A stretch of 41,881 nt of DNA. Source: a virus. Its lineage: Duplodnaviria > Caudoviricetes. Position numbers and translations under genes: made by a program. Position 1 is the stretch's first letter, and every line of letters starts with the position of its first letter. This document shows positions 1-41,881 of the stretch, one piece after another. The DNA lies in IMG/VR virus record IMGVR_UViG_3300031519_000061, positions 1 to 41,881 of that record; one strand, 5' to 3'. Below the pieces are notes generated by a model. The model saw only the letters and a program-made list of their open reading frames with translations. It was not told the DNA's origin and did not search any database.

Positions 1-125
1 ATGGGAAAGGTCAGAGCCCATTGAACTTGTGTATAAAAAATTACCTCTTTCCAATGTCTTGGCTGTGGCAGACTCACATGAAGCGCACTTTAAGATTAGA
101 TGGGACTAGAAATAGTTCCGTCTGA
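1..125 (+). ncRNA. Probable 3' part of a structured non-coding RNA (or intron), truncated by the window edge
   Basis: No ORF of 60 aa or more here. 13-bp stem 96-108/113-125 with a GAAA tetraloop and three internal G-U pairs plus one near the base; GGAAAG 4-9 pairs with CTTTCC 47-52; TGTG/CACA hairpin at about 64-78. GC content is higher than the following spacer. Confidence 0.4.
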
Positions 126-151
126 CTAAAACAATCTACATGAAACTTAAA

Positions 152-271
152 CATTATTACATTCGTAATAATGCAATTATATTATATTATTCATATATAA
201 ATCATTTAATCAAAACGAAGTGTATATAGTTTGAGCGTTTAGCGAAAACTATTTGTTACGTAGTAACAAAT
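152..271. repeat. Cluster of AT-rich inverted repeats
   Basis: CATTATTAC-attc-GTAATAATG (152-173), ATAGTTT...AAACTAT (226-252), ATTTGTTAC-gta-GTAACAAAT (251-271). Confidence 0.7.
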
Positions 272-298
272 CAAATATATCAATAAATATTATTATAG

Positions 299-306
299 GA
301 TAAATA
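299..306 (+). promoter_or_regulatory. T4-type late promoter (GATAAATA; a second copy AATAAATA at 282-289)
   Basis: One mismatch to the T4 late consensus TATAAATA, 28 nt upstream of ATG 334, with RBS AAGGA between. Confidence 0.6.
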
Positions 307-333
307 TTATCAGTTAACTATTAAGGAATAATC

Positions 334-1410
334 ATGAAGGTACATCACATCGTAGAAGCTGACACTGGAGCATGGGTTGCTAGGCGAGTTGGTAAGAAAA
401 TTTTAGTTATTCATTCTATTAGTGGAAATATAGTACCTGGAGGATTTAAAAATGGAGGCTCTGCAACACGGCTTGCTAACGAACTTAACAAGGCAGCACT
501 TGGTTCAAGCGTAACACCTGCACAAACAGCAGCCGCTGCTAAAGCTAGTGACGTAAAGGTAACACCAATAACTCCTAAAAAATTAAGTTTGTACCAAAAA
601 CTTGCAACTGTTGCTGGAAACTCAAAAAACCCAGTTATAAGTAAGGTTGGTAAAACCGCTTCTAAATTTGGTACGGCGGCCAAAGACGCTCCAAAAACTG
701 CTGGCTTACCTGGTGATAAAGACATACCTAAACCTAAAGCTACTGGAGCAATTAAAAAAATTAGAAACGGTATATTGAAAGTTTTTAAATCTTCTGTTTT
801 AGGTAGAGCTGTTTCTGCAATGATTTCACTAGAACAAATAACTTATAGTCTTGACGGTTACTTAATAGAATATCAAAAAGCTGGGTGTAAAACTACACGC
901 GAAGTAAATTATTGGCGAATTAAAATTGCAGATGAACTAATGACAGCTATAACAGCATTTTTCTTAGCTGGCGTAGCGACTGCTGTTGCATTAAAAGCAA
1001 CAACGGCAATTGCTGTAACATTTTTTGGATTTGTTCCTGGAGCTGGCTGGGTTGCAGCAGCACTTATTGGATTTATAGGTATTGTCGGCGGCGGAACACT
1101 TGCATACTTCTTAGGAAAATTAGCACAGAATACTCCACTTATGAAAGGTGCTGCAGATTACGTTGCTATTACAATGCTTCCTCCAAAACTATTAAATAAA
1201 GTTATGAAACCAGTATGTGAAAATTTAACCGAAAGTCAACTCAACGAAGCATTGTTGCATGAACAAGCACTTTACGAAGAAAATTTGAAATCTATTAAAA
1301 GTGATTTAACAAGAGCATCTTTAAACATGATTAAAGGTGATCCTAAAATGATGAAGATTGTAAAAGCTGCAATGAAGAAAGATCCTAAATCAGATCCACG
1401 GAACGGTTAA
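334..1410 (+). CDS. Putative internal head/ejection protein with hydrophobic helical hairpin
   Basis: 358 aa, basic. N-terminal MKVHHIVE and C-terminal LTE/LNE/LHE/LYE sites resemble gp21 (L/I-x-E) cleavage sites; long Gly/Ala-rich hydrophobic segment; late promoter and RBS. Confidence 0.55.
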   Translation: MKVHHIVEADTGAWVARRVGKKILVIHSISGNIVPGGFKNGGSATRLANELNKAALGSSVTPAQTAAAAKASDVKVTPITPKKLSLYQKLATVAGNSKNPVISKVGKTASKFGTAAKDAPKTAGLPGDKDIPKPKATGAIKKIRNGILKVFKSSVLGRAVSAMISLEQITYSLDGYLIEYQKAGCKTTREVNYWRIKIADELMTAITAFFLAGVATAVALKATTAIAVTFFGFVPGAGWVAAALIGFIGIVGGGTLAYFLGKLAQNTPLMKGAADYVAITMLPPKLLNKVMKPVCENLTESQLNEALLHEQALYEENLKSIKSDLTRASLNMIKGDPKMMKIVKAAMKKDPKSDPRNG

Positions 1411-1586
1411 AGTATTGGTAGTTTAGTTGTTTTCACTAATTCAATTTGTTCTTTAATAATTAAATTAAGAACTTCCCTATCATCATTTGAGATTACATGA
1501 AACAAATCATTGTGAGATAATGCACCGCGCATATGCCAACCAATTTTATATAAATTATATTTTAAATTTTTAATTTCTGTTTCCAT
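1407..1586 (-). CDS. gp51-like baseplate hub assembly protein / tail chaperone C-terminal module (59 aa, absent from the ORF track)
   Basis: Hand translation METEIKNLKYNLYKIGWHMRGALSHNDLFHVISNDDREVLNLIIKEQIELVKTTKLPIL*, directly downstream of gp26-like, matching the small gp51 of marine T4-like phages in size and position. Confidence 0.75.
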   Translation of the reverse strand: METEIKNLKYNLYKIGWHMRGALSHNDLFHVISNDDREVLNLIIKEQIELVKTTKLPIL

Positions 1587-1600
1587 AGACTCAGCGAGCT

Positions 1601-2464
1601 CTATAATGTCAGATTCCGGGAGCGGAACGAGTTGGTTCCGAAAAAACTTGAATAATCAACCCTAAGTGCAGTTTTCCATTCTGTGCCACAACCGTCTTCA
1701 TTACAAGTAATATTAAATTGTGGCAAACTCCATACGTTGCTCATTTCTTTTACTTTATCTACTAAAGAATTAAAAAATTGTGCATCGTTGGATAAAATAA
1801 ACTCTTTAATTGCGTCAAGATCTTGTTCTTCTTCTGTGCTTGCTGTATCTTGTATACTTGTAATGTAACTAATTGCAACTTCTAAATTTAAATTAGTCAA
1901 CTGTGCTAACACATCTTGCTGAAGTTTATCTTTGTTTTCGTCTTTTGATTGAGCAATTTGTACTAGTTGTTTGTCAAATACATACTGTCTATGTGAAAAC
2001 TCTGTCATTTGTTTGTAACTTAACGGCTTTAGAAGAATTTTTAAATCATCAACAATAATATGATCGTTAGTTGGCAAATCTAAAAATGTTTCTAACACTT
2101 TACCTAAATTTACATCCATACCAGTTTCGCTACTACATTTTGGACATTTTGATGTAATAGGCATTTTATCACCATATGTTGCTACCCTTATAGATAATAA
2201 TACATGATCAATGTCGTAGCCTACTAGCATCCAAGGATTAATAATTGCAGGAATACAACTTTTAATAATTTGTACAGTAGCTTCACCAGTAAATAAAGCA
2301 TCTGGAGTTTTTAGTAATATTTCATCCATTGCATTCATACCAAAAACTGGTAATTGAGTATATTGTTGATCCTGTACGATAGAACCATCATAAAATCTAC
2401 CAAGACTAGGTAACTCTATGTATAGCTTAGGCTGTCTTTGTTTATCTTTTAAAAAATTACTCAT
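1601..2464 (-). CDS. gp26: T4 gp26-like baseplate hub subunit / tail assembly chaperone
   Basis: P-x-L-Y-I-E-L-P-S N-terminus, DEILL, D..LLSIRVATYG, CPKC Zn-knuckle, second C..C pair and near-terminal FF, all typical of gp26-family proteins. Confidence 0.8.
   Translation of the reverse strand: MSNFLKDKQRQPKLYIELPSLGRFYDGSIVQDQQYTQLPVFGMNAMDEILLKTPDALFTGEATVQIIKSCIPAIINPWMLVGYDIDHVLLSIRVATYGDKMPITSKCPKCSSETGMDVNLGKVLETFLDLPTNDHIIVDDLKILLKPLSYKQMTEFSHRQYVFDKQLVQIAQSKDENKDKLQQDVLAQLTNLNLEVAISYITSIQDTASTEEEQDLDAIKEFILSNDAQFFNSLVDKVKEMSNVWSLPQFNITCNEDGCGTEWKTALRVDYSSFFGTNSFRSRNLTL
1640..1646 (-). promoter_or_regulatory. Candidate -1 ribosomal frameshift heptamer U UUU UUC
   Basis: In-phase X XXY YYZ site at the SSFF codons. 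The -1 frame is open through to the 1586-1407 ORF, and a GC-rich stem follows. Confidence 0.7.
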
Positions 2465-2475
2465 TTGAGTATCCG

Positions 2476-2505
2476 TATAAATACATGTGCATACTGTTAT
2501 TTAGT
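2476..2505. promoter_or_regulatory. Opposed pair of late promoters serving the divergent genes
   Basis: TATAAATA on + at 2476-2483 and ACTAAATA on - at 2505-2498, in the 83-nt gap between divergent genes. Confidence 0.65.
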
Positions 2506-2547
2506 TATGCAAAATACATATTATTTAAAAGTGAGTGTTAATAAAAA

Positions 2548-4746
2548 ATGACCCAAGAAGAACTGCTCCAGGCAATATTAGAAGAAACGAGGAAGAATAA
2601 TTCCTCGTCACCGACGGCACCTTCTGCGCCGGGAGTAAGTCGCCTTCCTGGAGCCAAAGATATTGACTCTGCTTTAGGTGCAATGAAGAATTCAATTGCC
2701 CAAGGCGGCGGATCTATTAGTGATTTTAGTAGAGGTGTAGAAAGCCTTGTACCAAACATTCCTCTCTTAAAACAATTAACAGGCGGTGCAGTAGGCGGAC
2801 TTCAGTATATTGAACAGTTACAAGACACATTTAATATGTTGTCAAAAGTAGGAGCAGGTGGTGCAGGTGATTTAGGAGAACTACAAAGACTTGCAGGTGA
2901 AGCAAATCTAGCGTTGCCTACATTTGCTAATTTGGTTGCACAGAATAGTGAATTACTAGCAGGTTTTGCCGGAGGAGTTGACGCTGGTAAGAGGCGATTT
3001 GTTGCTCTAAACAAAGAATTATACGATACTGGGTTAATAAGCCAATTTAAAAACTTAGGATTTTCATCAGAAGAAGCATCAGAGTTTGTGCTTACAAATA
3101 TGGATTCAATGCGTAGATCTGCAAGATTGCAAGGTCTAACCGATGCTGAACAAGTTGCAGTGGCTGCAGACTTAGCTAAAAATCTATCTGTAGTTGCAAA
3201 ACTAACTGGTAAAGATGCTAAAGGCCTGCAAGACGAAATGGTAGCAAGACAGCGTGATGGCGCTACTATAGGTGCTATACGATTAAAAGAAATGAATGGC
3301 GCGGCAAATGCCGCAGAGAATTACGATGCAATATTAGCGGCTACTTCGGGATTACCTAAAGTTGCACAAGATCTTATTAAAGATCAAATCCAATTACAAG
3401 CACCATTATCAGAAGCTACACAAGGCTTTGCTGCTATTAACAGTAGAGCAAATGACATAGCCGCACAACTTAATAATGCATTAGATAGAGGAGCAAGTAA
3501 AGAAGAAGTTACACGATTAGCTGATGAATATGCTGCGGCTGTTACAGGGTTTGCCGCTACAGCCGAGGGCGCTCGTATTTCAACACTTGCCCAAGTAAGT
3601 GGCGTTGGTGAAACACAGGCCGGTGTGCTAGGAGAGTTAAAACCTCAAATTGATGCACTAGATGAAATTATAAGTGGTAATGTAACCGCTATGACTACTG
3701 CTGGACAAGCAGCTGATGCATATTTAGAAAATGTAAGAAAATTACGTGATGGTGTAGACCAACAAGCTAACTTAGACAAAAAAAGAGGTCCAGGTCAAGT
3801 TGCACTAAATTTTGTAAATGAAGGTCAGGTAGCATTAGCAGAAGCTTCAGGAACTATTAACGAAGACATTGGTAGACAAGTACAAAGTAATACTGCATTA
3901 GTTAGTGCTTTAAATTCTGGTTCTGCACTATTTCAACAAATACCTGAAAAGTTTCAAACACTTTACGATGGCATAACGGCTGTATTACCAGGTATAGATC
4001 AATCAGAGTTAGTTGCAAATCTCGAAGCTAATTTAGGTCAAATGATGGACGGCCCAGACGGTCCGTTCAAGGTTACCCAAGATTTAATCGACCGAACAAT
4101 TGCGTCAAATGATGCAACAAAGACTGGTAATGAGCAACAATCACTGCTCCCAAGTGAACTGTTCGATGCCGACGGCAATATGAAAGTAAATGTAGTAAAA
4201 GCATTAGGAAGCAGCGGCAGAGACTCTGAAGGAACGGAGTCAGTTGAAAGTACAGCAGAAGAAGCGAAAGGTTTCTTTTCAAGGATGTTTGGTTTTGACT
4301 CAGGCACACTAGGCAAAACTGGTAGCTTATTCAAAGACTTTGGAGCAGGAATGCCTGCTATGTTACATGGATTAGAAGCTGTAATTCCTAAGGATAGTCC
4401 ACAAGGTGAATTATTAGGTGCATTTCCAAGCGGACTAGACAGTGTTAGTAGCATGATGCAAAACGTTGCAACTAAGTTTGATCCTGGTGCAATGACTGAC
4501 CAAATGAAAAATATGATGCAAACAGGTGGTATTCCCCTGTCCGAGAAAGACAAAATGATGGCGGCATTAAATCCCCAACAAAATACTAGTTCAACAGGAA
4601 CTACGTCAGAAGATGGGATCGAAAGTCTGAATATGACAATGAAACAGCTAGTTCAAATAAATAGTAGACAGTTACAAGAACTGCAAAAACAATTAAAAGC
4701 TGTTAAAGGTATGGATGGCAACGTACTAACCAACGTAGGAATATAA
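2548..4746 (+). CDS. Tape-measure-like / baseplate hub (gp29-like) protein
   Basis: 732 aa, Ala/Gly/Gln-rich and helical-looking, with an LHGLEAVIP motif near the C-terminus, a terminal coiled coil, and a position next to the gp26/gp51 pair. Confidence 0.65.
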   Translation: MTQEELLQAILEETRKNNSSSPTAPSAPGVSRLPGAKDIDSALGAMKNSIAQGGGSISDFSRGVESLVPNIPLLKQLTGGAVGGLQYIEQLQDTFNMLSKVGAGGAGDLGELQRLAGEANLALPTFANLVAQNSELLAGFAGGVDAGKRRFVALNKELYDTGLISQFKNLGFSSEEASEFVLTNMDSMRRSARLQGLTDAEQVAVAADLAKNLSVVAKLTGKDAKGLQDEMVARQRDGATIGAIRLKEMNGAANAAENYDAILAATSGLPKVAQDLIKDQIQLQAPLSEATQGFAAINSRANDIAAQLNNALDRGASKEEVTRLADEYAAAVTGFAATAEGARISTLAQVSGVGETQAGVLGELKPQIDALDEIISGNVTAMTTAGQAADAYLENVRKLRDGVDQQANLDKKRGPGQVALNFVNEGQVALAEASGTINEDIGRQVQSNTALVSALNSGSALFQQIPEKFQTLYDGITAVLPGIDQSELVANLEANLGQMMDGPDGPFKVTQDLIDRTIASNDATKTGNEQQSLLPSELFDADGNMKVNVVKALGSSGRDSEGTESVESTAEEAKGFFSRMFGFDSGTLGKTGSLFKDFGAGMPAMLHGLEAVIPKDSPQGELLGAFPSGLDSVSSMMQNVATKFDPGAMTDQMKNMMQTGGIPLSEKDKMMAALNPQQNTSSTGTTSEDGIESLNMTMKQLVQINSRQLQELQKQLKAVKGMDGNVLTNVGI

Positions 4747-6489
4747 ATGAGCTGGAAAAAATACTTTACTCCTGTTAACACAGGTAATGATACAACAGGA
4801 AATTATTCTCCTATAAACGGACAAAATGCTGTAAACCAGCCAGGCCCTGCTCGCAGTAATTATTCAAGTTATTTGCCTGATGTGTATACAGGAACTCCTA
4901 ATAGAATTGATCGATACGGTCAGTATAATACAATGGATAGCGACAGTGAAGTTAATGCCGCTCTTGATATTCTTGCAGAATTCTGTACGCAAAAACATGC
5001 ACAAAACGGTACACACTTTACATTTAACTATCACAAATCAGCAACAAATGCCGAAGTGCAAATACTTGGACAATATTTAAAACAATGGTATAAACTTAAT
5101 AACTTTGAAAAGAGAATGTTTCGTCTTGTACGTAATGTTTTTAAATATGGCGATGGGTTTTTCTTAAGAGATCCAGAAACTAAAAAACTTTATCATGTTG
5201 ATCCTGCAAAAGTTCACAGAATTATTGTAAACGAAAGCGAAGGAAAAACACCAGAGCAGTATATTGTAAAAGATATACAGTTTAACTTTAGAGATTTAGT
5301 TGCAACTAAGCCACACGTTACTAATGGAAACATTACAGGTGGTGGTGCTGGATACCAAACAGGCGGCGCTAGAGGAATGGTTGGCAATGTTGCAAGTCAA
5401 CACGGAAATAGATTTACAGTTGAAGATGGTGAAGTTGCTGTAGCAGGCGAACACATGTTTCATTTAAGTTTAAGTGAAGGATTAGACAATAACTATCCTT
5501 TTGGTAATAGCTTACTTGAAAGTATTTTTAAAGTATACAAGCAAAAAGAATTACTTGAAGATGCTATTATTATCTATCGTGTGCAACGTGCTCCAGAACG
5601 TAGAGTATTTTATGTTGACGTAGGTAACATGCCAAGTCACTTAGCAATGCAATTTGTTGAACGTGTTAAAACAGAAATACACCAAAGACGAATTCCAAGT
5701 AAAACAGGCGGAGGCACTAACGTAATCGACAGTGCATATAATCCGTTATCAACAAATGAAGATTACTTCTTCCCACAAACTGCTGAAGGTAGAGGTTCTA
5801 AAGTTGAAACACTGCCAGGCGGTACTAACCTTGGAGAAATTGATGACCTTAGATATTTTACTAATAAGCTCGTACGCGGTTTACGAATCCCTAGCAGCTA
5901 TCTACCTACCGGCGCTGATGATTCAGCAGCGAGTTATAACGACGGCAGAGTAGGCACAGCATTTATTCAAGAGTTAAGATTTAATACTTACTGTGAACGT
6001 TTACAAAATTTAATAGCAGATGAATTTGATCAAGAATTTAAAAGATATCTATTAGAAAAAGGTGTTAACATTGACACTGGAATGTTTGATCTTAAATTCC
6101 AACCTCCACAGAACTTTGCTGCTTATAGACAAACAGAGTTAGACAACCAAAGAATTGGTACATGGTCGCAAATACAAGCTATACCTTATATTAGTAATAG
6201 ATTTGCTCTTGAAAGATTCTTAGGCCTAAGCACAGAAGACATTGCAAAGAACGAACGCTTGTGGAGAGAAGAAAACGAAGAAACGTTAGCACCTACAGAT
6301 GAAGATGCAAGCGGCGAAATGCGCGGAGTGGGTATTAGTAGTGCTGGTATTAGTGCAGACATTGATGGTGCAGAAACATCAGCAGAGATTGAAGGTGGCG
6401 AAGATGGTGGCGAAGGCGCACCACCAGAAACTGCAACTGGTGAAGAATTAGGCGGCGGCCAACCCGCCGGTGGCGAAGACACAATATAA
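4747..6489 (+). CDS. gp20: Portal vertex protein
   Basis: Hallmark T4 gp20 motifs LLEDAIIIYRVQRAPERRVFYVDVGNMP, EDYFFP, GSKVETLPGG, LRIPSSYL; acidic Gly-rich tail. Confidence 0.97.
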   Translation: MSWKKYFTPVNTGNDTTGNYSPINGQNAVNQPGPARSNYSSYLPDVYTGTPNRIDRYGQYNTMDSDSEVNAALDILAEFCTQKHAQNGTHFTFNYHKSATNAEVQILGQYLKQWYKLNNFEKRMFRLVRNVFKYGDGFFLRDPETKKLYHVDPAKVHRIIVNESEGKTPEQYIVKDIQFNFRDLVATKPHVTNGNITGGGAGYQTGGARGMVGNVASQHGNRFTVEDGEVAVAGEHMFHLSLSEGLDNNYPFGNSLLESIFKVYKQKELLEDAIIIYRVQRAPERRVFYVDVGNMPSHLAMQFVERVKTEIHQRRIPSKTGGGTNVIDSAYNPLSTNEDYFFPQTAEGRGSKVETLPGGTNLGEIDDLRYFTNKLVRGLRIPSSYLPTGADDSAASYNDGRVGTAFIQELRFNTYCERLQNLIADEFDQEFKRYLLEKGVNIDTGMFDLKFQPPQNFAAYRQTELDNQRIGTWSQIQAIPYISNRFALERFLGLSTEDIAKNERLWREENEETLAPTDEDASGEMRGVGISSAGISADIDGAETSAEIEGGEDGGEGAPPETATGEELGGGQPAGGEDTI

Positions 6490-6491
6490 AG

Positions 6492-6499
6492 TATAAATA
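6492..6499 (+). promoter_or_regulatory. Late promoter TATAAATA
   Basis: Exact T4 late consensus in the gap after the portal gene. Confidence 0.75.
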
Positions 6500-6504
6500 A
6501 CATT

Positions 6505-6753
6505 ATGATACTGAGAGAACTATTTCATTACGATAAAGAAACTGCTGAACCTGTTGAAGATAACAGGTATGAACCTCAGTATGATCAATCTATTATTGAT
6601 CTTGACGATACCCGTAAAACACGACTGACTCTAAGTCAGATAAATCGTGCCCGCAAAGCAAGCGAGCTACATACACAAGAGAAGGCTAAAGAAGTAGTCT
6701 TCGTTAGACAAATGTATGGTATGGCAGCGAACGCTGAGGCGGTCGGGGTATGA
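6505..6753 (+). CDS. Small head-module protein
   Basis: 82 aa between portal and core genes, MILRE N-terminus, basic helical C-half (DTRKTRLTLSQINRARK). Family not assigned. Confidence 0.7.
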   Translation: MILRELFHYDKETAEPVEDNRYEPQYDQSIIDLDDTRKTRLTLSQINRARKASELHTQEKAKEVVFVRQMYGMAANAEAVGV

Positions 6754-6756
6754 TAA

Positions 6757-7497
6757 TTGGCAAAACTAGATAAAAGAAACTACACAAAAGAACAATGGCA
6801 ACTAATAAAGATTGAGCGTAAAGCACAAAAACAAATACGACGATCTCAAAAAGCAGCCAAACGTTTAGTACAAGAACCTCCACAATATATAGAAAAAGCA
6901 CAAATACGCCAAAGGCACGGAACTGCTTTTGTACTTGGTAACGGCACTAGTAGAAGTCCTATTAATGTCGAAGATCTTGCTCCTATTGGAAACACTTACG
7001 GATGTAATGCTTTATATAGATCATTTGCACCGGATTATCTTATTGCAGTTGATGTAAAGATGATTTTAGAAATATCAAAAGCAGGTTACCAGCGCAAACA
7101 AACTGTTTGGACAAATCCAAACAAAGCATATCAAAGAATTCCAGATTTAAATTTATTTAATCCAAGTAAAGGATGGAGTAGTGGACCAACAGCACTTTGG
7201 CTTGCATCACAGCACGGATATGATAGAATATACATACTCGGCTTTGATTACAGGGGTCTCGGAACACAATTTAATAATGTGTTTGCTGATACTCCTAATT
7301 ATAAAAAAAGTCAAGACGGCGCAACTTTTTTTGGAAACTGGTTGCGTCAAACAGTGTCTGTAGTGCGTGAACATAAAAATATTCAGTATGTACGGGTAAT
7401 AGCATCTGATAACTATTGCCCTGAGGAACTAAATAAATTGAGTAACTACACTACAATCACAGTTGAAGATTTTGTCAAATTACATCAACTTTCCTGA
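6757..7497 (+). CDS. DUF115/MptE-like Rossmann-fold protein (possible glycosyltransferase)
   Basis: Motifs AFVLGNGTSR, YGCNALYR..PDYL.AVD, SSGPTALWLA, IYILGFD. TTG start is uncertain. Confidence 0.65.
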   Translation: MAKLDKRNYTKEQWQLIKIERKAQKQIRRSQKAAKRLVQEPPQYIEKAQIRQRHGTAFVLGNGTSRSPINVEDLAPIGNTYGCNALYRSFAPDYLIAVDVKMILEISKAGYQRKQTVWTNPNKAYQRIPDLNLFNPSKGWSSGPTALWLASQHGYDRIYILGFDYRGLGTQFNNVFADTPNYKKSQDGATFFGNWLRQTVSVVREHKNIQYVRVIASDNYCPEELNKLSNYTTITVEDFVKLHQLS

Positions 7498-7553
7498 CGT
7501 TTAGCCAAAACACCCCGTTTTTGGCCTATTTCTACGTACATTTTGCCTACCCC

Positions 7554-7561
7554 ACTAAATA
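7554..7561 (+). promoter_or_regulatory. Late promoter (ACTAAATA) of the core-protease-scaffold-capsid operon
   Basis: TAAATA core in an intergenic gap, followed by a small TTACC-ata-GGTAA hairpin and an AGGAG RBS. Confidence 0.6.
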
Positions 7562-7606
7562 CACATGACAGCCTTACCATAGGTAAACATTTATTAGGAG
7601 AAAATA

Positions 7607-8587
7607 ATGGCAGATTTAAACAAATTTGAAGAGATGCTAGAGCATCTTGTAAATAACGACCGCTCAAAGGCGGAAGAGATTTTCCACGAGATTGTAGTGG
7701 CAAAATCAAGAGATATCTACGAAAATCTTTTAACAGACGATGTTGAAGATGATGAAGTAGACGAAGCTACTGATGAAGAAGTAGATGAGTCAGATTCAGA
7801 TGAAGATCTAGATGAAACAACTGATGAAGAAGTTGATGAGTCAGATGACGAAGATGAAGATGATGACGAAAAAACTAACGAAAATTTTAACCTTGACGAG
7901 TTTGAAGTAGAAGGTGAACCAGAAATGGATATGGGCATGGGCGGTGGTGATACTGTTGATGACATGGAAATGGATATGGGCGCACCAGACGGTGAAATGG
8001 ATATGGACGCCGACGGCGAAGATGACGATACACCAGCTACAATGGGCGACATTAAAGATTTAGAAGCTGAGCTAGAAGATCTAAAAGCAGAGTTTGAAAA
8101 CATGCTTGGTGATGACGAAGGCGAAGAAGGCGACGACATGGATGATGACGCTGAAGGTGACGACGAGATGGACATGGGCGACGATGAAGAAGGTGAAGAT
8201 GAATCACTTAACTTCGAAGCTAGTGACGACGAAGTAGAAGAAGCTGATGATAAGTCAGAAAAATCTGCAGGTGAGCAAATGCGTGAGTATGTTGAAAAAG
8301 TAACTGCTACAATGGGTGACAATGGTGCAAACGCCAAGTCAGTCGTAGCAGGTAAAAACGACATGGGCGGCACTGCTTCAAACTTGGTAAAAGGCGGAGA
8401 AGCTGATACTAAAGGTACAACAGGTGGACTAGCGGCAAATACTACTAAAGATATGTCAACAGGAAACGTCAATGTACCGGGCGGTAAAGCAGCAAAATCA
8501 ATGTCAAAAAATCCAAAAGGCCATGGCGCTGAGAAAAAAGGCGCAGGCGAAAATGCTGCTGACAAGAAGTCGATGATAGGCAGCTAA
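7607..8587 (+). CDS. Highly acidic prohead core protein (gp67-like position)
   Basis: Asp/Glu-rich low-complexity centre, many V/L-x-E sites, located just upstream of the prohead protease, strong RBS. Confidence 0.75.
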   Translation: MADLNKFEEMLEHLVNNDRSKAEEIFHEIVVAKSRDIYENLLTDDVEDDEVDEATDEEVDESDSDEDLDETTDEEVDESDDEDEDDDEKTNENFNLDEFEVEGEPEMDMGMGGGDTVDDMEMDMGAPDGEMDMDADGEDDDTPATMGDIKDLEAELEDLKAEFENMLGDDEGEEGDDMDDDAEGDDEMDMGDDEEGEDESLNFEASDDEVEEADDKSEKSAGEQMREYVEKVTATMGDNGANAKSVVAGKNDMGGTASNLVKGGEADTKGTTGGLAANTTKDMSTGNVNVPGGKAAKSMSKNPKGHGAEKKGAGENAADKKSMIGS

Positions 8588-8601
8588 TTGGGGACTAACA
8601 G

Positions 8602-9228
8602 ATGAGAAACAATCTAAGAGAACATTTGACATTTGACCAAGCACAAATGGTCGTTGAGTCTGCTAACGAAGGAAAAGACTTGTACATGAAAGGTATTATG
8701 ATACAAGGCGGAGTACGCAACGCTAATCAGCGTGTGTATCCTGTGAATGAAATTGGCAGGGCTGTCAAAACGCTCGGCGAGCAAATTGCTGGTGGATATA
8801 GTGTTCTTGGCGAAGTTGATCATCCGGAAGGACTTAATATTAACTTGGACCGTGTAAGTCATATGATCGAGCAATGCTGGATGGATGGCCCAAACGGATA
8901 TGGTAAACTAAAGATACTACCAACGCCGATGGGACAACTAGTTAGCACCATGATACAAAGTGGTGTGAAGCTAGGGGTTTCGTCACGTGGCTCTGGTAAT
9001 GTTAGTGAAAGCGGAGATGGCCAAGTCTCTGATTTTGAAATTATCACTGTGGACGTTGTGGCTCAGCCCAGCGCCCCCGGTGCTTACCCGACACCAATCT
9101 ACGAGCATTTAATGAATGCACGTGGAGGTATGCAGGCTTACGAACTGGCACAGGCAACTAAAGAAGACCCTAAGGCACAAAAGTACTTAAAAGAATCGCT
9201 GATTAATATAATCAGTCGACTCCAATAA
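8602..9228 (+). CDS. gp21: Prohead core protease
   Basis: Motifs RNANQRVYP, LGEVDHP, RVSH, TPMG, LGVSSRGSG, DVVAQPSAPGA. Confidence 0.96.
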   Translation: MRNNLREHLTFDQAQMVVESANEGKDLYMKGIMIQGGVRNANQRVYPVNEIGRAVKTLGEQIAGGYSVLGEVDHPEGLNINLDRVSHMIEQCWMDGPNGYGKLKILPTPMGQLVSTMIQSGVKLGVSSRGSGNVSESGDGQVSDFEIITVDVVAQPSAPGAYPTPIYEHLMNARGGMQAYELAQATKEDPKAQKYLKESLINIISRLQ

Positions 9229-9240
9229 AAGGAGAATAAT

Positions 9241-10341
9241 ATGTTGGATGCACTAAAAACACTTTTTGAAAATGATGTAGTTTCCGAAGACGTGCGCCAC
9301 GAAATCGAAGAAGCATGGGACAGTAAGATTAAAGAAAATCGTCAATCTGTTACAGCTGAACTTCGTGAAGAGTTTGCTCAAAAGTATGAGCATGACAAAT
9401 CCACTATGGTAGAAGCTATTGATTCTATGATTAGTGAACGTCTTGCTACAGAAATTGAAGAGTTTGCAGACGATCGTAAACAATTAGCCGAGGCAAAGGC
9501 AAAGTATGCAGTAGCAATGCGTGAAAACGCAGGACTAATGAAACGCTTTGTAACTGAGTCACTGGCTAAAGAAGTAAACGAACTTCATGAAGATCAAAAA
9601 GCAATGGCTGGTAAGTTCAGTATGCTTGAAGATTTCGTAGTAGAGTCACTTGCGAAAGAAATATCAGAATTTAATGAAGACAAGAAAGACTTAGCAGAAA
9701 CGAAGGTAAGATTAATTCGTGAAGCTAAAGGACACTTCAGCAAATTGAAAACACAGTTTGTTGAAAGAAGTGCAGCTAAAGTAGCTTCTATAACTGACAA
9801 AATTTTAACTAATGAAATTGGTCAATTAAAAGAAGATATTGAAGCAGCACGTAAAAATGATTTTGGGCGTAAACTGTTTGAAGCATTTGCCAGCGAGTAT
9901 GGTAATAGCTACCTTAATGAAAACTCAGAAACTGCAAAGTTACTGAAAGTTATTAAGATCAAAGACAAGCAGCTAACAGAAGCAAAGAAGACGGTTGTTG
10001 AAAAGCAAACTTTAGCAGAAGCTAAACAAGCTGAGATCAAGCGTATGACTAATGTAGCTCAAAGACAAAATGTCATAAGTGAATTAACGGCTCCTCTAAA
10101 CAGGAACCAAAAAGACATTATGATGGATTTACTGGAAAGTGTTCAAACTGGTAAGCTACGCTCACAGTTTGACAAATACCTACCGGCAGTTATAGACGGT
10201 AATGCTCCAGAAAAGAAGGCGAAATTAACAGAAGGCAAAGAACACACAGGCAATAGAGAAGAAACCAAAAGTCATGACAATGTAAGCGATGATAGCAACT
10301 ATAATGTAGTTGATATTAGACGTCTTGCAGGATTAAATTAA
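9241..10341 (+). CDS. gp22: Prohead scaffolding/core protein
   Basis: Glu/Lys-rich coiled coil between protease and capsid, GRKLFEAF motif, C-terminal IRRLAGL. Confidence 0.88.
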   Translation: MLDALKTLFENDVVSEDVRHEIEEAWDSKIKENRQSVTAELREEFAQKYEHDKSTMVEAIDSMISERLATEIEEFADDRKQLAEAKAKYAVAMRENAGLMKRFVTESLAKEVNELHEDQKAMAGKFSMLEDFVVESLAKEISEFNEDKKDLAETKVRLIREAKGHFSKLKTQFVERSAAKVASITDKILTNEIGQLKEDIEAARKNDFGRKLFEAFASEYGNSYLNENSETAKLLKVIKIKDKQLTEAKKTVVEKQTLAEAKQAEIKRMTNVAQRQNVISELTAPLNRNQKDIMMDLLESVQTGKLRSQFDKYLPAVIDGNAPEKKAKLTEGKEHTGNREETKSHDNVSDDSNYNVVDIRRLAGLN

Positions 10342-10353
10342 GGAGATATCGAT

Positions 10354-11526
10354 ATGTCAGAACTATTAGAAAGTCGCTGGCAGGACACCAAAACTGCACT
10401 TCTTGAAGGCCTTTCAGGCACAAAGAAAAGCGTAATGGCAAGTACACTGGAAAATACACGTAAGTATTTGTCAGAAACAGCCACAGCTGGCGCAACATCC
10501 GCAGGTAACGTAGCAACTCTTAACAGAGTGATTCTACCCGTTATCCGTCGTGTTATGCCTACAGTTATTGCTAACGAAATTGTTGGTGTTCAGCCTATGA
10601 CAGGACCAGTGGGTCAAATCCACACACTACGTGTACGTTATTCGGACACGGCAGGCACAGGCGCTTCAGGCGCTATTGCAGGTGAAGAAGCACTTTCACC
10701 ATTCAAGATTGCTGAAGCATATTCAGGTAACGCTACATCTGCAAAAGCAGATGCTACAGCTGCACTTGAAGGAGCGGTTGGTAACAGACTAAGCATCCAA
10801 ATCTTGAAGCAGACAGTAGAAGCAAAAACCAGAAAGCTATCAGCTCGCTGGACTTTTGAATCTGCACAAGACGCACAGTCAATGCACGGTATCGACGTAG
10901 AAGCAGAAATCATGGCAGCACTTGCTCAAGAGATTACTGCTGAAATCGACCAAGAGATCCTAGGATCACTTGCTACACTAGCAGGAACTGGTACAGATAC
11001 ATTTGACCAGGCTGCTGTTAGCGGTACTGCTACTTTTGTTGGTGACGAACATGCTGCTTTAGCTGTTCTAGTTAACAGAGCAGCAAATAGAATTGCACAG
11101 AGAACACGTAGAGGCGCAGGTAACTGGGCTGTTGTTTCTCCAGCAATCTTAACTGTACTACAGAGTGCAACTACTTCAGCGTTCGCAAGAACAACTGAAG
11201 GTGCTTTTGAAGCTCCAACAAACACTAAGTTTGTAGGCACATTAAATAACGCAATGAAAATTTACGTTAACACATATGCTGCAGACGACGATGTACTAGT
11301 TGGATACAAAGGCTCAAGCGAATCAGATGCAGCGGCATTTTATTGCCCATACATCCCGCTAATGAGCTCAGGCGTAGTGCTTGATCCAACATCATTCGAA
11401 CCAGTCGTATCATTTATGACACGTTACGGATATGTTGAATTATCAAACACAGCATCGTCTCTAGGCAACGCAGCTGACTACTTAGAAAAAGTAGAAGTAA
11501 CAGCGGCAAACCTAAGCTTCAGCTAA
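10354..11526 (+). CDS. gp23: Major capsid protein
   Basis: gp23 motifs GVQPMTGPVGQI, AKTRKLSARWTFE..QD...HGIDVEAE, FYCPYIPL, FMTRYG. Confidence 0.98.
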   Translation: MSELLESRWQDTKTALLEGLSGTKKSVMASTLENTRKYLSETATAGATSAGNVATLNRVILPVIRRVMPTVIANEIVGVQPMTGPVGQIHTLRVRYSDTAGTGASGAIAGEEALSPFKIAEAYSGNATSAKADATAALEGAVGNRLSIQILKQTVEAKTRKLSARWTFESAQDAQSMHGIDVEAEIMAALAQEITAEIDQEILGSLATLAGTGTDTFDQAAVSGTATFVGDEHAALAVLVNRAANRIAQRTRRGAGNWAVVSPAILTVLQSATTSAFARTTEGAFEAPTNTKFVGTLNNAMKIYVNTYAADDDVLVGYKGSSESDAAAFYCPYIPLMSSGVVLDPTSFEPVVSFMTRYGYVELSNTASSLGNAADYLEKVEVTAANLSFS

Positions 11527-11547
11527 GTTTAACTTACTGTGAACTTC

Positions 11548-11576
11548 AAAATAGGCGCTACGGCGCCTATTTTTTT
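11548..11576 (+). terminator. Intrinsic terminator of the head operon
   Basis: AAAATAGGCGC-TACG-GCGCCTATTTT, a perfect stem with a UNCG loop and a T-run. Confidence 0.93.
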
Positions 11577-11596
11577 GACTTTTTTTAATTAAATGG

Positions 11597-11625
11597 TTGA
11601 CAGACGTTCTTATTAGTGCTATTAT
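11597..11625 (+). promoter_or_regulatory. Sigma70-type (early) promoter
   Basis: TTGACA 11597-11602, 17-nt spacer, extended -10 TG-C-TATTAT 11617-11625, AT-rich UP-like tract upstream. Confidence 0.85.
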
Positions 11626-11630
11626 ATATA

Positions 11631-11882
11631 CATAGCTAGGAGATATCCTTTGCTATGATAGTGCAAGGAACAAGCAACTGCAACGTTGCGAACTTGGCTA
11701 ACACCTGTAGTGGGACTGTATGAGCGTAGAGATACGAAGATATGGATTTTGGACTTAACGGTTCGATGTTAGGCGCTCCGACTTATAAATGAGTTGATAA
11801 GGAGTTGTTGGTAATCATTAATCCCAACCTATCACCCATATTTAAACGAAAAGGTCTATTCTTAATTGAGTAGGCCTTTTTT
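11631..11882 (+). ncRNA. Unassigned structured ncRNA of about 250 nt
   Basis: Bounded by a sigma70 promoter and a terminator, no substantial ORF, at least seven hand-paired helices including a GAGA tetraloop and a GUUCGA T-loop-like hairpin. Confidence 0.75.
11849..11882 (+). terminator. Intrinsic terminator of the ncRNA
   Basis: AAAAGGTCTATTC-ttaatt-GAGTAGGCCTTTT followed by TT; its G-U pairs only work on the + strand. Confidence 0.8.
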
Positions 11883-11921
11883 ATTCACCGGGTCACCTAG
11901 TATGATCCTTTTCTCTTATTA

Positions 11922-11929
11922 GATAAATA
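11922..11929 (+). promoter_or_regulatory. Late promoter GATAAATA
   Basis: TAAATA core downstream of the terminator, about 96 nt upstream of ATG 12026. Confidence 0.7.
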
Positions 11930-11937
11930 CTTGTGTC

Positions 11938-12010
11938 AAATAGTGTGCCGCAAGGCGGACTTATGCTGTTACCCGCAGCGTACCGGATAGAACCCGGATA
12001 GGACTACTTT
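11938..12010 (+). promoter_or_regulatory. Structured 5' leader (four-way junction)
   Basis: TAGT 11941-44/ACTA 12003-06 closes GCC-gcaa-GGC, TATGCTG/CAGCGTA and CCGG-atagaac-CCGG; GC-rich island just before AGGAG. Confidence 0.65.
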
Positions 12011-12025
12011 AATAGGAGAAAAAAA

Positions 12026-12409
12026 ATGGGAAGACCAATTAATAAAAAGAACATCGGCCAAGGATCTAGCCGTATATCTGTAACAACTGTAAAGTTTGCT
12101 GCAGGTGGTGAGGTTCTTAATGCATGGATTGTTTCACAGAGATCAACTAACAAGTTTATTGTTAGTGATGGAACTAAAACAGAAACTTGTACGCTTGTAA
12201 ACAAGAATACTGGAGCATTAGCTGCTGGTGAATTTAACATTTACGCAGTGCTAGACGATTCTACTGTAGTACAAGTTACAAAACTTCGTAACAGAACTAT
12301 TCAGTATGAAGGCGGCACAGCTCAAGTACAGAACATTAAATATGTTCGAGGCCCTGGTGATGAAAACGCCGGTGTAGCTGGCGCAGCATCTATAGCTGTA
12401 CAAGACTAA
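12026..12409 (+). CDS. Small virion structural protein (possible head decoration or fibre base)
   Basis: 127 aa, beta-rich, MGRPINKK N-terminus, strong RBS, first late gene after the capsid. Confidence 0.65.
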   Translation: MGRPINKKNIGQGSSRISVTTVKFAAGGEVLNAWIVSQRSTNKFIVSDGTKTETCTLVNKNTGALAAGEFNIYAVLDDSTVVQVTKLRNRTIQYEGGTAQVQNIKYVRGPGDENAGVAGAASIAVQD

Positions 12410-12416
12410 GTGAAAA

Positions 12417-12440
12417 ATTGGGGGGAGAAATCCCCCTAAT
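12417..12440. terminator. Strong hairpin (attenuator/stabiliser on +, or terminator on -)
   Basis: ATTGGGGGGA-GAAA-TCCCCCTAAT; a T-run follows only on the minus strand. Confidence 0.55.
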
Positions 12441-12459
12441 ATATACATAGGATTTATAA

Positions 12460-13488
12460 ATGTCAAAAGTACTAAGCGTTAATAACGGAAATTACACAGT
12501 TAAAGTCGAAGGTGGTGGTCAAATACTCTTTGATACTTCAAGAGGCACTCTTGTCAGTGGAAAGCCTGCTGGAACTGTAGTAATACGAGGCAGTTTGGAA
12601 GTAGAAGGTACTACTACAACTGTTGAAAGTAATGATACTTTAATTAACGATAACATACTGACATTAAACAACGGTCAAACTGGTGCAGGAATTAGTGCAT
12701 CAAAGAATTATCAAGCAGGAATTGAAATTGATCGAGGATCCGAAGCAACAGCTAAATTTGTTTTTGATGATAGTGTTGCTTGGGATATAGGTGGAGACTC
12801 TGGTACTGGAGGATTTAAACTCTTTACAGGATCAGGCGCCAAAACTACACTTGTATTAGATGGAATTAAATCTAATGCCGCACTATATATAGACACTGGT
12901 AATAATGGCATTAGTGTAACAAATGCAACCGACTATGAAACAAACGTATTTCCATATACAGGAAGTGCAGTTACTGGCGGAGCCATTGATGATGACATGA
13001 TTCCTAATGCAAAAGCAGTTGTAGATTATGTTGCGTTTGCTAATGCATCATTATTACAAAATAGAATTGAAGAAGGTACCACAACTAAAACATTTGTACA
13101 ATCAAGAGACTTTGAAGTTACTGGAAATCCAAGTGAAGTTAGTATCGGTATTAATAATGAAACAAGGGCATCATTCTTTTTAGACACTATCCAATTAGGC
13201 GATATTGTATTACAAGGAAGCCAAATAAGTACAATAAACACTAACGAAGATTTAAGATTAGAAGCAGCAGGAACTGGTAGCGTTCAAATAAACGATAAAT
13301 TGCATCTTACATCAACAGCACATGCTAGTGATGCTGCAATTGACCCGTTAAAACCTACAACTGGATCTATATTGTATACAAAAACCGAAGATGCAGGTGG
13401 CACTGGGTTGTTCTTTGTAAATAGTAGCAACACACAGAACGAAATAATAAGCAACAATAGATCATTGCTGTATAGTATGATTTTTTAA
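12460..13488 (+). CDS. Fibre-like virion structural protein
   Basis: GSLEVEGTTTTVES..DNILTLN...AGIEIDRG fibre motif, N-x-D-L-x-L-x-x-x-GTG repeat shared with downstream fibres, C-terminal LLYSMIF. Confidence 0.75.
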   Translation: MSKVLSVNNGNYTVKVEGGGQILFDTSRGTLVSGKPAGTVVIRGSLEVEGTTTTVESNDTLINDNILTLNNGQTGAGISASKNYQAGIEIDRGSEATAKFVFDDSVAWDIGGDSGTGGFKLFTGSGAKTTLVLDGIKSNAALYIDTGNNGISVTNATDYETNVFPYTGSAVTGGAIDDDMIPNAKAVVDYVAFANASLLQNRIEEGTTTKTFVQSRDFEVTGNPSEVSIGINNETRASFFLDTIQLGDIVLQGSQISTINTNEDLRLEAAGTGSVQINDKLHLTSTAHASDAAIDPLKPTTGSILYTKTEDAGGTGLFFVNSSNTQNEIISNNRSLLYSMIF

Positions 13489-13497
13489 GGAAAAACG

Positions 13498-13824
13498 ATG
13501 GCAATAAAGAATGCAAGATTAACAGGATCACAATTAAACGTACTTACAGTACCTAGTGGCAAACGATATGCAATAACAAACATACTAGTTTGTAATAATG
13601 CAGGGAGTGGTGCACAGGTTTTTGATTTACATTTTATTGAAAACTCCGGAGGCTCAATAGGTACGTTATCTAACAATATTACTAGAGTTATAAACAATCT
13701 ATCGTTGCCGTTTGGCGAAACGTTTACGTTTGATAGTGAAAAAGTTATATTAGAAGCAGGTGACACGGTATCATTTGTAGGTCATGCAGACCTAGCAACA
13801 ACAATAAGTTATTTGGAAGTGTAA
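13498..13824 (+). CDS. Small beta-sandwich adaptor protein, paralogue 1
   Basis: 108 aa; TVP...AI..I..N, K.IL..GD and terminal SYLEV align with 22682-23011 and 38184-38507. Confidence 0.75.
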   Translation: MAIKNARLTGSQLNVLTVPSGKRYAITNILVCNNAGSGAQVFDLHFIENSGGSIGTLSNNITRVINNLSLPFGETFTFDSEKVILEAGDTVSFVGHADLATTISYLEV

Positions 13825-14627
13825 TGCGATTAATTAAAGCTCAAAATACAAACTTGAGAAACATTTATGGCAATGGTATCAAATTTGATATTAATGATCA
13901 AGTTATTTTTGATACTACTAACTCTATACTTGTACCTAAGGGCACAACTGCCCAGAGACCTACTTCACCAGTTAACGGACATTTACGCTTTAACACAACT
14001 GATAGCAGATTTGAAATTTACGAAAATAGCAAATGGGACGGTCTAAGAGTTGCAGCACCGTCAACTAACGCAGCCATTACACAACAGAATATAGGAAGTG
14101 GTGATGGCACTGATAAAATCTTTGGGCCACTAGCAAGTGGGGATGCGTTTTATCCTGTGCCTGCAGCAGCACAAAATGTTTTAGTTCTTGTTGAAAACGT
14201 ATTTCAAATTTCAGGAACAAACTATACACTAGTACAAAATCCTGGGGCAGTAAACACTATTACAAGTATTGTTAGCACAGGAGCATCAACTGTTATACAA
14301 ACAGCAACAGCACACGGCTACACTGTTAATGATTTAATTTATGTTACTGAAGTAGAAAGTACAATAGATGACGCAGTTGAAAACTTAAATACAGACGATT
14401 CAAGTTCTCCAGGAAGCCATACTATTCTTAGTATACCATCAACGACAAGAATAGAAATTGCTGTTGATACCGCCGGCGGAAATACTGCTAACTATGTTGG
14501 CAGTAGTGGCGAAATATATAAAGCAGGATCAAGTACAGGGCCGTATTTACCAGGGTGGTACATACAATTTACATCAGCACCTGATTTAGATAAGCCTATA
14601 ACAGTACTACACAACTTCGACAAGTAA
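13824..14627 (+). CDS. Virion structural protein with GTTAQRP fibre motif and FCCH-like insert
   Basis: VPKGTTAQRP..G.LRFNTT..FE.Y..W motif, GDG/FGPL/VLVENVFQ baseplate-type domain, inserted TATAHGY..D beta-barrel; TAATG overlap with the upstream gene. Confidence 0.75.
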   Translation: MRLIKAQNTNLRNIYGNGIKFDINDQVIFDTTNSILVPKGTTAQRPTSPVNGHLRFNTTDSRFEIYENSKWDGLRVAAPSTNAAITQQNIGSGDGTDKIFGPLASGDAFYPVPAAAQNVLVLVENVFQISGTNYTLVQNPGAVNTITSIVSTGASTVIQTATAHGYTVNDLIYVTEVESTIDDAVENLNTDDSSSPGSHTILSIPSTTRIEIAVDTAGGNTANYVGSSGEIYKAGSSTGPYLPGWYIQFTSAPDLDKPITVLHNFDK

Positions 14628-14630
14628 TAC

Positions 14631-14638
14631 AATAAATA
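14631..14638 (+). promoter_or_regulatory. Late promoter AATAAATA
   Basis: TAAATA core in a 30-nt gap ahead of AGGAG and the GTG start. Confidence 0.6.
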
Positions 14639-14657
14639 CTGTGTCAGGAGAATTAAA

Positions 14658-17600
14658 GTGGCGCAAGTAGGTAGAATATCAGGTCCTGTATTACAGGAAA
14701 ATCTTTTAAGAAATGGTTTAGACATTGCATTTCGCAATGACTCAAACACCACACAACTTCTATATCTTGATGTAACTACCGGTAAGGTTGGCATTAATCG
14801 TAATGCTCCTATTACTGAATTAAACATCGAAGGCACTGCACGAAGTACAACCTGGAACACTACTGCACTTACTAGTCTTGTTGGTTATGAGATTAGTGGT
14901 AATAACATTAATGTGCGCTCAGGAAACATAATCTTAAACGCCCCAACGGGAATTAAGTTATCTAATCTTGAAACGGAAGCATTTCAAGCAACTGACAACA
15001 CTATTAGCACACATGTTAGTAATGCAAATATAGATTTCCAAGCCAATGGCACTGGTACAGTTGAATCGATAGCTAACACAAATATATCTGGTAACATTCA
15101 CGCAACTGGTAACATCACTACCAACGGTGATATAATATTTGGTGATCAAAATACTGATAGTATTGTAATAAACGCAGAAGTAAAATCTAGTATTATTCCA
15201 GCAAGTAATAATACATATGCGTTAGGATCACCGTCAAAACGTTGGGACACTATATATAGTACATTAATAAACGGATCTACTTCAGTTGTTGGTAGTTTCG
15301 ATGTAAGTGGAGTTGAACCTGCAACACAGCGTCAAGGTAACATGTTTTGGGTCGCACAGAACGGTGACGACACTAATGTAGGCGATCATCCTAATGGACC
15401 TTTTAAAACACTTAAACATGCACTAGCATTTTCAGATGCAAGTACTGCTGGACCTGTAGTAATACATGTTGCGCCCGGCGGCTACGAAGAAGAATTGCCA
15501 TTGGTTGTACCTCCTAATACTACTATCTTAGGTGCTGATTACAGAAATACAATTATTCGTCCTACTAGTGCTGATCAATCAAAAGATGTCTTTCACTTAA
15601 ATGGCGAGACAACTATATCAAATATTACAATTAAAGATTTTTATTATGACAGCGGAAATAATACAGGGTATGCATTTCGATTTGCTCCTAACGCAGTTGT
15701 ATCAACAAGAAGTCCATACATACAAAATGTTACAGTAATTACACAAGGTACACCTATTACAGTAACAGCAAGTTCTACTTTTTCAGTAAACTCACAAGAA
15801 ACACGTCCAAAAGGTATAACGTTTAATAATGACGGGACAAAAATGTTTATTGTCGGTGAAATAGGAGACGATGTAAACGAGTATACTCTTTCAACAGGAT
15901 TTGACTTATCATCTATAGTTACATTTGTAGATAGTTTTGCAGTGACACAATGTCCAAATCCAACAGCAGTAAAGTTTAATGCTGATGGTACAAAAATGTT
16001 TGTTACTGGGCCAAACAACGATAATGTTCATCAATATGCACTAACAACTGGATTTGATGTTTCGTCTGCTAGTTTTACCCAAACACTTGTTACAACTGTT
16101 GACTCTGATCAATTTGGACTTGATTTTAAACCTGATGGTACTAAGATGTATATCACAGGAAATCAAAATAATAAGATATATGAATACAATTTATCTTCTG
16201 CATTTGATATTTCATCCGCTACATTTAACCAAGATTTAACTTTGACTGCTATAGACACTGAACCATTTGGTATAGAATGGAGTACTGATGGAACTAGATT
16301 GTTTATAGTAGGAACACGTGGAAACGGTGTAGATGAATTTGCAGTTGGTACACCGTATGATATTTCAACACTAACACATATAGGATTTTACAGTATAGGA
16401 GGCAATCCTTCCGGCATACATATTTCACCTGATGGCACTAAAATGTTTATTATAGGAAATCAAAGTGATACGGTAAAATCTTATGATTTGAGTGTATCTT
16501 ATCGTATAAAAGTTCCAACTGATGACCCAAGAGGATTTGCACAAGGTGATGCTGGTCGTGGTGCCTGGATCGATGGCGCGAGCGTAAACAGTGCAAGTGT
16601 TGAAGCTGCTATGTTATTCCATAGTGCTACATTTATTACTCCGGGCGTTGATGCTATCACAATGACTAATGGAGTTAGAGTAGAATGGCTTAACAGTTTT
16701 ACATACTTCGCTAACAGGGGATTATATGCAGTAAACGGATCAACTGGTTATTTAAGTTCAGATGGGTCAACACTAAAACTTGGAGCAGAAATACGTGCTA
16801 TCGGAAGTGCATGTGTATACGGCAATTATGGCGCAGTAGCAGATGGCAGTGATTGTATTATGTATTTAATTTCTCACAACTTTGCTTATATAGGAGCAGG
16901 AAAGTTTGTTGATAACGATCCTAGTAGATCAATACAAGCAAATGAAACAACAGAATCAAACAGTGGTAAGGTTTATCACGTGTCTCAGGACCACGGTGGC
17001 GACTTTAGAATTGGAGATCAGTTTTTTGTTGACTTTGATACAGGAACAACAAGTTTAACACTTAGTGCCGCACAAGTTAATGAAATGCAAAGTTTAAACA
17101 TTACTGATAGTAGCGGTACATCAGTCATTACTCCGACATTAATTGATATTGGAAATTTTAGAATACAAGGTAACAACATTAATACGTTGTTTGGTGATAT
17201 AAATTTAGATGCTGCAACAGAGATTGCATTTAAAAATGATGTTAACTTTAAAAAGAATTTAAGTTTAACCGGCAGTGTTAGTGTAGGTACAGAATTAATA
17301 GTGTTTGGTGACACGTTTGGACAGGATACTGTAGAGTTTAATGCAGACCTTGCTAGTAATGCTGTGCCAGACATTAGCGGATATTATAGTTTAGGTAGAA
17401 GTCCTTATAAATGGAGGAACGGTTATTTTTCAGAAGCTAACGTAGCTGATATTAAATTTGTTGATACTACAGTTACAACTAATATTTCAAATTCAGATCT
17501 AGAACTACAGGCAAACGGTGTTGGAAAGATATATTTGCCAAATGCAGATCTCGAAGTTACAGTTGATGCACAGGTTAGCGGACATACTTTACTTACAAAT

Positions 17601-18728
17601 ACAAATATTACAGGTAATATAACACATACCGGACTTTACACTGTAAGTCAAGACTTTAATGTTACAGGCAATCTTATTATACAACAGAACTTAAATGTTG
17701 TAAAAGGTACATTAGAAAAAATTAACATTAGAAACAATGTAATCGAAACACAGTCTAATGATGACGATTTAGACATACGTGCAAGCGGTGGCGGAAATAT
17801 AATATTAGATTCAACTCTTGTAAACAATAGCGTAACAGTCCAAGGATCTGTAACAACCGGTGGACTAAATTTAACTTCAACGATAGCAGATTTTACAACT
17901 AATGATATAGACATTTTTGATAACATTATTACAACTACACAAAGTAATAGTGATTTACAATTTAGAAGTGCAGGATCTAGTACAGTTAATTTTGAAGACA
18001 TAGCTATTGATCAAACTAATATATCAACAGATGGAACATTAACTTTAGCACCTACAGAAAGTATAGTTGTTAATAGTACTGCTGCTGTAAAATTACCTAC
18101 AGGTACTATAGCACAACGTTCGTCAACTCAAGGTGATTTTAGATTTAACTCATCTAAAAATGTATTTGAATTCTATATTAACTCTAGTATTGCACTAGGG
18201 GGTGTCTACTCAGATGATTTATTTACAAATGTACTAGCACATCCTACAAATGACACTCTTCAGATAACTGTTGATAATTCAAATATTGGTAGTTTTGATA
18301 GCGACGGTATTAATATACATCAATTACAAGTTGAAGATATTAACATTAACAACAACACTATTAGAACAAACGTAAGTAATAGTGATTTAGAACTATCACC
18401 AGATGGATCTGGAGACGTTGTAATAGATGACATTACATTTGACGATAATTCTATAAAAAATACTGCTAACAACGCAGTTACATTGTTAACTAATACTGGT
18501 ATAGGTTACTGGCAGTTTGCTGGGTCAGGGGTAGTACGTATGCCGTTTGGTGATGCTAGTACACGACCGTCTACACCTGAAATAGGCTTTACTAGAGTTA
18601 ACACTACTAGTGACGAATTGGAATCATATAACGGAACAGCCTGGAAAACTTCAGCTGGTGAGTTCGACAGTATCTCAGTTGAGAATATGGAAGACGAGGC
18701 ATTAGTTCAGTCTTTAATCTACGGGTAA
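14658..18728 (+). CDS. Large fibre/spike protein A: pectin-lyase-like beta-helix, inserted beta-propeller, fibre repeats
   Basis: WVAQNGDD..PFKTLKHAL..GGYEE.LP beta-helix cap, SPYIQN, five F..DGTKMF repeats, SNSDL.L...G.G repeats; paralogue of 18862-22677. Confidence 0.85.
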   Translation: MAQVGRISGPVLQENLLRNGLDIAFRNDSNTTQLLYLDVTTGKVGINRNAPITELNIEGTARSTTWNTTALTSLVGYEISGNNINVRSGNIILNAPTGIKLSNLETEAFQATDNTISTHVSNANIDFQANGTGTVESIANTNISGNIHATGNITTNGDIIFGDQNTDSIVINAEVKSSIIPASNNTYALGSPSKRWDTIYSTLINGSTSVVGSFDVSGVEPATQRQGNMFWVAQNGDDTNVGDHPNGPFKTLKHALAFSDASTAGPVVIHVAPGGYEEELPLVVPPNTTILGADYRNTIIRPTSADQSKDVFHLNGETTISNITIKDFYYDSGNNTGYAFRFAPNAVVSTRSPYIQNVTVITQGTPITVTASSTFSVNSQETRPKGITFNNDGTKMFIVGEIGDDVNEYTLSTGFDLSSIVTFVDSFAVTQCPNPTAVKFNADGTKMFVTGPNNDNVHQYALTTGFDVSSASFTQTLVTTVDSDQFGLDFKPDGTKMYITGNQNNKIYEYNLSSAFDISSATFNQDLTLTAIDTEPFGIEWSTDGTRLFIVGTRGNGVDEFAVGTPYDISTLTHIGFYSIGGNPSGIHISPDGTKMFIIGNQSDTVKSYDLSVSYRIKVPTDDPRGFAQGDAGRGAWIDGASVNSASVEAAMLFHSATFITPGVDAITMTNGVRVEWLNSFTYFANRGLYAVNGSTGYLSSDGSTLKLGAEIRAIGSACVYGNYGAVADGSDCIMYLISHNFAYIGAGKFVDNDPSRSIQANETTESNSGKVYHVSQDHGGDFRIGDQFFVDFDTGTTSLTLSAAQVNEMQSLNITDSSGTSVITPTLIDIGNFRIQGNNINTLFGDINLDAATEIAFKNDVNFKKNLSLTGSVSVGTELIVFGDTFGQDTVEFNADLASNAVPDISGYYSLGRSPYKWRNGYFSEANVADIKFVDTTVTTNISNSDLELQANGVGKIYLPNADLEVTVDAQVSGHTLLTNTNITGNITHTGLYTVSQDFNVTGNLIIQQNLNVVKGTLEKINIRNNVIETQSNDDDLDIRASGGGNIILDSTLVNNSVTVQGSVTTGGLNLTSTIADFTTNDIDIFDNIITTTQSNSDLQFRSAGSSTVNFEDIAIDQTNISTDGTLTLAPTESIVVNSTAAVKLPTGTIAQRSSTQGDFRFNSSKNVFEFYINSSIALGGVYSDDLFTNVLAHPTNDTLQITVDNSNIGSFDSDGINIHQLQVEDININNNTIRTNVSNSDLELSPDGSGDVVIDDITFDDNSIKNTANNAVTLLTNTGIGYWQFAGSGVVRMPFGDASTRPSTPEIGFTRVNTTSDELESYNGTAWKTSAGEFDSISVENMEDEALVQSLIYG

Positions 18729-18750
18729 CATCGCCCTTTTTTACACAAAC

Positions 18751-18758
18751 GATAAATA
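18751..18758 (+). promoter_or_regulatory. Late promoter GATAAATA
   Basis: Intergenic TAAATA core after a weak hairpin plus T-run (18723-18742). Confidence 0.7.
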
Positions 18759-18765
18759 CTATTAA

Positions 18766-18844
18766 TGCAAGATGCGACTATTTGTCTTGCAGGTCCAAAC
18801 TGTGGTTAGCCCGCAACGTAAGGTGGCTAGAGGGACAGGATCCC
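18766..18844 (+). promoter_or_regulatory. Structured 5' leader with candidate H-type pseudoknot
   Basis: TGCAAGA/TCTTGCA hairpin; S1 TGTG 18801-04/CGCA 18812-15; S2 TTAGCC 18806-11/GGCTAG 18825-30; GGGA/TCCC hairpin just before AAGGAG. Confidence 0.6.
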
Positions 18845-18861
18845 CGTGTTAAGGAGAGAAT

Positions 18862-21800
18862 ATGGCTGTTGGTCGCATATCCGGTCCGCTCTTAAAGTCG
18901 AATCTTGTTCGTAATGGAATAGATTTAGCTTTTGAGACAGACCTATTATACCTAGATGTAAACAATCAGCGCATCGGTATCAAAACAACATCTCCACAAC
19001 ACGAGTTAGATGTTTCAGGAACATCACGAGTAACTAATCTTACAGTAACAAATACAGCAACACTTGGTAACGTAGTAGTTACCGGCAATACTATATCGTC
19101 AACTGATCAGTATCTAAACTTAGGAACTCTTGACAATGTTGTATATCAAAATAAACTAATCGTTGATTCCTTAGAATTAGAAGGCAACGTAATTAGTACC
19201 CGCGATTCAAATGCAAACTTAGAATTTAGACCAAACGGAACTGGAACCGTAGAAGTTTTATCTAACATGAATGTTACTGGTAACTTACACGCTACTGGTA
19301 ATATTAGTGCTGATGGTAATATTACTATTGGTGATGCTTCTACAGATACTATAGATTTTAAAGCAGAAGTTGCAAGTAATATTGTTCCAGATGCAACAAA
19401 CACATACCAGTTAGGCACAGACCCTTCTGGAGGCGGCAAACAATGGTCAGACGTTTGGGTTAACAACTTTAATGCAACATCAGTTACAACATCTGCTCTT
19501 ACAGTTAATGGCATTGACTTAATTCTAAAACAGGGTAACATTTATTATGTTGCAGAAAACGGTAACGATAGCAACGACGGCGACCACCCTCAGGCTCCAT
19601 ACGCAAGTATTAAATATGCACTAAGTCAAGTTACATCAGGTGATACTGTTCATATATACCCAGGCGAATATACAGAAGCATTTCCAATAACTGTGCCTGT
19701 AGGAGTTACTGTAAAGGGCCATAGTATAAGAGCTGTTAATATTTCACCTACAACTGTAACACGTTACAACGATGCATTTTTGCTCAATGGCGAAAGTACT
19801 GTTGAAGATATTACAGTCAAAGATTTTTATAGTGGAAGAAAGAACTTTACTATTACAAGCGGCGGTAGCGCAACAGGAACACTTACAGTAAATGTAGGAA
19901 TAACAGCTCAAGCACACGCTTATGTAAGTGGTGGAAGAATTACTAATGACGCAAAAACAATTGACCTTGCTGTAACAGGAGCAACTTACGTTCACGGAAC
20001 TGGAATACTTACTGTAACTTACACAGGAACTGCTCCTGCAAATGGCGCAGAAGTATTTTTAGATGCATTATTATTCAGCTGTGCAGGAGATACTAGAACA
20101 TTTCCAGACAATGGATATGGATTTAGATTTGCAACAGATTTTACAGTAACATCACGCAGTCCGTATATAAGAAACGTAAGTGTTATTACAAAAGGTAGTG
20201 TGGTTAGTTCAGGTGACCCAAGAGGATTTAATGCAGGCGATGCAGGTAAAGGAGCATATGTAGACGGAGCATACGCAACAGCTTCGTCGAGAGAATCAGC
20301 AATGCTGTTTCACTCAGTTACGTTTATTACTCCGGGTGTTGACGGCCTTACAGCTACTAACGGTGCAAGAATTGAATGGTTAAACTGTTTTACATATTTT
20401 GCTAACAAGGGTCTAAACGCCTATGATAGTGTAGCAGGATTTGCATACAACGGTAAGACACGAATTAGATTAAGTGGTATAACGGGAACATTTGCTGCAA
20501 ACGATGTAGTTACATTTACATCTAGAGATGCATCAACAGTAGTAGCAATTACAGTAGAAAGTGTCGAAGGTGATATTTTAGTAGTTGATGCTAAGAATAC
20601 TAATTTAATTGGGTTTGATACAACTCCGCAAACTATTGTAGCAACAACAGGCAGCGGAGCAACAGCAACAAAAATAGAAAATATTGACATACGAGATTTT
20701 GGTGCAGAAGTAAGAATGATTGGCTCTGCAAACGTTTATGGTAATTACGGATTGTACGGAGATGGACAAGGAGTACTTGTTTACGCTATTGGACAAAACT
20801 TAGCTTACATTGGCAACGGTAAAGAATTTACAAATGATACAGGCAGTGTTGTCCAAGCAAACGAAGTTGTTGAATTAGATGGCGCACAAATACGATACAG
20901 TAGTGTAGACCATAAAGGTGATTTTAGAGTAGGAGAATTATTCCACGTAAATCAAGAAAACGGAACAGTAGATTTTGCAGTTTCATCTTTGAATATTACA
21001 CTTACTGACGGCGTAACATTTAACAATGGCGGCGACACAACTTTTATAAACGGTTCAAGAATTGATACTGGCAATATAAGAATAAGTGGTAACACTATTG
21101 AAACTACTGCCGGCGCTTTAAATTTTGTAAGCGTAACTGATCAAATTAATATAGAAAACAATGTTAGTGTAGACGGTAATATTGATGTAACGGGCAACCT
21201 AACTATTGGCGGAAACATCACCTTAGGTGACAGTGCTAACGATAATTTAGAAATTGTTGCTGGAATTGCATCTGACCTACGTCCAAATATTACAAGTACA
21301 TATAGTTTAGGTACATCAACAAACACATGGGCAAACTTATACGTTGACGAACTATTTGTTGACGATATTAATGTCAATACAAATTACATCACAACAACAA
21401 ACTCAAATGCAAATTTAGAACTTAGAGCAAACGGCACTGGTAAAGTTTTATTACCTACTAACGATTTACAAGTAGATAATAATTTAAAAGTTGACGGAAC
21501 TGCAACACTTGCAAACACAAGTATTACCGGAACAGTAACACTAATAGGAGCGCATACCCAAACTGGTAATGCAAACGTTAGTGGCGATGTAACAGTAACA
21601 CAGGATTTAACTGTAGGTGCTGCCGTACAGTTTGAAGAAATAAAAATTGACGACAACATTGTTACTACTACTAGTTCAAACGCAAATTTAGAACTTAGAG
21701 CAAACGGCACTGGTAGTGTTGTTATTCCTAACAACAATGTAACAATTAGTAATAATTTAAATGTATTAGGGACAATGAGTCTTGTAGATCTAACTTCTAC

Positions 21801-22677
21801 TGGTACTATTACTTCAGCGCAATTTAGTACAGGCGATATAGTAATTAGAGATAACTTTATTACTACAACAAATACAAACAGCAACTTAGATCTGCGTACT
21901 TCGGGTACTGGAAAAATTGTTGTAGATAATTTATCGTTTGATGCTAGTACTATTGCAAGCTCAACAAACATAACACTTACACCTGCCAATGGAATAGTTA
22001 GCATTGATGCAACTGGAGCGTTAAAATTACCAGCAGGTACTACAGCACAACGTCCTTCAGCAGTAGCAGGCCAGCTAAGATTTAATAGTCAGCTTGCTAG
22101 ATTTGAAGGATACAATGGAACAAATTGGATTAAATTAGACGGACTACAGGACTTAGATGGCAATACTAAAATTACCGCAGAACTAACTCCTGGAGCAAAT
22201 GATGACACAATAAGATTTTATATTAACGGAAACGTTGTTGGTGACATTGATATAAACCGTTTTAATTCTAATAGAGTAACCGTAGATGACATCGAGATAG
22301 ATGGCAATAAGATAAGTAGTATTACTACTAATACGGATTTAAACTTAATTGCAAATGGCACAGGACAGGTTAAATTTGAAAACTTGGGTGTTACTGACAG
22401 CACTATAAAAAACAACGTATCTGGAGCAGTAACAGTATTTGAAAATACAGGCGCTGGATATGTTAAGTTTGATGGATCTCAAGGTGTAGTACTACCTGTA
22501 GGTGGTAACGCAACTAGACCAACTGGAGCAACTGGAATGATTAGATTTAATACTGATGATTCTAGAGTTGAGCTATATGACGGAACAACTTGGGTTAGTG
22601 TCGCAGGAGCAAGTGGCGGTATTTCTTTTGCACAAGCTGAAGATATAGCGATAGAGAAAGTATTAATTTTTGGATAG
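18862..22677 (+). CDS. Large fibre/spike protein B (paralogue of A)
   Basis: Same N-terminus (GRISGP.L..NL.RNG.D.AF), beta-helix, SNANLEL repeats, two GTTAQRP-type modules, C-terminal VLIFG. Confidence 0.85.
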   Translation: MAVGRISGPLLKSNLVRNGIDLAFETDLLYLDVNNQRIGIKTTSPQHELDVSGTSRVTNLTVTNTATLGNVVVTGNTISSTDQYLNLGTLDNVVYQNKLIVDSLELEGNVISTRDSNANLEFRPNGTGTVEVLSNMNVTGNLHATGNISADGNITIGDASTDTIDFKAEVASNIVPDATNTYQLGTDPSGGGKQWSDVWVNNFNATSVTTSALTVNGIDLILKQGNIYYVAENGNDSNDGDHPQAPYASIKYALSQVTSGDTVHIYPGEYTEAFPITVPVGVTVKGHSIRAVNISPTTVTRYNDAFLLNGESTVEDITVKDFYSGRKNFTITSGGSATGTLTVNVGITAQAHAYVSGGRITNDAKTIDLAVTGATYVHGTGILTVTYTGTAPANGAEVFLDALLFSCAGDTRTFPDNGYGFRFATDFTVTSRSPYIRNVSVITKGSVVSSGDPRGFNAGDAGKGAYVDGAYATASSRESAMLFHSVTFITPGVDGLTATNGARIEWLNCFTYFANKGLNAYDSVAGFAYNGKTRIRLSGITGTFAANDVVTFTSRDASTVVAITVESVEGDILVVDAKNTNLIGFDTTPQTIVATTGSGATATKIENIDIRDFGAEVRMIGSANVYGNYGLYGDGQGVLVYAIGQNLAYIGNGKEFTNDTGSVVQANEVVELDGAQIRYSSVDHKGDFRVGELFHVNQENGTVDFAVSSLNITLTDGVTFNNGGDTTFINGSRIDTGNIRISGNTIETTAGALNFVSVTDQINIENNVSVDGNIDVTGNLTIGGNITLGDSANDNLEIVAGIASDLRPNITSTYSLGTSTNTWANLYVDELFVDDINVNTNYITTTNSNANLELRANGTGKVLLPTNDLQVDNNLKVDGTATLANTSITGTVTLIGAHTQTGNANVSGDVTVTQDLTVGAAVQFEEIKIDDNIVTTTSSNANLELRANGTGSVVIPNNNVTISNNLNVLGTMSLVDLTSTGTITSAQFSTGDIVIRDNFITTTNTNSNLDLRTSGTGKIVVDNLSFDASTIASSTNITLTPANGIVSIDATGALKLPAGTTAQRPSAVAGQLRFNSQLARFEGYNGTNWIKLDGLQDLDGNTKITAELTPGANDDTIRFYINGNVVGDIDINRFNSNRVTVDDIEIDGNKISSITTNTDLNLIANGTGQVKFENLGVTDSTIKNNVSGAVTVFENTGAGYVKFDGSQGVVLPVGGNATRPTGATGMIRFNTDDSRVELYDGTTWVSVAGASGGISFAQAEDIAIEKVLIFG
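21409..21715 (+). repeat. Exact 34-bp direct repeat within fibre B
   Basis: GCAAATTTAGAACTTAGAGCAAACGGCACTGGTA at 21409-21442 and 21682-21715, 273 nt apart. Confidence 0.9.
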
Positions 22678-22681
22678 TTAA

Positions 22682-23011
22682 ATGGCAACAATATTAAAAA
22701 ATACAGTAATAAAAAATTGTGGAACGGTACCTGTTTTAATTTATGAAACATTATCGACAACACGGGTAACAATACTAGGATTAAGTTTTACTAATCTTAC
22801 GGATCAGTTTATATATTGTGACGTTCTAATTAAAGATGATACAAGTGTAACTGGATATTACTTAAAAGACAGTATATTACCAGCAGGAACAAGTTTACGT
22901 GCAGTTAGTACAGGCGAAAAATTAGTGTTGGCTCCTAGTAATCAACTCCTTGTTAGATCAAGTGTAGACGATTCAGTTGACGTTATTGTTAGTTACGTGG
23001 AGATTACATAA
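22682..23011 (+). CDS. Small beta-sandwich adaptor protein, paralogue 2
   Basis: 109 aa; TI.GLS.TN, KLVLAP and terminal VIVSYVEIT. Confidence 0.8.
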   Translation: MATILKNTVIKNCGTVPVLIYETLSTTRVTILGLSFTNLTDQFIYCDVLIKDDTSVTGYYLKDSILPAGTSLRAVSTGEKLVLAPSNQLLVRSSVDDSVDVIVSYVEIT

Positions 23012-23457
23012 TGAGTTATTATATTGGAACAAGCCCAACTGACGTTATTGATAGTTTTATCAAACGTTATTTCTATGGAGTACGTAGAAACGAAGACGGG
23101 GAATTATTTTTAATGAAATCAGACCAATTAGCAGGCGGCACCGAAAATATTGTTGTTGTAAATAATATTGGTATTTCTGAAGAAAACTATTTAGACTTTG
23201 AAGAAGGTATTGATTTCTTAAGCGGCATAGATGAAAATCATGATAAACTTTACGACAATGTTAGATATCCGCAGTTTAAATGGGATAGCAGATCATTGAC
23301 ATACTTTATTGATCCAGTAGACGGGCAATTTATTCAGAGATTATCACAAGCATACGTTTACCCACAAAATATATCTTCTCCGTCTTATAGCGACGGCGAC
23401 GATAATGCAGTTTTAAAAGACCCAACAGCTTACGCACCTAACGGACAAGGATACTAA
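23011..23457 (+). CDS. Hypothetical virion protein
   Basis: 148 aa, aromatic and acidic (YFYGVRRNEDGELF, YPQFKWD), TAATG-coupled to the upstream gene. Confidence 0.75.
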   Translation: MSYYIGTSPTDVIDSFIKRYFYGVRRNEDGELFLMKSDQLAGGTENIVVVNNIGISEENYLDFEEGIDFLSGIDENHDKLYDNVRYPQFKWDSRSLTYFIDPVDGQFIQRLSQAYVYPQNISSPSYSDGDDNAVLKDPTAYAPNGQGY

Positions 23458-23458
23458 T

Positions 23459-26400
23459 ATGGCAGAGTTTTCGATTGATAGATTTAAATATAACTGGAAA
23501 GGCGATTGGTTAGCAGGCGCAGATTATATTAGAGACGATGTTATACGTGTAAACGGTAAATCGTATGTTTGTATAGTAACACATACAGCAAGCGCAGCAT
23601 TTAGAACAGATCAAAATGCAACTGTTGATGGATCAAGTCCTCCTATTCCTCAACCACGTTGGGTAGTAATGACTAGTGGACGTAGCTTTGTTGGTGCTTG
23701 GGCTACTGCAACAAATTACAACATCGGCGATATTACACAATTTCAGGGATCATTGTATGTGTGCCAAGTGGCACATGCATCAAGTGACTTTCATATTGAT
23801 GCAGCAAATGTAGATGAAAGTTTGAGTGAACCTACTAATAATTGGGTATTAATTGCTGCTGGTACAAAATATTTAACTGCTTGGGCAGGAAATACTAGTT
23901 ACGGACTAAACGTAATAGTTAGATTTGGCGGAATTGCATATAAAAGTATAAAAGTACATTTAAGTACAGCAGTCTTTGGTGATGATACTGCTAATTGGGA
24001 GCAATATTACAACGGATATGAATATAAAGGTGCATGGCAAGGTTCTACTGAGTACAAAGTTAACGATTATGTAAAATACGGTCCCTCAATATTTACTTGC
24101 ACCGAAACACACACGTCAGGAACTACAGAACTTGACGATACAAGATTTACTATTACATTTCCTGGTAGCCAATATGATAGCGAATGGTCTAATGTTACTG
24201 CATACAATTTAGGAGACATAGTAAGATATGGCGGAAACTTATATTATGCTGTTAACAACAACGTAGACAGTAATCCGGGAAGAGTATTAGTATCAGATAC
24301 AGAAGATAGTACAATTGATTGGGTAGTTTTAGCATATGGCTACAATTATAGAGGTACATGGTCCGGTTATGATGAAGGATACAAGACTGGCGACATTGTT
24401 CAACGAGGCGGACAATTATTTATTGCAGTGCGTGATGTTAGTATCGGAGACGGAGACGGAAGTTCATTAGATTATTTGGACGAAGAAGTTTGGTCAAAGT
24501 TAATGCCAGGTAAAATATTTGCGGGACCATGGGAGACGAACAGACTTTACAGTGTAGGCGATGTTGTTATAAATTACGGAACTTCTTATTATTGTAATCA
24601 AGAACATCTATCTGAATCAAACAACTATCCAGGTGATAATGGAAGTGGTTACGAATACTGGGATATTTTAGTACAGGCTGGACAACCTGGCGGATTATTA
24701 TATGGAGGCGACTTGCTAACATACGGATTAAGCAGGTCAGAAGCCGGTGACGGGTCATCATTTGGTGATTCTCGAGTTGCAATAGGCACAAGTGGTCAAG
24801 TTTTAAGTATTACCGACACATTAGAAGCTTATTGGAGAAATATAAATACTGATACTGATATAGTATATGTGGGTAGACACGGAAAAGATAAAAAAGGATA
24901 CGGAGTTGCATCAGATAAGCCATTTAGAACTGTAAAGTATGCTTGTCAATATATAGAAGATAACTTCCAACCTCTTAAACCAGCAAAGGTATCTGTTGCT
25001 ACAGGAAGATTTGAAGAAATTGGTCCAATTACTGTTCCGGCCGGTTGCGTAGTAATGGGAGACGAATTAAGAGCTACTAAAGTTATTGCATCAGGTCCAA
25101 AAACAGCATATTCTGGAAATTATGTTACTCAACATTTTGCAGCTTTAGCACATATTAATACTATTCTGTCAGATGTGTTGACAGGAATAGCAATTACTCC
25201 TTATGCTGGCAATACGACTGTGCAAGATTTAAAAATGCCTCAAACTAATTTAGCAGCTATTAACGATATAGCTAATTTACAAATTAACTATACAAATTAT
25301 ATTAATTTTAGAGTAGCATCAGGCAGTACAGATCCTGTAATGATAGGATCAAACAATAAATCAGCACTCGAAAGATTTAATGCTGGCACAGCATTAGAAC
25401 TTAACAAAGAGTTTTTAGCCGCAGAATCATATGCATTTATGGTTGGCACATATCCAGCAGCTACTTTTGACGAAGATCAAGTAATACAAGATATATTGTA
25501 TTATATACGAGGAGTAAAAAGAGATGTGCAATACGACGGTAATTATGCTACACTGTTTGCAGCTAGGTACATTTCTAATAGTGTTTTAGGATCTCAAAAT
25601 GACGACTTGTTTTGGATGCGAGATACTACTGGTTTAAGACAGATGACAACTGACGGGTTAGTTGGATCTCTTAATCCGCCAGGCGTCTTTGCACAATACC
25701 AAAGACCAACAGGCGGCTCGTTAGTAGCATTAGATCCAGGGTGGGGACCAGCTGATAACAGAACATGGATTGTTAATAGATCACCTTATATACAGGGTGT
25801 AACAAACATTGGTACTGCTTGCGTAGGTCAAAAAATTGATGGTGCGCTACACAACGGCGGCAACCGTTCAATGGTTTCAAACGATTTTACACAGGTATTA
25901 AGTGACGGTATTGGCGCATGGGTGTTAAACAATGCAAGAGCAGAACTTGTATCAGTGTTTACATATTATTGTCAAGTTGGGTATCTAGCAGAAACGGGCG
26001 GAGTTATACGTGCAACAAACGGAAACAACTCATATGGAACATATGGTGCTATTGCTGAAGGAGCTAACCCTAGCGAAGTACCACAAGCATGTACAGTTAA
26101 TAATAGACAAAATGAAGCAATAGTTTCAAATGCACTTGCTGGAGGCACAGCAGATCAGATTTTAGTTTTTGAATATTCAAATACTGGACAAGAATATTCA
26201 ACTGCTACTTCAGATATTATTGGCGCAGGTGCTGATGCTCAAGTAGAGTTTACAGATTTTAGAGACGGCGGTCTAACAGAATTAAGACTTGTGAACACGA
26301 CAGGTTCGGGCAGCGAAGGTGGTTCTAACTATCTAATAAGACAGAATTCGGCACAGGTTACAATACCTGCAACAAGTACACTTACACTAAACACTAACGA

Positions 26401-29062
26401 AGACACACAGTTTGATACCGAAATTTTAGGTATGAGACTGCTTATTATTCAAGGTACAGGAGTTGGACAGTATGGGTACATAGCAGCTTATAATACTAGT
26501 TCAAAACTTGCTACAGTCAGGCAAGAAAGTACAAGCGAATTAGGTTGGGATCATGTTATGCCAGGATGGCCTATTGAAACTAATTTAGATAGTACAACAA
26601 CCTATAGAATTGAGCCTAGGATAACTGCAAGTCATCCAGGATTTTCAGCTACATACGCAAACTTACCTCAAAGTAGAACATTTTTTGATAGTGCTTTTGG
26701 TGACTTAACAGCATTTTATTTTAGCTTAGAATTAACGAATGGCAGTGCAGGTGTGCAAGATGCTACAGAAGTTGCAGCCGTGGTTAATGTAACACGCAAC
26801 GGTGAAGTATACGCAGTTACACTTTCTAATCCTGGAGCAGGGTATGCTGTAGGTGATGTCCTTACTATTCCAGGAACTAGTTTAGGAGGAGTTACTCCTG
26901 CAAATGATCTTGCAATTACAATAACAGAAAACTCAGAAGATAGTTCAAATACTATTATAGCGTTTACTATTTCTGGTAACGCTAGAACAGGAAGATACGT
27001 AGCACTTGCTGAACCAAACTTTGTAGTATATAGTGATGACGGAACAACTTGGTCAGAAGCTAATCTGTCAAGTGTGCGTGACTATTCGAGACTTATTACA
27101 GGAAAAAATAGATTTATAGCACTAGCAACCGGAACTAGTGTTTATAGTTTTAGCTATGACGGAGTAGCGTGGGTTGATAGAACCTTGCCTGCAAGTGCAA
27201 ACTGGATTGATGCTGCATATGGTACACCGCCAGGCACTACAGGAAGATTTGTTGCAGTTGCTGAAAACAGCCAAACAGCGGCATATAGTGCAGACGGGCT
27301 AAATTGGACATCTGCTAACTTACCAACAGGTGATGACTCTTCCGGCGATCAGTGGATGGGAATTGCATACGGTCAAGATAGATATGTTGTAATTACAGGT
27401 TCACAAACTAAAGATGTAGCATACTCGCAGGATGGCATAACTTGGTCAAGATATAATAACGTATTACCGGCAGGCAATTACGACTGGTTAAACTTAGTAT
27501 ATGGTAATAATAGATTCTTAGCATTTGCTAAAAATGGTGATGTTGCATATAGTGTTGATAAAGGTGCTACTTGGCAAGTAGGTACTTCGGCACCGTCGAT
27601 AGACGGATCAACAGATATGAACTGGAACGATATTAAATATGGACAAGGTGTTTTTGTTGCAGTGTGTGACACAGGCGGTATAGAATTTGGTGAACTAATT
27701 GACGGTAGCCCTGGCGGAGAAACAGTTGGACCCACTGACTATCTTGCAACGTCAGAAGATGGGATTAAATGGTATCCTCGTAATACGATCCATCCACATT
27801 ATTGGAAAACTATAATGTTTAGTAATGTAAATGACGAACCTGAATGGATTATGTTAGGCGACAGTAATACAAATAATGCTGTTGCTAAAATAAAAACCGG
27901 ATCTCAAGCAAAGGTTAGAGCAGATATTACTGCTGGCTCATTTACTCAAATTAAGATATGGGATCCAGGTAGTGGATATAGTGCCTCTAATCTACCAACA
28001 CTAACAATAGTAGACGCTGGAACTGATGCTCTAAGACATATTTCAGTAGTTGAGACTGTATCAAAAATAGGAAACAAAGTATTAGCACAACCTGACTTTG
28101 TTAATAGAGGGTCGGGGTATAAAACAACTACAAGTACAATTACTATTACTGGCGACGGCTACGCTGAAATCATTGAAGAAGCTGCTAATATAACATTGTC
28201 AGGAGTTGATCCAACACTTCCGGGACCCGGTGTGCAAGTTAGAATAACAGGAATACTAGATGATACTACTACTGACCCAGATGATTTAAAATTATTTGTA
28301 GGTGTAAAGGCTGTAGATTTAGGCGACGACGGTAGCGGCAACGGTACACGAAATGTTAGATTTCAACTTACGCCAACCTTAAAAAATGAGTATAATGTTC
28401 AGCATGGCACAGCAGTTACACTATCTACAGAATACAGTCAGTGTAGAATTTCAGGACACGACTTCTTAGATATAGGTACTGGTAACTTTACTGAGACTAA
28501 CTATCCGTTACTTTATTCAGGCGGCGCATATTTTACAAGCGCACCTGAAAACGAAGTATTAGAAGTTACCGGCGGCAGAGTCTTCTACGTTAGTACAGAC
28601 CAAGACGGTAACTTTAGAGCAGGCGAGTTATTTGGGGTTAACCAAGCAACTGGTGTTGTTACAATTAGTGCAGAGTTCTTTGATCTTGACGGTCTAAGCG
28701 AATTGTCACTAGGTGGCGTTAGACTTGGCGGTAGTGGTGCTGTTGTACAGGAATTTAGTACTGATCCAACATTTAGTGCAGATAGTAATAATATTATTCC
28801 TACACAAAAAGCTATTGCTTCGTTCTTAGCAGCACAGCTATCTGTAGGTGGTGCAGATCTTGAAACAAACAACATCCAAGCTGGACAGGTATCTGTAGGA
28901 AGTTCAGAAAATATTATTACAATGACCGGTGGAAATTATTTGAATTTTAATAGACCGGTAAACATTCAAGGTCAAGATGCACTTGGAAATCCAGCGGCAA
29001 TACAAGGTACTATTATAAGTCAAATGTTGTTTCATAGGAATTTTAATGATACAGTACAATAA
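23459..29062 (+). CDS. Giant virion protein C: CBM5/12-like repeats, beta-helix, Asp-box propeller
   Basis: About seven W...Y..GD.V.YGG..Y repeats, SPYIQ beta-helix, YSxDGxTW repeats, GHDFLDIGTG and STDQDGNFR conserved C-terminal blocks. Confidence 0.85.
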   Translation: MAEFSIDRFKYNWKGDWLAGADYIRDDVIRVNGKSYVCIVTHTASAAFRTDQNATVDGSSPPIPQPRWVVMTSGRSFVGAWATATNYNIGDITQFQGSLYVCQVAHASSDFHIDAANVDESLSEPTNNWVLIAAGTKYLTAWAGNTSYGLNVIVRFGGIAYKSIKVHLSTAVFGDDTANWEQYYNGYEYKGAWQGSTEYKVNDYVKYGPSIFTCTETHTSGTTELDDTRFTITFPGSQYDSEWSNVTAYNLGDIVRYGGNLYYAVNNNVDSNPGRVLVSDTEDSTIDWVVLAYGYNYRGTWSGYDEGYKTGDIVQRGGQLFIAVRDVSIGDGDGSSLDYLDEEVWSKLMPGKIFAGPWETNRLYSVGDVVINYGTSYYCNQEHLSESNNYPGDNGSGYEYWDILVQAGQPGGLLYGGDLLTYGLSRSEAGDGSSFGDSRVAIGTSGQVLSITDTLEAYWRNINTDTDIVYVGRHGKDKKGYGVASDKPFRTVKYACQYIEDNFQPLKPAKVSVATGRFEEIGPITVPAGCVVMGDELRATKVIASGPKTAYSGNYVTQHFAALAHINTILSDVLTGIAITPYAGNTTVQDLKMPQTNLAAINDIANLQINYTNYINFRVASGSTDPVMIGSNNKSALERFNAGTALELNKEFLAAESYAFMVGTYPAATFDEDQVIQDILYYIRGVKRDVQYDGNYATLFAARYISNSVLGSQNDDLFWMRDTTGLRQMTTDGLVGSLNPPGVFAQYQRPTGGSLVALDPGWGPADNRTWIVNRSPYIQGVTNIGTACVGQKIDGALHNGGNRSMVSNDFTQVLSDGIGAWVLNNARAELVSVFTYYCQVGYLAETGGVIRATNGNNSYGTYGAIAEGANPSEVPQACTVNNRQNEAIVSNALAGGTADQILVFEYSNTGQEYSTATSDIIGAGADAQVEFTDFRDGGLTELRLVNTTGSGSEGGSNYLIRQNSAQVTIPATSTLTLNTNEDTQFDTEILGMRLLIIQGTGVGQYGYIAAYNTSSKLATVRQESTSELGWDHVMPGWPIETNLDSTTTYRIEPRITASHPGFSATYANLPQSRTFFDSAFGDLTAFYFSLELTNGSAGVQDATEVAAVVNVTRNGEVYAVTLSNPGAGYAVGDVLTIPGTSLGGVTPANDLAITITENSEDSSNTIIAFTISGNARTGRYVALAEPNFVVYSDDGTTWSEANLSSVRDYSRLITGKNRFIALATGTSVYSFSYDGVAWVDRTLPASANWIDAAYGTPPGTTGRFVAVAENSQTAAYSADGLNWTSANLPTGDDSSGDQWMGIAYGQDRYVVITGSQTKDVAYSQDGITWSRYNNVLPAGNYDWLNLVYGNNRFLAFAKNGDVAYSVDKGATWQVGTSAPSIDGSTDMNWNDIKYGQGVFVAVCDTGGIEFGELIDGSPGGETVGPTDYLATSEDGIKWYPRNTIHPHYWKTIMFSNVNDEPEWIMLGDSNTNNAVAKIKTGSQAKVRADITAGSFTQIKIWDPGSGYSASNLPTLTIVDAGTDALRHISVVETVSKIGNKVLAQPDFVNRGSGYKTTTSTITITGDGYAEIIEEAANITLSGVDPTLPGPGVQVRITGILDDTTTDPDDLKLFVGVKAVDLGDDGSGNGTRNVRFQLTPTLKNEYNVQHGTAVTLSTEYSQCRISGHDFLDIGTGNFTETNYPLLYSGGAYFTSAPENEVLEVTGGRVFYVSTDQDGNFRAGELFGVNQATGVVTISAEFFDLDGLSELSLGGVRLGGSGAVVQEFSTDPTFSADSNNIIPTQKAIASFLAAQLSVGGADLETNNIQAGQVSVGSSENIITMTGGNYLNFNRPVNIQGQDALGNPAAIQGTIISQMLFHRNFNDTVQ

Positions 29063-29070
29063 GATAAATA
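29063..29070 (+). promoter_or_regulatory. Late promoter GATAAATA
   Basis: Immediately after the stop of the 1867-aa gene, ahead of GGAG and ATG 29089. Confidence 0.65.
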
Positions 29071-29088
29071 ACATAGCGGAGCAAATAA

Positions 29089-31044
29089 ATGGCAGAATTT
29101 AAACTTGGTAGAATCAGATTTGTATGGAAAAACGTGTGGGCTACCGCCACACAATATTTCCAAGACGATGTTGTTGCATACGGTGGGAAGATTTACATAT
29201 GCGTAATCGGCCACACTGCTGCTTCGGACTTCTTTACAGACTTTGATGTTAGTCCCCCAAACTGGAACCTTGTAAGTGATGGACAAGATTGGAAAGGCGA
29301 ATGGGAACCTCAAGTAGATTACATTGTTGATAACATTGTAAAATATGGCGGCAAATTATATATTTGTCAAACACGACACACATCAGCAGCTGACTCAACA
29401 ACTGGCCTTGAAGCAGATATTGCAAACTGGCAAATTTATGCTGAAGGTGTTGACTGGAAAGGTGACTGGAGCACAAGTTTTGATTACAAAAATAATGACT
29501 TAGTAAAGTACGGCGGCACAACATATGTTTGTAACCAAAATCATATTTCATCAGCTACAGTTGGTGGAGGATTAGAAGCAGATTTAAGTAAGTGGGATAT
29601 TTTTAATCAAGGATTTGATTATAAAGGTACATGGACTGCTAGTGTTAGATACAAAGTAAACGATGTTATTAAATTTGGTGCAAACACTTGGATAGCAACA
29701 GTATATCATACATCTTCAGCAGCATTTGCAACTGATAGTTCTAAATGGTCAAAATTTGTTGAAGGTTTCCAGTATGAAGCACGTTGGACAGGACCTGCAA
29801 CTTATCAACCAGGTGATGTTGTATCATATGGCGGCAATCAATATATTGCAATAACTGAAAATACCGGACAGCGTCCATCTACAAATACAGACGACTGGAA
29901 TTTGTTTTCTGAAGGAATTAGATTTATTGGCCAATGGGGCGACGATAGTACTGACTTTGAATACGAAGTTGGTGACGTTGTAAGGCATGGCGGGTATACA
30001 TATAAAGCAAAACAAGACCACACTGGACAAATGCCACCTAATACTACTTATTGGGAGTTATTTAACACAGGTATTGACTGGCGCGGCGAATGGTTAGATG
30101 ACCAAATATATTACTTAGGTGACGTTATACGTTACGGTGATAACTCATATGTGTGTGTACTAGGACACATATCAGAAGGTGACGATTATTCATCAGTAGG
30201 TGATGCTGCTGGAGGATATGATGGTGGTAATCAAAACTCACGTCCAGACTTAGATGCTACAGGTACTTACTGGAACTTATTTAGTATTGGTTCTGAACAA
30301 AGTGTATTAACTACTGCCGGCGACTTACTATACTATGGCGGAGCAGGACCTACAAGATTGCCAGTTGGCGTTGACGGTCAAATTTTACAAGTTGGTAGCA
30401 CTGGATATCCTGAATGGGCAACAATAAACAGTGCAGATGATGTTTACTATGTTGCAGAACACGGTGTTGATGGACCAGCACCAGTTAACGGCAAAACAAT
30501 CGATCGTCCTTGGAGATCAATTAGATATGCCGCACAGCAAGTAGAACGAGGAACTAAGGTTGCTAATGCATGTAGGTTATTAGAACTAAACAGAAGATTC
30601 ATTCAAAGAGAAATAGTTGAGTGGACCGATAAACAAATTACAGATGGTACTAGTCCTTTTACAGCAGCCTTTGTTTACGATAGCGCAAAATGTGAAAGAG
30701 ATATGGGATTAATTATAGATGCATTTATTTGGGATTTAGGGCATGGAGGCAATGTTAGGTCGCGAGAAGTTGCATTACAATATGTGAATAACCCAGGTAG
30801 TTTTTATCTATTAGGGCAAAAGGAAGAAACTGTGGCAGCAATAAATTACGGACTAACATTGATAGAAAAAGTCTTAGCGCAATTAGCGCCGGCAGTAAAC
30901 TATCAAACAACAAACGGCGACAACTCTACATCAATAGTTGAGCAATATTTTGAAACTGCTTTAGGCAGACAAGACAATAAAGATTATGAAAGCACATCAT
31001 CTGGCGGCAGTGCAGTACCTGCGGTAAGTGGAGGAGACTACTAA
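29089..31044 (+). CDS. Giant virion protein D, N-terminal part (CBM5/12-like repeats, beta-helix cap, start of a helical repeat)
   Basis: Colinear with the first third of 23459-29062 (MAEF..R..WK, repeats, GDLL.YG, YV..HG.D). Confidence 0.85.
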   Translation: MAEFKLGRIRFVWKNVWATATQYFQDDVVAYGGKIYICVIGHTAASDFFTDFDVSPPNWNLVSDGQDWKGEWEPQVDYIVDNIVKYGGKLYICQTRHTSAADSTTGLEADIANWQIYAEGVDWKGDWSTSFDYKNNDLVKYGGTTYVCNQNHISSATVGGGLEADLSKWDIFNQGFDYKGTWTASVRYKVNDVIKFGANTWIATVYHTSSAAFATDSSKWSKFVEGFQYEARWTGPATYQPGDVVSYGGNQYIAITENTGQRPSTNTDDWNLFSEGIRFIGQWGDDSTDFEYEVGDVVRHGGYTYKAKQDHTGQMPPNTTYWELFNTGIDWRGEWLDDQIYYLGDVIRYGDNSYVCVLGHISEGDDYSSVGDAAGGYDGGNQNSRPDLDATGTYWNLFSIGSEQSVLTTAGDLLYYGGAGPTRLPVGVDGQILQVGSTGYPEWATINSADDVYYVAEHGVDGPAPVNGKTIDRPWRSIRYAAQQVERGTKVANACRLLELNRRFIQREIVEWTDKQITDGTSPFTAAFVYDSAKCERDMGLIIDAFIWDLGHGGNVRSREVALQYVNNPGSFYLLGQKEETVAAINYGLTLIEKVLAQLAPAVNYQTTNGDNSTSIVEQYFETALGRQDNKDYESTSSGGSAVPAVSGGDY

Positions 31045-34000
31045 TGGCCACAATATTTGAAACAATTACAAGTCTTAATACTGTTATAACAGATGCTATT
31101 ACAGCAGGTGTTGCAACAAATATTCCTAATAGGATTATTAGAAATACACTTATTAAAGTTAGCACTGGAAAATATTACGAAGTACTTCCTATTATTGTAC
31201 CTGCAGAATGTTGTATTATAGGTGACGAACTACGTGCAACAAATGTTCAACCACGTAAAGCAAGTAATTCTAGCTTAACTCCTGCAGATGACTTTAAGTA
31301 TACAATTAACAGTCTTGAAAGAATCGAAACAGTAATTGGCGACATTGTGCAAGGTGTAGCAGTAACACCAACAACTGGTAATACTCGTACACAGAATAGA
31401 ACTTGGCCATATGCAGAAACAGCTGGGCCAGCGACAGCATCGAAGCAACTTGCTAGAACAATAAAACGAAGAGTTGATATCGGCCTAGGCAACAAAGTTG
31501 AAGCTAATTATAAAGATTCTTGGGATATGGGGACGCCTGCATATGGTTATGCAAGAGAAGGATTACTACTTAATAAAAAGTTTATACAAGAAGAAGCTAC
31601 AGCATATATTACAGCAAACTATGCTACATTAAAATATAGTAGAACAAAATGTAAACAAGACGTAGGATTTTTGTTAGACGCAATAGCGTATGATTTAACC
31701 TATGGCGGAAACTGGCAAACTGTAAAAGCTGGAGAAGCGTACTACGAAGGTACTAATTTACAAATTAATTCAAGTGAACTTGTAGCTACAATAGCAACAT
31801 ACGGATATTTAAAAAGCATTTCACAAAGTATAAGTAAAGACACTACTGTGACTCCTGTATTAAATAGTGTACAAGTACAACTTACTTTAGCAAAAGCCGG
31901 ATCAATAGCTGCGTCAAATGCTGTTGCAGCATTATTTGACGACTTTATTAATATCCTAACTAACGGGTCAGGAAGTGAAACAATCACTTATCCAACTACT
32001 ACTAGTGTTGCTGATGGATTAGCAGATGCAAGTCTTTCTTTACTAAATGTTAAAGCAACTGTACAAAAAAACACTATTGATTTTATTAACGGACACTTTG
32101 GCAACTTTCAATATAATAGTGCAAAATGTCGTAGAGACTTAGAAAATATTATTACAGACACATCATATGATGTTGCACTTGGTACTAACTATAATGCTGT
32201 GTTTAACGGCCGTGCATATAATAGACCTAACAATGCATATAATCTAAGCGCACAAAGACCAGAAACAGTTGGTGCTATTAGAAATGCAAGAGACGAATTA
32301 AAAATTAGTGTTACAACAGACGGCTCATCAGCAGTAGGGTCAAGTAACGCTTCGGCTAGAATTACAACAGCATATGACGAAATTGTTGATATGATTAACA
32401 ATGGGCTAAGTGCTGAAAATTCATTAAGTTTTCCAGATCCTGGATCACCTACTTTTGTTCAAAACAATAAAGACGCAAAAGACAATCTTATTGCTAACAA
32501 GGCATTTATTCAAGCAGATGTTGTTGCGTATGTTGACAATACTTACGGTTCATTAGTATATGATTCAGGCAAGTGTAGCAGAGATGTTGGATATATTATT
32601 GATGCTTTATGTTATGATATTTTATATACCGGTACACAAGCAACTACGCGAATTGCTGAAAGTTATTTTGTTAACGGCACAACACAAGTATATGGTCAAG
32701 AAACCGAAACTGTTGCAGCTTACAATCACCTAAAAAGTATTGTAGGAAAGATTGTTCAAGAGCAATCAGTAACTGCACAAAGTGGTCACGCAGTAACACA
32801 AACTACACCAGGTACACCAGCTAGTGGTACAGAAGAAACTCTATTAGATGCAAAAATAGATATTATCACAGCAGCAATTACAGCTGGAAACTTAAATAGT
32901 TTACCAGCTTCAGTTTATCCTCCAATTGCTTGGGCAGATGCAGAATACGAAGTTGCTCATTCAAATATTTTAAGTGATAAAGAAGACGTAATTACAAGTA
33001 CAGTACAGTATATTAATACAACTTACAACACAACATTCAAATACAACCATGCTAAGTGTTCAAGAGATATTGGATTATTACTTGATGCAGCACGTTATGA
33101 TTTTATGTTAGGATCAAATGTTGCAAGCATTAATGCAGGGTTAAGTTACTTACGTAGACCTAGTGCAAAGATTATAGGTGCTCAAAAAGGAGCGACAATT
33201 GCAGCTAACGAATATGTTAGAACACAATTATTAAATGCAATTGATTCAACAGATAATGTAGTAGGTGATTACTGGTATAACTTTACATATAATGAAGTAA
33301 CGTGTGCAAGAGACATAAGACTTCTAGTAGACTCAGTACGCTTAGATGTTGCATTTAACAGTAATCACAGATCAATTGCTTCAGCACTACGTTATTATAG
33401 TGGCACAGTTTCAAACCTTGTTGTTCTTAATAAACAATTAAAACAAACAACTGAATCGTTTACAAAGGCCAAAACATTGATGGCTGCAGAACTTAGTGAT
33501 GCAACAGCAATAGCTCGTTCAAATGCACTATGGGACGAAATTATTGATATTGTAACAAATGGTAGCAGTGCAGCAAATGCGTATAGTCGACCTAATCCAA
33601 CTGGATATAATACCAGTTATTTGGCAACATACGGTAACGCTAGAGCACAACTTATTGCTAACAAAACATTTATTCAAGACGAAATTGATGCTTGGATTGC
33701 TGTACAAAAAGCAGCATCAAACGCACCGTTCTTTCCAGGATTTGTATATAATGCAACAAAGTGTAGAACTGACGTTGGATTGATCATTGATGCATTATTA
33801 TTTGATTTAACATACGGCGGCAACTTACAAACGTATGATGCAGCGTTAGCGTATTATGTTGGAGCAGCATCGCAACTAGGTGGTGCAGAAAAAGCCGCAA
33901 CACTAGCAACTTATGCAAGATTAAAAACAGTTGTTGAGCAAGTTATTGGCGAAACAGGTGTATCAAAATCAGCTGGAAACTCAGGAACACAAGACACGTC

Positions 34001-37000
34001 TGGAACAGCAGGTAACGCAGGCGTTATTACTTTTGCAGGCAATAGAGTACAAGAAATTATTGATTATATTGCAAGCGACGGAACAGCAAATCCATCAAGA
34101 ACATATCCAGGATTAGCATGGGTGAGTGGAACATTGCAATCTGAATATGCAGCAATTAGCTTTGATGTTCAGAGACAAATAGGTAATGCTACTACTAGAT
34201 GGATTACTAATCGAATTGTAATTGCTCACATTAATAACTCTTGGGAATGGATACAAGACATTATCTTTAGTGGTAGTGATGAAGGAAGTAATACACAGAC
34301 ATCAGACGTCGAAGTATATAATGCTGTTAGGCAGCTAGAGTTAAACAAAGAATTTATTGTAGACGAAGCACTAGCATTTATAGACAACAAATATAAAGCA
34401 ATCGTTACAAGCACAGTAGTTGCTACAGAAGGTCAATTTGTCATTGACGATACTAGTTGGTTATTTGAAGGAATGCCTATAAAGTTTGTAGGCGGCGATG
34501 ACAGTTCTGACTCTGTAGAAAATGCATCTTTGACTGAAGGTACTACTTATTATGTAAAACGTGTGATTAGTGATACAAACTTTAGTATAACTACTACTAG
34601 GTACGGCAGTGTATATGAAACACTAGAATACGGTGAAGGATTCACAGTACAAAAAGTTTATAGTTATAACCGTGCGCTATGTCAAAGAGATGTTAGAGAA
34701 CATATTGATGCTATCAAGTGGGATCTACAATGGCCACAAGAACAAAATAGAATATATAACAAGTTTGGTTTTGATGTTTCACTTTACTTGCCAGCTGTGT
34801 ATAGAACACGATTGGGTTCGCGCTACTATGTAAATAGTGTAATTGGTTCACAAGAATCAGATTTCTACTACTTGCGCAATGGCACAGGATTAAGACTGCA
34901 AACAATGGAAGGTCTACAAGGCGACTTAGGACCTGCAAACGCATACGGTACAAGCAGACCAACAGCAGGAGCATATGCATCGTTGGATCCGGGTTGGGGA
35001 CCAGATGATACCCGTGTATGGATATCAGCACGTTCACCATATGTACAAAACTGTACAACGTTTGGTTTTGGTGCTATTGGTCAAAAAATTGACGGTGCGC
35101 TACACAACGGCGGCAATGATAGTATTGTTAGTAATGACTTTACACAAGTTATATCAGACGGTATTGGTGCATGGATTACTAATAACGGACGTGGCGAACT
35201 TGTGTCAGTGTTTACATACTATTCACATGTTGGATACTTGTGTGAAGCTGGTGGAAGGATGAGAGCTACTAACGGTAACAACTCTTACGGAACGTATGGT
35301 AGTGTTGCTGAGGGTGTAGACGCAGATGAAATTCCAGTAACAGCTATTGTTGATAACGAACAGCAATATAGAGCTGTTATAGCTAATGTATATACAGACG
35401 CAGTTAACCAAATACTGGCACTGGAATATAGTCATGCTGGTAATGGTTATACCGAAGCTAAACTAGATATATTTGGCGCAGGCGATAGTGAGATTCTAGT
35501 ACAAGATGAATTTAGAGACCAGGCTGTTAACCAAATAAGAGTAATAGAAGTTGATGACTCGACTGGAAATCCAGATGCTACAGCAGGTGGTAGCGGGTAC
35601 TTACAAGTAACTAACACTGCACAGACAGGTAATAGCACTAGCTTAACTATTGCAGCTACAGATGGTAATTCAAGTACTGCATACCCAGGAATGAAAATTT
35701 ATATCACTTCGGGCGCTGGCGTAGGTTTATTTGGTGTAGTTAACACGTATAACTCGGGTACAAAAGTTGCAACTGTTAATAAAGAAACAGACGGGACTGC
35801 TGGATGGGATCATGTTGTTCCAGGAACAGCATTTGTATCACCTAACAGCTCATCAATTTACTTAATTGAACCAAGGTTAACATTTACTGCTCCGTCTAGA
35901 ACAGATACTACTGCTACTATTACAAGCGATGTTTGGAATGATGTAAAATTCATAGAAACATCAGCTCAGTATACTAACCAGGCTGTTACAACACAAAGCG
36001 ATGGTTTAGACGCAACATTTAATGTAACAAGAAACGGTGAAAAATATTATGTACTGATCAACACAGCTGGAACAGGCTATGTTAGAAAAGACACAGTTAC
36101 TATACCTGGATCTAATTTAGGTGGTGCAACTCCTGCAAATGATATTGTTATTACTGCAACTACAGTTAATAGTGCAACAGGTGCTATTGAAGAATTTGAC
36201 TTTGATGGCGTAGGCAGAAAAGGTAACTTTATTGCACTACCGGATGCTGGAACAACAGCTAAATCATCACTAGATGGCGCAACATGGACTACTTCTACAC
36301 TTGCAACAGGCGCAAACTATAAACGTGTAAGTAACGGATTAGTTGATGACGGATCCAGTACATTCAGACAAAGTTATGCAGTAGCAGTTGCTATTACAGG
36401 CGGAGCAACAGTTACAAACTACAGCTTAACTGGTACAACTTGGACAGCACCGGGATCGCAACCATCACTAACTGCTACAACTTATGCTGATACAGCATTT
36501 GGACAAGTTAGCACTACTACTGGTAGATTTATAATTATTGGTGATGGCGATAGAGATGTATCATACTCAGATGACGGCGGCACTACATGGACAACAACTA
36601 CAAACGCATTACCTAGCACAGGATTTAGTTCTGTAGCATACGGACAAGGTAAGTTTGTTGCAGTGAAACGTGCAGCACGAAATGTTGCATATTCAACAGA
36701 TGGTATTACATGGACTGAAGTAGCTACAGGATTGCCAGCAGCTGATGACTGGGAAGACATAGTATATGGTAAGGGTAGATTCTTTGCTATAGCAACTGAC
36801 ACAAGAAACGGTGCATATAGCTTGGACGCAGGAGCAACTTGGACACAACAAGCAATTACAACAGGTGGTTCTAACGCAGCAACACCAGTGCGCATTGAAT
36901 ATGGGCAAGGAATGTTTATTGTTACTACAACCGATACTAACGAATTGTCTTATAGTGAAGACGGCGTTTATTGGCCTGCTCCGTATACAATTACAGCAGC

Positions 37001-38171
37001 AACATACACAGGTGGATTAAAAGCAATTGGATTTGGTAATAACGACAATGATCCAAAATTTGTTGCAATCCAAACTGGTACAACAACTGCCGTAGGAACC
37101 TTTAACATAGGGTGTACAACAAGAGCAAGAGCTAGTGTAGCAAATGAAAAGGTATTTGCTGCAAGAATTACTGAACCTGGTTCGGGTTATGGTTCTTCAG
37201 CGCCTACAATGACTATTACAGATCCAAACAATATTAACGAGGCATTGTTTACTGTTAGACTAAACAACGGTGTGTTAGGACAGCCTACATTCGTAGCAAG
37301 AGGTAGTGGCTTCCTTTCAGCAAGTGCTGAAGTTAACACAGACGCCAGTAACGGATTTGCTGATTTCTTACAAGACGGTCAGTTTGTTGCAGTTAGACAA
37401 CTTTCAGATATACCAGTAAACGGTTCTAACGTTGTGTTTGACGGCCTACCTGGAACAACATTTAAATTAGTTAATGTTGTAAGTAGAGTTGGAACAAAAG
37501 ACGGATCATATACAGCATTCTTACAACTAAGTCCATTTATGGAAATTGAAGATGCTGTAACAAACAACGATCCAGTAACAATGCGCATTAGATTTAGTCA
37601 AGTACGTCTAACAGGACATGACTTCTTAGATATTGGAACAGGCAATTTAGCTGATACAAATTATCCAGAAAACGTATACGGAGCACCAGTTAATAAACCG
37701 TTGCAAGCAAATGAAACATTATCATCAAATGGTGGACGAGTATTCTTTACAAGTACAGACCAAGATGGTAACTTTAGAGTCGGCGACTTGTTTAGTATTG
37801 AACAAGCAACTGGTGTTGCAACACTAAACGCAGATGCATTTAACATTGCTGGTCTACAAGAACTTTCACTAGGTGAAGTTACACTAGGCGGTAACTCTGC
37901 AAGTGTAACAGAGTTTAGTACAGATCCGTTCTTTACGGCAAACAGTGATAGCATTGTACCAACACAGCGAGCAATCAAGAGTTATATCGAAGCGCAAATT
38001 GGTGGAGGTGGTGCATCGCTAATTGTTAACAGTGTTACAGCCGGCGACATCTTTATTAACGGTACACAAATTACCACAGTAAGTGGCGCAACGATAAATA
38101 TAACAGCGAACGTAAACTTTACTAAGTCTGTATTAGGCTTACCACTAGCATACAACTACTTTTTAAGATAG
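31044..38171 (+). CDS. Giant virion protein D, C-terminal part (helical C-x-R-D repeats, beta-helix, Asp-box propeller)
   Basis: Colinear with the rest of 23459-29062 (V.TG...E..PI.VPA.C...GDELRAT onward); seven Cys-containing helical repeats; own GGAGGAG RBS. Confidence 0.85.
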   Translation: MATIFETITSLNTVITDAITAGVATNIPNRIIRNTLIKVSTGKYYEVLPIIVPAECCIIGDELRATNVQPRKASNSSLTPADDFKYTINSLERIETVIGDIVQGVAVTPTTGNTRTQNRTWPYAETAGPATASKQLARTIKRRVDIGLGNKVEANYKDSWDMGTPAYGYAREGLLLNKKFIQEEATAYITANYATLKYSRTKCKQDVGFLLDAIAYDLTYGGNWQTVKAGEAYYEGTNLQINSSELVATIATYGYLKSISQSISKDTTVTPVLNSVQVQLTLAKAGSIAASNAVAALFDDFINILTNGSGSETITYPTTTSVADGLADASLSLLNVKATVQKNTIDFINGHFGNFQYNSAKCRRDLENIITDTSYDVALGTNYNAVFNGRAYNRPNNAYNLSAQRPETVGAIRNARDELKISVTTDGSSAVGSSNASARITTAYDEIVDMINNGLSAENSLSFPDPGSPTFVQNNKDAKDNLIANKAFIQADVVAYVDNTYGSLVYDSGKCSRDVGYIIDALCYDILYTGTQATTRIAESYFVNGTTQVYGQETETVAAYNHLKSIVGKIVQEQSVTAQSGHAVTQTTPGTPASGTEETLLDAKIDIITAAITAGNLNSLPASVYPPIAWADAEYEVAHSNILSDKEDVITSTVQYINTTYNTTFKYNHAKCSRDIGLLLDAARYDFMLGSNVASINAGLSYLRRPSAKIIGAQKGATIAANEYVRTQLLNAIDSTDNVVGDYWYNFTYNEVTCARDIRLLVDSVRLDVAFNSNHRSIASALRYYSGTVSNLVVLNKQLKQTTESFTKAKTLMAAELSDATAIARSNALWDEIIDIVTNGSSAANAYSRPNPTGYNTSYLATYGNARAQLIANKTFIQDEIDAWIAVQKAASNAPFFPGFVYNATKCRTDVGLIIDALLFDLTYGGNLQTYDAALAYYVGAASQLGGAEKAATLATYARLKTVVEQVIGETGVSKSAGNSGTQDTSGTAGNAGVITFAGNRVQEIIDYIASDGTANPSRTYPGLAWVSGTLQSEYAAISFDVQRQIGNATTRWITNRIVIAHINNSWEWIQDIIFSGSDEGSNTQTSDVEVYNAVRQLELNKEFIVDEALAFIDNKYKAIVTSTVVATEGQFVIDDTSWLFEGMPIKFVGGDDSSDSVENASLTEGTTYYVKRVISDTNFSITTTRYGSVYETLEYGEGFTVQKVYSYNRALCQRDVREHIDAIKWDLQWPQEQNRIYNKFGFDVSLYLPAVYRTRLGSRYYVNSVIGSQESDFYYLRNGTGLRLQTMEGLQGDLGPANAYGTSRPTAGAYASLDPGWGPDDTRVWISARSPYVQNCTTFGFGAIGQKIDGALHNGGNDSIVSNDFTQVISDGIGAWITNNGRGELVSVFTYYSHVGYLCEAGGRMRATNGNNSYGTYGSVAEGVDADEIPVTAIVDNEQQYRAVIANVYTDAVNQILALEYSHAGNGYTEAKLDIFGAGDSEILVQDEFRDQAVNQIRVIEVDDSTGNPDATAGGSGYLQVTNTAQTGNSTSLTIAATDGNSSTAYPGMKIYITSGAGVGLFGVVNTYNSGTKVATVNKETDGTAGWDHVVPGTAFVSPNSSSIYLIEPRLTFTAPSRTDTTATITSDVWNDVKFIETSAQYTNQAVTTQSDGLDATFNVTRNGEKYYVLINTAGTGYVRKDTVTIPGSNLGGATPANDIVITATTVNSATGAIEEFDFDGVGRKGNFIALPDAGTTAKSSLDGATWTTSTLATGANYKRVSNGLVDDGSSTFRQSYAVAVAITGGATVTNYSLTGTTWTAPGSQPSLTATTYADTAFGQVSTTTGRFIIIGDGDRDVSYSDDGGTTWTTTTNALPSTGFSSVAYGQGKFVAVKRAARNVAYSTDGITWTEVATGLPAADDWEDIVYGKGRFFAIATDTRNGAYSLDAGATWTQQAITTGGSNAATPVRIEYGQGMFIVTTTDTNELSYSEDGVYWPAPYTITAATYTGGLKAIGFGNNDNDPKFVAIQTGTTTAVGTFNIGCTTRARASVANEKVFAARITEPGSGYGSSAPTMTITDPNNINEALFTVRLNNGVLGQPTFVARGSGFLSASAEVNTDASNGFADFLQDGQFVAVRQLSDIPVNGSNVVFDGLPGTTFKLVNVVSRVGTKDGSYTAFLQLSPFMEIEDAVTNNDPVTMRIRFSQVRLTGHDFLDIGTGNLADTNYPENVYGAPVNKPLQANETLSSNGGRVFFTSTDQDGNFRVGDLFSIEQATGVATLNADAFNIAGLQELSLGEVTLGGNSASVTEFSTDPFFTANSDSIVPTQRAIKSYIEAQIGGGGASLIVNSVTAGDIFINGTQITTVSGATINITANVNFTKSVLGLPLAYNYFLR

Positions 38172-38183
38172 GAGAAAAAGGAA

Positions 38184-38507
38184 ATGGCAACAGGAATATT
38201 AGGTACACCAACCAATGTCCCGGCAACGACAAATACTACAGTGTACACAGTACCTGCAGATAATTTTGCTATAGTGTCTATTAATGTTACAAATAGATCA
38301 ACAGCAACAAGGGATATACGTATTGGATTATCAGCAACTGCTACACCTAGCCTTGCAGAATACATTGAATACGATACAGAAATCGTAGCCAACGGCACAA
38401 TAGAACGAAGCGGTGTAGTACTGCAAGCAGGAAAAAATATTGTAGTCTATGCAAACAGTACAGATGTAACTGTAATGGTATATGGCATAGAAACAAGTAC
38501 AACTTAA
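38184..38507 (+). CDS. Small beta-sandwich adaptor protein, paralogue 3
   Basis: 107 aa; TTVYTVP, VSINVTN, IEYD, ERSGVVL and terminal VMVYGIE. Confidence 0.8.
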   Translation: MATGILGTPTNVPATTNTTVYTVPADNFAIVSINVTNRSTATRDIRIGLSATATPSLAEYIEYDTEIVANGTIERSGVVLQAGKNIVVYANSTDVTVMVYGIETSTT

Positions 38508-38517
38508 GGAGCAACTA

Positions 38518-39465
38518 ATGCGTAGAATAACAACAGGTATAGTAGGCGGACCAATACTGGGACAGCTATCAGCTTTCCAAAATAATGTGTCAGGTGTTGT
38601 TACTAACCAAGATATTACGTTGTCTCCGAGCGGCACGGGTATTGTAGCTATTGGGTCACACTTAATGGTTAAAAATACAAATGCTCTGCAATTAGGTGAT
38701 GCTGATAGTACTCACTTTGTAGGTTTTAAAGCTGAAGATAGTATTACTACAAGTGTAACATATACTATGCCAGCAACAGGACAAACGAGCGGATATGTTC
38801 TACAAACTGACGGTAGTAGTGTGCTAAGTTGGGCTAGTCCAGCATTAGATATTGCAAACCAGTTAGCTAGTACAGCTACTTTTTATCCTGCATTACTAAC
38901 TGATACAAGCGGTGAAACAACAAGTTTAAATACCAGTAGTACTAAGTTAACATTCCAACCTAGTACAGGAAATATGGGTGTAGGTGGAAATTTAACAGCA
39001 GTTGGCCAAGTTAGTGGTACAAGTTTCCAAGGACCATCAACATCAGTTGCTTTAACAGCAGCTAACACTACAAATTCTACTCACTTTCCTTTGTTTGCAT
39101 CGGCCGCAACTGGAAATCACAGTCCAAGAACTGATACAGGCTATACATACAATCCTAGTTCAGGTGAACTTACAGCAACTATTGTTACAGCATCTTCAGA
39201 TGGCATACAAAAGAAAAACATTAAAACTATAAACAATGCTATGGAAAAAGTAAAGAATCTTAGAGGCGTATCGTACAACAGAAAATCAAACGACTCAGAA
39301 GAAATTGGTGTTATTGCACAAGAAGTAGAAAAGATTTTACCTTCTATTGTTAGAGGAAAAGAGGGAGCTAAGAGTGTTGCCTATGGTAACATTGTCGCTG
39401 TCCTTATAGAAGCTATTAAAGAACAGCAGGTTCAAATTGATGATTTAAAGGCAAGGGTGGCGTAA
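38518..39465 (+). CDS. Tail fibre protein with C-terminal intramolecular chaperone (Peptidase S74)
   Basis: SSD...KKNI, LRGVSY, IGVIAQEVEKILP, SVAYG and terminal coiled coil; two internal L..YNPS.G.L fibre repeats. Confidence 0.88.
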   Translation: MRRITTGIVGGPILGQLSAFQNNVSGVVTNQDITLSPSGTGIVAIGSHLMVKNTNALQLGDADSTHFVGFKAEDSITTSVTYTMPATGQTSGYVLQTDGSSVLSWASPALDIANQLASTATFYPALLTDTSGETTSLNTSSTKLTFQPSTGNMGVGGNLTAVGQVSGTSFQGPSTSVALTAANTTNSTHFPLFASAATGNHSPRTDTGYTYNPSSGELTATIVTASSDGIQKKNIKTINNAMEKVKNLRGVSYNRKSNDSEEIGVIAQEVEKILPSIVRGKEGAKSVAYGNIVAVLIEAIKEQQVQIDDLKARVA

Positions 39466-40071
39466 ATGGCAACTAAATTAACTGGAACAGGAATTCAGTA
39501 CGGCAACGTACCATACGATCAATACAGTACAGGAGCAACGACAAAAATACAAACTGATGCTAATGTTATTGTACAAATGAAATTTGGAAGCGGAAGCACT
39601 GTTAATCAATACACAGGAACTCCAAACGGCACATCAGGAATTGTAAACGGTTCAGAAGTAGATATGGGCGTTCCTCAAAAAGCAACTAACTGGTATAGAC
39701 TATTTTGGCAAACAGTTACAGATGATAGCGATGGTAATATTTCGGGAATTGGTATACGTGTAGAACGTTGGACACCAAGTTCAGGCTGGCAAACTAAATT
39801 AGCACAAGGAAGTCACGCCAGTTATGATAACAACTACTCTGATTGGTATAGACAGAATCAAGGTATATTTTGGGTTCCGACACATCCTAGCTATCAAACA
39901 CAACAACATAAATTTAGACTAGGATTCCACAAGCATAACAACGGTCAGATGAGATTTAATTGTTCAATTGGGCGGGACCTGCGTAGAAATGGATGGAACA
40001 ACAATCAATTTGAGGTTTGGGAAGTTGATGGTGATAGAATACAAACAACCGGAAGGATGACGAGGTTTTAA
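39466..40071 (+). CDS. Trp/Asn-rich fibre-tip (receptor-binding-like) protein, paralogue 1
   Basis: MAT.L.G.G N-terminus; NWYR, RWTPSSGW, HA.YDNN, HKFR, WNNN.FEVWEVD shared with the next two ORFs. Confidence 0.75.
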   Translation: MATKLTGTGIQYGNVPYDQYSTGATTKIQTDANVIVQMKFGSGSTVNQYTGTPNGTSGIVNGSEVDMGVPQKATNWYRLFWQTVTDDSDGNISGIGIRVERWTPSSGWQTKLAQGSHASYDNNYSDWYRQNQGIFWVPTHPSYQTQQHKFRLGFHKHNNGQMRFNCSIGRDLRRNGWNNNQFEVWEVDGDRIQTTGRMTRF

Positions 40072-40072
40072 T

Positions 40073-40630
40073 ATGGCTACAAGTTTAAGAGGCGACGGAG
40101 TACAATATAGTTCAGGGACAATCCAAGAAGGTACAAGAGCAGTTGTAAAACATAGAATGTGCGGTGCAACAACAGTAAATCAAGGCCTTCCAAATAACAA
40201 TTGGGCTCATATGTCCGGTGTAGAAATTTCTATGGGTGTTCCACAAAATGCTAATAATTGGTTTAGATGCGAATGGTATACTGATACTGACGACCAGGGC
40301 GGCAGTAACGGCGGAAGTGGGTATGCTCTGTATAGATGGACCCCGAGCACAGGCTGGTCTAGAATCTTAGACAGCGGCTGGCATGCAAATTATGACAACA
40401 ACGCTGGTGATTTTTACACTAGTATAAGAACTTTGTATTATGCACCAGCAATAAATAATACAGAAGAACACAGATTTAGAATTTATGGACGTAGACATCC
40501 GAGTGTTGCTATGAGAGCTAACTGTGATATTGGCGCTGATTTGCGCAGGCAAAATTGGAATAATGCACTGTTTGAAGTATGGGAAGTAGACCATCAGTTA
40601 GCTACTACTACAACAATGACGAGGTATTAA
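40073..40630 (+). CDS. Trp/Asn-rich fibre-tip protein, paralogue 2
   Basis: Same motif series; GAGG RBS embedded in the last codons of paralogue 1. Confidence 0.75.
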   Translation: MATSLRGDGVQYSSGTIQEGTRAVVKHRMCGATTVNQGLPNNNWAHMSGVEISMGVPQNANNWFRCEWYTDTDDQGGSNGGSGYALYRWTPSTGWSRILDSGWHANYDNNAGDFYTSIRTLYYAPAINNTEEHRFRIYGRRHPSVAMRANCDIGADLRRQNWNNALFEVWEVDHQLATTTTMTRY

Positions 40631-40632
40631 AA

Positions 40633-41199
40633 ATGGCAACAAAACTTACAAGTAGCGGCTTAACAAACGCAGATAACATAGTTCAACAAAACCATGAAGG
40701 AATTGTAAAAGTTGGGTTTACTTCATCGGGATCAAGAGATTATAGCGTAGGAAGCGGATTTGGAGCACGTTGGGGATACTCGGGTGCAGAAGTACGGATG
40801 GGATCACCTGCCAATGCTAATAATTGGTATAGAATTAGATATCAAACAATTTGTGACGACCAGGGCAGCGGAGGCCAAGGAACAGGCGCAGCAATTTACC
40901 GTTGGACACCTAGTTCAGGATGGGAACGTGTTATGGACCAGGGACACCATGCAGCAATGGAAAATAATGCGGGTGATTTATATTGGATGTGTAATGTAGA
41001 TTATTTAGTACCGACACATCCTAGCTATCAAACACAAGAACATAGATTTAGAATCTACCATGCGAATTGGAGCGGTCCATGCAGAGTAAATTCTGGCATT
41101 GGCCGCCAAACAAGAAACGGTAACTGGGAAAATAACATTTTTGAAGTATGGGAAATTGACCATAACGTTATGAATTCCGGAAACCTCGGCAGATACTAA
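40633..41199 (+). CDS. Trp/Asn-rich fibre-tip protein, paralogue 3 (start corrected from 40579)
   Basis: MATKLT start matches the other paralogues; GAGG at 40621-40624. Confidence 0.75.
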   Translation: MATKLTSSGLTNADNIVQQNHEGIVKVGFTSSGSRDYSVGSGFGARWGYSGAEVRMGSPANANNWYRIRYQTICDDQGSGGQGTGAAIYRWTPSSGWERVMDQGHHAAMENNAGDLYWMCNVDYLVPTHPSYQTQEHRFRIYHANWSGPCRVNSGIGRQTRNGNWENNIFEVWEIDHNVMNSGNLGRY

Positions 41200-41202
41200 A
41201 TA
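41195..41202 (+). promoter_or_regulatory. Late promoter ACTAAATA
   Basis: Overlaps the stop of paralogue 3, upstream of AAGGAG. Confidence 0.5.
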
Positions 41203-41218
41203 CAAAGGAGATATAATT

Positions 41219-41680
41219 ATGTTAACAGATAAAACAACTTACTATGATATGCTAAAAGCCCCGTTTAGAGGCCACGCTTTAGCAGAATTATTAGAAGCAA
41301 GGAACAGTCCTTACCAATTTTCCGGTTCATTTAGTTTTGAAACTGAAGCCGAATATAGAGAACTCAAGTTTCTTGACTCAACTGCTTCTGCAGATCAGCA
41401 AGAGATTGATCCTCTAACAGGTGACCCACTATGCCAATATTCTTATGATCAAGTATCTCAGAATATTCCAACTTGGGCAGAAGTAGAAGCCGAACACGTT
41501 GATAATATGAACGAGTACAATAGATTAGAAGGCAAAAGAGAAAGAACTGAGAAATATCCAGCATATAGTGAACAGCTAGACATGTTGTATAAAGATATTG
41601 ATGCCGGGTATTTAGGCACAGCGGCTAAATCTAGTTCTTTTTATATAGCAATAAAGGCTGTAAAAGACAGTAGCACATAA
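41219..41680 (+). CDS. Tail fibre assembly chaperone-like protein
   Basis: PTWAEV, EY.R...R...YP...EQLDMLY.DI, I.AVK pattern typical of small phage fibre-associated proteins; follows the fibre genes. Confidence 0.65.
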   Translation: MLTDKTTYYDMLKAPFRGHALAELLEARNSPYQFSGSFSFETEAEYRELKFLDSTASADQQEIDPLTGDPLCQYSYDQVSQNIPTWAEVEAEHVDNMNEYNRLEGKRERTEKYPAYSEQLDMLYKDIDAGYLGTAAKSSSFYIAIKAVKDSST

Positions 41681-41694
41681 CTCATAAATTTAAA

Positions 41695-41738
41695 GCCGTA
41701 GTAATCCATTGTATAAATATGTTTATGGATACTACGGC
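41695..41738 (+). promoter_or_regulatory. Hairpin with late promoter TATAAATA (41712-41719) in its loop
   Basis: GCCGTAGT-a-ATCCAT 41695-41709 pairs with ATGGATACTACGGC 41725-41738. Confidence 0.75.
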
Positions 41739-41881
41739 ACTTTATGATCTTACAATTAATCACACCATTAATAAACTGCTTGCAAAGCAACTTTTACCTA
41801 TTGCTAAAACACTTTTAGCAGATCCTAATAAAATTACAAATATGTGGGGATACAAAAACACATATACCCAAAACGAGGGCG
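41725..41881 (+). CDS. Hypothetical protein, 5' part only
   Basis: Open from ATG 41725 to the window end: MDTTALYDLTINHTINKLLAKQLLPIAKTLLADPNKITNMWGYKNTYTQNEG. Confidence 0.6.
   Translation, partial: MDTTALYDLTINHTINKLLAKQLLPIAKTLLADPNKITNMWGYKNTYTQNEG

Follow-up and report, generated by a model that had tools for sequence, protein, structure and literature searches.

A divergent and optional RNA of the manA class, predicted to be a free-standing gene, next to the capsid gene in a marine jumbo phage

The structured RNA downstream of the major capsid protein gene in the window (the whole 41.9-kb stretch of DNA that was analysed) is a real, conserved and divergent member of the manA family (Rfam RF01745) and not a new family. 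It is best explained as an optional manA-class gene from which the host polymerase would make a free RNA of approximately 210 nt. Copies of this RNA would pair through their loops into closed, pentamer-based particles, which would bind host proteins as a decoy or scaffold. A probability of roughly 0.4 is given to this reading as a whole.

The window covers a T4-like head and tail region in which the portal, the prohead protease and Gp23 are identified by Pfam. Among the matches listed, the closest cultured relatives of Gp23 are jumbo phages with 64–71% identity, for example Vibrio 2.275.O (70.6%), Sinorhizobium Phosso (69.9%) and Pseudomonas PA5oct/Paride (66.9%). The genome records of the listed Gp23 matches are 285–470 kb long (at least 25 records). 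Metagenome runs that contain the window stretch come from marine, brine and ice samples, and one run carries the label aquatic. The manA-bearing window is taken to be marine jumbo phage DNA. No tRNA or tmRNA gene is found by ARAGORN in the 41.9-kb window. The features of the capsid-proximal region are as follows.

10354–11526, + strand: gp23 major capsid protein gene, the upstream anchor (Pfam Gp23, E 9.5e-101)
11548–11581, + strand: intrinsic terminator of gp23, which insulates the manA cassette (terminator scan)
11589–11906, no strand assigned: span of the optional cassette (one contig with identical flanks lacks it)
11597–11625, + strand: sigma70-type promoter, −35 box at 11597–11602 and extended −10 box at 11617–11625 (TTGACA-17-TG-TATTAT, 11/12)
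11630–11838, + strand: manA-class RNA with nine helices (full Rfam RF01745 model and covariation)
11657–11661 with 11829–11833, + strand: closing helix P2 (97% paired, 10 two-sided cells)
11674–11689, + strand: P3b hairpin, with loop L3 at 11681–11684 complementary to 11793–11796 in L8 (loop-pair tests)
11698–11772, + strand: P4 multiloop domain (P4 92% paired)
11704–11714, + strand: P5 and loop L5 (P5 95% paired)
11716–11745, + strand: P6 with GAGA tetraloop (P6a 92% paired)
11749–11766, + strand: P7 and loop L7 (P7 90% paired)
11775–11805, + strand: P8 with loop L8, in which 11788–11792 (L9 partner) adjoins 11793–11796 (L3 partner)
11807–11828, + strand: P9 hairpin, with loop L9 at 11815–11819 complementary to L8 (P9 100% paired)
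approximately 11849–11882, + strand: hairpin of the intrinsic terminator of the RNA gene (folding and homologue terminator scan)
11923, + strand: late-promoter-like ATAAATA, approximately 20 nt 5' of freshwater-2 (motif list)
11944–12028, + strand: freshwater-2 RNA, leader of a conserved 127-aa ORF (Rfam RF02980, 73.5 bits, above cut-off)

In the Rfam E-value scan, positions 11633–11838 match the whole manA model (1–192 of 192) with 42.9 bits and E 9.7e-10. This score is below the RF01745 gathering cut-off of 55.2 bits, so the window copy is filed as a variant and not as a plain member. In the scan at gathering cut-offs, manA was missed and only freshwater-2 (11944–12028) was reported in the window. 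The family had not been recognised in the preliminary description of the unit; it is sub-threshold manA: the feature is real, and the family is not new. A full-length manA match is present in all 20 homologue loci of one set (three above the cut-off; best 79.9 bits) and a match in 11 of the 14 loci of a second set (one above), so that 4/34 scanned loci exceed the cut-off (L046, L013, L184 and L120).

Homologues were drawn from 80 gp23 loci and 119 motif loci. Iteration of a profile whose seed excluded the promoter yielded 94 matches, from which 55 distinct near-complete copies were taken and 54, including the window, were usable (L197, a cut sequence, was left out). The model built from the 54 copies matches 26 of the 80 gp23 loci. 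It also detects canonical manA in S-CREM1 (57.8 bits) and P-SSM4 (45.5 bits), and all seven further cultured phages score 39.9–88.4 bits (P-SSM2, P-HM1, S-SSM5, P-SSM7, P-RSM4, P-TIM68 and Mosig). The nine cultured records were chosen by hand, with seven taken from 37 blast hits and S-CREM1 and Mosig added. The window unit has no blastn match among cultured phages. The L046 copy has one weak match, to Mosig, which the 54-copy model confirms. Pelagibacter phage Mosig (MT647606; L209, positions 741–952) carries an unannotated manA of this subfamily's type at 88.4 bits. This copy has a promoter of its own and lies 23 nt 5' of a rubrerythrin gene. In P-SSM4, P-HM1 and S-SSM5 (L201, L204 and L205), GenBank "hypothetical proteins" overlie the manA RNA, and these ORFs are likely spurious. 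In prokaryote genome contigs, a pattern that matches 49 of the 54 known copies finds no stretch, and a looser pattern finds eight, none of which is a full-length manA (best 14.2 bits). These pattern searches therefore yield no host-encoded copy and no clue to the host.

The preliminary description had proposed a stand-alone, multi-domain phage RNA made by host-type polymerase, and the promoter, the terminator and the covarying fold support this. The capsid terminator that it placed upstream is found at 11548–11573 and is annotated as far as 11581, and its near-consensus sigma70 promoter scores 11/12, one of only three sites of at least 11/12 in the 41.9-kb window. At the 5' end of the manA copies, a promoter of at least 9/12 is present in all 54 homologues and one of at least 10/12 in 52/54, where the background rates are 10.5% and 2.2%. 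Transcription would start at approximately 11630–11632. The unit's own terminator hairpin, missing from the first window-wide terminator listing, is also found. The RNA had been put at approximately 250 nt; its structured part ends near 11838, which gives approximately 210 nt, and the remainder is terminator. Folding of the unit gives z = −3.84, and none of 200 shuffles is equally stable.

Among the homologues, 38/53 have a terminator that starts within 17 nt after manA, compared to 16 of 400 random sites (4%). No terminator occurs within the scanned range of the other 15/53 copies, which counts against a stand-alone reading. In three further copies (of 54), tRNA-Gly lies directly 3' of manA. 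In the cultured phages, 8/9 manA copies have their own promoter; the same scan finds a terminator at 1/9, and two more are seen by eye. The S-CREM1 copy is flush between tRNA-Leu and tRNA-Asn, and the P-TIM68 copy faces a gene on the opposite strand. In P-SSM2 and Mosig, an ORF follows manA by approximately 16–23 nt, which also counts against a stand-alone reading. Taken together, the promoter in 54/54 and the terminator in 38/53 copies argue against the "cis-regulatory" label of manA. In cyanophages L203–L208, the −35 box of the manA promoter is inside the upstream terminator hairpin and the two form a compact terminator-promoter module.

The fold was assessed on a plain MAFFT alignment of the 54 distinct copies with 62 named pairs. 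In the nine-helix manA fold, 90.1% of cells are paired and 48 of the 62 pairs have two-sided changes. None of 500 shuffles reaches the observed level and slid controls reach 32–43%; these controls overstate significance, because the structure was drawn from one aligned sequence and the sequences are related. RNAalifold independently recovers 40 pairs, 30 of them with two-sided change. The manA fold thus covaries among homologues. Four of the helices first paired by hand hold over the 54 homologues: AGGA/TCCT (94% paired), GCAAC/GTTGC (83%), CGTA/TACG with its GAGA loop (98%) and GTTGG/CCAAC (100%). Two do not: ATAGT/ACTGT is 61% paired with one two-sided change, and CTTAAC/GTTAGG, the T-loop hairpin, is 52% paired with three. 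CGACTTA/TGAGTTG (50%) and the outer CATAGC/GCTATG (39%) are doubtful as drawn, and both are in variable regions where alignment register is a caveat. The long-range helix AGATATGG/CCATATTT is abandoned: P6 (92% paired) takes up its 5' strand, and L024, L030 and L180, although near-identical, differ in its 3' strand. The hand-drawn structure lacked P2, P4, P5, P7 and the loop-loop pairings.

A tRNA mimic, also suggested earlier, is rejected. ARAGORN finds no gene, the proposed T-loop hairpin is 52% paired, and there is no cloverleaf or T-arm; the idea falls because it rests on a helix without covariation. Nothing in the analysis supports the suggested ribozyme, and the Rfam E-value scan contains no ribozyme family match.

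In the region-pair test (25 representatives below 90% identity), L8–L9 (z 6.2) and L3–L8 (z 4.8) are the top two of 76 region pairs, with the L3 partner being the adjoining 3' part of L8. A full four-base L8–L9 match is present in 45/54 cognate combinations, compared to 23% of non-cognate ones. For L3–L8, counting Watson–Crick pairs only, the four-base match is present in 49/54 cognate and 27% of non-cognate combinations. Both complementary pairs are present in the window copy. There are seven fully paired L8–L9 codes. On a tree that leaves out the loop columns, several of them have more than one origin, and the code changes even between near-identical RNAs (L141 and L007). Recombination could explain some of the repeated origins. 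Nine of the 54 copies have no full L8–L9 match. Three of these (L009, L135 and L154) form a clade in which the L8–L9 match is lost and a 5-bp L3–L8 match is kept, a natural test of the need for each contact. The L5–L7 pair, picked by RNAalifold, is 94% paired with one two-sided column. Its cognate rate (42/54, or 78%) equals its non-cognate rate (78%), and its central pair is an A.G mismatch in the window copy.

These loops correspond to contacts described in a 2026 cryo-EM preprint (bioRxiv 10.64898/2026.07.01.735769), with loop numbers matched to it by helix counting. In the portions of the preprint available, all five manA RNAs form closed 8-, 10- or 60-mers built from pentamers. One set of oligomers is joined by L5–L7' and L8–L9', and another by L5–L7', L3–L8' and the GNRA loop L6. 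The cages were made in vitro at approximately 3 mg/mL, which counts against assembly in cells, and purified in 2 mM Mg2+ buffer. In these portions, manA is still labelled cis-regulatory. The L8–L9 and L3–L8 pairs of the subfamily appear to be kept under selection and to match the named cage contacts.

The strand that pairs with L3 also forms the tip of P8 in 37/45 copies (z 4.1 vs 6.2), a count that leaves out the nine copies without a full L8–L9 match and includes approximately six rows in the wrong register. This double use suggests alternative pairings, and a strand exchange at P8 between monomer and assembly is plausible. Several points count against assembly: the minimum-energy fold of the window RNA buries both L8 segments, L5–L7 gains nothing from cognate pairing and is mismatched in the window copy, nine copies have no full L8–L9 match, and covariation is blind to whether a pair is intermolecular or intramolecular.

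In the preferred reading, the host polymerase would transcribe the cassette early as a free RNA of approximately 210 nt. Copies would pair loop to loop (L8–L9, L3–L8 and L5–L7) into pentamer-based closed particles, and each particle would serve as a many-armed decoy or scaffold for host proteins during infection, with a conditional benefit. The RNA's own promoter, terminator and conserved sticky loops make a free self-assembling particle likely, and not a gene switch. Assembly of the window manA into closed oligomers is probable. The decoy or scaffold role, given a trans-acting RNA, is tentative and somewhat short of an even chance; the analysis identified neither a binding partner of manA nor a link to defence.

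The best-surviving alternative, although rather unlikely, is a free, compact, monomeric RNA. In it, each loop pair would be a pseudoknot within one molecule, and the pseudoknots would shape either a catalytic site or a core that binds a ligand or protein. The cages in vitro would result from domain swapping at high concentration. Invariant junction bases suggest such a tertiary core, cis and trans pairing are not separable by covariation, and related manAs differ in which contacts join their subunits, as far as the available text of 10.64898/2026.07.01.735769 describes them. The same text reports defined closed oligomers with a common pentamer for five of five RNAs, purified in 2 mM Mg2+, which goes against a monomer, as does the lack of a ribozyme family match in Rfam.

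Of six RNA runs, four (two studies) have contigs over the manA RNA. In X15, a contig spans 11647–11837 at a depth of 350, compared to 13 for the contig on the next gene. The corresponding depths are 559 and 12 in X16, 122 and 2–4 in X18, and 9.5 and 2 in X17. In DNA runs, they are 193 and 58 (X2) and 143 and 37 (X6). The DNA contigs in X2 and X6 bridge the promoter (11576–11837), and the listed RNA contigs stop at 11646–11660. In X19 and X20 no contig covers the RNA, and this lack of cover is not evidence. Runs with a small or zero word share were left out, and gp23 depth, which is mixed with that of other phages, was not used for gene ranking. Contig depth is a strandless and poor measure of expression, and these libraries give a weak hint of a discrete manA transcript.

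The X16 and X18 contigs continue into a tRNA-Gly allele and not into the window's terminator. The allele is the arrangement found in the three copies with tRNA-Gly directly 3', and with the S-CREM1 copy it favours a tRNA-linked accessory RNA that is co-transcribed with phage tRNAs, freed by tRNA processing, and cages or protects them. The same proposal was made for GOLLD and ROOL, according to the accessible part of 10.1101/2024.12.08.627333. Any tRNA is present in only 4 of 48 scanned loci and none in the 41.9-kb window, which makes this role improbable for manA.

The cassette is optional. A contig in X19 (depth 3.1) joins 11588 to 11907 with six letters between and no flank differences, and the empty 188-nt post-gp23 spacer of L005 equals the window spacer minus the cassette. 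manA is present in 21/54 gp23 loci with at least 700 nt downstream (absent in 33/54) and in 16/30 complete post-gp23 spacers (absent in 14/30). It follows gp23 in 38/45 motif-found loci, many of which are near-copies, and is elsewhere in 7/45; of the 80 motif loci among the matches listed, 35 are chance matches. In the cultured phages, it follows gp23 in 3/9 (P-HM1, S-SSM5 and P-RSM4) and is elsewhere in 6/9. In relatives, glutamine-riboswitch units and small genes of unrelated kinds also occupy the spacer. Such tolerance of insertions at this site accounts for some of the gp23 linkage; it does not fully explain the adjacency in P-HM1, S-SSM5 and P-RSM4.

Glutamine-riboswitch units (RF01739) above the cut-off lie between gp23 and manA in L046 (4233–4280), L144, L171, L177 and L192, and the L046 unit carries a small ORF. 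Swappable small genes are found in the spacer of L034 (after 3694), L003, L009, L011, L012 and L045. By eye, one of the post-gp23 genes is presumably IscU-scaffold-like and several are presumably cold-shock-type-like.

The linkage bears on a role in head assembly like that of the phi29 pRNA, in which a pentamer would dock on the five-fold vertices or the prohead portal. The position after gp23 in most motif-found loci and in distant cyanophages is in favour, as is the pentamer as the manA building block (10.64898/2026.07.01.735769, available portions). Against it are the many gp23 loci and full spacers without manA, the contig with identical flanks that lacks it, the unrelated cassettes in the same spacer, the copies elsewhere in 6/9 cultured phages and 7/45 loci, and a sigma70-type promoter in place of a late-like motif. 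Such a role is clearly improbable.

Downstream, the ATAAATA at 11923 is presumably a late promoter, by its likeness to that of T4. Freshwater-2 is present in 24/80 gp23 loci (nhmmer E<1), and its unit is present also at manA-empty sites; it looks like a late 5' leader that is independent of manA. ORFs 12026–12409 and 12460–13488 match no Pfam family and, at best, a PHROG without a name. Another sigma70-type promoter of 11/12 (12421–12466, − strand) is antisense into the 127-aa ORF and has a terminator-like hairpin approximately 2 nt after its −10 box. Just 3' of manA, non-terminator sequences occur in L147/L186, L002/L161/L135, L128, L164/L125 and L111. Several are common to copies and hairpin-like by eye, those scanned have no Rfam match, and they are candidates for further RNAs.

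Weinberg et al. 2010 (PMC2864571), in the part accessible, rate manA as cis-regulatory and probably a riboswitch, and PMC9964418 and PMC12197685 carry the same label in the parts available. A cis-acting leader or riboswitch of the next gene, as in Rfam, would agree with the ORFs close behind manA in P-SSM2 and Mosig and with the copies that lack a near terminator. Against it, the terminator is not part of the conserved fold and no antiterminator is seen to be conserved; terminator stems and downstream neighbours vary; the downstream gene carries a promoter-like motif and a leader of its own and is retained at empty sites; and the S-CREM1 and P-TIM68 contexts are incompatible with a leader. This reading is very improbable. 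A small peptide, already the weaker alternative in the preliminary description, is hardly credible: the ATG at 11720 is present in 35/54 copies and lies in helix P6, the ATG at 11655 is present in only 4/54, the longest ORFs differ in start and length and are not common to the copies, and indels are of any length.

Extra covarying pairs in manA are reported in the available parts of PMC7657543 and PMC7779021, and these may include the loop pairs found here. The term "manA" is absent from the accessible main text of PMC9004378. In the literature covered, mostly outside subscription papers, no description of manA as a stand-alone transcript or as gp23-linked was found. Listings from 2010 onwards treat manA as probably a riboswitch, with no ligand, and the window subfamily offers a genomic argument for a free RNA gene. 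The loop-pair covariation is evolutionary evidence for selected pairs that match named cage contacts. This evidence casts the family in a new light and opens the cage question to testing. Cultured test systems are Mosig, whose manA (88.4 bits) is close to this subfamily, and P-SSM4, P-HM1 and S-SSM5, which have canonical manA; the natural loop-code variants are ready reagents for separating cis from trans pairing. A broader and quite unlikely proposal is that, in infected cells, the capsid-gene-linked manA of large tailed phages assembles into a cage made of RNA alone and based on pentamers. Its fast-changing loop codes would restrict assembly mainly to self within each strain, strand exchange at P8 would act as a gate, and the cage would hold cargo (tRNA or host defence proteins) or dock on the five-fold head vertices.

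Among known systems, the phi29 pRNA is likewise a small phage RNA that, in the accounts available, forms a ring by loop-loop pairing. The pRNA is essential and portal-bound. In contrast, the window RNA is optional and resembles the pRNA neither in sequence nor in Rfam. ROOL and GOLLD are, in the accessible part of 10.1101/2024.12.08.627333, phage-encoded, optional and often tRNA-linked RNA-only cages of unknown function, and are thus a precedent for the window manA. They are 650–800+ nt long and dihedral, whereas the window manA is approximately 210 nt and its family pentamer-based. They are unrelated to it in sequence and fold, and no ROOL or GOLLD match is present in the window in Rfam up to E 10. 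The window subfamily resembles RF01745 in its whole-model match, helix order and closing helix, in the GAYR-type L1, L5 and P9/L9 motifs common to both, and in reciprocal matches to cyanophage and pelagiphage copies. It differs in its carriers, which are jumbo phages with capsids of the PA5oct/GAP32-like lineage and not cyanophages, in a longer P6 with an internal loop, and in mostly ending in a terminator, hence not as a 5' leader. Of the cage-forming manAs in the preprint text available, manA_A0F1 (a 60-mer) has an L8–L9' contact with a counterpart here and an L5–L7' contact with a putative one, and manA_pho34 (a decamer) has L3–L8' and GNRA L6 contacts with counterparts here. Unlike either, the window subfamily encodes both L8–L9 and L3–L8, either of which may be intermolecular.
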